A stretch of 64,000 nt of DNA, from NCBI RefSeq assembly GCF_013315695.1, contig NZ_CP054355.1, one strand, 5' to 3'. The translations under genes and the position numbers were made by a program. Below the pieces are notes generated by a model. That model did no database searches and was not told where the DNA came from. It was given only the letters and a program-made list of their open reading frames with translations. This document shows positions 1 to 64,000 of the stretch, one piece after another; within the stretch, counting starts at the first letter, position 1; each line of letters opens with the position of its first letter. Source of the DNA: Escherichia coli (GTDB lineage: Bacteria > Pseudomonadota > Gammaproteobacteria > Enterobacterales > Enterobacteriaceae).

Positions 1-7
1 AGGACCC

Positions 8-433
8 GTGCTGACGCGGGACATAGAACGGGTGCTGGAGCAAAGCGGGGAAGCCCCGGTCTACGGGCCAAACCTGCGCGCCTCCTGCCGTCGTCTGGAG
101 GATGCCGGCTGGCTGCGTACCCTGCGCGCTCCGAACCTGCAGCTGGCAGTGGAGCTGACGGACGCCGGCCGGGCCGTGGCACAGCCTCTGCTGCCCGCAG
201 GCGGCACTTCTGCCACTGATCTGGCGGTGGAGCTGAACGGCATAACGTATCAGGCCTGCCGTGGGGATTTTGTGGTGCGTCTCGACGGCAGCACCTGTCT
301 GCAGTTATGGAATAAAGAAGGCAGGGTGGTACGCCGGGAGGGCGATCCGCTGGAAGTGGCGCAGTGGCTGCAGGCCTGTCACGATGCAGGAATGGAGGTT
401 CGCGTACAGATAAATGAAAGTGCCGCTCCGTAA
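8..433 (+). CDS. hypothetical protein, 5'-partial (reading frame open to window start)
   Basis: ORF has no in-frame stop upstream of position 8; no recognisable motif. Confidence 0.3.
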   Translation: MLTRDIERVLEQSGEAPVYGPNLRASCRRLEDAGWLRTLRAPNLQLAVELTDAGRAVAQPLLPAGGTSATDLAVELNGITYQACRGDFVVRLDGSTCLQLWNKEGRVVRREGDPLEVAQWLQACHDAGMEVRVQINESAAP

Positions 434-452
434 GAACACGCCTGTGCACGGT

Positions 453-800
453 TTACACATCATCCCATGGTGGCAGCCGGTTAACTTTCCTGCGCCACCA
501 GTGGAAAGAGGCCATGAGCAGTCCGGACAAAAACCCCCCCGTGATACTTATAATAATGGCCTCACCTGCCACCATTCCTGACGGCCCCCAGTAGATAAAC
601 CACATTGCACATCCCCAGGAAATGCCCCATAAGCCCCCCGTCAGCACCGTGACCTGCCAGAACGGCATAAAGGGTAATGGCGGAAGCCGGATACCCAGCC
701 GCCAGAGAATACGCAGAAGAGGAGGGGCATAATTGCTCCGCCACATCTTTTTGCTGTCCATCAGGGCAATGGCCCGGGCTTTTTTCTGCTCAAAAGTCAC
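453..800 (-). CDS. small hydrophobic membrane protein, unknown function
   Basis: 115-aa ORF with Gly/Trp-rich hydrophobic segments typical of a 2-3 TM protein. Confidence 0.35.
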   Translation of the reverse strand: MTFEQKKARAIALMDSKKMWRSNYAPPLLRILWRLGIRLPPLPFMPFWQVTVLTGGLWGISWGCAMWFIYWGPSGMVAGEAIIISITGGFLSGLLMASFHWWRRKVNRLPPWDDV

Positions 801-928
801 AGGAGCACCTCCGTTCCATGATGTAAACGTGACACAGCTTATTGTTATTGATTATTATTATCATGCTGTGGTTATGTTGTCATGCATCAGTACACTGACA
901 AAAGTGCAAAAGAAAGGAAAACTGGCAG

Positions 929-1264
929 ATGAACAGAAAATATTATTTTAATAATATGTGGTGGGGATGGGTGACGGGGGGATATATGCTGTATATGTCA
1001 TGGGATTATGATTTTAAATACAGATTACTGTTCTGGTGTATTTCTCTCTGCGGAATGGTTTTGTATCCGGTTGCAAAATGGTATATTGAAGATACAGCTC
1101 TGAAATTTACCCGGCCTGATTTCTGGAACAGCGGTTTTTTTACTGATACACCTGGAAAAATGGGATTGCTTGCTGTTTATACGGGTACTGTTTTCATATT
1201 ATCTCTTCCGTTAAGTATGATATATATTCTTTCTGTTATTATAAAAAGGCTGTCTGTAAGATAG
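929..1264 (+). CDS. colicin Ia/Ib-type immunity protein (orphan; no colicin gene present)
   Basis: 111-aa hydrophobic protein (MNRKYYFNNMWWGW...IIKRLSVR) matching my recollection of the colicin Ia immunity protein; hairpin plus T-run immediately 3'. Confidence 0.5.
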   Translation: MNRKYYFNNMWWGWVTGGYMLYMSWDYDFKYRLLFWCISLCGMVLYPVAKWYIEDTALKFTRPDFWNSGFFTDTPGKMGLLAVYTGTVFILSLPLSMIYILSVIIKRLSVR

Positions 1265-2702
1265 ACAGCCTGTCTTATATTTTATTTAAATACCCCAGAA
1301 CTTATGCCACAAGAATTATCTAAAAGTTGCCGTTCTACTCCGTTAGTTTGTAGTTCTATCATAGTCTTATTAACTCGATCACGAGGTCTGTATGACGGGG
1401 AAGCTTGCGCTGTAAGATTATATGATAATGCACATATTGTAATGATAGTTGTTTTTATCTTTGTGTTTAATGTGAAAATTTTATAAAGCATATAATGTTC
1501 CCTATTTTTATTTTGTTTATAATTTATTGGTTGTATGTTAAATCTATCATAAGTCTAATGATTAAAATGGTTAGTGGTGTCAGGATTAGTGAAAATAAAG
1601 GATGTAATATGCTATTCTTTCTCTGTAAGTACTTGAGAATACTAAACCATAGTACAAGAATGATTATGTACATGTAGTGAGAATTGGAAAACATAGTTTC
1701 TTCCCGTGTTAATGAGAGTATGTGTTTTTATGTGGGGATATGTACACCCCATATAGATGTATTATGTTATATTTATAATATACCTCGGCAAAATAAAAGG
1801 ATTGTTATAGAAATAGGGAAGGCTATAAAAAAGCTTATATTAAGGTCTGTTTTCTTCTTAGAAAAATAATTCTTTGCTCTAATTATTATAGATGTAATCC
1901 CCCAAACAATAAAAAGAATGGAGCTGCTTGTAATTATTTGATATATCAAAATTGTTTTCCTCTATTTTTGTGTAGATAGATGTTAATGGCACTGGGTGCA
2001 TTTATTCGTAATTTCTTTTTCCATGCTGGGCCAGCAGGAGCATTTGAACAGAAACTTGATTAATCATGAAAACACATCACTTATCGAAGAAAAAAATATA
2101 AACTAACAGAATAACTATAGATGCAGGGAAAGCTAAGAATAAGCTTATAGCTGGGGCTGTTTTTTTGTTGAATTTCCAGTTTGTGACTCTGATTATTACA
2201 GCTATAGTCATCCAGACTATAATTAAAATAGAACTGCCATTGATAAAATCATATTTCAAAATAAATTCTCCTGTATTTGTCACTCAATCGGTGGTTTATG
2301 TGACTATATTCGCAAAAACTGGTCGCAGAAAAGTCCTGTTTTCAGCTTGGAAACCCGGTAATCAGAATAATGGATAGGGGAACAAAAATCTCTGTATAGA
2401 ACGCTCCATTGAGGGAGAGAAAACGTGTCATTTTGACCCGTTCGGTATTCAGAACACACAAAACCGATCGCGCATCGCTTTCGTGCATAGTTATGCAACG
2501 CGCTAAAAACGATTCTGACGCATTTTTCTGGTTCAGCCTGTGTTTCCTTGTCTTTTTGCGTTTTTTGCGTCAGAAAGCGACTGAGGGCGTTTTAAGGGGT
2601 ACGTACAACGGGAGTTATGGTAAATGGATCGGTTTTTCGGGAAGGATCGACAGGATTTGCCGTTGGGTGTAGTGTAAGCGACTGAAAAACAAACGCCCCT
2701 GA

Positions 2703-3401
2703 AATCATGTCCAGATCCGGCAGAACCAGCCTCATGCGCAGTTCTGGCTGGTTTTTGACGTTGATCGCGAGGGGGCAGCGATTGACTGGAGCGACCGGAA
2801 CGCTCCCGCGCCGAACATCACCGTAAAAAATCCTGTGAACGGTCATGCTCACCTGCTCTACGCGCTCAATATCGCCGTGAGAACCGCGCCGGACAGCTCG
2901 GTTAAGGCGCTGAAATACGCCGCTGCGATTGAACGTTCGCTGTGTGAGAAACTTTGTGCTGATGTGAACTACAGCGGACTGATTTGTAAAAATCCGTTCC
3001 ACCTGGAATGGCAGGTGATGGAGTGGCGAGAGGAAGCCTATACCCTCGATGAACTGGCTGATTATCTCGATTTGAGCGCCTCAGCGCGCCGTAGCATCGA
3101 TAAACATTACGGGATGGGGCGAAACTGCCACCTGTTCGAAATGACGCGCAAATGGGCTTACAGGGCGATTCGTCAGGGCTGGCCCGAATTCTCACAGTGG
3201 CTTGATGCCGTGATTCAGCGTGTCGAAATGTACAACGCATCGCTTCCCGTTCCGCTTTCACCGCCTGAATGTCGGGCTATTGGCAAGAGCATTGCGAAAT
3301 ACACGCACAGGAACTTCACGCCGGAAACTTTCGCACAGTATGTGGCTGATACGCACACATTAACGTACGTTTTCGTTCCATTGGCCCTCACCCCCCGATA
3401 A
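2703..3401 (+). pseudogene. ColE2-type plasmid Rep (primase-type initiator) remnant, lacking N-terminus and C-terminal DNA-binding region
   Basis: In-frame translation from the stop at 2700 gives ...FWLVFDVDREGAAIDWSDRNAPAPNITVKNP..NGHAHLLYAL..ICKNPFHLEWQ.., as remembered for ColE2 Rep; no ATG/GTG/TTG start before the GTG at 2835; protein ends early. Confidence 0.55.
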
Positions 3402-3637
3402 CGACCCAGGTAGCGCGCCGTATTCCCCCCGCCGGCCGTTTTCTTCGACATGTACATCAGGCGCGGAACTCATCGGGGCGCGGGAATGAAATCCCATTCA
3501 GACTCCGGATAGATTCAAGCAAGCCCACTTATCGTCAAAATCGGTGTTGCAAAAACGGGAGTGACCATAGATCCGTTTTCCAAGCGGACCCATAATATCG
3601 GCTGGTAAACATCACTCGCTAGTGCATTCTTTTTGTT

Positions 3638-3657
3638 GGTAATGATAATCATTTACA
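3638..3657. promoter_or_regulatory. Fur box upstream of cjrA
   Basis: ggtaatgataatcatttac closely matches the Fur consensus GATAATGATAATCATTATC. Confidence 0.6.
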
Positions 3658-3732
3658 TTCATTCTTTGATGTTTTATCATAATTAATGTTTTGTCAATAA
3701 ATATATGGAAACATATTGTTTCAGATGGGAAT

Positions 3733-4608
3733 ATGAGAAAGTTCATCCTTATTTCTATGATAACGTTAGCTAGTGTTAGTCTGGGAGCCTGCAGACAGAA
3801 TGTCACCATAAAGCAGGATGCGCCAGGGCAGAAAGCTTTCCTGACTGACGGGCAGATTTACGATTTGCACAGTGGCAAAATTATTTCTAGCAGCGAGCTT
3901 TTGGCGGATCTTGCTACCGCTCAACATCTTATTATTGGTGAAAAACACGATAATGCCGAGCATCATCAGATTGAGCTTTGGCTTATTCAAAATTTGCTCA
4001 TCCAGCGACCACAGGGGAGTGTGTTGCTTGAGATGTTGACGTCAGAGCAACAGCCCCGAGTTAACCAAGTTAAATGTTGGCTGAAAGATAATCCTGTGGT
4101 TCGAGATAGCCGTGTTCAGGAACTACTTAACTGGCAAAAAGGGTGGTCCTGGGAGATGTATGGCGACATCGTCATGCAGCTATTACGTGGGCCTTACCCG
4201 CTGCTCAATGCCAACATTGGCCGGGAGCAGATATTGGCACTGTACAAAAAAAACGAATTTCCTAAAGGAAAAAAATCCACTGCACCTGTGGTACAAGAAG
4301 CTCTGCGTGAAACCATCATATCTATGCATGAAGGCAACCTTGAAAGCCAGCAACTGACGTCAATGCTCTCTATTCAGCAGCAGCGGGATCGCTACATGGC
4401 CCGCCAGCTTCTGAGTGCCCCGGTACCGTCGTTGTTGATTGCAGGTGGTTATCACGCGTCAAAAAGCATGGGCGTACCGTTACACATGGAAGATCTTGCC
4501 ACCGGCACCCATCCAGTGGTGTTGATGCTTGCAGAAAAAGGAATGAACATCACAGTAGATCATGCTGACTACGTGTGGTTTGTAGCGCCAGATACAACAA
4601 AAAGGTAA
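3733..4608 (+). CDS. cjrA: ChaN-like haem/iron-binding lipoprotein (CjrA-like)
   Basis: Signal peptide with lipobox-like SLGAC; size and position 5' of a TonB homologue and a TonB-dependent receptor as in the cjrABC-senB cluster. Confidence 0.55.
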   Translation: MRKFILISMITLASVSLGACRQNVTIKQDAPGQKAFLTDGQIYDLHSGKIISSSELLADLATAQHLIIGEKHDNAEHHQIELWLIQNLLIQRPQGSVLLEMLTSEQQPRVNQVKCWLKDNPVVRDSRVQELLNWQKGWSWEMYGDIVMQLLRGPYPLLNANIGREQILALYKKNEFPKGKKSTAPVVQEALRETIISMHEGNLESQQLTSMLSIQQQRDRYMARQLLSAPVPSLLIAGGYHASKSMGVPLHMEDLATGTHPVVLMLAEKGMNITVDHADYVWFVAPDTTKR

Positions 4609-4615
4609 ACCATGG

Positions 4616-5392
4616 ATGATGAATATTCTCCACTTCTCACAGTCGGTAAAATGGAGCAGCTGGTTTATCTGTTCTCTACTGCTTCATGGACTGATTTTCC
4701 TTGCGTTTATCTGGCGTTTTTCCGAAGTTCAGCCCGCTATGTCTCCTGCACCGGCGATCATGCTGCAATGGGCAGAAATTATAGAGGCTCCTTCTTCTCC
4801 ACTTTCGCTTCCGGTGGGAATCGCTCAACAGGAGTCCGCAGTGACAGAAGAAAAGCAACAAACTGAGGACAGACAACAACGTCCTGTCACTGAAGACAGT
4901 GATGCAACCATTGAAATAACTAGGAAGAAAAAGTCATCCGATGGAGAAAAGAAAAAGACACGTCCACCTCGTAAGATAAAGGCTCAAACCAGCGACAGCA
5001 ACCCCACAGCCGTTTCCAGTAATGCTGCACCTCAGGCTCTGGTCGAATCGTCCCGTATTGCTGCGCCTTTTAACAGTGACTCAACAAAGCGAGATAATTC
5101 TGAGGCATCTTGGGAAAGCAGAGTAAAAGGCCACCTAAACCGTTATAAACGTTACCCTGGCGATGCCAGAAAACGTGCACGAACCGGCACAGCCGTCGTG
5201 ACTTTTACCGTAAACACGGAAGGCACTATTGTCAGTAGTTTCTTGGAAATCTCTTCAGGAACCTTTTCTCTTGACCGCGAAGCTATTGCTGTTTTAGAAC
5301 GCGCTCAACCACTTCCCAAACCACCGCCTGAAATATTGGAGGGAGGATTATTTAAAGTAAAAATGCCGATTACCTTTAAGTTGAAGGAGTAA
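4616..5392 (+). CDS. cjrB: TonB-family energy transducer (CjrB-like)
   Basis: N-terminal membrane anchor, charged linker, C-terminal TonB-like domain (..GTAVVTFTVNTEGTIV...PLPKPP); 258 aa. Confidence 0.65.
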   Translation: MMNILHFSQSVKWSSWFICSLLLHGLIFLAFIWRFSEVQPAMSPAPAIMLQWAEIIEAPSSPLSLPVGIAQQESAVTEEKQQTEDRQQRPVTEDSDATIEITRKKKSSDGEKKKTRPPRKIKAQTSDSNPTAVSSNAAPQALVESSRIAAPFNSDSTKRDNSEASWESRVKGHLNRYKRYPGDARKRARTGTAVVTFTVNTEGTIVSSFLEISSGTFSLDREAIAVLERAQPLPKPPPEILEGGLFKVKMPITFKLKE

Positions 5393-5560
5393 AGGGATAA
5401 TTGGCCGTTCAAGTTCATTTAACTGAAATTTAATTTTCATTTTTATGCTGAACATTTTATCAAACTTTTCCACTGTCAAAAAAATCAAAAAGACAGTAGA
5501 ACATAATTAATAAACAAATAGTTATACTTATCTTTATTAATATTATACCCAAGGAAATTT

Positions 5561-7822
5561 ATGAACGTTATAAAACTGGCTATCGGCTCAGGCATATTAT
5601 TGCTCAGCTGCGGTGCTTACTCACAATCCATCAGTGAAAAAACTAATTCCGACAAAAAAGGAGCGGCAGAATTCAGTCCGCTCAGCGTTTCTGTCGGGAA
5701 GACGACCAGTGAGCAGGAAGCTCTCGAGAAAACAGGCGCGACCAGTTCCCGGACAACGGACAAAAACCTGCAATCACTTGACGCAACAGTGCGTAGTATG
5801 CCTGGTACTTATACTCAAATAGATCCTGGTCAGGGAGCAATCAGTGTGAATATTCGAGGCATGAGCGGATTTGGTCGTGTAAACACTATGGTCGATGGTA
5901 TTACCCAGAGTTTTTACGGAACCTCTACCTCCGGAACAACGACGCATGGTTCAACTAACAATATGGCTGGCGTACTTATAGATCCTAACTTACTGGTAGC
6001 AGTTGATGTTACACGCGGTGACAGCAGTGGCTCTGAAGGGATCAACGCCCTTGCCGGTAGTGCAAATATGCGTACTATTGGCGTTGACGATGTAATATTT
6101 AACGGTAATACATATGGCCTTCGTTCACGTTTCTCTGTCGGTAGTAATGGGCTGGGACGCAGCGGAATGATCGCCCTTGGTGGAAAAAGCGACGCTTTTA
6201 CGGATACGGGAAGCATTGGCGTTATGGCTGCTGTGAGCGGCAGTTCTGTGTACTCTAATTTCTCAAATGGTTCTGGAATTAACAGCAAAGAGTTTGGTTA
6301 TGATAAATATATGAAGCAGAACCCCAAATCCCAACTGTATAAAATGGATATCAGACCAGACGAATTTAACAGCTTCGAACTTTCCGCTCGAACCTATGAA
6401 AATAAATTTACACGTCGTGATATAACCAGTGACGACTATTACATTAAATATCATTACACCCCTTTTTCTGAATTAATTGACTTTAACGTAACGGCCAGTA
6501 CCAGTCGCGGTAATCAAAAGTATCGTGATGGCTCGCTGTATACTTTCTACAAAACCTCAGCGCAAAATCGTTCTGACGCGCTGGATATCAACAATACCAG
6601 CCGGTTCACTGTCGCGGACAATGACCTGGAGTTTATGCTGGGCAGCAAACTGATGCGTACCCGCTATGACCGGACCATTCACTCAGCGGCGGGCGACCCG
6701 AAAGCGAATCAGGAATCGATCGAGAACAATCCGTTCGCACCCTCCGGCCAGCAGGATATTTCAGCGCTGTATACCGGGCTGAAGGTTACGCGCGGCATCT
6801 GGGAGGCAGATTTCAATCTCAACTACACACGTAACAGGATCACAGGGTACAAGCCCGCCTGCGATTCACGCGTTATCTGCGTGCCACAGGGTAGCTACGA
6901 TATTGACGATAAAGAGGGTGGCTTCAACCCTTCAGTTCAGCTTTCTGCTCAGGTAACACCATGGCTTCAGCCGTTCATTGGCTACAGCAAATCCATGCGC
7001 GCCCCGAACATCCAGGAGATGTTCTTCTCTAATTCAGGAGGCGCATCCATGAACCCATTCCTGAAGCCTGAACGTGCAGAAACCTGGCAGGCGGGTTTTA
7101 ACATTGATACCAGAGATTTACTGGTCGAACAGGATGCCCTGCGCTTTAAGGCTCTGGCGTACCGCAGCAGGATCCAGAACTACATCTACAGCGAGTCTTA
7201 TCTGGTTTGTTCTGGAGGTCGTAAATGCAGTCTGCCTGAGGTGATTGGCAATGGCTGGGAGGGCATTAGCGATGAATACAGCGACAATATGTACATCTAC
7301 GTTAACTCGGCAAGCGACGTTATCGCAAAGGGCTTCGAACTGGAGATGGATTATGATGCAGGTTTTGCTTTTGGCCGACTCTCTTTCAGCCAGCAGCAAA
7401 CAGACCAGCCAACCTCCATCGCCAGCACCCACTTTGGCGCAGGGGATATAACCGAACTGCCCAGAAAATACATGACGCTGGATACTGGTGTTCGCTTCTT
7501 CGATAACGCGTTGACCCTGGGCACTATCATAAAATACACAGGCAAGGCTCGTCGCCTGTCGCCTGATTTTGAGCAGGACGAACATACCGGCGCAATAATC
7601 AAACAGGATTTGCCGCAGATCCCAACGATTATCGATCTCTATGGTACTTACGAGTACAACCGCAACCTGACACTGAAACTTTCGGTACAAAACCTGATGA
7701 ACAGAGATTATTCGGAGGCGCTGAATAAGCTCAACATGATGCCAGGTCTTGGTGACGAGACCCACCCAGCCAATTCCGCGCGTGGCAGAACATGGATATT
7801 TGGCGGGGACATTCGTTTCTGA
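5561..7822 (+). CDS. cjrC: TonB-dependent outer-membrane receptor (CjrC-like)
   Basis: 753 aa, signal peptide, C-terminal ...GGDIRF ending in aromatic residue typical of TonB-dependent receptors. Confidence 0.7.
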   Translation: MNVIKLAIGSGILLLSCGAYSQSISEKTNSDKKGAAEFSPLSVSVGKTTSEQEALEKTGATSSRTTDKNLQSLDATVRSMPGTYTQIDPGQGAISVNIRGMSGFGRVNTMVDGITQSFYGTSTSGTTTHGSTNNMAGVLIDPNLLVAVDVTRGDSSGSEGINALAGSANMRTIGVDDVIFNGNTYGLRSRFSVGSNGLGRSGMIALGGKSDAFTDTGSIGVMAAVSGSSVYSNFSNGSGINSKEFGYDKYMKQNPKSQLYKMDIRPDEFNSFELSARTYENKFTRRDITSDDYYIKYHYTPFSELIDFNVTASTSRGNQKYRDGSLYTFYKTSAQNRSDALDINNTSRFTVADNDLEFMLGSKLMRTRYDRTIHSAAGDPKANQESIENNPFAPSGQQDISALYTGLKVTRGIWEADFNLNYTRNRITGYKPACDSRVICVPQGSYDIDDKEGGFNPSVQLSAQVTPWLQPFIGYSKSMRAPNIQEMFFSNSGGASMNPFLKPERAETWQAGFNIDTRDLLVEQDALRFKALAYRSRIQNYIYSESYLVCSGGRKCSLPEVIGNGWEGISDEYSDNMYIYVNSASDVIAKGFELEMDYDAGFAFGRLSFSQQQTDQPTSIASTHFGAGDITELPRKYMTLDTGVRFFDNALTLGTIIKYTGKARRLSPDFEQDEHTGAIIKQDLPQIPTIIDLYGTYEYNRNLTLKLSVQNLMNRDYSEALNKLNMMPGLGDETHPANSARGRTWIFGGDIRF

Positions 7823-7890
7823 TGACAATTTCCGCTAGGTTCAGACAATACGTTTTCTCTCTTATGTCAATTTTATTGCAGGAACGAAAA

Positions 7891-9066
7891 ATGAATATTT
7901 TCACTTTATCCAAAGCACCGCTATACCTGTTAATTTCACTATTTTTACCCACGATGGCCATGGCTATCGATCCACCTGAACGCGAACTTTCGCGATTTGC
8001 CCTGAAAACGAATTACCTTCAGTCCCCTGATGAAGGCGTCTATGAACTGGCGTTTGATAATGCCAGTAAAAAGGTGTTTGCAGCAGTCACCGATCGTGTA
8101 AATCGTGAAGCCAATAAAGGCTATCTGTATTCGTTTAATTCAGATTCGCTGAAAGTCGAAAATAAATACACGATGCCATACCGGGCATTTTCGCTGGCGA
8201 TAAATCAGGATAAACATCAGCTCTATATCGGACACACCCAGTCAGCGTCCCTGCGTATCAGTATGTTTGACACCCCAACCGGCAAACTGGTAAGAACCAG
8301 CGACAGGTTAAGTTTTAAAGCGGCAAACGCTGCAGATTCGCGTTTTGAGCATTTTCGCCATATGGTTTACAGCCAGGATTCCGATACCCTGTTTGTGAGT
8401 TATAGCAATATGCTGAAAACGGCCGAGGGCATGAAGCCTCTGCATAAGCTGTTAATGCTCGACGGGACGACGCTTGCCTTAAAAGGCGAGGTTAAGGATG
8501 CTTACAAAGGTACAGCGTATGGTCTGACGATGGATGAAAAAACACAGAAAATCTACGTTGGCGGAAGAGATTACATCAACGAAATTGATGCGAAAAATCA
8601 GACGCTGCTGCGTACCATCCCGTTGAAAGATCCGAGACCACAAATCACAAGTGTGCAGAATCTGGCGGTGGACTCCGCTTCTGACCGTGCCTTTGTGGTG
8701 GTATTCGACCATGACGATCGTTCCGGTACAAAAGATGGACTCTATATTTTTGACTTACGCGACGGTAAACAGCTTGGCTATGTGCACACAGGAGCCGGAG
8801 CTAACGCGGTGAAATACAATCCGAAATATAACGAACTGTATGTCACCAACTTCACTAGCGGCACCATCAGCGTAGTGGATGCCACCAAATACAGCATCAC
8901 CCGTGAATTTAACATGCCGGTCTACCCAAACCAGATGGTGTTGTCGGACGATATGGATACCCTTTACATTGGCATCAAAGAAGGCTTTAACCGCGATTGG
9001 GATCCTGATGTGTTTGTGGAAGGAGCTAAAGAACGTATTCTGAGCATTGATTTGAAAAAGTCGTGA
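7891..9066 (+). CDS. senB: SenB/TieB-like secreted protein with YVTN-type beta-propeller repeats
   Basis: About 391 aa from MNIFTLSK with signal peptide; repeated KIYVGG / ELYVTNFTSG / LYIGI motifs; position after cjrC as in cjrABC-senB. Confidence 0.5.
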   Translation: MNIFTLSKAPLYLLISLFLPTMAMAIDPPERELSRFALKTNYLQSPDEGVYELAFDNASKKVFAAVTDRVNREANKGYLYSFNSDSLKVENKYTMPYRAFSLAINQDKHQLYIGHTQSASLRISMFDTPTGKLVRTSDRLSFKAANAADSRFEHFRHMVYSQDSDTLFVSYSNMLKTAEGMKPLHKLLMLDGTTLALKGEVKDAYKGTAYGLTMDEKTQKIYVGGRDYINEIDAKNQTLLRTIPLKDPRPQITSVQNLAVDSASDRAFVVVFDHDDRSGTKDGLYIFDLRDGKQLGYVHTGAGANAVKYNPKYNELYVTNFTSGTISVVDATKYSITREFNMPVYPNQMVLSDDMDTLYIGIKEGFNRDWDPDVFVEGAKERILSIDLKKS

Positions 9067-9339
9067 TCGGGGGGAAAAAACATGGGATAAAAACTCCGTT
9101 ATTCCACTAAACTGGCCGGACTAGGAAAAGCAAACATCTCTGTCCTGCCGGTACGCCTGTTACGCCGCTCCATGAGGCTGAGGAATCTCCAGAAAACGAG
9201 ACAGGCACAGCATTGTACGATCAACTGATTTGTGCCAATAATTAAATGAAATCACAGCTATGCCTGTTCATGGGGTTCTAGGCCGGAACCCCAGATTTTT
9301 CCGATTGTTTGTTTTCTAACTGATTATTCAGTAGTTTTA

Positions 9340-9377
9340 GAGGGCTGACGCTCAGTGGAACGAAAACTCACGTTAAG
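9340..9377. repeat. Tn3-family 38-bp terminal inverted repeat-like sequence (isolated end)
   Basis: gagggctgacgctcagtggaacgaaaactcacgttaag closely resembles the Tn3 IR GGGGTCTGACGCTCAGTGGAACGAAAACTCACGTTAAG. Confidence 0.65.
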
Positions 9378-9406
9378 AGGTTTTGACTATGATAAAAGTC
9401 AAAGTA

Positions 9407-9443
9407 GGGGTGAGTTTGGATATGGAAATTATTGTACTATAAG
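9407..9443. repeat. Tn3-family-type IR-like 37-mer (copy A)
   Basis: GGGGTGAGTTTGGATATGGAAATTATTGTACTATAAG; GGGG...TAAG architecture; near-identical copy at 23728-23765 in the same orientation. Confidence 0.5.
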
Positions 9444-9588
9444 GAGAGCATGAAAAACCCTGGGGCAGTCACTGAATGAGGGACCAGCAGCGGTAAAATA
9501 ACCAGCATAATTTCTGCATGGTCGATTTTTATACCGTGACAGGCTGTTTTTTATACTTGCACCGATTCCCGGGCACACTTAGCCTGTG

Positions 9589-9865
9589 TCAGGCCGGCAT
9601 ATACCTCAGCAGACTGATATCCCGCGCGTTTTTCTTCAGCCCTGATACATTCAGCCCCGCAATGGCCCGGCGGTATACCATCCGGCCGCCGCACAGCACG
9701 CATTCGAACGGGTCACGACTCAGGAACTGTTTCACCATTTGTGCATAGCACACTTTCGCCACTGCTTCCGGTTTATCCATCCCCAGAGCACGGTACACCT
9801 GCGGCAGCTTCTCTCCACACACCCGGTTGGCAAGGAACCCGAAGTACCTCACCATCTTAAAAAAC
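9589..9865 (-). pseudogene. IS91-family-like transposase C-terminal fragment, N-terminally truncated by IS629
   Basis: ..VRYFGFLANR..CVLCGG.. resembles the C-terminal region of IS91/ISCR-type transposases; ORF abuts the IS629 end. Confidence 0.35.
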
Positions 9866-9919
9866 TGAACCGCCCCGGGAATCCTGGAGACTAAACTTCC
9901 TGAGAAAGAGGTAAACAGG

Positions 9920-10246
9920 ATGACTAAAAATACTCGTTTTTCCCCCGAAGTCCGTCAACGGGCAGTCCGTATGGTTCTGGAAAGTCAGGGCGAATATGAC
10001 TCACAATGGGCGACAATTTGTTCCATTGCCCCAAAGATTGGCTGTACACCGGAGACTCTGCGTGTCTGGGTACGCCAGCATGAGCGGAATACCGGAGGCG
10101 GTGATGGCGGGCTCACCACCGCTGAACGTCAGCGTCTGAAAGAGCTGGAACGTGAAAATCGTGAACTGCGCCGCAGTAACGATATCCTTCGCCAGGCTTC
10201 CGCTTATTTTGCGAAGGCGGAGTTCGACCGCCTCTGGAAAAAGTGA
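9920..10246 (+). CDS. IS629 transposase OrfA
   Basis: [19 protein letters not shown]... HTH/leucine-zipper OrfA of the IS3 family. Confidence 0.8.
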
Positions 10247-11133
10247 TGCCACTGCTGGATAAGCTGCGTAAGCTGTACGGGGTCGGACCGGTATGCAGTG
10301 AACTACATATTGCCCCGTCAACGTATTACCACTGTCAGCAACAGCGACATCATCCTGATAAACGCAGTGCCCGTGCGCAGCGCGATGACTGGCTGAAGAA
10401 AGAGATACTGCGCGTATACGATGGGAATCATCAGGTATACGGTGTGCGTAAAGTCTGGCGTCAGTTGTTACGGGAAGGAATCAGGGTAGCCAGATGTACA
10501 GTGGCGCGCCTCATGGCGGTTATGGGACTTGCCGGTGTTCTCCGGGGTAAAAAGGTCCGCACTACCGTCAGCCGGAAAGCCGTTGCCGCAGGCGACCGCG
10601 TAAACCGTCAGTTTGTGGCAGAACGTCCTGACCAGTTGTGGGTGGCTGATTTTACTTACGTCAGCACATGGCAGGGGGTCGTCTATGTGGCGTTCATCAT
10701 TGATGTGTTTGCCGGATACATCGTGGGGTGGCGGGTCTCATCGTCTATGGAAACGACATTCGTGTTGGATGCTCTGGAGCAGGCGTTATGGGCCCGTCGA
10801 CCGTCCGGCACGGTCCATCACAGTGATAAAGGTTCTCAGTATGTATCGCTGGCCTACACACAGCGGCTTAAGGAAGCCGGATTACTGGCATCAACAGGAA
10901 GTACAGGCGACTCGTATGACAACGCGATGGCGGAGAACATCAATGGTCTTTACAAAGCGGAGGTAATACACCGTAAGAGCTGGAAAAACCGTGCAGAAGT
11001 GGAACTGGCCACACTCACGTGGGTGGACTGGTATAACAATCGACGATTGCTGGAAAGGCTGGGCCATACTCCTCCGGCAGAAGCAGAAAAAGCTTATTAT
11101 GCTTCCATCGGAAACGATGATCTGGCAGCCTGA
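10243..11133 (+). CDS. IS629 transposase OrfB (DDE catalytic domain)
   Basis: IS3-family OrfB overlapping orfA in the -1 frame. Confidence 0.8.
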
Positions 11134-11175
11134 GTTCACAGATAAAACACTCTCCAGGAAACCCGGGGCGGTTCA

Positions 11176-11738
11176 CTTGGACTTAAATAGCTATAAACGT
11201 TTGTTGAATGGATGTATTTAGCGATAAAATCAGTATAAAAACCGTTATCAAAGAAGATGGACGTATACCCACCCAGACCATAGCTTTTAGTATCGCCATA
11301 ATAGCTGCCGCTCAGCTCTGCATTGGTACTTGTATGGGTAAATATTAAGCCAGTGTATAGCATTGCTGATTCAATTCTTATGCCTTTGTCTGCACCGAGT
11401 TGCAGGTGGTTGTATGTATTCTGATAACCGTCAGTGCCACTCCCCTGACCGAGCATATAGCGTCCCCAGACCCCGGCTTCTCCACTGTCGCGAATGTCCC
11501 CCATACGTTTATTGAGGTTATTCATTTCTGTAGAGAAAAGGCGGTAGCTGCTATTAGCAAAACTGGCCGCCGTACTGACTGCTTTTTTATCAGGCTCTGA
11601 GTTAAAGCCAATAATTGCCAGATTTGTACCGTTACCGTTATCACTAGTACCAAGTATCGGTGTTACGTTACTGAGCCCCGTTTTCTGGCTTATTGCCGAG
11701 AACATACTGAAATCGGTACCATCCGGTGCTTCAATTAG
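11176..11738 (-). pseudogene. autotransporter beta-barrel domain fragment trapped between IS629 and IS5
   Basis: Gly/Tyr/Ser-rich beta-strand-like sequence ending in aromatic residue; both ends cut by IS elements. Confidence 0.35.
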
Positions 11739-12934
<1,196 letters not shown>

Positions 12935-13569
12935 CTAAAGGCGTCTTTGGCTTCGGTCAGCGAACACTGCTGTTTTTCTTTGCAGGACGGTGAATCTTTG
13001 TAGTCCGTCATCTGCGCCAGCAGCTGATAGCTGTCGTCAAGCTGCATCTGGCTGCGCTCTTTTTCCATCGCCTGCACCGCTTTCTGGCTAAACGCCGCAG
13101 AGTCATCGGTGATCACCGGATTAAACGTTGGGTCCATCGTGCCCATTTTTTCCTGATGATGTACCGGAATGTCGCACCCAAGGAAAGCGCCGGTGATAAA
13201 GAATTGTGCCGTCGCAACGGTGCGTTGCAGACTGTTGGCATAGGTATATACCGTGTCCGGCGTCGGGCATTCGCCTGACGTGACCATCCCCAGCTCCGCC
13301 AGCCATTCTCGCATGTAGTGGCCCATATAAATTTCCAGCACACCGCCTTTCGTGGTGAGCTGCCCGCCGGGCACATCCCACTCCGGCCACTGATTCGGCG
13401 TGGACTGCTCCAGCACGCTGCCATTATTGGCCAACGGCGCGCGCAAGTTGTGTCGGCTCATCATCAACACTTGTTGCAGTTGATAACCTTCCGGCGTTGT
13501 CTGCGCTTGCGCGGCGGACGACAATAAAACAGCCCCTGCCACAGCGGCGGCGAGTATCAATTTTTTCAT
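12935..13569 (-). pseudogene. agp: glucose-1-phosphatase (histidine acid phosphatase) 5' fragment, truncated by IS5
   Basis: Signal peptide plus RHNLRAP (RHGxRxP) histidine acid phosphatase motif and Agp-like N-terminal sequence; reading frame runs into the IS5 end. Confidence 0.6.
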
Positions 13570-13690
13570 CCCTACAACCTCTTGTTGTTATCAATCCTCA
13601 TAGAGTGTGACAGAAATATGACATTTTTCCGGGAACGGTTTCGCAAAACGGGAGATTCCAGAAGATAACCGGCAGGTCAGCGTGTTCCGG

Positions 13691-14176
13691 TTACTCCGAG
13701 ATAAAAACCTCATACTTAATATTGCGGGCGCAATAAAAAGTGCCGTCCGTCAGATACAGTTCACGAAATCGCGTGTTATCAGAGATGTTGTCCAGCAGGG
13801 AACGTTCCGTATCGACAAATTCTTTTTGCACGCGGTAATGAACGGCGTTCTCCGTTTCAAAAGAGACATATTCCGTGGTGGCGTAGGGCTTATTTTTTGA
13901 TTTCACGTACACGATATATTGCACGGTACTGGCCGTCAGCCCCGTTTTCGCCGCGATCTCTTTGAGACTCAACGTCTCAGAGGCATAAAGCGCCTGAACC
14001 TGCGCTATGCGTCGGTGATTATACGCCGTCACCCGAAGGCTCAGTTTCAGCCGATAGGCCATATTCCGCACGGCGGTAATATTAGTGTGAAGCAGTTGCG
14101 CTATCTGCTCTGTCGTGAGGATGCCCGCGTTTTCCCGCAGAATCGCAAGGCTTTCGTCGTTCCAGATAAATGCCAT
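13691..14176 (-). CDS. putative DNA-binding protein with two helix-turn-helix-like segments
   Basis: 161 aa, no signal peptide; 25 bp downstream of the thioredoxin gene on the same strand. Confidence 0.4.
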   Translation of the reverse strand: MAFIWNDESLAILRENAGILTTEQIAQLLHTNITAVRNMAYRLKLSLRVTAYNHRRIAQVQALYASETLSLKEIAAKTGLTASTVQYIVYVKSKNKPYATTEYVSFETENAVHYRVQKEFVDTERSLLDNISDNTRFRELYLTDGTFYCARNIKYEVFISE

Positions 14177-14200
14177 TGGGTATCTCTCCGTACGCGTCGT

Positions 14201-14686
14201 TCATCGCGCCGCCAGGCGCGCAAACGTGGTCTCTAACTCAGACGGCTTACGCATACCCTGGTGTAGCTCCAGAACGCGTCCTTCGGAGTCAATCAGTACG
14301 GAGGTCGGCGTGCCGATCACCTGATAACGTTCCTGGGTAATGTTGAGCTGATCGCGCACCACCGGATAGGTTATCTGATGTTTTGCCAGCAGATCGTTGA
14401 TCCTGACCGTTTCAGGGTCGGTATTGACCGCCACAACCACCACTTTATCGCCCCATTTTTTGCTCAGCGCTTCCAGCGTGTCCATTTCCGCTAGGCACCC
14501 CCCGCATCCCGCAGACCAAAAATTCAGGTACACCGCCTTTCCTTGCCAGCGTTCAAGGCCTGACTCCTGGCCTTGCAGATCAAACGCCGCCAGCGCCGGG
14601 GCCGGTGCCCCGACCGCCAGCTTTTCTTCTTTACACCCGCTTATCAGGATCGCCGCCGCGAGTAACAGCACATTATGCCAGCGCAT
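14201..14686 (-). CDS. TlpA-like thiol:disulfide oxidoreductase lipoprotein
   Basis: Lipobox ILISGC; thioredoxin fold with CGGC active site (WSAGCGGC). Confidence 0.65.
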   Translation of the reverse strand: MRWHNVLLLAAAILISGCKEEKLAVGAPAPALAAFDLQGQESGLERWQGKAVYLNFWSAGCGGCLAEMDTLEALSKKWGDKVVVVAVNTDPETVRINDLLAKHQITYPVVRDQLNITQERYQVIGTPTSVLIDSEGRVLELHQGMRKPSELETTFARLAAR

Positions 14687-15368
14687 GTTGATTGGCCTCC
14701 TCACCCAGATATTTACCGTGTTGCAGCCGCAGAATACGGTCGGCAAACTGCCCAAGCGCAGGGTTGTGCGTCACCATCACAATCGTGCGCCCCTGACGAT
14801 GCAGATCGGTGAGCAGATCCAGCACCCGCTGCTCATTCTCTTCATCCAGGTTGCCCGTCGGTTCATCCGCGAAAATAACCGGCGGTTCGTTGACCAGCGC
14901 CCGGGCGATACACACACGCTGCTGCTCACCACCGGAAAGCTGGCTCGGCAGGTGCGTCACACGATGCCCAAGCCCTACCTGTTCCAGCACCTTCCTCGCC
15001 GCCGCTTCATCCACCACGCTGTGGTAATGCTGGGCGAGCATGATGTTTTCCAGCGCAGTTAAGAACGGGATCAAATGGAACTGCTGAAATACCAGGCCGA
15101 TTTTCTCGGCGCGAAAGCGACGGCGCCCCTCTTCATCCAGCGCGGCGGCATCGGTGCCATCAAGAAACACCTGCCCTTCCGTCGCCGTATCAAGGCACGT
15201 CAGAATATTCATCAGCGTGGTTTTACCAGAACCAGAAGCGCCCATAATGGCGACAAATTCACCCTGCGCAATGCGCAGATTAATGTCATCCAGGGCGGTA
15301 ACGTCACCGAACCGTTTGTATAAGTGGCGGGTTTCGATCGCCACCTGAGGGATATGCGTAACGGACAT
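14673..15368 (-). CDS. ABC transporter ATP-binding protein (MacB/LolD-type)
   Basis: Walker [10 protein letters not shown], signature LSGGEQQR, Walker [12 protein letters not shown]. Confidence 0.85.
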
Positions 15369-15372
15369 GGCG

Positions 15373-16533
15373 CTACTCTCCTTTCAGCACTTTAGCAGGC
15401 TCGACGCTTACCGCGCGTCGCACCGGAACAATCGCCGCCAGAATGGCGACCAGTAAAGACAACACCAGAGTAATGGGCAACACCGGCAGACGCAGTGAAA
15501 TGGCGGCATTAAACACCGTTAATCCCAACAGTTGCGCCAGCAAATATCCCAGCACCCAGCCGCACGCCACCGCCGCCAGCGCGATGATGCTGGTTTCCAG
15601 CAGAATTTGCCGCACGATATCGCCGTTGCTGGAACCAAGCGCTTTTTGCAGCGCAAACTCGCGCGCCCGCTCGCCGACAATCGCCATCAGCGTGGTATTC
15701 ACGCACAGCGAAGAGAGCGCCAGAATCACGATCGAGACCAGTCCCATCAGACCTTTAATTTTATCCAGCACCTGCCCTTCGGAAGCAGAGACCTTACGCA
15801 CCGGACGAATCTCCAGGTCAGGATACTGCGCCTGCAACCGGCTGGCATAGTTCTCCACCTGGCCGACATCGTTACTGACGCTCAGCAAGCCGTGGCTGAT
15901 TTTGCCCGGCTGATGCAGCCAGGCCTGCGCCACGTCGAGGCTGACGATCAGCATGTTGTCCGTCGCATCGCCAGACTCCACAATGCCTTTAATCTGCAAA
16001 TTCTTACGCTGATTGTGATCCACCAGCGTGATGCTGTCGCCCGGCTGCACGTTGAGGCGTTCCGCCAGTTTGACGCCGATCATCGCATTACGGTCGTCAA
16101 AACTAACGCCAATCCAGCTACCGGTGACCTGCCAGTACGGCACCAGTTTTTGCAGCGACTCGAACCACACGCCAACCATCACCACTTTTTCCAGCTCGGT
16201 ACGCGCCATGCCGTACAACCACGGACTGGCGCCATGCACCAGCCCCTGCGGCGCCTGATCGAGAATGCTCTGCAACTCCTGCTGCGGCATACTGGAACCG
16301 TGCCCCGGCCCGATGTAAAAATTCGCGCCGAAGGTGCGCAGTTCTTCGCTCATTTTGGTGTTAATGTCGAACCAGACGGCAGAAAGCGCCGTCACGATGG
16401 TCGCCCCCACCATCAGCGCGGCAAACACCACGCTGACCCGCTGAAAACGCAGACGCAGCGCCCGCCACACCAGCAGCCAGAGCATGGTACGTTTAGCGGC
16501 CATACAGCACCTCCACAGGATACAGCCGGGCAA
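15373..16533 (-). CDS. ABC transporter permease (FtsX/MacB-like)
   Basis: N-terminal TM, large periplasmic domain, C-terminal FtsX-type 3-TM bundle. Confidence 0.7.
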   Translation of the reverse strand: MPGCILWRCCMAAKRTMLWLLVWRALRLRFQRVSVVFAALMVGATIVTALSAVWFDINTKMSEELRTFGANFYIGPGHGSSMPQQELQSILDQAPQGLVHGASPWLYGMARTELEKVVMVGVWFESLQKLVPYWQVTGSWIGVSFDDRNAMIGVKLAERLNVQPGDSITLVDHNQRKNLQIKGIVESGDATDNMLIVSLDVAQAWLHQPGKISHGLLSVSNDVGQVENYASRLQAQYPDLEIRPVRKVSASEGQVLDKIKGLMGLVSIVILALSSLCVNTTLMAIVGERAREFALQKALGSSNGDIVRQILLETSIIALAAVACGWVLGYLLAQLLGLTVFNAAISLRLPVLPITLVLSLLVAILAAIVPVRRAVSVEPAKVLKGE

Positions 16534-17776
16534 TCCGCCGGGCCGGGAACCAGGTGCCGATCAACGCAATCAGTACCGCAATCACCAGTACGCACGGCAC
16601 CACAATCCAGGCAAAATTAAGCGGCGCGTCGAAGAGCATGACGCCAATCGCTTTCGCCAGCCCCCACCCGGCAATACATCCCAGCGCACCGCCAGCCAGC
16701 CCGCTGGACGCCGCTTCCAGGTAGAACAGCAGCATAATTTGCCACTGTCGCGCACCCAGCGCTTTCATCAAACCGATCTCTTTGGCGCGTTCCATAATGG
16801 TGCTGGTCATCAGCGAGGCGATCCCCATTGCGGAAGCCACCAGCGCCGCGACGGTAACGACCGCCATCAGCAACTGAATTTTATCGATCACCACCCCTTC
16901 GGACGCCGCGACCTGCCATACCGGGCGCACTTCCGCACCGGAAATCGCCTCTTCCAGCTGATGCGCGATCGACGACACATAGGCCGTGCAATACCAGAGG
17001 TCGTACTCTTCGGCATTGAGCGCGTCCAGGTTTTCCCGCGCGCGGCGGGACAGTTCGTTTTCCGGCACCGTCAGCGCCGAGACGCGAATCGCCTGCACTT
17101 TTCCGGGGAGCCCCAGCAGGTGCTGTACCGTGCTTAGCGGCATCACCAGTTGGTTATCTTCATCGCCGCCGCTGGAGAGGATACCGCTGACGGTGACCTG
17201 CACTGCTTCGCCTTCGGTACGTAATGTCAGCTTATCACCGGGTTTCCAGCCCATTTGCCGCGCCAGCGCGTGCCCGACTAAGGTCTGCGGCTCTGCGCCT
17301 GCGGGTTCCTGCGGCCAGTCGCCGGTCACCTGCCAGTATGGGCTGACCGTTTTCTGCCCCGTCTCATATCCCTCTTCATCAGGAATATCCACTGGCTGAC
17401 TGAAGAAAGTGCCCAGAATCCGCACTGGTTCTCCCTCCACGCTGGCTTCGCCGCCGAGCATCGGCGCAAACCCGACAATGTTGTTTCGCCAGAAGATATC
17501 TTTGATGTTCGGCAGCTCGGCTTCATCAAGAAAATCCTGACCGGAAAGCGGATTACTGCTCTCACTAAACAGCGCGGGCAGCGCAGCCTGTCCGGCGGGT
17601 TCAATCAAAATGTTCGCACCATAAGACTTCAGCTCTCTGGACATTTTGTCGCCGATATCAATGGACACCGCCAGCAGCGCCGAGATCAGGCTGGAGGCCA
17701 GAAAAACGGTGATTATCGCCAGCACTTTGCGGCGTAAATTGCGCCCCCAGGATTGTCGTAACATCCGCCACAGCAT
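16493..17776 (-). CDS. ABC transporter permease (FtsX/MacB-like), second copy
   Basis: Same architecture as the adjacent permease; overlaps it by about 40 bp. Confidence 0.7.
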   Translation of the reverse strand: MLWRMLRQSWGRNLRRKVLAIITVFLASSLISALLAVSIDIGDKMSRELKSYGANILIEPAGQAALPALFSESSNPLSGQDFLDEAELPNIKDIFWRNNIVGFAPMLGGEASVEGEPVRILGTFFSQPVDIPDEEGYETGQKTVSPYWQVTGDWPQEPAGAEPQTLVGHALARQMGWKPGDKLTLRTEGEAVQVTVSGILSSGGDEDNQLVMPLSTVQHLLGLPGKVQAIRVSALTVPENELSRRARENLDALNAEEYDLWYCTAYVSSIAHQLEEAISGAEVRPVWQVAASEGVVIDKIQLLMAVVTVAALVASAMGIASLMTSTIMERAKEIGLMKALGARQWQIMLLFYLEAASSGLAGGALGCIAGWGLAKAIGVMLFDAPLNFAWIVVPCVLVIAVLIALIGTWFPARRIARLYPVEVLYGR

Positions 17777-17778
17777 GA

Positions 17779-19158
17779 TTATTCCTCCCTCATGTCGGCA
17801 GGAACAAACTGCTCCGGCGTTTCACGGAAGCGTTCATAGTTAGCCTCTGACGAGAAGAACCAGGTCTTGCCGCCATAGCTGTATTTGTAATCGGCTGAGG
17901 TATTGGTCAACGTTGAACCATCGACCGGATCGGTCACTTTAATAGTCATGACCGTCGAGAAGTAGTTCACCCCTGTCGCCAGTTCTTTACCGGGGATCAC
18001 CAGCTCTTTTTCATCATTGTGCCAGTTTTCAATCGGCACCGGGTTACAGCCACCGGCCTTGCCGATAGACGGAATAAAAATATGCACTCCGCAGGCGACG
18101 CAGATAACCTGATTGCCCTCCATGACATAACCCTGATCGCCGCACAGCAGGCAGGCGTCGAACACCACGCCAAAACGCAGCTTGTCGGGATAGCGGTTAA
18201 TCACGAAGAAGCGCACCGCTTTGCCATCGTCCGCCACCCAGACGAAACGATGCAGTTTACCGTCACGAAGCTGTTCAACCGGCAGGCGCACCATGCCATC
18301 GCTCCCCAGCGTTACGGGCACGGCTTCAGAGAGTTGCGGCGGCTGCGAGGCCACTTTATCCCACCACAGTTGGCCTGCGATAACGACCACCGCGCAGCCG
18401 ATTGTGACCAACCACAGCCGCAAAGCGTTGCGACGCTGCGCCAGCGCCAGACGGTGAGCAATCGGTTCTTCGGTTTCCCGCGTCTGTCGAAAAGCCCGCA
18501 ACAGCGCCGGAAGCCAGCACAGCGCCAGGGCCAGCAGCAGCGCGGCTCCCGCCCAGTTATACAGCGCCGTGTTATTTGTGACTTTCGCCACGAAGCTCAG
18601 CAGTGATTTTCCCAGCGGAACAACCTGTAATTTCATCAGCAACAACAGCAGGTTGCCGCTCAGCGGCAGCCAGATCATCACCAGCAGAATCAGCGTTAAC
18701 GGCCAGTACAGGCCGCGAATACGCCGCAGCAGCATCGCGCAGAGTACGCCCGCCAGACAGAGGATCGCAAAAGCGAGAACGACGGCCGTCAGGTTTAACA
18801 GCAGGTCAGTATTCAGCACATGCGTACTGGTCAGCCCGCCCAGATTAGGGTCCAGCGCCCAATGGCGGGCAGCGCCGAAAATCAGAATCCCCTGCCACAG
18901 ATAGCGGATACGCGTTGAAGCCCACCAGAAACTGAGGACAAACAGCAGCGATACCATGACCTCCGCCCCAACCAGCAGCAGTTGTACCGGTTGGCTGCCG
19001 TGAATAAACAGTCCCGCCAGCACGCCGGCAATCAGCCCGGTCAGCAGCGTCCAGGTCAGCGGACGTAAAGAGGGAGGATCGTTTCGACTCCAGAGAACAC
19101 CGGAAAGAAGCGCAATGCAGAAAAAGACCTGTAGCGTCGTGACGAAAAAGTAACTCAT
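17779..19158 (-). CDS. polytopic membrane protein with C-terminal Cys-cluster and YHS-like domain (Cj1660-like)
   Basis: Multiple hydrophobic helices; C-terminal CLLCGD...CVACG...GGC and ..YGGKTWFFSS..ANYERF. Confidence 0.5.
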   Translation of the reverse strand: MSYFFVTTLQVFFCIALLSGVLWSRNDPPSLRPLTWTLLTGLIAGVLAGLFIHGSQPVQLLLVGAEVMVSLLFVLSFWWASTRIRYLWQGILIFGAARHWALDPNLGGLTSTHVLNTDLLLNLTAVVLAFAILCLAGVLCAMLLRRIRGLYWPLTLILLVMIWLPLSGNLLLLLMKLQVVPLGKSLLSFVAKVTNNTALYNWAGAALLLALALCWLPALLRAFRQTRETEEPIAHRLALAQRRNALRLWLVTIGCAVVVIAGQLWWDKVASQPPQLSEAVPVTLGSDGMVRLPVEQLRDGKLHRFVWVADDGKAVRFFVINRYPDKLRFGVVFDACLLCGDQGYVMEGNQVICVACGVHIFIPSIGKAGGCNPVPIENWHNDEKELVIPGKELATGVNYFSTVMTIKVTDPVDGSTLTNTSADYKYSYGGKTWFFSSEANYERFRETPEQFVPADMREE

Positions 19159-19261
19159 AACTTCGACTCTGTACGGCGGGTTGAATTAAGCGACGGGCAT
19201 ATGATCGGTCTGACCAACGCGCCAGAAGGGGGAATCCTCCTGGCGCGTTGGTTAGTCGGTT

Positions 19262-19792
19262 TTAGTTCAGACCGACATATTTAAACTCGTAGCTCACATC
19301 AAACGGTTTCCACCAGCGGCCTACGCCTGTTTCGCTGTCAGTATGGCGATGCATCCCGGCTTTTGACGGCGGTTCAATGTGGTAGGTCACTTTATAGTTG
19401 CCCACGCCCATCATTTTGATGTTCGCGCCATAGTGCGGGCCATCGCTGGCAACCATCGGCATGAAGGTGCCTTCCTGTTTTTCGCCCGTGTCGTTGTTGA
19501 CCAGGGTGTAGCTGATGGTCAGGTACGGGATCCATTCCCCTGCGCCAAAGCCGTTTTTATTGCCTTCTACAGCGTGGATATCCGCTTCAAGGTGAACATC
19601 GGCTTTTGCTGCCGGTAAGCCCATGCCGCGCGGTTCCATATCAATCGGTTGCAGGTAAACGGCCGCCAGCTCCATTTCATTCATGGTGACAGGCTCGCCT
19701 GCCGGGTACTCTTTAAAAGCAAACGCGGCTGGCGCAATGAAAATGCTGGCCATCACTGCGCTGGCAATCAGGGTTTTCTTCATGGTCATCAA
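19262..19792 (-). CDS. fetP: P19-family periplasmic iron-transport protein (FetP-like)
   Basis: 176 aa with signal peptide; immediately 3' of an FTR1 permease as in P19/FetP systems. Confidence 0.6.
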   Translation of the reverse strand: MMTMKKTLIASAVMASIFIAPAAFAFKEYPAGEPVTMNEMELAAVYLQPIDMEPRGMGLPAAKADVHLEADIHAVEGNKNGFGAGEWIPYLTISYTLVNNDTGEKQEGTFMPMVASDGPHYGANIKMMGVGNYKVTYHIEPPSKAGMHRHTDSETGVGRWWKPFDVSYEFKYVGLN

Positions 19793-19829
19793 ACGTATCC
19801 TCTCGTCTAAAACAACGGCTATACAACGA

Positions 19830-21776
19830 TTATGGGTTATTTTTTATCGTCTCCCCGGGAACCGCGCTTTTGCGCCGCATCACCCACAGCGCCACCAGCG
19901 CCGCGAGCAGCAATACGACCTGCGGTAACAACGTTTCCACGTAGGGATAAATCCCCAGCCAGCTGATTTCAGGGAAGCCGTTAATCAACGTAGGCTGGAA
20001 CAGTTTGCCTTCCACCAGTTCCAGAACGCCTTTGCCCGCAAAGACGAAGGCCATCAGATACATGAAACTGCCGGTAAACATAAAGAAGGGTTTCAGCGGC
20101 AGGCGCACCACTGAGTAACGCATCACCAGCCAGGCGAGCAGCAGCACCACGCAGCCAATCACAAAACCGGCGCCAATCGCCATATGGCCGGATACCGTGT
20201 TTGCATCGCCAATCAGAGCGTAATAGAACAGCACCGTTTCCGCCCCTTCGCGGTACACCGCCAGGAAGCTGGTCAGCCATAGTCCGACCAGGGAGCCTCG
20301 CGACAGGGAATGAGACAGTTTGCCTTCCAGCCAGGCTTTCCAGTGGCGCGCTTCCACTTTGGACAGCAGCCAGTAACTCATAAAGAACAGCATCACGACG
20401 GCAATCAGCATCGTTATGCCTTCCAGCAGTTCACGGCTGGCGCCGGAGTTAGTAAACAGCATCTGGAAGATAGCGGCGGTGATGACGCTGGCGATCAGCG
20501 CCACAATTACCGACTGACGAATAAGCGGCAGCTTATCCTGATGGTTGTTTTTCACCATGTAGGCCACGATTGCCGCAACAATCAGCAGCGCTTCCAGCCC
20601 CTCGCGCACGATGATCATCAGACTATAGAGCAGCAGACTCCACTGGGTTTCTTCGCCTTCGCCCAGCATCGTCACGGCTTTTTGCAGATCCTGCGCCAGC
20701 GCGCTGGCCTCTGCATTCAGGCGCTCAACCGGCTGACCGGCCTTCATCAGACTGACCAGGCGGGTAAAATACGCCTCCAGCGTGGTTTTAAATGCCGAAT
20801 CGCGAGAGCCGATTTTGTTTTCCATGCCGCTGGCTTCGAAGCGGTCGAAGTAGGTATCCTGGATATCCAGAATCGCATTCTTCGCATCGCCGCCCTGATA
20901 GCGCGCTATCGCGTCCTGAATGCTCTGGTTAATTCCCGTCGTCACCTCAGCCCAGTCGGTGCGGTTATTTCCCTCGTCCGCCGCCGGAATGTTGTCTGCG
21001 CTTTGCGCTGCGGCAACCTGCTGATCGTCACGGGTGGTTGGCAAGCCGGGTAAGATATCCTCGATATCCTGTAGCAGCGTAGTGACCTGATAGGAGACAT
21101 CGTTGAGATGGTCAGGTTGCGCGGTCAGCGCAATCAGGGATGAGAATTGTTGGTTAATGGAGGCGGCATCTTTTGCAGAACGGTTTTGTCTGAGGGACAT
21201 CTCCATCTCAGAGTTTTTAAAGCCCTGATAGTGCGCCTGTTGAACGTGCTGACTGGCAACGCTGTAATTCCCGGCCTGATATTCAGTGACCGCCTGCGCC
21301 AGCAGATCGTCGATCGTCCTGAAACTCTCCTGCCAGTGAACGGCAATGTCGTCCCTGGACAGCGCGTTGTGCTGCTCTTCGGCCACCAGACGATGTCCGC
21401 CATCCAGCACCGGTTCCACTTCGCGCAGTGCGGCTTTCAGCCAGTCAATGCGCGCCTGGACGTCAGCGAGCGGTTTTTTCTCGCCAATCATTCGACGGAT
21501 CTCGCCGAATGCGCTCTCCATCTCGTAACTTTTGCGCGCGGAAATGTTGATGCGGATCGGCCCTTCCAGGTTCTCGAACACCTCAAAATAGGCCATTTGT
21601 ACCGTGCGGCGCGCCTCGTCGGCATGCTGTTGCTGATAAAGTTCCGCTGTTTTATCAAGACGTTGCTCGATATCTTCAATCAAAGGCGCATAATTCGTCG
21701 ACGCCCAGACACTCATGCTTATAAACAAGCCAAAGAGAGTAACCAACAAAGAGTTACGGAAGTTACGCACGTGCAC
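19830..21776 (-). CDS. fetM: FTR1-family iron permease with large N-terminal periplasmic domain (FetM-like)
   Basis: 648 aa; two RExxE motifs (REGLE, REGAE) in the C-terminal membrane domain. Confidence 0.7.
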   Translation of the reverse strand: MHVRNFRNSLLVTLFGLFISMSVWASTNYAPLIEDIEQRLDKTAELYQQQHADEARRTVQMAYFEVFENLEGPIRINISARKSYEMESAFGEIRRMIGEKKPLADVQARIDWLKAALREVEPVLDGGHRLVAEEQHNALSRDDIAVHWQESFRTIDDLLAQAVTEYQAGNYSVASQHVQQAHYQGFKNSEMEMSLRQNRSAKDAASINQQFSSLIALTAQPDHLNDVSYQVTTLLQDIEDILPGLPTTRDDQQVAAAQSADNIPAADEGNNRTDWAEVTTGINQSIQDAIARYQGGDAKNAILDIQDTYFDRFEASGMENKIGSRDSAFKTTLEAYFTRLVSLMKAGQPVERLNAEASALAQDLQKAVTMLGEGEETQWSLLLYSLMIIVREGLEALLIVAAIVAYMVKNNHQDKLPLIRQSVIVALIASVITAAIFQMLFTNSGASRELLEGITMLIAVVMLFFMSYWLLSKVEARHWKAWLEGKLSHSLSRGSLVGLWLTSFLAVYREGAETVLFYYALIGDANTVSGHMAIGAGFVIGCVVLLLAWLVMRYSVVRLPLKPFFMFTGSFMYLMAFVFAGKGVLELVEGKLFQPTLINGFPEISWLGIYPYVETLLPQVVLLLAALVALWVMRRKSAVPGETIKNNP

Positions 21777-21790
21777 ACCGCCAAAGAATG

Positions 21791-21812
21791 CAAATGATAA
21801 TTATTATCATAT
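21791..21812. promoter_or_regulatory. Fur box upstream of the fetM-like operon
   Basis: aatgataattattatcat, near-palindromic match to the Fur consensus, about 15 bp upstream of the fetM start. Confidence 0.6.
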
Positions 21813-22062
21813 CTTTTTGTCGCGTTGTACATGACCTGGATCATAAAAATGTCAGCAGACGACAAGTTATGTAAATTTATTTCATCAAATCGTGATGAAC
21901 ACACACATTATGCGTTGATAAAAGGGACGTTATCTCCCTGTTTTTCTCATGGAATTAACGGCAAGGCAGGCGCGGTAACAGAGGAATAAATCCCCCTGCC
22001 GACAGTGATATTATTCATTATCGGCAGGCAGAAATAAAACGCGTTATTGCGTACAGCAATAT

Positions 22063-22824
22063 TCAAAGATTAAGGTTATTTCGATCGCTGGCAAGACGCT
22101 GTAAGAATTGACCATATCCCTGCGGCCCCATCCAGTAGTTAATACTTTTCTCAACGCCGGTTGATGTCAACGTCGCACCGGAAATACCGTCAACGGTATA
22201 TTCATCGGCATGTTCAGGTTTATCCTGTACTATTTTCAATGCAGGATGTCCGCTGTTATCTAATAATCGTTTCCCTGGCCACTGTTTGCGCCAGTTGGCG
22301 TCTTCCACCCTAGCCCCCAGAAACGGCGTTTCCCGTTGCTGATAATAATACAGATTTCTCACCGTACGACCGTCCAGCCCCAGAGCAAGAAACGCATGCA
22401 TCATGGATTTCGCGCCCTTACCGGTAACTGGAATGATAACCTGCTGAATTTCATTATTTTTATCTTTCACAAAGAACACATCCGCCACCGTACAGCGCTG
22501 ACGAACCTGCGCTGGGTCGCGTTCAGGGGCAAGTTTTTCACACTTCTGCCGCGCGGTGTCCGCGCTGCTGCCAGCCACCAGTTCGCCGGAATCTAAATTA
22601 ACATGGCGTTGAATAATATAACGATGATAGAGCGTTTCGACTGATTTTTTATCCTGGGTCTCTGATTTCATCAGGCCCGCAGCGTGTAAAATTGCCGCCT
22701 GTTTTTCCTCCTCTGTCGGCTCCGTCATTTCTCCCTGGAACAGCATAAACCATGCCGCCGCCGCAACAAAAATAAGGACACAAAGCACCATCATTGATGC
22801 AACAATAATTTTACCCTTGCGCAT
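22063..22824 (-). CDS. orphan NqrC/RnfG-type FMN-binding domain protein, membrane-anchored
   Basis: N-terminal TM; C-terminal ..VIIPVTGKG..SMMHAFLALGLDG..YYQQRETP..DGISGATLTSTGV.. as in NqrC flavinylation region; no other nqr genes nearby. Confidence 0.6.
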   Translation of the reverse strand: MRKGKIIVASMMVLCVLIFVAAAAWFMLFQGEMTEPTEEEKQAAILHAAGLMKSETQDKKSVETLYHRYIIQRHVNLDSGELVAGSSADTARQKCEKLAPERDPAQVRQRCTVADVFFVKDKNNEIQQVIIPVTGKGAKSMMHAFLALGLDGRTVRNLYYYQQRETPFLGARVEDANWRKQWPGKRLLDNSGHPALKIVQDKPEHADEYTVDGISGATLTSTGVEKSINYWMGPQGYGQFLQRLASDRNNLNL

Positions 22825-23035
22825 TGAATTGTTATCCCTGTCAAAATGGAAATCGAAAAAATCGCCTGAACGTATCACAGACTTTCATTCAATTAAAACA
22901 GATATGCCATTATCAATTCAGGTTTGCAACGTCAGGCAGCGGTAAAAAATAATAACTGGCGTCGGTAAAAAAGCAGCAAAAATAACAGAAAACACGCTCT
23001 CCGCTCGTTTTACACATCCTTACAATGGGTTAAAA

Positions 23036-23058
23036 AATGCCGGGTTTCCCCGGCACGC
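23036..23058 (-). terminator. Rho-independent terminator after scsD
   Basis: Minus-strand hairpin gccggggaaacccggc followed by a T-run. Confidence 0.55.
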
Positions 23059-23060
23059 TA

Positions 23061-23567
23061 TCAAAACATGGCTGCCCGCCACAGACGTAACTTCATGCCC
23101 CAGTAGCTGGTCCAGCCGCTGGTCGTAGTTACCACCTGCCCCTTCGACACCACCACCAGCGTTGGCGTGACGCTGATTTCCCAGTTTCGTGATATCTCAC
23201 CGCCGCTATCATTCACGACGGGGAACGTCACCCTTTTACGCGATAACCAGCGGGAAACCTCCCCGTCATTACCGGAACGCAGCGCGATGGTCATGACGCT
23301 CTCCCCTTCCGACTGCAAACGGGCGACATCCGGCGTGGTGAAACGGCAGATACCGCACCAGCTCGCCCAGAAGTAGAGCAGCACCGGGCGTTCTTCACTG
23401 ATCGACGCCAGCGTTACGGTTTCCCCGTCCAGCGTATGCAGCGGCGTGCTGTCAAACATGGCCGGCATCTGCGGAGAACGCCAGACATCCAGCAGGATTA
23501 TCACGCCAGCCAGCAGAACCAGTAAGATCGCGCCTTCACGCAGCCAGCGGCGCAGTTTACTGAGCAT
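23061..23567 (-). CDS. scsD: ScsD-like membrane-anchored thioredoxin-like protein
   Basis: 168 aa, N-terminal TM, WASWCGICR CxxC motif. Confidence 0.65.
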   Translation of the reverse strand: MLSKLRRWLREGAILLVLLAGVIILLDVWRSPQMPAMFDSTPLHTLDGETVTLASISEERPVLLYFWASWCGICRFTTPDVARLQSEGESVMTIALRSGNDGEVSRWLSRKRVTFPVVNDSGGEISRNWEISVTPTLVVVSKGQVVTTTSGWTSYWGMKLRLWRAAMF

Positions 23568-23727
23568 GGGCCACCGCCAGTTTTTCTTTCACCACCGCCT
23601 CAAGGGTCTCCCACGATACCGCGCCGGGGATCATCTCGTCGCCAATGATGGTTGCCGGCGTCCCCTGAACGCCAACCAGCCGGGCGAGTTGCAGATTGGT
23701 GCTCAACGTCTCCATGCTTTTCTCATC
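23557..23727 (-). pseudogene. scsC: ScsC (DsbA-like) C-terminal fragment, truncated at IR copy B
   Basis: ..GVQGTPATIIGDEMIPGAVSWETLEAVVKEKL.. typical DsbA-like C-terminus; overlaps the scsD start. Confidence 0.5.
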
Positions 23728-23765
23728 GGGGTCAGTTTGGATATAGAGAATTATTGTACTATAAG
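23728..23765. repeat. Tn3-family-type 38-bp IR-like sequence (copy B)
   Basis: GGGGTCAGTTTGGATATAGAGAATTATTGTACTATAAG; same orientation as copy A. Confidence 0.5.
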
Positions 23766-24318
23766 GACTTCCCCGGCATGTCAACGCCGGTGTTTACGGT
23801 TTCTGTCTGCACTATAGTAAAAAAATAAAGGGGAGAGACTGCGGTACTATAAACGATCATGATGAATCGTCATCGATTCGGACCCTGATGAAAGACGCTC
23901 GTGAGGCTCTAGTTCGTTAGTCGGGTACACTTGCCCTGTACAATAAGCAGATATACCTCACGGGGTCTAACCCTTTATCATCAACGAGTTGCAGATCAGA
24001 TGGTCATACAGCTTTGTACTTTAGCTGGCTGAGTACAACCTGAAATCATCACCGTAATGCAATGATGCCCAGCACAGTCTTGCATTTTTGGCAGCGATGG
24101 CAACAACAGCGCGCCAGTATCCTCTGCGTTCGACCAGTGAGCAGACCCAACGACTGAATAAATCAGTCCTTTTCTCCGCCCCGATCAGTACCGAGCGGGC
24201 ACCCTGAACCAGAAGTGTTCTCAGATACGAATCGCCAGCTTTCGTTATCCTGCCAAGCTTCGACTTTCCGCCGCTGCTGTACTGCGATGGTGTCAGTCCC
24301 AGCCAGGCTGCCAGCTGG
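23766..24318 (-). mobile_element. IS110/IS1111-family element 3' fragment (transposase C-terminus at about 24021-24318), truncated by IS26
   Basis: ..LAAWLGLTPSQYSSGGKSKLGRITKAGDSYLRTLLVQGARSV.. is an IS110-family C-terminal signature. Confidence 0.5.
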
Positions 24319-24687
24319 GGCACTGTTGCAAAGTTAGCGATGAGGCAGCCTTTTGTCTTATTCAAAGGCCTTACATTTCAAAAACTCTGCTTACCAGGCG
24401 CATTTCGCCCAGGGGATCACCATAATAAAATGCTGAGGCCTGGCCTTTGCGTAGTGCACGCATCACCTCAATACCTTTGATGGTGGCGTAAGCCGTCTTC
24501 ATGGATTTAAATCCCAGCGTGGCGCCGATTATCCGTTTCAGTTTGCCATGATCGCATTCAATCACGTTGTTCCGGTACTTAATCTGTCGGTGTTCAACGT
24601 CAGACGGGCACCGGCCTTCGCGTTTGAGCAGAGCAAGCGCGCGACCATAGGCGGGCGCTTTATCCGTGTTGATGAATCGCGGGATCT
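24319..24687 (-). mobile_element. IS26 partial copy (right IR plus 3' end of tnpA26), interrupted by the Tn3-family transposon
   Basis: IR ggcactgttgcaaa at 24319; ORF ends ...KGQASAFYYGDPLGEMRLVSRVFEM as in IS26 Tnp; identity stops at 24687. Confidence 0.8.
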
Positions 24688-24720
24688 GGGCTCCGTTTGG
24701 GAAACGGAAAATATTGTACG

Positions 24721-27708
24721 TTAAGGCTGTTTTTTGTACTGACTGACATCAACTGCTCGCAAAGGACGATACTTCCCTTCAGCCAGCTTCTTATTGTTTT
24801 TCCAGATATAGTCCCCTGTCAGATTAATGTGCTCCCAGCCCAGCGGAGACAAATGTGACAACAATTGCTCATTAATATGTAGCCCTTTCTTTTTCAGCAG
24901 GTTAATGGCGTTTTCTATATATACGGTATTCCACAAAGTGATTGCGGCAGTGAGCAGCGTAAGCCCACTGGCGCGGTAACTCTGGTTTTCAATACCACGA
25001 TCCCTTATTTCTCCCAGACGATGCATGAAGACAGCTCTGGCAAGGGCATTCCGGGCTTCCCCTTTGTTCAGACCTGCCTGAACCCTACGACGAAGCGCCG
25101 GATCGCGGAACCAGTCCAGCATGAACAGTGTTCGCTCAATACGACCAATTTCTCTTAACGCCTTAGCAAGGCCATTCTGTTTCGGATAACTGGTCAATTT
25201 TTTCAGCATCAGAGAAGCGGTCACTGTTCCCTGTTTTATTGAGGTCGCCAGTCTCAGAATTTCATTCCAGTGTATTTTTATCTCTTTGATATTCAGGGGG
25301 GTTGTGGAGATAATTGACTGTAGAGCAGGATAGTTATCAGCTTTACCTTGAATAAACAAACGTTTGTCATGCAGATCCCGGATCCTTGGGGCAAAAGCGA
25401 ATCCCAGCAGATGCATTAGTGCAAAAACATGCTCCGTGAAACCTGCTGTATCGGTGTAATGTTCCGTTATATCAAGGTCACTTTCGTGATACAGAAGACC
25501 ATCAAGTACGTGGGTGGAATCACGAACACGACTGATTACTTTGGTATAAAACGGACTATATTGATCTGAGATATGCGTATAAAACTGCACCCCAGGTTCC
25601 TGACCGTACTTCAAATTAACCTGACCGGCATAGCGCCCATGACTGCCAACCCTAAAATTCTGGCCGTCAGAGGATGAGGTGGAACCGTCTCCCCATAATG
25701 CCGCCAGCGGTCGTGACTTCTGGGCATTAACCAGTTCTGCCAGTGCAGCAGAGTACGTTTCATCACGGATGTACCATGCTTGTATGTTTTCCAGCGAAGC
25801 TCGTGTGGTTCCCGGACAGGACTCTGCCATTTTTTCCAACCCTAGATTGATGCCGTCCGCCAGGATAGTGGTTAGTAGTAAACGATTATCCTGAGGACGG
25901 ATTAGCGGATTCTTAAGATGAGTAAAATGTCGCGAGAAGGCAGTCCATCGCTCGACTTCATCAAGTATCTCTGTAATTTTGGGGTGCGGTAGCATGTTGT
26001 AAATCAGGTCGGCCAGGGGAGAGACTGTTGAAGGAACGCTGTTATCCAGTGGGGTGATCTTTACACCTTTATCTGAAATATCCACATCAGGAAGCTCCCC
26101 TGCGACAGCCATTGCGTTAACTTCCTCCAGACGGGAGGCCAGTAGAGTCAGTCTGGCATTAAGATAAGCCCCGCATTCTGTGCCAACAGGTAAATTTAAT
26201 AGGTTATTATTTAATAACTTTTCGAAATCATCGTTAGGCATAAGATAATCATCAAAGTTTTTGTAGCGCCGGGAGCCCCTGACCCAGATATCACCCGCCC
26301 GCAGCGCCCCCTTTAGCTCATTCATTGCGCAAATTTCATAGTATTGTCGGTCAATGCCTGAGGGGGTGACCACCATCTTTCTCCAGCTCTCAGGAATGAA
26401 ATCCAGTGGTGCCGATGCAGGAACCTTTCGTAGCTGTTTACGGTACATATCACGAATAGTTTCAAGGGCATCATTAAGCGGCAACGCTGCCGAAGTGGCT
26501 CTCAGTTGCAGGGCCGATAGAAAACGAAAAGAATATTTGCGCAATGTACTGAATTTTTCGGTAATAAGATGAAGCGGCTCAAAATTATCCTTACGTGCAA
26601 GAAGCTTTGTTTCCTCCAGACTGGCGACAAAATCGTCCCACGGTAACACTCGTTCAATAGCAGACAGAGGATCTTCGCCTGCATTGCGTGCATCCAGGAT
26701 AGCCTGGCCAACAGAAACATACTGACGTAACTTTTGCTGTATCAACTTGCCCGTTTTCTGAAGACGCTCAGCCTGCTGATGTTTTGCCCGACTGAACATG
26801 CTGCCTAGAATACGTTCATGCAGTTCTATAATTTCATCAATGATTGTGGCTCTGGCCTCAGTCAGTACACAGACCATCGTTGCGTATCGACGAGCAGGGG
26901 AAAAATCAGCCAGATCGCGACTGCTCATTTTGCGGCCCTCACGCGCGAGTTTCAGCAATCGGTTCTGGTGAACGGTTCTCTCCACTCCTTCCGGCAGCGC
27001 CAGAGCTTCAATAGCGTTAAGGCGGTCAATGTGTTGCAGGACATTCTTTCCATTGATTTTCCCTGGAGGTTGAAGCAGCCACGTCAAACGGGATATTTGT
27101 TTTTCATTTGTCACCAACAGGGCATCAAGCGCAGATTTATGCGTGATATCAAGGTGCGCATTCAGCGTTGTATACACCGTTTTATCACCCAGTGTCATTG
27201 CTTCTGCACAGGTACGTTCCAGAACATCAATGCCTGGAATAATAATTCGCTGTTGATGCAGGTACTTTAGTAACTCCTCTGCGATAAGTATGCCTCTGTC
27301 CGTTCTGGTAGACAGAGGGAGCAGATGCCGGATACATTCTTTCTGAAGTGCACCGTTAAAGGCTTTCAGTTCAAGATATCGATAAAGTTCCCTCATATGC
27401 TCACGTCTGGTGGTATCACGACCGGAAACGTATTCCTGCCAAAGTTCTGCTGATAACTTAAGTCGAGCGCCAATGGTTTTTAGCAATTTTGCGGGTGGGG
27501 ATGATTTTTTATCCGGGGCAAACCCAATACTTTTCAGATAACAGAGAAGAACGGCAAAACCAAACCGGCTGGCAGGTTTACGGTGAGCATTGATAATTGC
27601 CAGATCCTGCTCACTGAAATACGTCATTCGAGTCAGTGTTAACTCATCGTCTGGCAATGCCAGTAATGATTCTCTTTCCGATAGAGAAAGAATCTGCCTC
27701 CTTGCCAT
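24721..27708 (-). CDS. tnpA: Tn3-family transposase TnpA
   Basis: 995 aa; stop codon lies inside the terminal IR as in Tn3-family elements. Confidence 0.8.
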   Translation of the reverse strand: MARRQILSLSERESLLALPDDELTLTRMTYFSEQDLAIINAHRKPASRFGFAVLLCYLKSIGFAPDKKSSPPAKLLKTIGARLKLSAELWQEYVSGRDTTRREHMRELYRYLELKAFNGALQKECIRHLLPLSTRTDRGILIAEELLKYLHQQRIIIPGIDVLERTCAEAMTLGDKTVYTTLNAHLDITHKSALDALLVTNEKQISRLTWLLQPPGKINGKNVLQHIDRLNAIEALALPEGVERTVHQNRLLKLAREGRKMSSRDLADFSPARRYATMVCVLTEARATIIDEIIELHERILGSMFSRAKHQQAERLQKTGKLIQQKLRQYVSVGQAILDARNAGEDPLSAIERVLPWDDFVASLEETKLLARKDNFEPLHLITEKFSTLRKYSFRFLSALQLRATSAALPLNDALETIRDMYRKQLRKVPASAPLDFIPESWRKMVVTPSGIDRQYYEICAMNELKGALRAGDIWVRGSRRYKNFDDYLMPNDDFEKLLNNNLLNLPVGTECGAYLNARLTLLASRLEEVNAMAVAGELPDVDISDKGVKITPLDNSVPSTVSPLADLIYNMLPHPKITEILDEVERWTAFSRHFTHLKNPLIRPQDNRLLLTTILADGINLGLEKMAESCPGTTRASLENIQAWYIRDETYSAALAELVNAQKSRPLAALWGDGSTSSSDGQNFRVGSHGRYAGQVNLKYGQEPGVQFYTHISDQYSPFYTKVISRVRDSTHVLDGLLYHESDLDITEHYTDTAGFTEHVFALMHLLGFAFAPRIRDLHDKRLFIQGKADNYPALQSIISTTPLNIKEIKIHWNEILRLATSIKQGTVTASLMLKKLTSYPKQNGLAKALREIGRIERTLFMLDWFRDPALRRRVQAGLNKGEARNALARAVFMHRLGEIRDRGIENQSYRASGLTLLTAAITLWNTVYIENAINLLKKKGLHINEQLLSHLSPLGWEHINLTGDYIWKNNKKLAEGKYRPLRAVDVSQYKKQP

Positions 27709-27874
27709 ATAGTTATCCTTGTTAATTATTTAGTACGTTATTTTTGATGAAAAGGTTATTGCATAAGGGTACACCCTGATGCGAGATATAAAATGTGACC
27801 TCATACAAATAATGACATAACCTATATGCGATAGAATATATGCAACAACCTAAATGCGACAATGCGGTGAAAAA
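27709..27874. promoter_or_regulatory. res site / divergent promoter region between tnpA and tnpR
   Basis: AT-rich intergenic region with repeated atgcga-containing subsites. Confidence 0.5.
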
Positions 27875-28516
27875 ATGTTCATCAGAGCTTATTTAAGGGC
27901 GTCAACAGAAGATCAGTTTGCAGATCGAGCAAAAGAGATGCTGGAACAGTTCGTCCAAGAACGGGGGCATAAAATTGCCAGTTATTATCGGGAGAACATA
28001 AGCGGTACAAAACTTGACCGTCCGGAACTGAAACGCTTACTGATGGACAGTCACCGTAATGATATTTTGCTGGTCGAGCAGATAGACCGCCTGACCCGAC
28101 TGAGTAACAGCGACTGGATAACGCTGAAAAAGCAGATAGAACAACACGAACTGCGGATTGTCAGTCTGGATGTTCCAACATCATGGCAAGCCCTGTCAGA
28201 TAAAGATCCTTCACAATCAGATCCGATTACCCGCGCAGTGATAACTGCAATAAATAATATGCTTATAGACCTGATGGCCGCGATGTCGCATAAGGACTGG
28301 CTGAGTCGTCGCCAACGCCAAAAACAGGGAATTGAACGAGCTCATACGTTGGGTAAATACCGGGGAAAACAGGCCGATCAGGAACGTCATCAGAAAGTGT
28401 TGTACTACAGACAAGTAAAAAAACTCAGCATTAGAGAAACAGCAGATGCAACGGGCTACAGCACTTCGCAGGTTTGTCGCATTCAGGCTCTCTATAAAGA
28501 GGTTAAACCTGATTAA
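27875..28516 (+). CDS. tnpR: serine recombinase (resolvase TnpR-like)
   Basis: MFIRAYLRASTEDQ N-terminal serine-recombinase motif. Confidence 0.7.
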   Translation: MFIRAYLRASTEDQFADRAKEMLEQFVQERGHKIASYYRENISGTKLDRPELKRLLMDSHRNDILLVEQIDRLTRLSNSDWITLKKQIEQHELRIVSLDVPTSWQALSDKDPSQSDPITRAVITAINNMLIDLMAAMSHKDWLSRRQRQKQGIERAHTLGKYRGKQADQERHQKVLYYRQVKKLSIRETADATGYSTSQVCRIQALYKEVKPD

Positions 28517-28959
28517 AAAACAGCCTTAACGTACAATATTTTCCGTTTCCCAAACGGAGCCCTGCTAGCCTTTTCGTAATCATGCCATTGGAGATCATCT
28601 GGATTGATGTTAGGCATGACGTCTTGGCTGTAAAGCAAAAAATCAAGTGAGTCATCCATGATCTTCTCAAAACGCTTACTGCGGTTGTTTCTGTCACTAA
28701 TAGAGCCCGCCTGATACCACCTTTCCGACAACTGCCGATATCGAAGGAAGTGCTCATCCTCTTTCAGTTGATGAAACTGGTTCCTGATTTGTGCATCAAG
28801 CCGAATTGCCAGACCAGTAAAATCAGGTAACACAACCTTATGAGGGGCATTTTTGGGAGAAATCAGAGAAATGAATTCAGAAACCTGCATATCCTTGCTC
28901 TGAGGCCCGTAACGTTTATCAGAGCGGCGGGTGCCAATAAAAAAGCTTTCAATCGTCAT
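28513..28959 (-). CDS. hypothetical protein; 3' end replaced by Tn3-family IR sequence
   Basis: 148-aa ORF whose last ~16 codons are encoded within the transposon IR. Confidence 0.3.
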   Translation of the reverse strand: MTIESFFIGTRRSDKRYGPQSKDMQVSEFISLISPKNAPHKVVLPDFTGLAIRLDAQIRNQFHQLKEDEHFLRYRQLSERWYQAGSISDRNNRSKRFEKIMDDSLDFLLYSQDVMPNINPDDLQWHDYEKASRAPFGKRKILYVKAVF

Positions 28960-29006
28960 GATTTACCATATTAATCAGTATGTTACTCATTTATGTGTGT
29001 ATGAGG

Positions 29007-29171
29007 TTACATGTAGTACAGATGTAAAACCGGCGTAAGCCGGTGCGTTCGTCCGAAATAACCAATCCGTTCGTCCAGTTCAATGGCTGCTATCAGGTTC
29101 TGCTCCGCAATGTATTCACGAATGCGCTTCCTGTCCTGGCTGGCCAGCATGGTCCAGAATATCTCCATCAT
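29007..29171 (-). pseudogene. ParE/RelE-family toxin, truncated after about 37 residues (55-aa ORF)
   Basis: MMEIFWTMLASQDRKRIREYIAEQNLIAAIELDERI matches the ParE/RelE N-terminal helix pattern, then diverges and stops; 4-bp overlap with the upstream antitoxin. Confidence 0.45.
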
Positions 29172-29437
29172 TTACCGGCAACCTTCCTGCTCATTTCATC
29201 TCGCCATGCTGCAGCAGAGGATTCGACCATGTCATGGGGAAGTACATCGCCGTGCTCGAGTTGCTGACGTCCTGCCTCAACCTGGTCACGGAACCAGGTA
29301 TTATGCTGCCGTTCAACGGTCTGACGCATAAAATCCCGGATTAACTGAGAGCCATTACGGTCCATGCTTTTTGCAGCGGCCATAAAAGCATCCTTCAGTT
29401 CAGCGTCGATTCTTAAACTCATATTAACCTGTGCCAT
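29168..29437 (-). CDS. ribbon-helix-helix antitoxin (RelB/DinJ/ParD-like)
   Basis: N-terminal MSLRIDAELKDAF... RHH signature; translationally coupled to the toxin remnant. Confidence 0.55.
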   Translation of the reverse strand: MAQVNMSLRIDAELKDAFMAAAKSMDRNGSQLIRDFMRQTVERQHNTWFRDQVEAGRQQLEHGDVLPHDMVESSAAAWRDEMSRKVAGK

Positions 29438-29459
29438 TTATCACCTCGTCATTACTACG

Positions 29460-29476
29460 TATATACACAGTATATA
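29460..29476. promoter_or_regulatory. palindromic operator candidate upstream of the antitoxin
   Basis: Perfect palindrome tatatacACAgtatata 23 bp upstream of the antitoxin start. Confidence 0.4.
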
Positions 29477-29639
29477 ACGATTCAGACATCGTCACCAGGA
29501 TATGCCGCGTCAGCGGCATGGAAGGCGGCACGCTGTGGTTACATGTGATACCGGAGTAAAACCGCCGAAGCCCGGCGTCAGCCGATACTGATTGATAGAT
29601 TTCACCTTACCCATCCCCAGCCCTGCCAGACCATACCCG

Positions 29640-29880
29640 CTTTCAGCCATGAGAGAGCTTCTGTGCGCGGTCGGAGTGGTCCCGACGAGGGTTTACCCGA
29701 AGTCGGGGCGTATCTCCGCGTTAGCGGGCCGTGAGGGCCGCTTACGAGCGTGTACTGAGAACTTCCAGCGAGAAGACTGACAGCGATGATGATGTAGTTA
29801 CAACATTCATAATTAAAAGCGACTCTGTTCCGGCCCTTCGGGCCGGGGCGGGGCCGCTTTTCAGTTATGAGGGAGGGGCT
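29640..29880. other. structured non-coding element X, candidate single-strand initiation (G-site-type) priming signal downstream of oriR
   Basis: Several hairpins (ccggcccttcgggccgg); shares gtcccgac...ggccgtSagggccgcttacgagcKtgta with element Y at 60560-60730. Confidence 0.35.
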
Positions 29881-29999
29881 TTGTTGTTTCGGTTCTGCGC
29901 TGGACCGGGGTTTTCCTGGTGGTTGTATTTGAGTGTTGTAACTAAAATGGCTCCGGTCGGGGCCCGCCGCTTGCGGTGGGAGGTGCATATCTGTCTGTC

Positions 30000-30350
30000 C
30001 ACAGGACAGGCAATGAACAGGTTTTCTTTTTAAATGAATGTAATTAAGTAGTTTAAAGGAGATATAAACAGGTGTTTAAAAGATACATTGCACCCTGTAA
30101 CGCTGGCGGCTGGCGCTTTATGAGGTGAACGGTTGTAACCTTATCGGGAAGTCCCTTGCAGTTTAATGTGGATAAGCACAATTACCCGTCTGTGAGGCGT
30201 ATTTTGTATTAAAAACAGGGGGAACCGGATGCACCTGAAGGTGGATGGTGAGGTTATTTTTTGTATGTGGTGCTGATTTTTTGTGCACTGGCGGGCTTCA
30301 GGCGTGCGGAAGCCTCCGGCGCGTGCCGGATTATTCTGAGGAGGTCACTT
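30000..30350. other. IncFII origin region (oriR) downstream of repA1
   Basis: Position directly 3' of repA1; DnaA box tgtggataa at 30167-30175. Confidence 0.5.
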
Positions 30351-31208
30351 TCAGGGGGAAGCTGTAGCCAGCCGGCTGTAATTGCGGTTACGTGACAGAA
30401 TCATGCGCTCCTTCACACGACGCTCCACTTCGCGTTTTACCGTCTCACCATTAGCAGTAAAGCGCCCTTCCGAGATTTCACGCGTCAGCTGCCGTTTCAC
30501 CAGGGTGACGATATCCTGACGTTCCCTGTTCGCATCACGACGCGCACGGGCACGTTTTATTCCACGGGACTTAAGCTCTGTCTGGTAACTGCGGAAACGC
30601 TCACGCACAAAACGCCAGGCTTTCGCTATTAGTTCATCCATACCCAGGGTATCCAGCCCCTGTTTTTTGCGCTGTCTGTTTTCCCATTCAACACGACTGC
30701 GGCGCGCAGCTGCCACTGCATCCTCAGACACATCAAGGGCAGCAAACAGAGCCGGTGTGAACGTGATATCGGTCGGAATGTAGCACCCGATAAGCGGGTC
30801 ATATTCCGTCTGGTAGGTAATCAACCCCAGCTCTGACAGGAACGTCAGGGCACGGGTGGCACGAGTGATGGAGAGTTTTCCTGCACCGGACTCTGTCGCC
30901 AGTCCGCACTCAATGGCCAGCGTGGTGATGGAGCACTGGACGCGGTTGGCCAGCGGGTCATAGTGGAAACACAGCCCCTGCAGGAGCGCATCAATAGCCC
31001 GTCGACGCAGCACCGGTGGCATGCGTCGACGCAGACCACGCGAACGGGCATGCGCCACATGAATGGCGAAATCAAAACGGGAGGTGAAGCCCACCGCCTT
31101 TTCCATCAGTTTTTCGCAGAACTTCAGCGTTCCGGCACCTTTACGGGGTGTAAACACCGGATTCGGGTTCTTTACCTGGCGGTAATACGTTTGGTGAAGA
31201 TCAGTCAC
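30351..31208 (-). CDS. repA1: IncFII replication initiator RepA1
   Basis: 285 aa from a GTG start, [19 protein letters not shown]...RLATASP, as remembered for R100/R1 RepA1. Confidence 0.85.
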
Positions 31209-31295
31209 ACCATCCTGCACTTATGTTGCACAGAAGGAGTGAGCACAGAAAGAAGTCTTGAACTTTTCCGGGCATATAACTATACTCCCCGCATA

Positions 31296-31386
31296 GAGCA
31301 ACAGCTTCTATGCAGTTTCTTGTTAGCCCCGGTAATCTTTCCTACTCGCCAAAGTTGAAGAAGATTATCGGGGTTTTCGCTTTTCT
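31296..31386 (+). ncRNA. copA: CopA-like antisense RNA of the IncFII replicon (approximate)
   Basis: Plus-strand stem-loop ccccggtaatctt...aagattatcgggg followed by ttttcgctttt, between repA2 and repA1. Confidence 0.45.
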
Positions 31387-31519
31387 GGCTCCTGTAAATC
31401 CACATCAGAACCAGTTCCCTGCCACCTTACGGCGTGGCCAGCCACAAAATTCCTTAAACGATCAGCAATCTATCACGCACACCAGAAACAGGCAAGAATG
31501 TGATGTCGCTACATTTTAG

Positions 31520-31768
31520 TTAGCTAAAAGCACTCTTCTGCTTTATCAGTTCGGCAATCATCTCAGCCTGGGTAACGCCCTCAGCTTCACACATCACCTG
31601 CAATTGCGCTTTTAACGCAGCAGGAATGAACACTCTGAGTTCTTTATGTGTAGCTCGTTTTCTTGCCAGGGATGCCTGCTGACGTTCTGCAAGCGTCAGA
31701 GGATTACCTTTTCTGTATGCTCGCTTTGTACCTGATGAGGAAGTCACTGCATTTTCTGTCTGCGACAT
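31520..31768 (-). CDS. repA2: IncFII copy-number repressor RepA2/CopB
   Basis: 82-aa basic protein immediately upstream of the copA/repA1 region. Confidence 0.75.
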
Positions 31769-31934
31769 CTCGCCTCCTCAATACTCAAACAGGGATCGTT
31801 TCGCAGAGGATACTACAGTTTTTTGAAATCAGCGACTTGAGAATTGTGACGAAGATCTGTGTTGGCGCACAAATCAACGGGGATTACTGTCGTTTAATGT
31901 GATTTAAACTGTGAAATAGTATGGTTTTCAGTTA

Positions 31935-32015
31935 TGGAAACGCCGGGAGCGGGGAAAACTTGCTTTTTCCCGTTTCCGGGGTTGGACAACTGAGCAACGC
32001 GAAGGCGTCAGCTAC
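31935..32015. repeat. ~80-bp repeated element, copy 1 (upstream of repA2)
   Basis: ggaaacgccgggag...ccggggttggacaacTgagcaacgcgaAggcgtcagc; second copy at 44645-44745. Confidence 0.55.
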
Positions 32016-32598
32016 GATGTTCCGGGGACTGCTGATCAGCCCCTGTTGTATTCAGCCATTCTCCGGTCATCTGCAGCAGTTTTCTGGCATCGTGGCTTCT
32101 GAGCAACGGAATACCAGCCTGCCTCAGAACCTCTTCCAGAAGAATATCCCGGCGTCTGCGTTCCGGTCGTAAATGGCTGGCATCATCCAGCTCTACTGCT
32201 GCAACAATACTGAACGAACGCCGCTCAACGATAACCACATCAACATGCCACTGAGACACCATCCTGAATAACTGCCACCACTGGCGTGATCGTGGCCGGA
32301 TATTCCCGTTCAGCTGGACGATATCCGCGACCCGTACCTGCGGACACAGATACCACCGCTTCATATCCACAATTCTGAACAGTCCTTTCATAAAACTGAC
32401 TTCCCTTTCTGTCAGCAGCGTCTTCTGACGTTGCCAGTATTCACCGCCGGACAGTATTCGCTCTGCATCACCGGTCCGTATACCTGCCGCATGCAACTGC
32501 ATCAGCAAAGGAGAATGCTGATTTACACTTCTGAGGATAATCCGGATAAGTAACGCTGCAATAATCAGAACAATGAGAATAAAAATAATCAGCTTCAT
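32008..32598 (-). CDS. membrane-anchored protein (DUF2726/NERD-like), unknown function
   Basis: 196 aa, N-terminal TM helix; domain assignment from memory only. Confidence 0.4.
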   Translation of the reverse strand: MKLIIFILIVLIIAALLIRIILRSVNQHSPLLMQLHAAGIRTGDAERILSGGEYWQRQKTLLTEREVSFMKGLFRIVDMKRWYLCPQVRVADIVQLNGNIRPRSRQWWQLFRMVSQWHVDVVIVERRSFSIVAAVELDDASHLRPERRRRDILLEEVLRQAGIPLLRSHDARKLLQMTGEWLNTTGADQQSPEHRS

Positions 32599-32635
32599 TG
32601 TTTATCTGCTCCTGGTAATTAATTATTCTGAATTA

Positions 32636-32845
32636 TTACCTTACATATTTCCATATCTCTTTTGGTATCCTGTCATATAACTTTCCGGTGATTAATTCCG
32701 CTAACCGGTGGTCTGCTGCTGAATTAAATGATTCACGTTCACTGGTTGATAAACTGTCTCTGTTTTTATGAATAATTTTTTCCAGCGTATTGACTGATGA
32801 ACATCGCCGTAACTGATACAGCCATTCCTGTTTTGTTTTTGCCAT
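32636..32845 (-). CDS. hha: Hha/YmoA-family modulator
   Basis: ..YQLRRCSSVNTLEKIIHKNRDSLS...FNSAADHRLAELITGKLYDRIPKEIWKYVR aligns with Hha. Confidence 0.7.
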   Translation of the reverse strand: MAKTKQEWLYQLRRCSSVNTLEKIIHKNRDSLSTSERESFNSAADHRLAELITGKLYDRIPKEIWKYVR

Positions 32846-32890
32846 TTTTATTCCCGCTGAGAACAGATGAATGATAAGATTGCCAGCGCT

Positions 32891-33352
32891 TTATTTACGG
32901 TGTCTCCATATCCAGGGGGGAACCGGATCAGCATCTGACCAGAGCCCACGTTTTTGTTGTCTGGCTTCGTTCTGAAAGACAGGCAGCACGGGATCTGTGT
33001 TGTACTGCTCATATACCCAGGCAGCCCCGGCCCGGACCATAAACTGATTAACATTCATTCCGTCTGGTGCATAAACCTGCCCGAGAATACGGCCATAACG
33101 ATCTCGCTGAAAATATGTGACGGTAACCGTTTTTCCTGCAACCAGTGATTTCATCATGTCCGTTGACCACCGGCCATAATCCTGTTTCTTTTCCGGTGCA
33201 TCAATATTTACCAGCCTGATCCGCACCGCCTTCCGTGAGTCCATGACCTCGATGGTATCACCGTCCAGTACACGAACAACCCGTCCATGAATATCTGCAG
33301 ACAATACCGGCCATGAAAAGATAAATAATACCAGTGGAATATATTTCATCAT
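32891..33352 (-). CDS. secreted thermonuclease-family (SNase-like) nuclease
   Basis: Signal peptide then ..LVNIDAPE.. and ..YGRxL.. staphylococcal-nuclease-like motifs. Confidence 0.6.
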   Translation of the reverse strand: MMKYIPLVLFIFSWPVLSADIHGRVVRVLDGDTIEVMDSRKAVRIRLVNIDAPEKKQDYGRWSTDMMKSLVAGKTVTVTYFQRDRYGRILGQVYAPDGMNVNQFMVRAGAAWVYEQYNTDPVLPVFQNEARQQKRGLWSDADPVPPWIWRHRK

Positions 33353-33596
33353 GTTATTCTCCATATCAGATAAATGGCACCTGTATTTCAGGCATCCTGA
33401 ACATTGCAGCACACAATGAATAACACCTTGTTTTGTGAAATAAATCACAAAATATAAAATCTCGACTTAATACGGAAAAAACTCTGTGCTACTCAGAACT
33501 GTACGGTCATACTGCCCGACCGGATATTAAAAAAAGCAAATCTCATGCATTATTCAGCCTTCTGAATCCCTGGAGTAATGAAGGCTGCTTTTTTCG

Positions 33597-33818
33597 TTAC
33601 ACCCTTCCCCGGCTGCGCCGGTGGCAGTGTTCAGCCCTTTTTCGGGCAAACTGCTGCCAGTCTGTCCGGGGCGCAACACCGGCAGCCCGTCGCCATGCTT
33701 CTGCCGCTTCCATCCAGCGTCCACTGACCTCCAGAATAACGGCCCGGCTTCCGGCACGCTGCCAGCGCCAGACCTGACCGTTCCGTGAACTGTTTCTGAA
33801 TCCATTCATCTTTATCAC
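33597..33818 (-). CDS. small Arg/Trp-rich hypothetical protein
   Basis: 73-aa ORF; weak support. Confidence 0.2.
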   Translation of the reverse strand: MIKMNGFRNSSRNGQVWRWQRAGSRAVILEVSGRWMEAAEAWRRAAGVAPRTDWQQFARKRAEHCHRRSRGRV

Positions 33819-33911
33819 TCCTCTTTAACCCGTCAGTATTATGGTGTTAAATAATCTACTGAATTGGCTTCCTTTCGGGTACGGAAGTTATTTCCTTTTA
33901 AGCCTTATTTC

Positions 33912-33942
33912 CCTGCCTCCTCTCTGATGGAGGCTTTTTTTT
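33912..33942 (+). terminator. Rho-independent terminator (plus strand) abutting the finO 3' end
   Basis: gcctcctctctgatggaggc hairpin followed by T8. Confidence 0.55.
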
Positions 33943-34501
33943 ATTTCTCATCAAGCACGGCCTGAAGTTCTGCCTTTATCCGGTTCTGGCGGCGGATTTT
34001 ATCCAGACGCGCTGCCGCATACGCTTCCTCCTCCTGAGAAATATGCTCCGTCACATACCCTTCCGTGTCATACCGGCAGGCACCGGCTTTCATGGCACAC
34101 AGATAGCTTTCTGAACGGGTGATGGCCTTCAGCGCCCTGCGCAGTTTTTTATGCGAGAGCGGGATATTCCGCTGCGCCACGTCTTCCAGTAACACGTCCC
34201 GGATACCGCAGGCCAGAAGTCGGGGTGTGTCACCGTCAAATAATCCCGGCCACCAGGGTTTCAGGGTGTTCACGGCCTCATCCAGCGAGGGCAGGTTCAG
34301 ATAAATGGACAGCGCCTGTCTGGCCTGCGCTTTTTTTGCTGTCAGCTCTGCTTCCCGGGCAGCCTTCTCCGCCAGTTTCTGCTTTTTCACCTTCCATTTT
34401 GGTGGCGTGGTGACATTGATGATGGTTTTCCGGCTCCGGGTCGGTGTTTCCCCTTCCGTTTTCCGTTTCAGTGTCAGTACCGGTCGTTTCTGCTCTGTCA
34501 T
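33941..34501 (-). CDS. finO: fertility inhibition protein FinO (intact)
   Basis: 186 aa, [25 protein letters not shown]... Confidence 0.85.
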
Positions 34502-34603
34502 GATTGCCCTGACCTTTGTGAAAATATGTCCTCCAGGTCGTTGAAACTACTCACTATGATATTAAGCTGACCTCAACGACCTCTGACATATTAATACCGA
34601 CAA

Positions 34604-35464
34604 TTAAAGATGTTTTTTAAACCATTGCGTCTGTACTGCCGCCACACGTTCAAAAAACGCGCCTTCATAAATATCATAATGGCATGCGTCAGCTTCCTCG
34701 TATAATTCCTTAGTACCAGAAGCAACAGCATCATATAAGGCTTTTCCCTGTTCTGGTGGATTAACACTATCCTGGCCGGCAATAACAATCAAAACTGGGC
34801 ACTGTACTTTGGCTGCGCTCTCTGCCGGTTTATATTGCAACGTCTCCATAACCGTAAGGAAAGGTATTTTTATATCCATTTCAGGATACTGACCTTTTAC
34901 CTTCTCGAAGAATACCTTTGATTCATTATCACTCAGTACCCGGGTAACCCCCACAAACATCTCTTTCCCGGTGTTTTTCTTCTTCTCTGCCATTTTATTC
35001 AGCGTGGACAGAAAAGACGCTCTCTCCGATTCATTCATCTCTCCGGTAACCAGAACATCACCGTCAGCAAAAGCCAGCTGGCTGACAATACATTTTACGC
35101 GTTGGTCCTGCGCAGCTGCACTGAAGACATGCCCCCCTCCCAGCGATGTTCCCCATAACCCAATACGCTGATTATCAATACATTCCTGCTTTTCTGCCCA
35201 ATTGATAACTGAAATAATATCTTCGGTCTGCATTGCAGGAACCAGACGCCCTCGTTCTCCATCACTCTCACCGAATCCTCGATAATCAAAAGTAATCGTT
35301 GCGAATCCTGCTTCTGTAAAGGCATTCGCAAAGCAAGGGAGCAGAACATTCCTGATACCGCAAAACCCATGGCATAAGATAATCAAAGGATGTTTTATAT
35401 TTCCTTCAGGAACACGAAATGTCAGGGCAATACCTTCAGAGAGTTTGTGATCCGTAATTTTCAT
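34604..35464 (-). CDS. alpha/beta-hydrolase fold protein
   Basis: GxSxG nucleophile elbow (GTSLGG), HG oxyanion motif; between traX and finO. Confidence 0.6.
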   Translation of the reverse strand: MKITDHKLSEGIALTFRVPEGNIKHPLIILCHGFCGIRNVLLPCFANAFTEAGFATITFDYRGFGESDGERGRLVPAMQTEDIISVINWAEKQECIDNQRIGLWGTSLGGGHVFSAAAQDQRVKCIVSQLAFADGDVLVTGEMNESERASFLSTLNKMAEKKKNTGKEMFVGVTRVLSDNESKVFFEKVKGQYPEMDIKIPFLTVMETLQYKPAESAAKVQCPVLIVIAGQDSVNPPEQGKALYDAVASGTKELYEEADACHYDIYEGAFFERVAAVQTQWFKKHL

Positions 35465-35522
35465 AAATATCCTGTGTTATGTTGTTTATTAATAATCAGA
35501 ATCAGCGTCAGTATCATACCAG

Positions 35523-36269
35523 TCACAACGCCAGAACGCCCAGCACAGCCAGATGACAGGCGTAGAATACCGGGAAAAAATCCCCGGGCCAGAAACGGGG
35601 TAATGATTTTCCTGCACACGACACCAGACCAACGGTCAGCACCGTCATTACAAGACCGGCCACCGCCGCTGCATCACTGGAGGCAAGGTTAAGTGCCGGA
35701 ATAACGGCCAGCAGGCATGCAAGCAGCGCCAGACGTTCCGCTCTGTCTTCCGCCCGGTACAGTCGGTAACTGACCGCCAGCATCAGCAGCCCGGCAATGC
35801 CGTAACTGGTGCCGGACAAAGGCCCCCACAGGGCCATCAGAAGAATGGCCGCTGCTGTACGCCACCCACTGCGCGTTTCACACCACGTCAGCACCTGTGC
35901 CGCCACTGCAAAGGCAAACAGGATATTCCCCTCATACCAGGGAAAGCCGGCCAGATAATATGCGAACTGGGCAATAATTCCCCATCCCCACAGCCGGTTA
36001 ATGGCCGGTTGCCGGATATGCGCATGACGGGACAGATTCAGCCCCCACACCAGGGCAAACAGCGGAAAGGCTCCTCGCCCGGCCAGAAACATCCATTCCT
36101 GCTTCAGCTGGAATATCAGATTGATGTGGTCCAGTACCATCAGCACCAGCGCCACCGTTTTGATGATATCCCGCTGTCCGGGTGACCAGACCAGAAACGA
36201 CTGCAACCAGGTATCGGTCCGTGCAGCCAGTGAATCGTTACGTGTCGTGTTCGTGTTATCCGTTGTCAT
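35523..36269 (-). CDS. traX: F-pilin acetylase TraX
   Basis: 248 aa from MTTDNTNTTRNDSLAARTDTWLQ...; the longer listed ORF is an upstream extension overlapping traI. Confidence 0.8.
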   Translation of the reverse strand: MTTDNTNTTRNDSLAARTDTWLQSFLVWSPGQRDIIKTVALVLMVLDHINLIFQLKQEWMFLAGRGAFPLFALVWGLNLSRHAHIRQPAINRLWGWGIIAQFAYYLAGFPWYEGNILFAFAVAAQVLTWCETRSGWRTAAAILLMALWGPLSGTSYGIAGLLMLAVSYRLYRAEDRAERLALLACLLAVIPALNLASSDAAAVAGLVMTVLTVGLVSCAGKSLPRFWPGDFFPVFYACHLAVLGVLAL

Positions 36270-36288
36270 CAGTGTTTGTCTTCCTGTA

Positions 36289-39200
36289 TCAGTCTCCGCC
36301 CAGGGTTTTCTCTTTCTGCAGGTCACGAACCATATCCCGCTCCATCTGCTGCAGACGCTCCTGCAGCAGATTTTCCCGGGCAACCTCCCGGACCGCTTCC
36401 CGCTCCCGTTGTGATTCACGCAGCACACTCTCCGGCAGTGCGGTTTCCCGTTCAGATATGGCAGACCGGTCACGCTCCTGTCCGGCAATATCCCTGACAG
36501 CCAGCTCTGTTTTGCCATCCGGCAGGTCAGGTTTGTTCTCTGCCATTTTCCTGACAATTTCATCTGCGCGGCGTTCCGTTTCACGGCGGATGGCCTCTTC
36601 AGCCTGCCGCTGTGCCAGTACCTCTGCCGTGACCGGTTCGCCATTTCCGGCCCCCGGCTGGACGCTGTTATCCGGGATATCCCCCCACACGCGGCCACCG
36701 GTGATGGCACCGGGATTCCACGGACGACCTTCACCGGCAATTCTCACCACCACACCGCTGTCAGGATTATCACGGGCAATCCGGACGCCATCCTGCATAT
36801 TATCAGCCAGCAGGCTCTCTCCGTTACGGCTGCCCTGCAGGGCCACGAACTGCGCATCCCCGCTGCCTTTCACCCGTCCTTCACCACTGAATCCCCGCAG
36901 CCCGTTTCCGTCATCCGTGGTCAGTGGGTTCAGCCAGATACCAGCTGACTTGCCGTTACGGTCAAACGCCGGCAGTGCCACATACGGCTGCGGATATTTA
37001 CGTCCCGGTGCAATAAACCGTGCAGGGCTGTCTCCCCCGGCCAGCCCTGCCTGACGGAGAACGGCACGGCCTGCCGCCACGTCCCGCAGTTCCCGTGCCG
37101 TACTGAACAGCCGCTGCGCATTCATGACCTCCCGGTCCGGTTTCGGCTCCAGCACATCGTGGGCAGTTCCTTTCTGTACGGCATTGTTAATGGCATCCGT
37201 CCAGCCCTGACGGTTATCGGTGTACACCTGCACATGCTGCTTCATACGCGACAGGGCCACGTAGGCTGACTCAAAGCCGGCCATCAGTTTCCGGTTACCT
37301 TCCGTGCCTTCAAGCGCGATGGCAAAGGTTTCACTCGCCCCCTGCGCACCGTGGGCGGTGATGGCATAAGCCAGGTCAATATGTTGCTCTGCCCGCTCCT
37401 GGCCGGGGCGAATCACCCGGGTCTGCTGTCCGTCTGACAGCGTGACACTGTCACCGGAAACCGCTGTCACCGTCCAGACGCTGTTGGCCACATAACCGCG
37501 CTCCCGGTCACTCTTCGTGAAGCGCATCCGGTCGCCGGTCCCCACCCGGATTTTGTCCGGGGTGTACAGTGTGACACCTTCAGCCACCGCCTCCCGGGGC
37601 GAAATCAGCCGCGTGTTACCTTCCGCATCCTCCAGGGTTATCAGCCCGTCATCCTTGCTGATACCGGCAATCCGGTGATACACACTATCCACCAGGGCAA
37701 GGGCATCCGGGTTATTCTCCCAGGTGGAGAGACGACGCAGCTCCCCGTCACGTATATTCGCTGTGTTCAGGACAGGCACCATGACCTGCTCTTTCCCCAG
37801 CTCACCGGCCTTTTCCCGTGCATCATGAATCATGCTGTTCAGTACGCGCCGGTCCTCATTCAGGTGCGTGACAATCAGCGTCTGCTCCCGTGCTTCCGGT
37901 GTCCTGCCGGTATAGTCGCGGACAATGGCTTCATACAGTGTCATGGGGACATCCGGAAAAGTCTCACCTTTCAGCATCGCCTTCTGCTGCGCTTCTGCCA
38001 GTTTCGCTTCCTGGCTGTGACTGAACTCCGTCACGGAGTGCTCCGGTGCCCATGCGCCCTCCTGACGGGGAACCTGAGACGGTTTCACACTCTCAAGCCC
38101 GGACAGTGCCCTTTCCACATCCCGGTTAATCAGGCTGTATACCGCCTCCCGCAGTTCCGGCGTCTGACGCACAATCTCCTTCATGATGACCACATCGGCA
38201 GCACTGCGCGTCTGCTGGAGACGGAAAGGCTGACCGGGCGCGATGGCCTGCAGCTGGTCCGTGTCACCACTGGCCACGGCACGACCGCCACCGGCCGCAA
38301 TCAGGGCGTATGCCCGTGCCATGTCGGTATTGCCCACCATTGAGCTCTCATCGAGCAGGAACAGCGTGTTGCTGAAATCCGGCGTTTCTCCGCTGCGCTG
38401 CTGCAGCTGCGTGTCATGCAGAAAGGACGCCAGCGTCTGTGCATCCACGCCGGCGCTGCGCATCTCACCGACCGCACGGTGCGTGGGCCCCAGCCCCACA
38501 ACTCGGGGACGCTCACTCGCCGGCAGCATGTTCACGGCTGACATCACCGCCCGGAACTGTGTGGTCTTACCCACACCGGCATAACCCTGTACCACCGTGA
38601 AACGGTCGGACGTTTCCAGTATCATACGGGTGGCGGCACGCTGTCCCGACGTTAACGTCTCCATGAGTTCGCCGGGTACTCTCTCCATCAGCGGCGTGAC
38701 CGCCTCCTTACCTTCGAGAATATGGCGAAGAATACTTTTTTCTGCCTCATACGACGCACGGGAAACCAGCAGGCCTGTGCCATAGCCTTTTGCCACATCC
38801 ACATACAGTAAGTCACCGCGTTTTATCTGCGCATTGATTTCCCCTCCCAGTTCAGTAAAACCGGTTCCTTCTGCAGCAAACGACTTCGCCTCTGTCAGCA
38901 GGTCCACCATGCTGAAGGCCAGGTTTTTACTTTCCAGCACAGGAAGGGCCAGATGAATGGCCTGCTGTGCCGGCGTGTGCAGCCCGGTTTTCTGCAGACT
39001 GATAGCGGTTTCCAGCGATGTCTCACCGGCCCGCGCCTTTATCTGCTCAGAAACCACCGTAAAGGAGGGATGGCGGGCAAGTTTTTCCGCAGTACGGGTT
39101 TCATCCAGTGAGGAATACAGCCGGACATCACGACCGCTGCGGGCCAGACCGTTCAGGGTGGCGTTGTCCATTGCCATCTGTGTGACGGAGGCAAACACCG

Positions 39201-41559
39201 TCGCACTGTCACTGACGGAATGCCCGGGCGTTTCCACCCAGCCGTTCTCCAGCTTCAGTGCCGTGAACGGTGAATCAGCCACAGGCAGGGTGGCCGGTTC
39301 AGCCCGCCCCGGCACAACAACCGTCATCGCATCTTCACTGACGGATGCCACCTGCAGGCGGTCACCGCCGGAGACGCGGAGTCCGGGAATTTTCCCTGTC
39401 ACCCTCAGTCGCTCGCCGTCTGCCACCGGCATTTTTTCCGGCCGGAACAGCGACCAGCTGCTGTCCAGGGAGGAAATACGCACCACCTGCGTTTCGCCCT
39501 GCGCATCCCGCAGGGTCAGGCTGTGACTCTGCGCCGTCACCCGGTCGATAACATAGCGGTCATGACTGCGTGTCTCCGGGTTCCACTGCTCCATCACCAT
39601 CCCCGGTCGGTACATATCCCGCAGATAACGGCTCCGGCTGTCCAGCCAGACCGGTGACAGGGCGGTCATGGTCACCTCCGGGTGTCCGAGCACGCCCTGT
39701 GTTTTCAGCTCACTGCGAATGGCCTGTGTCAGTATGGCCTGTTCCCGTACCCCGCTGACCTGTGCCACGCTCTCTTCTCCGGCTTTCACGCTGGCCGCAA
39801 AATCTCCGGCCAGCCGGTCATAGCGGACATTCCGGTCCGGTTCACTGATGATGGTTGCCGGTCGCTGTTCTCCGCCCTGCCAGCGATACGTGTTCACCCC
39901 GGTATCCTTCATGGCCATCAGCGCACTGCCTGTACCGGTTCGCTGCCCGCTGTCGGTTATCAGGACCTGTACGTTATGACGTGCGGCACCGTCCAGCAGG
40001 GTTAACGTCTCTTTCAGGGAGAGTTTTTCGCCCTGGTCGACGATAACAGTACTGCCCGGCGTGAAGACCATGCCCTCCTGCAGCTGACGACGTCCGGTTA
40101 TCAGCTCACCGGACAGCCGTTCATCCTGCTTCAGGTTCATCTGCGAGCGACGGTCAGCAGCGATAATCTGCACCTCCCGCCCCTGCTCCCGGGCCATCAT
40201 GACCAGTTCAGCCACCCGCTCACGCTGCCCGGCTGCACCGCCCTGCCCGGACACAATGGCCAGCGACGGACGGTCCTGTGCCAGAACACTGACCGCATCG
40301 CTGTAACCAGCCGTCCGGGGGACACTTTTCTCCGGATGTACGGTCACCCGGTTCTGTTTCATGATGTCACGACTGAGTGCCCGGACGGACAGCTCATCGA
40401 GCACATGAATTCCTGATGTGAACAGCCCCTTCTCACGGTCGAGGGGGATAAGCTGCTCACGGCTGATGGCCTCATCGATACCGGCGCGTGCCCGTTCAAT
40501 CACACCATTTTCCGGCGGCAGTATGCCGACCGTCCTGGCCAGCACGTCCGTATACGTGAACTGCACTTTTCGTTCACTTAATCCGGCAATCGCCTGTGTC
40601 ACCGCCTGCTGCACATCCGGCCCGTCCTGTGAAGCAGGCCCGGGCGCCTGCGTGCGGATCTCCGCACGCTGATCCGCCGCGTCACGATATGCCCGGATGT
40701 CGAACCCGGTTTCCTTCAGCGTCTGCATCCATTCAGCCATTCTGATTTCCGGATCGACGTGCTGTTTGGATTTACGCGTATCCAGTGCCGCCACATCCCG
40801 GGATTTCAGCGAGGCGTCTTCCCCGACGGCCTCCCGGATAGCCTGTGAGCGTCCGGAAAAGGCCTCCACCGGTACGCCCGGCATCTCCCACATACCGTGC
40901 TTACCCACCACTTCGGTTTCATAGCCCAGCGCCTCAACCTGCTCTTTCAGTTTTTCCCGGTAGAGCCTGCCAAAGGCAATCTGATTAGCGTACACATTCT
41001 CAATGAACCCCGTTTTCCCCACTTTGTCACTGCTCAGTGTCTTCCACTCACCGTTATGCTGCGTGACATTAGCCACCACCGCATGCGTGTGTAACTGTGG
41101 TTCCTGATCGCGACTGGTGTCGTGGTTAAACAGTGCCATCACCAGATTACCGGTCAGCACCGTTTCTGACTGTCCGTCCGTCATCACCCGTGTGGAGGCC
41201 AGCGCCTCCACCTGACGAACAGCAAAGTCCACGGCCTGGTTATGTGCATCAATCAGGCGCTTATCGCCACCTAACATGGCCATCATGGAGACACTTTTGG
41301 GGGCGGAGAAGGTCAGGTCGTAGCCGGGACGATGCTTATTACTGCCATCCTGCATGCGGCTTAGATCCGCTCCGTCCGGCAGCCTTCCCTCCAGAAGACG
41401 GGTAAAAACATCCTTATCGACACTGCCCTGCAGTCCCAGCTGTTCAGCCCCCCTGCCGGCCCAGCGTTCTCCCATGCTGCCCAGTACATAGTAATTATCC
41501 TTGTCGGTATAATAGTTACCGGCACTTCCGGCCGATCTGACCTGCGCGATACTCATCAT
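36289..41559 (-). CDS. traI: relaxase/helicase TraI
   Basis: 1756 aa, N-terminal relaxase and helicase Walker motifs. Confidence 0.9.
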   Translation of the reverse strand: MMSIAQVRSAGSAGNYYTDKDNYYVLGSMGERWAGRGAEQLGLQGSVDKDVFTRLLEGRLPDGADLSRMQDGSNKHRPGYDLTFSAPKSVSMMAMLGGDKRLIDAHNQAVDFAVRQVEALASTRVMTDGQSETVLTGNLVMALFNHDTSRDQEPQLHTHAVVANVTQHNGEWKTLSSDKVGKTGFIENVYANQIAFGRLYREKLKEQVEALGYETEVVGKHGMWEMPGVPVEAFSGRSQAIREAVGEDASLKSRDVAALDTRKSKQHVDPEIRMAEWMQTLKETGFDIRAYRDAADQRAEIRTQAPGPASQDGPDVQQAVTQAIAGLSERKVQFTYTDVLARTVGILPPENGVIERARAGIDEAISREQLIPLDREKGLFTSGIHVLDELSVRALSRDIMKQNRVTVHPEKSVPRTAGYSDAVSVLAQDRPSLAIVSGQGGAAGQRERVAELVMMAREQGREVQIIAADRRSQMNLKQDERLSGELITGRRQLQEGMVFTPGSTVIVDQGEKLSLKETLTLLDGAARHNVQVLITDSGQRTGTGSALMAMKDTGVNTYRWQGGEQRPATIISEPDRNVRYDRLAGDFAASVKAGEESVAQVSGVREQAILTQAIRSELKTQGVLGHPEVTMTALSPVWLDSRSRYLRDMYRPGMVMEQWNPETRSHDRYVIDRVTAQSHSLTLRDAQGETQVVRISSLDSSWSLFRPEKMPVADGERLRVTGKIPGLRVSGGDRLQVASVSEDAMTVVVPGRAEPATLPVADSPFTALKLENGWVETPGHSVSDSATVFASVTQMAMDNATLNGLARSGRDVRLYSSLDETRTAEKLARHPSFTVVSEQIKARAGETSLETAISLQKTGLHTPAQQAIHLALPVLESKNLAFSMVDLLTEAKSFAAEGTGFTELGGEINAQIKRGDLLYVDVAKGYGTGLLVSRASYEAEKSILRHILEGKEAVTPLMERVPGELMETLTSGQRAATRMILETSDRFTVVQGYAGVGKTTQFRAVMSAVNMLPASERPRVVGLGPTHRAVGEMRSAGVDAQTLASFLHDTQLQQRSGETPDFSNTLFLLDESSMVGNTDMARAYALIAAGGGRAVASGDTDQLQAIAPGQPFRLQQTRSAADVVIMKEIVRQTPELREAVYSLINRDVERALSGLESVKPSQVPRQEGAWAPEHSVTEFSHSQEAKLAEAQQKAMLKGETFPDVPMTLYEAIVRDYTGRTPEAREQTLIVTHLNEDRRVLNSMIHDAREKAGELGKEQVMVPVLNTANIRDGELRRLSTWENNPDALALVDSVYHRIAGISKDDGLITLEDAEGNTRLISPREAVAEGVTLYTPDKIRVGTGDRMRFTKSDRERGYVANSVWTVTAVSGDSVTLSDGQQTRVIRPGQERAEQHIDLAYAITAHGAQGASETFAIALEGTEGNRKLMAGFESAYVALSRMKQHVQVYTDNRQGWTDAINNAVQKGTAHDVLEPKPDREVMNAQRLFSTARELRDVAAGRAVLRQAGLAGGDSPARFIAPGRKYPQPYVALPAFDRNGKSAGIWLNPLTTDDGNGLRGFSGEGRVKGSGDAQFVALQGSRNGESLLADNMQDGVRIARDNPDSGVVVRIAGEGRPWNPGAITGGRVWGDIPDNSVQPGAGNGEPVTAEVLAQRQAEEAIRRETERRADEIVRKMAENKPDLPDGKTELAVRDIAGQERDRSAISERETALPESVLRESQREREAVREVARENLLQERLQQMERDMVRDLQKEKTLGGD

Positions 41560-43784
41560 CAGAAATCATCTCCCGGCTCAACATCCTCCCCACGCTCCCG
41601 GTGCACATTAATGTTCACCTCTTCACGACGCTGCATCTGCTGCTGGATGTCCGGATGATTTTCCTGTTGCCATGCCTCATAAGCGGCCATATCCACCACT
41701 TCACCGGATTCACTGATCCCGGGTGGCAGTTGCTGTTCCATCTCTTCTTCCGGTTTCATTTTCAGCTCCTGCTCGATCCCCCCTGCCGGAACACTCACAC
41801 CTGCATCTGACTTCTTATCATTGATGACAGAAGACACTGGCTGTTGTGGCTGTTGTGGCTGTTGTGGCTGTTGTGGCTGTTGTGGCTGTTGTGGCTGTTG
41901 TGGCTGTTGTGGCTGTTGTGGCTGTTGTGGCTGTTCAGCCTGAGTCACATCTTCTCCGGAGGCAACCTCCGGTTCAAAGAGGCTGGCCATCTGACGACCT
42001 TCTGCTTCCCTTGCGGCAAGTACGGCACTCAGACGGTTCTCCATTTCCGGGTTGATGTCACGCGGAATAAACTCCGGAGCGACCTTCGGTCGTGCCTGAT
42101 ATTTCAGAGAGAGTTTGACTGCCGGATACGGTCCGGGCAGAGTGACATAGCAGGTCAGATCCGGCAGAGACTGAATGTCGGAATAACTGACCAGCGTCTG
42201 ACGCTCCATATCCTTACCGGTCGATACCCCGTCACGTACCGGGTCAGCACCGTAGGAATACTGCTCGCTGGCTTTCAGGTGCTCTTTCTCACCAATCTCA
42301 CCGGCAGCGAACTCTGCAATCTTATGGCTCGGGGAACGGAAAAAAGCACGGGTGTTCATGACGTCAAACAGCGTGGCCGCCGCTTTCTCACCGTAGATAT
42401 CTTCCAGCTGGGCATAGGACTGGATACCAAACACATAACAGCCACCGAACTTACGGGCTTCCGGCAGGATCTCCACCAGGTCCGGCAGTTTGTGTAACGT
42501 GGGTAACTCGTCACAGAAAAACCACACACGACGGTTACGGTTTTCTCCCATTGCCAGCAGACCACGAATGGCAATGGACAGCCACATGGAGATCACCGGC
42601 TTCAGGGAGGCATGGGTGTCGGCGTTCGACGAAATAAACAGCCAGCCGTTTTTCTGATCTTCCCGGACACCACGCATCCAGTCACGGATGGTAAAAGACT
42701 CACCGTTATGCTCAATCCCCTGCAGGTAACGGATGGCTTTCACGTAGTTGGTCAGCACAGCACGGATGGAAATCGCCGTTTTCTCAATTTTCTCTTCCAC
42801 CAGGTTGGCTGCCGGTGAATTACGCAGGAAGGTACGCAGTTTTTCAATTTTGATGGAAAGCAGTGTGTCCACCAGTTTGCTGTAGCTGCGGTTGGGGTCA
42901 TTACGCATCAGGTACGCCGCTTCCGCAAAAATGGTACGTCCTGAACCCTGCCAGAACGGGTCCTCTTTTGTACCCATAGGGATCAGAGTATTTGCGGTAT
43001 TATCAAAATCCGGCTGTGTCAGGCACTCCTTCCACAAATCCCATGCGGCACAGCGGGCATCCAGCGGATTCAGGATTTTATCGATGGAGGGATCATAGTA
43101 ACTTTTAACAAATTCCCCTGAACGGTCATAAATCACCACCATATCACCGCGCTGACGGGCATAGTTGGCCAGACGACGGATAACCTCCGACTTACCGGCC
43201 CCGACCGTGCCGTGCAGACAGAAGTTCTGGATTTCGGAATCCCGGATAATCGGCAGGTCGCCAATCCGGATATCGGAGTCCTTGCCGTCTTTTTTCAGCA
43301 TCCGGGCCACTTCTTTCGGGTTATCCGTCAGCTGACGCCCGCCGGTCACCTCATTTTCACTCTGCTGTTTCCCCTGATGCCCCAGAATCCAGGAGACAAC
43401 AAAGAAGGTGATCAGGCAAATAACCAGGGCCACGACAGACGCCAGAACGAATGCAGACCATAGCTGCTCTCCGCACCAGATCATATATTTATCATGCAGT
43501 ACCTGGGCAGCGTTCATCCGGAAGGTTTTGCCGTAATACTGGATCTCATAGACCGGCTGGGATTTTATTAAATCCCGCATGCCTTCCAGTGACGTACACC
43601 ACCAGTAAATACAGCCGTTGATAAACGTCTGCCAGCTTATTTTTACCCATAAGACCAGACCAATGAGGATCCAGAAAAAAATAAACAGGCAGTAAAGCAT
43701 GATATTGGCGATCTGGCTGAACATGCGGATACGCATGGACGCAATCTGACCGCCCTGGGTCATATCCTTTGCGTTAAAACTCAT
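41559..43784 (-). CDS. traD: type IV coupling protein TraD
   Basis: 741 aa, N-terminal TMs, Walker [10 protein letters not shown]-terminal (QQP)10 repeat. Confidence 0.9.
41841..41930. repeat. perfect 9-bp tandem repeat x10 (ctgttgtgg) encoding the (QQP)n tract of TraD
   Basis: Counted directly in sequence. Confidence 0.9.
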
Positions 43785-43834
43785 GATGAAACTCCGGGAA
43801 AATCTGGAACAGGGCAGAAAAGGATGATGTGGGG

Positions 43835-44572
43835 TTAATTCACAGAAACAGACCAGGTGTACCCTGTATGCCGGTGGTGATGCCCGCCTGCAGTCCTGCC
43901 GGAAGAGACCTTCTCTGTAACAATGTCAGTCAGGCGCAATACTTCAGACCAGTCACTCCCATGCGGAAACTGGATCTGAATAAAAAGGCGTACCCGTTCA
44001 CGGTGATCCAGAACTGTGTCCGGTTCATAAAAACGGCCACTGTCAGGAGAAACACAGGACGTTTTATTGATGAGATCATACTTATCGGCAGGAGACTGCG
44101 ATGAAATCGCCCAGGTGATATTCTCCGCCTGGTGGCCATCAATACGACTGCTCCCCGGCGTCCATGCAATTTCCTGCGCACTCGCCACGATGATCTCCCT
44201 GGAAACTTCAGCCAGCTTTCTGGGTGTACAGAATACCGGTGCCAGCACACACAGGGACAACAAATTACAGCTGACCGCCTCCGGTTTAAGCAAATTGCTC
44301 CCGGATTTTTCAGGAAAAGATATTTTTGTCAGTATTTCAGTTAATTCCTTATGCCTGAGAGAATTAATAAAGTACATGATAAGCATCATGAGAAACAATA
44401 TAACAATAAGCCCTCCGATAACCACTAAAAGGTCAGTATCAATATTATTGCTGTACAGATAGTCTTTAGTGGTCACTGTATTATCCTGTATCACCGGGGG
44501 GTATTCAGTTACAGGCTTCTCAGTAAATTGATTATTCTCACCAACATATTCAGCGATATTGTCTGATGTCAT
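43835..44572 (-). CDS. hypothetical single-pass membrane protein inserted between traT and traD
   Basis: ATG at 44572 preceded by GGAGAAAG; one TM helix ([22 protein letters not shown]); no recognisable domain. Confidence 0.5.
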
Positions 44573-44644
44573 AATGACTTTCTCCGGAAGATCCCGGCTT
44601 CGCCGGCAACACTTCACGGTCGCACAAAGAATTTGCACAACCGC

Positions 44645-44745
44645 TCAGTGTTTTCATATTTATTTCGGAAACGCCGGGAGGTGACAAAATTTATTTTGTT
44701 ACATCCCGGGGTTGGACAACGAGCAACGCGAGGCGTCAGCAAGGA
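44645..44745. repeat. ~80-bp repeated element, copy 2 (between traT and the extra gene)
   Basis: Conserved flanks shared with 31935-32015, different internal hairpin. Confidence 0.55.
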
Positions 44746-44774
44746 GGCCGGTCAGATCAGCCTCCTGACGAGGT

Positions 44775-45506
44775 TCAGAGAATATTTGCGATTGATTTGG
44801 CCAGTTGGTCTTCGAGAACAGGCTTCGCCTCTTCAAATTTCAGGTTAACCTTGTTCGCATTTGAAACCACACGGGTCTGGTATTTATGCTGGTTACCTGT
44901 TTCAGTACTGGTCTGAATTTTCGCACCTGATGTGCCCTGACGCAGGGCGGCAACATTATCCGTTGTCACCGTTGCCTTAGTACGCTCTGCAATCTGTACA
45001 TCCGTGATCATGGTATAGTTCACATCTTCCACCATCGCATCTGCAGCCATACCCACCAGACCAGCAGCAAGGCCTACACCGAGTGTGGCACCGGCAGAAT
45101 TTGAGTTATAGCCGGTAATACCGGCACCTAACGCTGCACCAACAGCTGCGCCTTCATAACCACGGTTCAGCCATCCCTGAGACTCCCGCAGATCCATCTT
45201 ATCAGCCTTCAGCACATTCGCCTGAATCCAGTAGTAGGCTTTATCCGGAGAAGTCACCACCTGATATCCTTTTGCTTTCACAGCATCAGCAATTTTGCCC
45301 TGCAGCCCACTCATGTCTTTATCAGACGTGTTTTTGATCTGCAGAAATACCGTGCGTTCGCTGGCGGGTTCAAGCCAGATGGTCTCACTCATCTGAGTCT
45401 TCACCTCAAGGTTACGCTTCTTGATTGCTGTGCTCATCGCACCACACCCTGAAAGGGCCAGAGTGGAACTGACCAGTGCAACCATCATCAATTTTTTTGT
45501 TTTCAT
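44775..45506 (-). CDS. traT: surface exclusion lipoprotein TraT
   Basis: 243 aa, lipobox LSGC, matches F TraT. Confidence 0.9.
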
Positions 45507-45519
45507 CCAAAATATCCTT

Positions 45520-46029
45520 TTAACTAACAGACTCTTTTTTGAATAGTCCTATTACTGAGGCTATAGCTGAGAGATTATAACGATTTATATCTATGGTATA
45601 CACCAAGAAAAATAATATGAATGTAATCATTAGTGCAAAAACATATAAGATAGAATGCATAAACGAAACCATAGAAAAAACAATCAAAAACAACAAAATA
45701 TATGTCTTACTCTTAGAATACATAAAATTTATTATTTTTGAATCCTTTCTGAAACTATCAGGAATCGCAAGGTATAACATCATTCCATTTGTAATAGCCA
45801 CAAAAAGCAGGAACCCCATCATTCCACTAGCACATATATCAAAGCCAACATCCCTGACATCACTTTTAACCGATACTAAACGCAGAAAAGTTGGCCATAA
45901 TAAAACCCATAAAAACACATAAGTTCCCGGCTTTATGACTTGTAATAATGATGGGATATTAACACCCTCTACAGAGAGTACCTCCTTTAGTTTCTGCATC
46001 TCCATTTTTATATCATAGTGAGTGATCAT
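45520..46029 (-). CDS. traS: entry exclusion protein TraS
   Basis: AT-rich hydrophobic 169-aa ORF between traG and traT. Confidence 0.65.
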
Positions 46030-48851
46030 AATGGCCCCTTCAATCGTTCTTTCTTATCATCCACCATCTGTTTTAACGCATCTTCAGACGGTGTTGGCAT
46101 TAATTTCTGTCGTTTATTTTCTTCATTATATCTGTTGTTTTGCTGAATTTCTTCCTGTTTGTGATTATTTTTTAACTCTGAATATTGTCTGTCTACAATA
46201 TTTTCTTCGCCATGAATACTATTCTGAGTATCTCCGATATTCCCTTTATATTCTGTGACCATATTATCAACCTGATGTTTTACATCATTACGGATATTAC
46301 TGTCCTGCGTTCTTTGATCAATAATGACCTGATGCCCCTGATGGTCAGCAATAATATCCTGGCTGCCACCACCCGAAGGTACGCTCTCCATTCCTTTACC
46401 AATATCCCCACGGGATTCACGCCAGGCATTATCAACACCAGGCTGTACCTGTTCCTGCACAAAAGACCACGCCATAGCCCGACGGCGTTCTGCAATCTCC
46501 GGCGAACTGGTATTTGTCAGAATAGCTTCTGCATCCTGCGGTGCGCGTTTCATCACATACTGTGCAAACTGTTGCGACAAGTCTTCACTCATCTGCCCGC
46601 TCATGCTTTCAGTACGGGAGGCCATTTCCGCATATTCATGGCTGCGGGTCATATTCGTCGTGTACTGGTCGTAACTCTGTTTTGCTGAGTTCAGGGCTGC
46701 AGACAACTGGTCCACGCGGGAATCGGCATTATTGTCAGTATGGCTGCCGGATTCACTGACTTTGCGACTGGTAAAGTAATCGCTGGCCTCTTTAAAGTCC
46801 TTACTGGCTTTAGCATCGATATCATGGCGAGCATCATGGGTAGCCCTGCTGCCACTACTTGCTGAATGTGAGTCATCATCCGTTGCATCCAGGCTCCCCT
46901 TAAATCCACCTCTGATGCCTACCCCACCACCAACACCAAGAATTTTAGGTTTAACCCCCCATTCAGCATGAGCATCAGCATACATTCCACCAGATAGCCT
47001 GGTACTTGTTGATGCCAGTTCCTGAGTCGCCTGCTCATTACTGATATTATGCGCCTTCGCATAGCTTTCCACTGCACTGCGCATACGGCTGGCCATCATG
47101 GAGTCCTGTGCGCTCATCGTGCTGTCAGCACCACCTGTGACAGAATCACTGCTCCCCCGGTTAGAACCAAACTGGCTGAGCGAGTTCCAGGCACTGGCAA
47201 TACTGCTGCTGAACCCATGCAGGGCGCTTTCTGCTCTGTTCGACGCCTCCCGGGCCATTTCCTGTTGTGCCGCTGCAATCTGACGCGTTGCATTGATACC
47301 AACCGGTAACCGGGACATCGCCCCGCTCGCATCCATCACCATATTACCGTCACGGGTCTGTGTGGCAGTTGCGCCACTGCCGGTCTGGTACATCATCTGA
47401 CCAAACGACGTGGTGCTGTTGGTGCTCCAGCTGAAGCCGTTCACGTTTTCCGTCTGCATGTTGCCGTAGGAGTAATTACCGTCAACCACACTACCTGCCG
47501 CACTGGCAGTCGGGCTGATAGCAGAGGAAGCGAAATGGCTGTACACGCTGGAAAAACCTGCGCCAAGGCCTTTTACCATCATCCATGACAACGGGGGTAT
47601 CATGACAGATATATATCCGGCAGTGGACGCCAGGTCGGAGTATTTCAGCTGTATCTGAGAGAGTTCAGAGAGCACGACCGGTGCACCATTCTGCTTTGCA
47701 TAGAATGTCATGGCACTGTTCAGAATGGCATACAGCAACGGCCAGGTCTGGAACCACATCAGAGCAAACACATAGCCTCTCAGAACAGACAGCGTCAGTC
47801 TGTTGAAGACAGCCGCCAGTACCAGGAGCGGGAAGATACCAATGGTAATGCCCACCAGAATGGTCTGCACCATCGGCAGGTTTCGCATCAGCACATGACC
47901 AATGGAGACATGTGCCAGACGCTGTTTCTCCATTGACGAAGTCGTGGCCAGACTGACCAGGCTGGCGGTATCACCGTTACGGGCTGCATTACTGGTGATA
48001 CCCTCTTTCAGGGCATTCATGGTGACGTTCTGGCGCATAATATGACTGGCAGACTGGCTGGAGCCGTAGAAATAACTGTAACTGTCACTCACCAGTTGCC
48101 TGAATAACAGGTCCGGGTCCGGTCTGCCGCCAAATATCTGCTGCACATAATAATGCCAGGTCTTGCCTCCCGTCTTTGTATCGAGATTCAGCCTGTCTTT
48201 CAGCGTGACCGACGCATCTTTACAGGTTATGAAATTATTATTGCTGTCATAAACGCCCCGTAGCGGGCTGGGCCGGGAAAAAATCAGCGTGTAGGGGTCA
48301 CCGGAGGCCATCAGGTCTTCCAGCGTGTATTTGTGGTTCAGGTAAATATCCCCCAGCACGCAGTTCTGGACGTAGTCCTGAAACAGATTGATGATTTCCG
48401 GATTCCGGGACAGAAAATCGGTGCTTTTCACAATCAGGTTCGCCCCGAACAGCATGCCTGTCTTGCTGTAGGTGGCGCTGTCAGGCTGGGTGAATATCAT
48501 CTCGTAACTGGCCACCATTGCATGCCCGATACGGGTCGTCAGTGAAAGTGGCATCGCCAGTCCGACCGGCACATTATCCACCCGGTGAACTTTGACCAGG
48601 TCACTGTTATCAATAATCTGCACCGATGTACGGACATTAACCAGCAGGCTGATAAGCACAAACACGGCCACCCAGCCCAGCAAATCCATCACGTTGTGCC
48701 GCTGTACCCACATCACGGCCACCGCGAGAACAGACAATGTGAGCGCAATTTTTTCGATGGAATCCCACGTCCGGGTCCCCATAAAGGCGGCAATGGCGTT
48801 CAGGTTATTGCTTAACCACTCACCACCGGCAATCACATAGACTTCATTCAC
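46026..48851 (-). CDS. traG: mating-pair stabilisation protein TraG
   Basis: 941 aa, polytopic N-terminus, position. Confidence 0.85.
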   Translation of the reverse strand: MNEVYVIAGGEWLSNNLNAIAAFMGTRTWDSIEKIALTLSVLAVAVMWVQRHNVMDLLGWVAVFVLISLLVNVRTSVQIIDNSDLVKVHRVDNVPVGLAMPLSLTTRIGHAMVASYEMIFTQPDSATYSKTGMLFGANLIVKSTDFLSRNPEIINLFQDYVQNCVLGDIYLNHKYTLEDLMASGDPYTLIFSRPSPLRGVYDSNNNFITCKDASVTLKDRLNLDTKTGGKTWHYYVQQIFGGRPDPDLLFRQLVSDSYSYFYGSSQSASHIMRQNVTMNALKEGITSNAARNGDTASLVSLATTSSMEKQRLAHVSIGHVLMRNLPMVQTILVGITIGIFPLLVLAAVFNRLTLSVLRGYVFALMWFQTWPLLYAILNSAMTFYAKQNGAPVVLSELSQIQLKYSDLASTAGYISVMIPPLSWMMVKGLGAGFSSVYSHFASSAISPTASAAGSVVDGNYSYGNMQTENVNGFSWSTNSTTSFGQMMYQTGSGATATQTRDGNMVMDASGAMSRLPVGINATRQIAAAQQEMAREASNRAESALHGFSSSIASAWNSLSQFGSNRGSSDSVTGGADSTMSAQDSMMASRMRSAVESYAKAHNISNEQATQELASTSTRLSGGMYADAHAEWGVKPKILGVGGGVGIRGGFKGSLDATDDDSHSASSGSRATHDARHDIDAKASKDFKEASDYFTSRKVSESGSHTDNNADSRVDQLSAALNSAKQSYDQYTTNMTRSHEYAEMASRTESMSGQMSEDLSQQFAQYVMKRAPQDAEAILTNTSSPEIAERRRAMAWSFVQEQVQPGVDNAWRESRGDIGKGMESVPSGGGSQDIIADHQGHQVIIDQRTQDSNIRNDVKHQVDNMVTEYKGNIGDTQNSIHGEENIVDRQYSELKNNHKQEEIQQNNRYNEENKRQKLMPTPSEDALKQMVDDKKERLKGPL

Positions 48852-50230
48852 AGCGTGCTCCCTCCGAAGTGATAGTTGTTCTGGTAACGGCTGAGCATGC
48901 GGGCGGAAAGCTGCTGGCGCATGTAGCTCATCTGACGGTCAACAACCAGCAATGCATCCTGCTGGACCTTTACCTGCCCCTGGAAAACCGCAATCTGTTG
49001 CTGTGCCTGATTCAGATTCTCCAGCACACTGTCCAGCACGGTCTGTGGATAGTTCCCGGTGGCAATCATGGCCCGGGCCTGCTGAAGCAGTTCCTGAATG
49101 TACTGGAGCATGATGTCGTAGCCGATATAGTCCGTCAGCTGGTAAACCACGCTGCTGGACACACCGAGCATCTGCGGGTCAATAAGATATTTAAAGACGG
49201 GGACGGTGGTGCTGGAAATGAAGCCTTTTTCCCTGTCATCCAGTGGAGTATCACTCACCGCTTTATTCTGAATACTGGTGAGCAGTTTTGTAATCTGTGA
49301 TTTCAGGGCTTTATCCCGGGCGATGGTCACATTTGCATCCGCCACCACCTTCAGACACTTGTCCGAATCGTTGCAGTGATAAACTTTTGCCGTTCCCCCC
49401 TCCATAATCGCCCGGAGGATATCGCGGTCAGTGGTACGCGCCGGCAGGGGGGTAATCTCGCTGTCTTCCCCAAAAATCAGCGTACCGGTGAGCGTCATAA
49501 TAAATTCTTTCAGTTCTTTGTTACCATCAAGCATCCTGTTTTTGGACAGCGAGTCCCAGATGATATTGATGTTCTTCAGCACCCGTTCCTTATCTTTGTC
49601 ACTGGCCTTGTCACGAACAGACGATGACTGTCCTCCGACCGTGCAGCCCTGACGGGACGCGGCCCAGTCAGCAAAAATATTGCTCTCACCGGCAATGTCC
49701 TGACAGACCTTCTGCTGTGACACCTGAGTCTGAGGAAATAATCCTCCGACAATCCCCTGCGCCACCTGACAGGAGCTGAGGTTCATACTGTTAATGTCGC
49801 TTGCCATTTTCTGCAGGAAGTCTTTTGCGGTTTTGATTTCCGGCACCGTTGCCTGCAGGGCAAGGTCAAAAAAGTAACCGGCAGCGTTGCTCATAATCTG
49901 CTTAACAAAACGCTGCAACTGATCGCCATTAATAAAACTGAACGAGCCGAGATAGGCGTCGATGCCGCCACATCCGGCATTGATATCCGGCAGCGTCATG
50001 GAAATCAGCTGGATATTTTTGACCTGGGTGCGGGCATACAGGGAGCCACCATAGGCATACCCGGCGGCCTGCCCCTGCCAGACGCCCGGTTGTGTGGTAT
50101 TGGAAGCAAATCCCAGCTTATTAAAGAACTGATTCATGTCGCTGTTCACATCCGCTGACGCTGCGGGTGTGACCGTCAGTAAAGCGGCACAAAGAACCAG
50201 AAGAGGTTTAATGCGAAGCATTATTGCCAC
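48848..50230 (-). CDS. traH: pilus assembly protein TraH
   Basis: 460 aa with signal peptide, position. Confidence 0.85.
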   Translation of the reverse strand: MAIMLRIKPLLVLCAALLTVTPAASADVNSDMNQFFNKLGFASNTTQPGVWQGQAAGYAYGGSLYARTQVKNIQLISMTLPDINAGCGGIDAYLGSFSFINGDQLQRFVKQIMSNAAGYFFDLALQATVPEIKTAKDFLQKMASDINSMNLSSCQVAQGIVGGLFPQTQVSQQKVCQDIAGESNIFADWAASRQGCTVGGQSSSVRDKASDKDKERVLKNINIIWDSLSKNRMLDGNKELKEFIMTLTGTLIFGEDSEITPLPARTTDRDILRAIMEGGTAKVYHCNDSDKCLKVVADANVTIARDKALKSQITKLLTSIQNKAVSDTPLDDREKGFISSTTVPVFKYLIDPQMLGVSSSVVYQLTDYIGYDIMLQYIQELLQQARAMIATGNYPQTVLDSVLENLNQAQQQIAVFQGQVKVQQDALLVVDRQMSYMRQQLSARMLSRYQNNYHFGGSTL

Positions 50231-50633
50231 CCTCCCTTAATTTGTTCTCCCGGCGCATACGGCGTTTCAGCCGGAATATTCTGATCCCCCCGTTTATTAA
50301 TTCATTTAAAGGGTTCCTGACGTATACGATAAGAAATCCACCTGCAAACGCCCATAACGTATACGGAATGACATACATCAGGATGTTCCACATATAACGA
50401 AAATTATTTAATTCCGGGTCAGCTTTCCACGAATCAATACAGGCATCAAAAATACTATGCATAATCACCCATAAAAAAGTTCCGGCAGCAACGAACACAA
50501 AAAACAGATCAAAATATATATCAGAAACCCTGCGTTCATAATCATAATCCCGTTTAGTTTTTCTGTTTTTTAGTTCCGCATCATTTCTTTTTTCTTTCAT
50601 TATAAGTTTCCTCTGATATTTCCGATGATTCAT
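50208..50633 (-). CDS. trbF: TrbF (start uncertain)
   Basis: Small membrane protein between trbJ and traH. Confidence 0.55.
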   Translation of the reverse strand: MNHRKYQRKLIMKEKRNDAELKNRKTKRDYDYERRVSDIYFDLFFVFVAAGTFLWVIMHSIFDACIDSWKADPELNNFRYMWNILMYVIPYTLWAFAGGFLIVYVRNPLNELINGGIRIFRLKRRMRRENKLREGGNNASH

Positions 50634-50961
50634 TCAGGCCGTTCATGCGGCTGTAATATATTTCAGACACCGAAATCCATCCCACAATTGCCCCCACAAA
50701 AAACACAACAGAAACAGAAAAGGTAAGACACAGCGAAACGACAATTTCCACAGGGCTGGCGGGATAAAAAAGCCCCTGACGGATAAAGGGGATATTCAGG
50801 CTGACGATTATTCCCGTCGCGATGCCGGATATTCCGGCAATGAGTAACACCACCTGCTTATTTCGTACCTTTTTCCTCTCCGTACATCTGCAGAACGGTA
50901 TCCATCCGCGCCATAAAACTGGCGGCATCCGTTGCCCCCTGCAAAAGCGGTAATGCCTCAA
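50581..50961 (-). CDS. trbJ: TrbJ (start uncertain)
   Basis: Small membrane protein between trbB and trbF. Confidence 0.5.
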   Translation of the reverse strand: MRHYRFCRGQRMPPVLWRGWIPFCRCTERKKVRNKQVVLLIAGISGIATGIIVSLNIPFIRQGLFYPASPVEIVVSLCLTFSVSVVFFVGAIVGWISVSEIYYSRMNGLNESSEISEETYNERKKK

Positions 50962-51403
50962 GTGTGTTGACGTTGACCAGGAAGGTGGTCGGTGTGGCCA
51001 CCGGGATATTCGGGAAGAAGGTCTGCATCACGTCCGGTGGCACCGGTAATGCTTCCGGAAAGGCGGTATCCCCCTGACCATCCAGGGTGTAGGGAAAAAC
51101 GGAAAAGCCGTACTGCTGTGCCAGCTGTTTCAGTACCGGGTCAAACTGGTGACAGTAAGGGCAATGCCCCTGCATAAACAGCACCACCTTCCAGTCGGCC
51201 AGGTTAACCTGCCTGCCGTTGCTGAGGCGGAACCAGCGGGGAGCCGGCTTTTCTGTTCTGGCTGATGTGTCTGCTGCCGGTTGTGCAGGCTGCACGGCCA
51301 TACCCTGCGGATTCCAGAGTCGTTCAATTTCATCCCGGGTGGAGGCCTGCACACCTGTGGCCATCATCAACAAAATGACCGGCAGTAATTTAGTGAGAGA
51401 CAT
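50858..51403 (-). CDS. trbB: periplasmic thiol:disulfide isomerase TrbB
   Basis: 181 aa, signal peptide, CPYC active site. Confidence 0.8.
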   Translation of the reverse strand: MSLTKLLPVILLMMATGVQASTRDEIERLWNPQGMAVQPAQPAADTSARTEKPAPRWFRLSNGRQVNLADWKVVLFMQGHCPYCHQFDPVLKQLAQQYGFSVFPYTLDGQGDTAFPEALPVPPDVMQTFFPNIPVATPTTFLVNVNTLEALPLLQGATDAASFMARMDTVLQMYGEEKGTK

Positions 51404-51674
51404 GTCCGCCCTCCTGCTGCCCTTCCATCATGGCCTGTTGCCTGGCTTCCAGTGCCTCACGCTCTTCCAGGCTGACACGTGCAATCCATGCATCCAGCAC
51501 CTGGTATGCGCCGAACAGCACAAGGATGGCCGCAATCAACTCCGCCAGAAAAAAAGCCATCCAGGGTTTGCTGTAAACAAGACGGGCGACGATATGAAAC
51601 CAGACACCCAGGGAAAATACCCACATTCCCGTAATATCAAGCCGTGGTAAAGAGAATCTGCGTTTACTTATCAT
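51390..51674 (-). CDS. traQ: pilin chaperone TraQ
   Basis: 94 aa membrane protein, position. Confidence 0.75.
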   Translation of the reverse strand: MISKRRFSLPRLDITGMWVFSLGVWFHIVARLVYSKPWMAFFLAELIAAILVLFGAYQVLDAWIARVSLEEREALEARQQAMMEGQQEGGHVSH

Positions 51675-51754
51675 GTTAAACTCCGGTTATTATTTACATG
51701 AGAGTATTCATGTCTGTAATATTCGCGTTTGTGTGATATTAATCAGAGGTACAA

Positions 51755-52090
51755 ATGAAAAAGTTATCTTTTAAAGAAAAACTGGAAATAGTGAGAAACA
51801 TCATAAGAGAGTCATTATCAGGTAATGCGGCTTTTGCTTTACTGGTGTATTCATTATTGCACTCCCTCCCCATTAAAACCTTTGCTGATTTATTTGTGAC
51901 GATACTGTTATTTATAGCGATTATCGCTGTTGTGATATGGCTATTTCTAATCATCTATGTTTATTTTTGTGAGTTATTCAGAAGTCACTGGATAGCAGTC
52001 TGGTTTATCCTCTGGTCTGTGGTAATCAACCTCACTATTGGATTTGGCATTTATGACAAATTAGCACCAGTCATTTCACTAATGAAATAA
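51755..52090 (+). CDS. artA: anti-tra-strand membrane protein ArtA-like
   Basis: Hydrophobic ORF on the opposite strand between traQ and trbA, as in F. Confidence 0.5.
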   Translation: MKKLSFKEKLEIVRNIIRESLSGNAAFALLVYSLLHSLPIKTFADLFVTILLFIAIIAVVIWLFLIIYVYFCELFRSHWIAVWFILWSVVINLTIGFGIYDKLAPVISLMK

Positions 52091-52412
52091 TAAAAAACCA
52101 CATCACTCCAGACCATATGGCTGACAACATAATACAAACAAACATCCTTCTGAAACTGTCAAACTTCGTGATAACTGGTATGGTACTGACTGCCATTGAA
52201 ACAACCGGTACGGCACACTGATTCATAACCGCACCACAAAGAAACAAGAAATTATCTGGCAGCATACATACACTTATGACATTTACTACAAAGAAGACAA
52301 ACGAGCTCAGCAGATAAACTCCTTTATTATTTGGTCCTGTAAAGAAATAACCAACAACCCCCACGATAAACAGGCTGGCACCTGTAAAAAAACACAAATC
52401 CCCTGTATGCAT
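52071..52412 (-). CDS. trbA: TrbA
   Basis: 113-aa membrane protein between traF and traQ. Confidence 0.65.
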   Translation of the reverse strand: MHTGDLCFFTGASLFIVGVVGYFFTGPNNKGVYLLSSFVFFVVNVISVCMLPDNFLFLCGAVMNQCAVPVVSMAVSTIPVITKFDSFRRMFVCIMLSAIWSGVMWFFIISLVK

Positions 52413-52425
52413 ATATAACCTTTGG

Positions 52426-53199
52426 TTAAAAATTCGGTTTAAAATCTTCAGAAACGTTCAGGAACTGTTTTGCCAGGTCGTCCTGTGAAATAAAGCCGTA
52501 TGATAACGGGCGAACACTGCCCTGTTTCGGGTCAACCAGCATCATGGCCGGGAAATATTTCACACCGAGGCGCTGCGCCTGCCCCTGGTCAGTCCGGGAA
52601 TCCGGCAACAGCGGATTAATCACGCCATCCACGGAAACGGGAATAACACTCAGACCATAGGTATCCCTGAAGCCATTAATGACCTGCGCCAGTTGCCCGT
52701 CGATGGGGTCCTGCCCCCGGTAAAAGAACATGATGCCGTAGTGTTCAGCCAGTTTCGCAATGGCCTGTCGCTGCTGCGCCTGGTCTGCCGCCAGCTGGTT
52801 CCGGACCGTGCCGTTGTAATGGCTGTACTGCAGGTTATAGTCCAGTTCGGGATGCGCCAGCATGGCTTTTTTGGCGCTCATGGTGAAAAGCCCGGCCTGC
52901 TGAGTCCAGTAATTCTGCAGCCGGAAATATTTCACAAAATTATCCACGCCGGGATACAGAATAGCTTCGTACAGCGCCCGCTTTGTTGCCGTCTGCAGCG
53001 CGGTCAGTTTCTGCATAATGTCCGGCTCCTGACGGGGGGCTGCAGGTACTGGTTTATTTTCTTTTTCCTTCGGATTTATTTTCTCGTTATACCACTGCCA
53101 GCCTGCATCTTTTCCTGACGCCGGAAAAATAAAGCAGCAGAGTAACAGTGGCAGTAATGCTTTATTCATCTTCATTCCTTTCATCACTTTTTCTTTCAT
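52426..53199 (-). CDS. traF: pilus assembly protein TraF (thioredoxin-like)
   Basis: Signal peptide; position and size (about 247 aa from MNKALL). Confidence 0.8.
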   Translation of the reverse strand: MKEKVMKGMKMNKALLPLLLCCFIFPASGKDAGWQWYNEKINPKEKENKPVPAAPRQEPDIMQKLTALQTATKRALYEAILYPGVDNFVKYFRLQNYWTQQAGLFTMSAKKAMLAHPELDYNLQYSHYNGTVRNQLAADQAQQRQAIAKLAEHYGIMFFYRGQDPIDGQLAQVINGFRDTYGLSVIPVSVDGVINPLLPDSRTDQGQAQRLGVKYFPAMMLVDPKQGSVRPLSYGFISQDDLAKQFLNVSEDFKPNF

Positions 53200-53422
53200 C
53201 AGGTTTCTGCAGGTCAGTCAGGGCAGAAAAACAAAAATACAGAATAAACAGAAGCACACCGGAGTAAAGGATAACGAAAGCAGCAGCAAGCATCTCACCT
53301 GCAGTGGTTTCTTTTACCGTATCCCACGACCAGATAATTACCGGGGAAATGACAAACGCTGTAATCAAAAGCCGGATAAGAAAATCAATAAAACGGTTCG
53401 ACGTGAATATGACTTTCATCAT
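53162..53422 (-). CDS. trbE: TrbE
   Basis: 86-aa membrane protein between traN and traF. Confidence 0.65.
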   Translation of the reverse strand: MMKVIFTSNRFIDFLIRLLITAFVISPVIIWSWDTVKETTAGEMLAAAFVILYSGVLLFILYFCFSALTDLQKPDERKSDERNEDE

Positions 53423-53445
53423 TTCCCCCGGTTATTTTCCATACC

Positions 53446-55296
53446 TTACTGTCCTGCCTGTTTCAGCTGGTCAGCAATCTGCTCTTTCACTTTCTGCGTC
53501 AGAACGCCACTGTCCGGGATTTTCTGGTTATTCATCAGGTCTTCGTAGAAGTTAGTGAAATCCAGTCTGTCGAACTGAATTTTCTGCAGCTCATCAACCG
53601 TAATCCCCCGACAGTCAGGATGCTTCGCACGGCCAAAACTGATACGCAGCTGACCGTTGCGCCCCTGCTGCTGGACTATCTGCGCCAGCTTCGAATCAAA
53701 CTGACAGTAGCTGCGTTTTTTCTGCAGACAGACACCCAGCACTTTCTTCGAACAGAACTCTCCGACACTGACGGTCAGTTTGTTTGATTTTGCTTTAGCC
53801 AGGGCCTTTTCATCACTGCTGCATTTGGCCAGCCCGATATCCTGTCCCCAGCCGCTGTCCTTACAGCAGTTGCTGTATCCGGCTGCAGCCTTCTTACAAA
53901 ATTTCGCCTGACCGGTGAAAGCACGGACATCCACCCCGTTCAGCGCCGCAACATCCTTACCTGCTGCGGCCAGTGCCGCCAGCTGAGAAACGGCTTCGGC
54001 AAAATCATTACTCTGCCCGCTCTGAGCCTTATCACATTCGCCATCGAGACAGAAGACGTCTCCCCCACAGACCATCACTTTCCCGGATGTTTTTGACTCG
54101 CAGGAGTACGTGGCGTACTCATGCAGACAGGTTCCCTCATCGGAATAAAACGCGCACTGACGTGAGGCCAGCGTACAGGCCGGATTATCGACATATTTCT
54201 GACAGGTGCCGTTATCTGCGGACTGAGTGACATATTTATCCCGGTATGCCCAGCATGCCTGTGTGATGTTCCAGGGTTTACCTTCCATCACTCCGGTTTT
54301 CGTACCACCCGGCTCTGAACACTCAGTGCCTGTCAGCACGCCATCCGCTTTATTAAACGGACAACTCTCCACCCACTCCACCCGGGGAACCCATTCTTTA
54401 TCACGGACCTTCATCCTGAGTTTCAGCGTAAAGGTGGAAGCACCACTGACAAGCGATTCATAGACTTTCCTGTCACCATTCCCGTGCGGGAGGCAATTAC
54501 CGTTAGCAGTACAGCCACTACCGGTCAGAACCTGCCCCTGTGTCACCTGCAAACCTGTCGCCCCGGACAGGGGGTAAGTATCCGACTGCCCGTTTGCCAG
54601 GCCGACATTAAAGGTTGTATTCATGAAGGTATAACGGGAGTTCAGGAAGAAAAAAGCGGCGTATACAGACAATGATGCACTTTCCACTGTACCGGTTACC
54701 GGAGCCGTGACACTGAACACCAGTTTCAGCCCGTTCATACTGAACCGGAACTGTGAGTGCGGTATCGTCACTTCACGATATTCATCCGTGTATTTCCAGT
54801 CCCCGGTGATACTGGCAGTCCGTGTGCAGTACTCCTCCACCATCGTGTCCCGCTCACAGGTATAGTTTGTGAACTCACTGCGGTTTATCTGCTGCGCACT
54901 GCACTGCTGCCCGGTGTTTCCCACAATGCTGTCAGCCCGGTTCACCACATCCCTGCCGGTCTGAATGAACGGTGCATCCGGTGACAGAATGTCTTTCGGC
55001 TTGTTCATGAAGGACTCTGTGATGGTTTTTCCGGTTTCACCGGTCGCCCATTCCGTGGTGCCGTCATTTTTCAGGCCGCCATCCCCGCCGGCAGTCACGC
55101 CACCGTAATATTTTGTCTCGTCCGGATTCGCGTTATAGCTGGGGATACTCTCCTGTGGCTTAAAGCCCTGAATACTGCCTGTACCCTGCCCCTGAATCTG
55201 ACGGGCAAAATCAGAACCGGCCCGGTAATCACTGTTGCTGTCAGCCTGTGCCATGCCGGCAACCAGAGCCAGTATCAGAGGTAAAATACGTTTCAT
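53446..55296 (-). CDS. traN: mating-pair stabilisation outer-membrane protein TraN
   Basis: 616 aa, Cys-rich, signal peptide. Confidence 0.85.
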   Translation of the reverse strand: MKRILPLILALVAGMAQADSNSDYRAGSDFARQIQGQGTGSIQGFKPQESIPSYNANPDETKYYGGVTAGGDGGLKNDGTTEWATGETGKTITESFMNKPKDILSPDAPFIQTGRDVVNRADSIVGNTGQQCSAQQINRSEFTNYTCERDTMVEEYCTRTASITGDWKYTDEYREVTIPHSQFRFSMNGLKLVFSVTAPVTGTVESASLSVYAAFFFLNSRYTFMNTTFNVGLANGQSDTYPLSGATGLQVTQGQVLTGSGCTANGNCLPHGNGDRKVYESLVSGASTFTLKLRMKVRDKEWVPRVEWVESCPFNKADGVLTGTECSEPGGTKTGVMEGKPWNITQACWAYRDKYVTQSADNGTCQKYVDNPACTLASRQCAFYSDEGTCLHEYATYSCESKTSGKVMVCGGDVFCLDGECDKAQSGQSNDFAEAVSQLAALAAAGKDVAALNGVDVRAFTGQAKFCKKAAAGYSNCCKDSGWGQDIGLAKCSSDEKALAKAKSNKLTVSVGEFCSKKVLGVCLQKKRSYCQFDSKLAQIVQQQGRNGQLRISFGRAKHPDCRGITVDELQKIQFDRLDFTNFYEDLMNNQKIPDSGVLTQKVKEQIADQLKQAGQ

Positions 55297-55772
55297 TTCC
55301 CGGAATCTCCTTTCCCTGCCAGTAAATCATGAGCCACCTGCCGGCAGTCACCCGTGGCGGCCACTTTCTCCAGCGCCAGGCCGACCCGCAGGTTTCCCCG
55401 GATGATGTCGTATCCCTGACTGCAGAACACCACCAGTGCCGGTACACTGCGAATGCCGTACTGTGAAAACAGCGTCGGGTCGATCTGAACACCATCAGTC
55501 GCGCCGTCTTTCACCAGGGACAGCACGGCTTCAGCGGTGGTCTTCAGGTCATTGTTCACCATGCCCCGCAGTGTGGCCGGAATACCGTAGTGCCGGGTTT
55601 CGCCCAGCATCCGTTTCAGCCCCTCTTCGGGAATGGAAAACGACACAAAATACAGGGCACCCTGCCGGGGTTTCCCGTCCTGCGAAGCCTGCTGTTTACG
55701 AACCAGCTCATCCAGAAAATGGTTATCTGAACGCTGAAGGGGGTTTTCCAGCACCTGTTTCTCCGCCCAGGC
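55293..55772 (-). pseudogene. trbC: TrbC, 5'-truncated by IS1
   Basis: Reading frame runs open into the IS1 left end at 55773. Confidence 0.65.
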
Positions 55773-55827
55773 GGTGATGCTGCCAACTTACTGATTTAGT
55801 GTATGATGGTGTTTTTGAGGTGCTCCA

Positions 55828-56103
55828 GTGGCTTCTGTTTCTATCAGCTGTCCCTCCTGTTCAGCTACTGACGGGGTGGTGCGTAACGGCAAAAGCACCG
55901 CCGGACATCAGCGCTATCTCTGCTCTCACTGCCGTAAAACATGGCAACTGCAGTTCACTTACACCGCTTCTCAACCCGGTACGCACCAGAAAATCATTGA
56001 TATGGCCATGAATGGCGTTGGATGCCGGGCAACAGCCCGCATTATGGGCGTTGGCCTCAACACGATTTTACGTCACTTAAAAAACTCAGGCCGCAGTCGG
56101 TAA
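55828..56103 (+). CDS. insA: IS1 InsA
   Basis: 91 aa, [23 protein letters not shown]... Confidence 0.9.
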
Positions 56104-56525
56104 CCTCGCGCATACAGCCGGGCAGTGACGTCATCGTCTGCGCGGAAATGGACGAACAGTGGGGCTATGTCGGGGCTAAATCGCGCCAGCGCTGGCTGTT
56201 TTACGCGTATGACAGGCTCCGGAAGACGGTTGTTGCGCACGTATTCGGTGAACGCACTATGGCGACGCTGGGGCGTCTTATGAGCCTGCTGTCACCCTTT
56301 GACGTGGTGATATGGATGACGGATGGCTGGCCGCTGTATGAATCCCGCCTGAAGGGAAAGCTGCACGTAATCAGCAAGCGATATACGCAGCGAATTGAGC
56401 GGCATAACCTGAATCTGAGGCAGCACCTGGCACGGCTGGGACGGAAGTCGCTGTCGTTCTCAAAATCGGTGGAGCTGCATGACAAAGTCATCGGGCATTA
56501 TCTGAACATAAAACACTATCAATAA
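56022..56525 (+). CDS. insB: IS1 InsB (expressed as InsAB' by frameshift)
   Basis: 167-aa ORF in the -1 frame relative to insA. Confidence 0.85.
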
Positions 56526-56540
56526 GTTGGAGTCATTACC

Positions 56541-57248
56541 AAAGTCCGGGTCATTACGACGTTTAATCAATTCATCTGCAACGAGGAAACTGGTATCACT
56601 GGATGCCATGCGCAATGCACTCATTGCAGCTTTCGTAACTGAAGACACACCAATGCCAGAATTACCATGAATGGCACTTACAGAGTCAAATTGACCAACG
56701 ATAACACCAACATCAAGCGTAGTGCCGCCAATATCAACTACCAGCGATTTTTCGAACTGACCAACTTTATCCACGACCAGACGAGAAAACACAGCTGGCA
56801 ATGATTCAGGCATCACATCAACGTGTTCAATGGTGAAAACATCGCCTTTATTAAGACGAATCGGCCTCATTAAATTCTCAATTTTACGCTGAATGTTGAG
56901 TTCATTTTTTTGACACTCTTTCGTATAGAACTCACTGATAGGCAAAGTCACAGTCAATGATACAGGCTGAGGCGCTAATCCACTATTCAGTAAAGCGTGA
57001 TGCACAGCTAACAGGTTAACATCCGTATATTGATACTCAATATGAGTCGTAAGAATAGATTGGTTGCTAACTTCATCATACGTGTATTTTTTACCATCCA
57101 GTTCATAGTTAAATGTCTGGCGAATTCCTAACCCGTCAACCTTCCATCCATGACGAAATGAGTTTTGCGACAACGACTTACAGATTTTCCCATTATCATT
57201 CCATGCCAACTTGATTGTTGTTGAACCATCATCGCAGTATACGTTCAT
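56541..57248 (-). pseudogene. parM: actin-like segregation ATPase ParM/StbA, 3'-truncated by IS1
   Basis: N-terminal ..DDGSTTIKL.. actin-fold phosphate motif; frame reads into the IS1 right end; no parR follows. Confidence 0.65.
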
Positions 57249-57476
57249 CTATAGCCCCTTAAATACTCAATCTGAGTAAATCATTGTTTCTGGTTGCAAG
57301 GTAATACTCAATTTGAGCACCATCATAGTTATGAAATCACAAAACACAAGTATTATTTATTACATCACATGGCACACTTCACATTTCATACTTCATAAAT
57401 ATGAACACATATTGACACCTCAGGTTACCGTGTCAAAATATCATCATACTTCACACATCACATTTATGAGGTTGCA
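57249..57476. promoter_or_regulatory. parC-like centromere/promoter region shared by divergent par genes
   Basis: Direct repeats (atactcaatYtgag x2; acttcaca-type repeats) between the divergent parM and parA starts. Confidence 0.5.
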
Positions 57477-58121
57477 ATGATTACTGTAGTTGGTGGGAAC
57501 AAAGGTGGTTCAGGGAAAACTACCATTGCATCAAACCTGGCTATTGCTCTCGCAAATAAAGGAAGGGAAGTCTGCCTGTTAAACGGAGATCTACAACGAA
57601 CAGCCGCAAAACATCATGCGGAACGAGAAGCTGCAGGACTGTTACCAGCAATAACCCTTGTTGAGAAATTTGATAACCTGACACAAACACTACAGGCTCT
57701 GAATGAAAAGTTCGATGATGTAATAGTGGATGTCGCAGGAAGAAACTCAAAGGAATTCATAACGAGTGGAGTTGTCGCACATCAAATAATTGCGCCACTA
57801 CAGTGTTCTCAACCAGATCTGGATACTCTTACAGAACTAGAACAACAGATAGACGCAATGCGTAACCTTAACCCGGAACTTAAGGTTTATTGTTTACAAA
57901 GTATGGCAACAACCAATCCGGTTTTGAGGGGAAATGAGAGAAAAGAATTCCTTGAATATCTTGAAGAATTCCCAACAATTCAAGTCCTTGATTCAGTTAT
58001 TTGTTTCAGAAAAGTCTATCGCGATTGCATGAGCAACGGCACCGGTGTAGTAGAAACGAACAATACAGCAGCCAAAGCAGAAATTGAACATTTAATGAAT
58101 GAGGTATTTGGCCCATGGTGA
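57477..58121 (+). CDS. parA: ParA-family partition ATPase (small type Ib, pB171 par2-like)
   Basis: Deviant Walker A GGNKGGSGKTT; 214 aa. Confidence 0.75.
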   Translation: MITVVGGNKGGSGKTTIASNLAIALANKGREVCLLNGDLQRTAAKHHAEREAAGLLPAITLVEKFDNLTQTLQALNEKFDDVIVDVAGRNSKEFITSGVVAHQIIAPLQCSQPDLDTLTELEQQIDAMRNLNPELKVYCLQSMATTNPVLRGNERKEFLEYLEEFPTIQVLDSVICFRKVYRDCMSNGTGVVETNNTAAKAEIEHLMNEVFGPW

Positions 58122-58390
58122 AGAAACCCAGCCAGCAAGCATTAAACAGAGCTGCAGTTACGGTAGAACAAGCAGAGGCTCTGGCTCAGCGCCTTGCGGA
58201 TAAACCATACGGCGCGCCGGAAAAACCCGAACCAGAAAAACAATGTCGGACGACAATCTCTCTTGGTGAAAGCATGCTTGTCACAATAGAAGATCTGGCA
58301 TTGAGGAATAAACGCAATGGTAAAGATCCAAAAAATGTAAGTGCCATCGTCAGAGTAGCCCTTGAGCAATACTTAAAAACACTAACGTAA
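58115..58390 (+). CDS. parB: small centromere-binding partner (ParB/ParG-like)
   Basis: 91-aa ORF overlapping the parA stop (ATGGTGA). Confidence 0.55.
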   Translation: MVKKPSQQALNRAAVTVEQAEALAQRLADKPYGAPEKPEPEKQCRTTISLGESMLVTIEDLALRNKRNGKDPKNVSAIVRVALEQYLKTLT

Positions 58391-58527
58391 TAATCAATAA
58401 GTTATTACTTATGAAATCACACTTGTGAATTCATACTGTTTAAGCACCCTTGCATACAAGAGATCACATATTGCAGTGGTCTCTTTTTTTACAGAATAAA
58501 TCACAATTCATAATTATGATTTATGAA
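58391..58527. promoter_or_regulatory. second centromere-like repeat region (parC2-like)
   Basis: ttatgaaatcaca and aatcacaattcataattatgatttatgaattatg repeats; the former also occurs in 57249-57476. Confidence 0.4.
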
Positions 58528-59337
58528 TTATGCGTGTCTGTTTTTCAGCATTGTGACCGCATCGGACTCAGGCATCGAAAACTGCACCCGGTGCCGTGCA
58601 GCCACATCCAGCGCAAACACCTTCGTGTAGACCTCCGTTGAGCTGATGGACTTATGCCCCATCAGGCTCTGCAGGACCTTCAGTGGTATACCGGCATACA
58701 GCATGTGCATCGCATAGGAATGGCGGAACGTATGTGGCGTGACCGGGACAGAGAACGTCACACCGTCAGTAGCAGCGGCGGCAACCGCCTCCCCAATCCA
58801 GGTCCTGACCGTTCTGTCCGTCACTTCCCAGATCCGCGCTTTCTCTGTCCTGCCTGTTCGTTTATTACGCCGTTCCAGAGGAATTTTCAGTGTTGCCACC
58901 ATCGTCTGCAGCTGACTGACGTACCAGGAGTCGGAGAGCGGAACCAGCCGGTGAGTCTGCTGTCCGGCAGGCGTTCTTCCTGCCGTCCTGGCGGCTTTTT
59001 CGGTCCGCTGCTTCAGAGTGGCCAGCTGCACAAACGGATACGGAGGCGCGAGCGAAAAATCCCCCCGCGTCAGCGCCAGTGCTTCATTAATGCGCGCACC
59101 GGTGTTCCACAGTGTGGCCAGCAGCATCTTGCGGCGCAGATCCGGGACGTAATGGAGCAGGGCACTCACTTCCGGAGCCAGCAGATATTTCGGCAGTTCA
59201 TCATGAACCATCGACATCTGGCGAAGTGCCAGAGCTGCCGGATAATCAATGACAACAGGAAGTTGTGGAGACTGTCCGGCAGAATAAACTGCCGGTACCC
59301 TGGCTGCAGACTGGCTGTGTATAACGGAGCCTGACAT
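58528..59337 (-). CDS. resD: tyrosine site-specific recombinase ResD (multimer resolution)
   Basis: 269 aa with C-terminal R..HxxR..Y catalytic pattern; adjacent to ccdB as in F. Confidence 0.75.
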   Translation of the reverse strand: MSGSVIHSQSAARVPAVYSAGQSPQLPVVIDYPAALALRQMSMVHDELPKYLLAPEVSALLHYVPDLRRKMLLATLWNTGARINEALALTRGDFSLAPPYPFVQLATLKQRTEKAARTAGRTPAGQQTHRLVPLSDSWYVSQLQTMVATLKIPLERRNKRTGRTEKARIWEVTDRTVRTWIGEAVAAAATDGVTFSVPVTPHTFRHSYAMHMLYAGIPLKVLQSLMGHKSISSTEVYTKVFALDVAARHRVQFSMPESDAVTMLKNRHA

Positions 59338-59863
<526 letters not shown>

Positions 59864-60559
59864 AGTACACCTCTTTTTGACATACTTCGGGTATGCATAT
59901 AAGTATATATTATTATGATGCAAAAATCAGCGCGCAAATACACATACTGTTATCTTACTTTTAGTAAGCCTTATTTATTTTACCTTGCGTTATGTTAACC
60001 AATAAAAATCAAAATCTGACTTATAAAAACAAACCGTAATTATCGCATTCCCGTTTCCGTCAGATCCGACTTTCATTAATATCACAACTTTCCGGAAGTG
60101 TACCACGCTGAGAAAATCATCATATCACTGTTTTCCGCCCCTGCGCGGCGCATCACAGGTCAGGGAGATGGCACAACATATAGTGTAATTAACAGCTAAA
60201 TTCAGCACTACATGTTGTGCTGACGGGAGATGGCGCTGTGCGGCGGGAGAGGAAGATCCGTGACTACCTTTTTTCGGATCTTATTAGTGTAGAAGAACGA
60301 TTGTTGCGGTGAGGGGATTATTGCTTAGGAAGCAAAATTCAAAACTGACTAAGCCAGAAATAGCAACAACAAGATAAGGAAATTTTCCCCCTCAGCCCCT
60401 GCATGCCGTGAGGGGGAGCAACTACCCAACTACAGTTTTCATTTTATGATACGTCTTCACTAGGTAATACCTGTGAACTGACAGAGTCTTTACGGAATGT
60501 ATGGCGGACCTAAATTTGATCCCTGAAAACTGTCAGCGCTGCGAGGACGAAGAAAGTAT

Positions 60560-60730
60560 TACGGCTAAAGCCGTAATACCTCCCCATCCAGCTTCAAGCT
60601 ATGTAGAAACTTATGTGGGTAGAGCAGTCCCGACAGGGCAGTACCGCATTGACAGGCCGTCAGGGCCGCTTACGAGCTTGTATGACAAGGGGGGCCTAGC
60701 GAATTATTGTACGGTAAGCCTTTTTTGAAC
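60560..60730. other. structured non-coding element Y (diverged homologue of element X)
   Basis: Shares ccccatcc...cttYtgtg...gtcccgac...ggccgtcagggccgcttacgagcttgta with 29640-29770. Confidence 0.35.
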
Positions 60731-61054
60731 AGCCTTACCTATTGCTATAGAGGGGAACTCCTACGTTATACGCCGCTTTCAGGGGATTCGACCTTAATGA
60801 GACAACTCAAATATGATCGACAACTTAAACGCGATAGTTGCTGATAAAATCAATCCATTACGCGTTTCAATTGATTAAATAATGCACTTAATGTACAAAA
60901 ATTCCCGATCTCAAAACTGAACCCTAAAGATACCAGGCATCTCCCCCAGGAAGCGCCCTCATGCGTTTTCCTGTTCCGCCCCTGCCACCTACCTTCTGTT
61001 ACATACTTGTTGTATTATTGTTTTTGTTTTCAATCCCCAAGGAGACGTCGCTAT

Positions 61055-61222
61055 ATGACTGTGCGGGAGACAGAGGAAAACATTGAACAAATCTTCCCTG
61101 AGCTTTCGAACTTAATTGATATTATTAATAAATGGCTTTCCCATGGAAACATTGATCCTGAACTGGCACACTTCATCATTTATCTTCTTGATTACCTAAC
61201 CACCACACACAAAAGCATATAA
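61055..61222 (+). CDS. small acidic protein (55 aa), unknown function
   Basis: ATG preceded by AAGGAG at -10; followed by a terminator. Confidence 0.4.
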   Translation: MTVRETEENIEQIFPELSNLIDIINKWLSHGNIDPELAHFIIYLLDYLTTTHKSI

Positions 61223-61332
61223 AAAATTTCCTTGCACATCCATTTTTTTGCGAATATTATTATTCCTGCTGAATATGATTCAATATCGCACGCTACTCAT
61301 CCATCCCAGGATAATGAGTTCATAGGTTGAAG

Positions 61333-61360
61333 TCTCAACACCCCCACTACGGGGGTGTTT
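61333..61360 (+). terminator. Rho-independent terminator
   Basis: acacccccactacgggggtg hairpin followed by T8. Confidence 0.6.
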
Positions 61361-61488
61361 TTTTTACCAATAAACACAAATCACACCATCGCCATACTCT
61401 GTTTGCCAGACATCGATTGGTAAATATGCGTAACTCGCTATAATACAAAAAGAAAAATCAGAACCAGAAACCAGTTTCCAGATAAAAA

Positions 61489-61513
61489 ACACCCTCCCGA
61501 AGGAGGGGACAGA
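61489..61513 (-). terminator. Rho-independent terminator (minus strand)
   Basis: ccctcccgaaggaggg hairpin preceded by an A-run on the plus strand. Confidence 0.5.
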
Positions 61514-62047
61514 CACATTCATATTTCCCAAAACAGGAATTTTTATTTTTATGACGCATTAATGAAGTTACTTCATCTCCAGTAGATTAACTTCATTTAA
61601 AGTGGCGATCAATCATATTTATTACGACTCTAAACTATTACAACAACCACAATAAGATATCACCTCAAATATAAAAGATAATTCTTACAAAAACGTTCCG
61701 AAAACAAAAAATACAGATAAACACCAATTAATTCAGAGCAATCTATTGCGAAGAATCAGAGTAACAGGGCCCCATGATATAATCATGGGGCCCTGTTGCT
61801 TTTACAGATGTAAAAACGACCAATCATTTAACATCTGTTATCGGCACCGCCCCGGACGGGTTCGGCGCAAATATGGTATGGTACCAGCCCGGCAATTCAC
61901 CTGCCGTGCAATCTGACGAAGCAGTACCGGCGTATGCAGATATATCGTCCAGACATATCTGCCGCATTCAGGCGGTGAGTAAAGCCTTCTCTCTCAAAAG
62001 AGGAGCAACAGTTATCCACAGATTCTGGGGATAACTGCGAAAAGAAT

Positions 62048-62188
62048 ATGTGCCAGGAAAGTCGGCTCCCGGGAAAAAGACCGCTGGCGGCGCACCTGCT
62101 GGATACGAAAGCTGAGCTGAAAGGATCCCGGGAGGACGTCCGTAAACTTCAGTCCCTGGCCCGTCATGACGGGAAGGCGAAAAAGTGA
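62048..62188 (+). CDS. small basic ORF (46 aa) coupled to the downstream ORF
   Basis: Stop TGA overlaps the GTG start of the next ORF (GTGA); weak RBS. Confidence 0.25.
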   Translation: MCQESRLPGKRPLAAHLLDTKAELKGSREDVRKLQSLARHDGKAKK

Positions 62189-62826
62189 ATGCGGACACCT
62201 GGACCCGCCTGCAGGCCTTCCGACATGCTCTGGAGCTGACTTCCTGTGAGGCTTCTCTCACCGCCGGGTATGATCACCTGAAGGATTTCCCGGCCGGTTG
62301 CAGCGAGCTGGCCAGCCAGACGCTGACTGATTATCTGACGGAAGACGGCAGCAACCTGTACTCCTGTATTGTCGGTATGCAGTGGGATAATGGTCCTGGC
62401 AGATACGGCCACGTCATTGCCGACCCTGCCAGGGACTATATCGACCTAACCCTTGATCAGTTTCCAGGCTATCATAACCGGATTGTGGCAGAGCCCGTTG
62501 AGTCCGGCGGACAGCTCGCGGCAGACCTCAACAGGGAGCCTGCCATCAGTACAGCTGATGGAATAGTGGCCAGCCCATCAGATAAGGTTAATTACATTAC
62601 TGAACAGAAAAATCGCCAGCCAATGGTGATCATTACAGAATGTTACAAGCTGATCAGAATGACGGCAAGATTTATACCAATGTGCCAGTCATCTCAACTC
62701 TTCCAGCACCAGGTATTCCCTCGCTTATTTATCATTTCAGACGTTGGCTCCTGCAGTTTGTCCAGGAACACCTTAGATCGTTTAGCTACTGACTGGAAGG
62801 TGACACTGTCCATCCTGTCGCTATAG
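62185..62826 (+). CDS. hypothetical protein (up to 213 aa; C-terminal extent uncertain)
   Basis: N-terminal 160 aa look protein-like with several Cys and a GHVIAD segment; convergent overlapping ORF on the other strand. Confidence 0.3.
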   Translation: MNADTWTRLQAFRHALELTSCEASLTAGYDHLKDFPAGCSELASQTLTDYLTEDGSNLYSCIVGMQWDNGPGRYGHVIADPARDYIDLTLDQFPGYHNRIVAEPVESGGQLAADLNREPAISTADGIVASPSDKVNYITEQKNRQPMVIITECYKLIRMTARFIPMCQSSQLFQHQVFPRLFIISDVGSCSLSRNTLDRLATDWKVTLSILSL

Positions 62827-64000
62827 GGCTTGATATAAACCTGGCAGGCAAGGGATCTGGTTAACTCCTTTCCTTCAATAAAGTGTTTGAAGATCCAGAG
62901 ATACGTATCCACAAGCTCCAGCCCTGTACTCTGTGTCCCCGACTGGAAGACCTGCGGTTCAGCTGGTATTTCCATTACATCCATGACCGGTGTCTGCGCA
63001 GCAGTGCCTGTCATCAGGATCCTGTCACTCTTTCGACCGACAGATTATGGCATACAGTTGGGCTCGTAAGATCCAGAGTCAATAACTGACAGGGTTTATT
63101 CTGTCATCCTCCGGCAGCAAAGGCATATACGATATTCACTTATTTTGTCGGTCCAACGGCTTTTTACAGTAGCTCGTTTTGCCCAACTGATGCTACAGCT
63201 CTTTGGTTTGCTTCATCACGGATATCAGCTCCGACACAGGCACAGCTGACTGGTTGCAACGTCTGCACTTCTCTGGACCTGAAACGTCAATTATCAGGAT
63301 TCTGACGATTAGTCTTAAGACTGTCGGTAAATTAAGTGATGCCAGTTGTCAGGATATTCATGGAGCCAGTCTGCATGCGCCTCTGGCGTTGAGACAAACA
63401 TATGAAGTGTATTTCGGATATGACTGTACGCTCAGGAAGTACGGCAGATTCCGTCAAAAATTACCTGTAAAGACAGACTTCAGAAAAAACAGTGCTCGCC
63501 GCAGACCGGTGACCGGGCGAAGCCCGCGAACCGGCGAGGAAGCGCAATATATCTGTAGTTACAGTGAGCAGGTACGCCCTGAAGCCTTCATAATCGGTAG
63601 TGTATGTTGTTTTTCCGGAATGATTTATCCACATATCCAGAGGCCCGATCCAGTAAACAGATCCATGAATGATCAACAAAGGATCCATTAAAGATCCCCA
63701 TATCGCTGCAAACCTTGTCACTCATGGGCCGGGACCACGTTCACATAAGCTGTGGCATGTTATGGATAAACTGTAACAGGTTCATGATAAGCTGTATTCA
63801 GTAATGCATATACTGAAGTAAGTTAATGACATAAACTATGGTCAGTACGCCAGACTCAGTTGTTAAATACAGACTGCAGGTTTTTCTTCAGTCAGTTGAC
63901 GGGGTTCTGACACACGATTTTCTGTTTATTCTTTTACTGTCCACAGGCAGGAGGCTTTCTGGAAAACGAAAATTCAGACATCAAAAAACTGTTCGGCGAG

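Follow-up and report, generated by a model that had tools for sequence, protein, structure and literature searches.

The uptR small RNA gene of F-like plasmids and its setting in a probable ColE1-type plasmid relic

Some small RNAs of bacteria are embedded at the 3' end of a coding gene, where they have a promoter of their own and share the terminator of the upstream gene; DapZ and MicL are examples. On the plasmid ColE1, the small RNA Rcd is transcribed from within cer. UptR, described by Guigueno, Dassa, Belin and Boquet in 2001, is reported to be an untranslated RNA of ~92 nt that, when overproduced, makes unfoldable DsbA'-PhoA export hybrids less toxic. A published paper lists UptR among the base-pairing riboregulators and cites Guigueno et al. 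2001 there (PMC5665550).

The DNA analyzed here is a 64,000-nt stretch of Escherichia coli sequence (contig NZ_CP054355.1), hereafter called the window. A sequence-only reading of the region around 60900 to 61800 had described a 55-codon ORF, two converging terminators, a palindrome and an AT-rich stretch that contains no ORF, and all of these features are present in the sequence. Our analysis suggests that this region is the uptR locus of F-like plasmids and that it lies within a relic, ~1.15 kb in length, of a ColE1-type plasmid. As an explanation of the whole region, we consider this probable. The UptR core has been known since 2001, and what is added to it here is modestly new.

UptR and the plus-strand terminator

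UptR was located at 61268-61365 on the plus strand, as a 92-nt Rfam match (61268-61359) plus its U-tail. The match to family RF02568 scored 123.6 bits (gathering score 100; E = 1.7e-21) and covered model positions 1-92 of 92. A sigma-70-type promoter-like site, TGCACA-16 nt-TATTAT, was detected by the promoter scan at 61233-61260, in the 45-nt gap after the ORF, and stops 7 nt short of the 5' end of UptR. Its hexamers and spacing are the same in pLR24_1, and in L009, a small ColE1-type plasmid, the site reads TGCACA-16-TATCAT. At the other end of the gene lies T1 (61337-61365, plus strand), which qualifies in the terminator scan as an intrinsic terminator (a G+C-rich stem-loop with a U-tract of at least 5 immediately after it), with a stem of 9 bp (6 G-C) at 61337-61359, a T8 run to 61365 and a stability of -16.0 kcal/mol. 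T1 falls within the consensus structure of RF02568. With a promoter-like site at its 5' end and an intrinsic terminator at its 3' end, UptR is predicted to be an independent transcription unit.

The sequence-only reading had proposed a small protein plus an sRNA on the opposite strand, and had treated the clean plus-strand terminator as the ORF's own. A small protein plus an sRNA was correct in outline. The assignment was not, since the demonstrable sRNA is UptR, on the plus strand between the ORF and the clean terminator; this terminator is part of the Rfam model and belongs to UptR. What had been overlooked is that a known sRNA gene occupies the 115 nt from the ORF stop to the plus-strand terminator.

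The scan found no other terminator-like site between 61222 and 61337. A transcript of the ORF must therefore continue across uptR and stop at T1, which makes UptR the 3' untranslated end of the ORF mRNA as well. Over 4 kb, 5 terminator-like sites were called compared to 3.4 +/- 1.9 in shuffled sequences, which is not above chance, so it is quality and conservation, and not number, that speak for the two terminators of the locus. Neither has changed in the pLR24_1 lineage, which is 94% identical, and both are kept in the 72%-identical ColE1-type plasmid.

The common natural variants of UptR (61307, 61320, 61321 and 61334) are located in a loop or linker, and the F plasmid copy differs at 3 positions. 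No compensatory change was seen in UptR across the compared lineages. A divergent copy (35 bits) was found at 4117-4201 of L009. UptR would act in trans by way of AAUUCAAUAUCGCACG, an invariant unpaired segment at its 5' end. In a target search, perfect 10-mer complementarity to the window or L009 yielded nothing conserved, and a 13-nt complementary match at ~59094 was within chance expectation. Complementarity between UptR and the candidate minus-strand RNA described below was not above that of shuffled sequences. A scan of full-length UptR duplexes against the window was uninformative, as it ignores intramolecular structure. A CrcZ match in Rfam was well below its cut-off and was discarded as an artefact.

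The minus-strand terminator and the 55-codon reading frame

The second intrinsic terminator, T2, lies at 61484-61508 on the minus strand and converges with T1. It consists of CCCTCC-UUCG-GGAGGG followed by U6 (stem-loop 61507-61492, T6 61489-61484), and its 6 bp stem, with a stability of -11.7 kcal/mol, qualifies it under the same scan. T2 is unchanged compared to pLR24_1. It is 92% identical in L009, where the sole change in the stem-loop is in the loop (UUCG to UUCA).

Based on conservation and pairing, the ~120 nt at 61484-61605 on the minus strand, T2 included, are a candidate conserved ncRNA with an inferred 5' end. Its layout is a two-tier hairpin (61597-61561), an A/U-rich linker, a small hairpin and then T2, and the same architecture folds in the F-type and L009 lineages. 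At its paired positions, 95.8% of the cells are paired, compared to 43-57% in slid controls. In addition to two compensatory pairs relative to L009 (G-C to A-U and U-A to C-G), there is one U-A to U-G change that leaves a wobble pair only on the minus strand. In this region no conserved ORF was found in the ORF list and the comparison with L009, and there was no Rfam match.

A possible -10 element for this RNA, TATGAT, lies at 61612-61617 on the minus strand and is kept in L009, just where conservation begins to fall off. In the p1303 lineage the element becomes TATAAT, and the same lineage disrupts an alternative upstream hexamer, TATCTT (61658). The alternative promoter to which this hexamer belongs, TTATCT-16-TATCTT (61681-61654), is conserved in L009 but loses the -11 A in the p1303 lineage. 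Given this disruption, it appears less likely than TATGAT to serve the minus-strand RNA. If the candidate is real, T2 would end a conserved, convergent ncRNA of ~120 nt, and T1 and T2, back to back, would keep the converging transcripts apart.

Another possible explanation, which we hold to be less probable while giving it real weight, is that T2 is a leftover or an insulator. It would then be a former transcription end from the ancestral cer/mob side with no discrete sRNA attached to it, and it would now only shield uptR from antisense read-through, a role to which we give the same weight. Consistent with this, mob and cer precede T2 on its own strand in the L009-type plasmid, no -35 element is recognisable for the candidate RNA, and the scan found no minus-strand promoter-like site in 61510-61800. 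The covariation evidence is also thin, as 22/500 shuffles reached the observed score. Against this explanation stands the sharp island of conservation upstream of T2, which is 81-92% identical to L009 compared to 45-47% in its surroundings. The hairpin has been kept through two double changes, and the possible -10 element sits at the island edge and reaches consensus in one lineage. Furthermore, the mob operon is gone from the F-type plasmids, yet 61484-61560 is unchanged relative to pLR24_1. We therefore retain the ~120 nt upstream of T2 as a candidate convergent ncRNA, a proposal made from sequence comparison.

The 55-codon ORF (MTVRETEENIEQIFPELSNLIDIINKWLSHGNIDPELAHFIIYLLDYLTTTHKSI) runs from the ATG at 61055 to the TAA at 61222 on the plus strand. 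A Shine-Dalgarno sequence, AAGGAG, can be read at 61039-61044, 10 nt before the ATG, and this spacing is slightly above the optimal length. The product has 55 aa, with 9 acidic and 3 basic residues, and no membrane-spanning stretch. An AF2 model places it in two helices (pLDDT 80.6). Searches of Pfam, NCBIfam and PDB gave no match and no family or fold assignment; in the Pfam search at E <= 10, the only match was a chance one of 11 bits to one family, which was not Rop. Among 1.8 billion representative proteins there were no relatives outside this module.

The sequence-only reading had proposed conservation of the ORF as a check, and by the substitution pattern compared to L009 and the low polymorphism the ORF is conserved. 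Three lineages were compared, two of which are 94% identical, so that most of the weight of the comparative statistics falls on a single deep comparison; with the 72%-identical L009 homologue, 12/27 changed codons were synonymous, while each of the five remaining frames gave 3-7 (P = 0.001 by permutation). Changes at codon positions 1, 2 and 3 numbered 6, 9 and 17. Compared to pLR24_1, the ORF has one synonymous change in 168 nt, while the flanks differ by ~7%. Across 38 loci, it has the lowest variant density in the module (3.0 compared to 9-20 variant sites per 100 nt) and is less polymorphic than UptR itself. An 11-nt indel alters the C-terminus of the homologue in L009.

It could be argued that the ORF is untranslated and that its conservation comes from a role at the RNA or DNA level, such as forming the 5' body of an extended UptR precursor. 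The locus would then have RNAs as its only gene products. We regard both parts of this reading as somewhat unlikely. In its favor, the start codon is ATG in both F-type lineages and ACG in the L009-type plasmids, which have no canonical in-frame start there, and the product has no protein family, fold-specific match or distant homologue. The promoter scan found no convincing promoter upstream of the ORF in the window, and the current RefSeq annotation has dropped the ORF, with neither it nor uptR called in pUTI89 or the JM109 F'. On the other hand, the substitutions are concentrated at third codon positions, and synonymous changes are three to four times more common than in most other frames. 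The frame is open, with no stops, in the F-type and L009 lineages. AAGGAG is identical in F, pLR24_1 and the L009-type plasmid with its spacing to the start position kept, and the ORF is the least polymorphic segment. Translation is the reading we prefer, and the ORF probably encodes a real small acidic protein, predicted to be a helical hairpin, that is under purifying selection.

The AT-rich stretch, the palindrome and an F-lineage promoter-like site

The AT-rich stretch (61509-61759) has a G+C content of 29.1%, compared to 50.3% for the window, and its longest stop-free run is 34 codons. The left 100 nt of this stretch are part of the candidate ncRNA. The right part, 61621-61759, is only 45% identical to L009, and an indel at 61728/61729 leaves pUTI89 without 76 bp that F has.

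Beyond the AT-rich stretch, the inverted-repeat search found a 19-bp palindromic hairpin at 61760-61800, with arms of 19 nt at 61760-61778 and 61782-61800 and a loop of 3 nt. As a plus-strand RNA its stability is -35.3 kcal/mol. As plus strand it is followed by only four U and as minus strand by no U, and the terminator scan made no call. The same region of L009 is not palindromic. Two natural variants, window 61762 (U.G) and pLR24_1 61792 (G.U), are wobble pairs on the plus strand; on the minus strand they are A.C and C.A mismatches. The palindrome is, from these variants, most consistent with a plus-strand RNA hairpin or a weak terminator. Matches to the Rfam family mir-5595 at this site were artefacts (30 bits compared to a cut-off of 100).

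The region's best promoter-like site, TTGGTA-16 nt-TATAAT, was found by the promoter scan at 61417-61444 on the plus strand (10/12). A 4-bp deletion in pLR24_1 leaves TTGGTT-16-TATAAT, which is below the scan threshold, and conservation of the site does not extend to L009, whose spacer region is 47% identical. This site and the palindrome were found only in the F lineage. They may be later additions in that lineage, and they may bracket a plus-strand transcript antisense to the minus-strand RNA.

The sequence-only reading had arranged these elements differently: the plus-strand terminator was the ORF's alone, and a minus-strand sRNA filled the AT-rich stretch from the palindrome to 61489. We consider this model quite unlikely. 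All of its hairpins exist, and the part of its sRNA beside the minus-strand terminator, ~120 nt at 61605-61484, is conserved. The remainder of the AT-rich stretch is poorly conserved, as described above for 61621-61759 and its 76-bp indel between F and pUTI89, and UptR occupies the 115 nt ahead of the plus-strand terminator. The palindrome does not hold as the boundary of a minus-strand RNA. The distant homologue lacks it, and the variants seen in nature keep its pairing only as the plus strand.

The ColE1-type plasmid relic and related systems

Compared with L009 and ColE1 by blastn and local alignment, the block from ~60916 to 62060 runs collinear with a ColE1-type plasmid in circularly permuted form. 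The left end is a remnant of the RNA II template (60916-60993; L009 3243-3320, 82%; ColE1 1125-1048, 81%), a segment that intact plasmids have ~80-155 nt ahead of their replication origin. For 69 nt of this remnant, ~1465 small plasmids match at 80-90%, and 82% of all records that match the 69 nt (small plasmids included) are mobilizable. The right end (61972-62060; L009 3056-3135, ColE1 1302-1239) is homologous to the DnaA-box region that is normally just downstream of a ColE1-type origin. It contains inverted DnaA boxes that coincide with inverted repeat I9: TTATCCACA at 62012-62020 is perfect, and TTATCCCCA, on the minus strand at 62034-62026, matches at 8 of 9 positions. When the ColE1 homology is followed towards the origin itself, the right side gives a marginal score (z = 2.0) and the left side shows none (z = 0.5).

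Between these ends lies a damaged Xer (cer-type) core at 61826-61848 on the minus strand. A cer-type site has 11-bp XerC and XerD arms placed 6-8 bp apart, with accessory sequences on the XerC side. The window has a XerC-like arm, GGTGCCGATAA, and a XerD arm with 5-6 bp missing; the L009-type plasmid is homologous up to the core and no further, and TTATGG of the XerD arm is absent. L009 has an intact core, AGTACGCATAA-ACAGATG-TTATGGTAAAT, in a homologue of cer (z = 18.6 compared to ColE1 cer). No intact Xer core was found in 60000-62300 with up to 3 mismatches allowed per arm, and nothing in the window resembled the accessory sequences of cer (z = -0.1 and 1.5).

The search for RNA I gave no match anywhere in the window; L009, ColE1, pACN001-E and pPst each have one. 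Only 78 nt of the RNA II template remain, and the RNA II promoter is absent. Also gone are the mob and rop genes. With neither the RNA II promoter nor RNA I present, the ColE1-type block is a relic and not a replicon. The module 60826-62089 moves as a unit and lies in a different context in pLR24_1. It is extremely improbable that the AT-rich stretch, the inverted DnaA boxes and the hairpins form a working origin or DNA-level site of the neighboring RepFIB replicon: the 29% G+C stretch, the perfect DnaA box with its inverted 8-of-9 copy (62012-62034) and the RepB-family initiator gene ~2 kb downstream would fit such a site, but the block with the DnaA boxes is a homologue of the sequence that follows the origin in ColE1-type plasmids, the RNA I/RNA II control region that such an origin requires is deleted, there are no iterons or repeat families in 60700-62300, and in pLR24_1 the module is separated from this RepFIB gene by IS elements.

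The module was found in 362 of 72,556 plasmid records, F itself included, and in 365 of 5,426 complete E. coli genomes (~7%). Of 372 places found for UptR, 357 are on plasmids. Searches of PLSDB with tblastn and blastn for further homologues gave F-type copies only, a word-indexed protein search with P0020 returned only P0020 itself, and two scans of GTDB species genomes found no homologues. In metagenomes, all 45 loci were F-type or pLR24-type. Viral contigs gave no homologue; of two scans, one was empty and the other returned 65 chance 15-mer matches without extended similarity. A literature search on the transcriptomes of pUTI89 or the F plasmid returned nothing relevant.

These results place UptR, which is usually listed as an E. 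coli sRNA, as a plasmid gene. It is physically coupled to a gene of 55 codons, which is under stronger constraint than any other sequence in the locus, and this coupling gives a starting point for finding the native role of UptR. The locus is a decayed ColE1-type plasmid within F, in which a conjugative plasmid retains only the small regulatory genes of the plasmid it captured. The candidate convergent RNA, if confirmed, would be one more plasmid sRNA. Homology breaks at the Xer core and beside the origin. A more speculative reading, which we consider unlikely as a whole, is that the ORF, UptR and the minus-strand RNA are a portable accessory cassette from a ColE1-type plasmid. F-like plasmids would have captured this cassette through cointegration and kept it under purifying selection as the replication, mobilisation and resolution functions of the small plasmid decayed. 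The 55-aa helical hairpin would work with both sRNAs, in the manner of Rop, adjusting envelope or export physiology of the host for the benefit of the plasmid.

Several known systems can be compared with this locus. A type I toxin-antitoxin system, in which a hydrophobic toxin ORF of ~30-60 aa is overlapped by or complementary to an antisense RNA, was rejected: the ORF product is acidic with no membrane span, complementarity was not above shuffles, and there is no conserved minus-strand ORF. Like Rcd, the candidate minus-strand RNA is on the cer side, and it is downstream of the cer-type core of L009 on the same strand. It differs from Rcd in that it ends ~340 nt past the core and has no similarity to ColE1, and the window core is damaged. 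Rop (Rom), a 63-aa RNA-binding protein with a helical hairpin, is close in size to the acidic ORF product, for which a two-helix hairpin is also predicted, and both are encoded on a ColE1-type backbone beside small RNAs. Membership of the Rop family (Pfam PF01815) was rejected, as the ORF product had no Pfam match to it and no BLASTP alignment to the L009 Rop.

With ColE1-type plasmids the locus shares the RNA II remnant, the ORF-UptR-terminator module, the XerD side of the cer-type core and the DnaA-box region, all of them collinear. It differs in being a relic without RNA I, the RNA II promoter, rop, mob or an intact Xer core. ColE1 itself and two other ColE1-type plasmids that were checked do not contain UptR. 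The arrangement also resembles that of DapZ and MicL: the ORF and UptR are co-directional with no terminator between them, the sRNA promoter is at the end of the ORF, and in L009 the homologue of the ORF runs into the sRNA promoter. Unlike these RNAs, the window copy has its promoter after the stop codon and not within the coding sequence, and the likeness in co-transcription and processing is one suggested by gene order. The closest system is UptR (RF02568), to which the window copy is a full-length match in sequence and structure, with its own promoter-like site, an intrinsic terminator and no structural difference. What is added here is its context: it is carried by F-like plasmids, follows a small conserved ORF, sits within a ColE1-type relic, and has a divergent counterpart on a small ColE1-type plasmid.

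The small RNA UptR and its plasmid setting

An Rfam scan found the small RNA UptR (RF02568) on the plus strand at 61268-61359. It matches over its full length with 123.6 bits, where the curated cut-off is 100, and the Rfam model includes the plus-strand terminator hairpin (9-bp stem at 61337-61359, T-run to 61365, -16.0 kcal/mol). The sequence-only reading had proposed a small protein plus an sRNA transcribed toward each other. It was right about the kinds of product, but it gave this terminator to the ORF, and the terminator is that of the known sRNA UptR. UptR is cited among base-pairing riboregulators in a passage of PMC5665550. A plus-strand promoter-like site, TGCACA-16-TATTAT, lies at 61233-61260, with 7 nt between its end and the UptR 5' end. 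There was no terminator-like site between the ORF stop and UptR and, therefore, any ORF transcript would have to cross uptR and end at UptR's hairpin. Both uptR, first described by Guigueno et al. 2001, and the ORF are unannotated in the current RefSeq annotations of pUTI89 and the JM109 F'; older records list the ORF as hypothetical protein WP_000218294.1.

The conjugative backbone in the window is of IncFII/FIB type and carries IS3-type elements. The locus is flanked by ccdAB (59338-59923, minus strand) on one side and by the gene for a 213-aa hypothetical protein, which precedes the RepFIB initiator gene, on the other. The flagged stretch, ORF included, is conserved at 100% identity in pUTI89 (NC_007941) and many other IncF plasmids, and at 99.4% in the F plasmid. 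The segment was present in 362 of 72,556 PLSDB plasmids and 365 of 5,426 complete E. coli genomes; 357 of the 372 places found were in plasmids and 15 were chromosomal, one being the strain KLY chromosome. F and pUTI89 share sequence only rightwards from 60265, with pif-region genes (KAP NTPase, TIR-domain protein) to the left in F and ccdAB plus an integrase in pUTI89. This places the locus at a joint where plasmid backbones have recombined. One plasmid, NZ_CP145701.1, has an IS1 insertion inside the stretch equivalent to 60900-61820. Other above-cut-off Rfam matches in the window were an ALIL pseudoknot (10201-10317), a CopA-like RNA (31293-31382), AS-pc02 (33516-33700), AS-traI (38634-38710) and AS-traG (48047-48132).

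The 55-codon ORF

The acidic ORF (ATG 61055, TAA 61222; 9 acidic and 3 basic residues) and its near-consensus Shine-Dalgarno, AAGGAG at 61039-61044, 10 nt 5' of the start, are present as first described. Its product had no match in Pfam, NCBIfam or PDB sequences. Near-identical copies, together with occasional frameshifted or in-frame-deleted variants, were all that tblastn on PLSDB and a word-indexed search of 5.8 billion proteins recovered. HMMER, run in full over 1.8 billion representatives, gave one real relative, P0020 (63 aa, 67% identical), encoded on ~4.5 kb plasmid contigs in draft assemblies of E. coli and Salmonella. The presence there of rop, mobC, a relaxase gene and RNA I marks these contigs as ColE1-type plasmids. 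Rare variants (P0011, P0016, P0005) lack 9 or 13 codons in frame or carry a 3-codon insertion, the 9-codon deletion being flanked by short ATTGAT repeats; assemblies also contain frameshifted and truncated copies.

The ORF and its small-plasmid copy differ by 32 substitutions over 144 alignable nt, distributed 6/9/17 over codon positions 1/2/3. Twelve of the 27 changed codons are synonymous, compared to 3-7 in the other five frames, and the ORF frame has no stops in either lineage. When the same substitutions were re-placed at random, 12 synonymous codons were reached in 0.1% of trials. Against pLR24_1, a second, 94%-identical F-type lineage, there is one synonymous change in 168 nt, while the flanks differ by ~7%. 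Variant sites per 100 nt across 38 loci numbered 3.0 in the ORF and 9-20 elsewhere; judged by sequence variation, no other part of the locus is as constrained within F-type plasmids. Three points count against a gene. The small-plasmid copy has ACG in place of the ATG and lacks a canonical in-frame start, an 11-nt indel alters the C-terminus of that copy, and no convincing promoter was found upstream within the window. AlphaFold, run on the single sequence, predicted a two-helix hairpin (pLDDT 80.6), and structure searches returned only generic helical hairpins. The product has no sequence similarity to Rop. On balance, the ORF probably encodes a real small protein.

Candidate RNAs downstream of uptR

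The minus-strand terminator described earlier (CCCTCC-TTCG-GGAGGG at 61507-61492, then six T, -11.7 kcal/mol) is present, as is the AT-rich stretch without an ORF (61509-61759; 29% G+C in a 50% window, longest open frame 34 codons). Terminator-like sites in 4 kb were not above chance (5 versus 3.4 +/- 1.9) and, therefore, the significance of the terminators rests on conservation. The two convergent terminators resemble each other: their 35-nt arms (61341-61375, CCCCCACTACGGGGGTGTTTTTTTT; 61474-61508, CCCCTCCTTCGGGAGGGTGTTTTTTAT) form an inverted repeat with 71% complementarity.

Conservation was scored by segment as identity to the L009-type plasmid, a small ColE1-type plasmid whose distant homologue of the locus makes conservation informative. 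Identity was 78% in the ORF, 76-78% in the uptR promoter and 5' part, 47% in the spacer between the terminators, 92% in the minus-strand terminator, 81% in the 97 nt next to it, 87% at a TATGAT element (61617-61612) and 45% at 61621-61759. On the minus strand this conserved island takes the same fold in both lineages, running from a two-tier hairpin (61597-61561) through an A/U-rich linker and a small hairpin to the terminator. On the alignment, 95.8% of pair cells were paired, compared to 43-57% when partners were slid. Two changes are compensatory (G-C to A-U, U-A to C-G), and a third, U-A to U-G, would give a mismatch (C.A) on the plus strand; 22 of 500 shuffles reached the covariation score. 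This covariation, essentially between two deep lineages, is suggestive support for a minus-strand RNA structure. The island contains no conserved ORF and matches no Rfam family. TATGAT, which is TATAAT in the p1303 lineage, where an alternative upstream hexamer is damaged at the same time, is the likeliest -10; no -35 was found. A ~120-nt minus-strand RNA (61605-61484) is thus named as a candidate, at roughly even chances. Its complementarity to UptR was not above that of shuffles, and it had no conserved local target.

The palindrome, also as described (61760-61800, 19-nt arms, 3-nt loop), and a plus-strand promoter-like site at 61417-61444 (TTGGTA-16-TATAAT, the best promoter match in 4 kb) occur only in the F lineage. 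In pLR24_1, a 4-bp deletion leaves TTGGTT-16-TATAAT, weaker but correctly spaced. The two natural palindrome variants, 61762 (window) and 61792 (pLR24_1), pair as wobbles on the plus strand and are mismatched on the minus strand, which points to a plus-strand RNA hairpin. Only four U follow the palindrome and, therefore, it is a weak terminator at best. From these features we infer a possible plus-strand RNA from ~61451 to ~61804, which would be antisense to the candidate minus-strand RNA. At 61728/61729, 76 bp are present in F, pLR24_1 and p1303_109 and absent from pUTI89-type plasmids; the L009-type plasmid likewise has extra sequence nearby. In p1303_109 and several metagenome contigs, a deletion between two AACAG repeats, equivalent to 61768-62002, runs from the palindrome's left arm to just before the DnaA box, removing the palindrome and the Xer remnant.

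Probable remains of a ColE1-type plasmid

At 60925-60993, 69 nt match ~1465 small plasmids at 80-90%, and 82% of all records matching there, small plasmids included, are mobilizable. Hosts of the small plasmids are E. coli, Salmonella, Shigella, Klebsiella and Yersinia (pPst). A CCAGG...CCTGG hairpin within the 69 nt scored as a weak terminator-like site on the minus strand. Four collinear blocks emerged when the locus was aligned to ColE1 and the L009-type plasmid. The first (60916-60993) corresponds to RNA II template ~80-155 nt upstream of the origin. The second (61038-61834) is the ORF-UptR-terminator module, which in L009 comes after the RNA II promoter region and runs on round the circle. 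At the third (61826-61848), homology ends inside a cer-type Xer core. L009 has a clear cer homologue at 167-430 (z = 18.6 against ColE1 cer) with an intact core, AGTACGCATAA-ACAGATG-TTATGGTAAAT. The window core is missing 5-6 bp of the XerD arm (F-type plasmids lack TTATGG) and its XerC side is unrelated, which suggests that Xer once made a joint here and that it was inactivated later. The fourth block (61972-62060) corresponds to the region of DnaA boxes immediately downstream of the origin. It holds a perfect box, TTATCCACA, at 62012, which forms a 14-nt inverted repeat with an inverted 8-of-9 copy, TTATCCCCA (both within 62012-62034). A 46-codon ORF overlapping the relic (62048-62188) is probably spurious.

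The blocks are arranged as in a circular ColE1-type plasmid that was opened beside its origin, with ~550 bp carrying the RNA II promoter and RNA I deleted. No RNA I match was found in the window, and mob and rop are absent. To judge from the break points, cointegration may have taken place at the Xer site and near the origin. In pLR24_1, block 60826-62089 lies in another context, between sopA and IS elements and, therefore, behaves as a unit. The uptR locus is very likely the relic of a captured ColE1-type plasmid. This origin, the evidence for a putatively selected coding sequence and the candidate convergent ncRNA are new but modest. UptR is missing from ColE1 and from two further ColE1-type plasmids that were checked. 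Everything at the locus belongs to known kinds of element.
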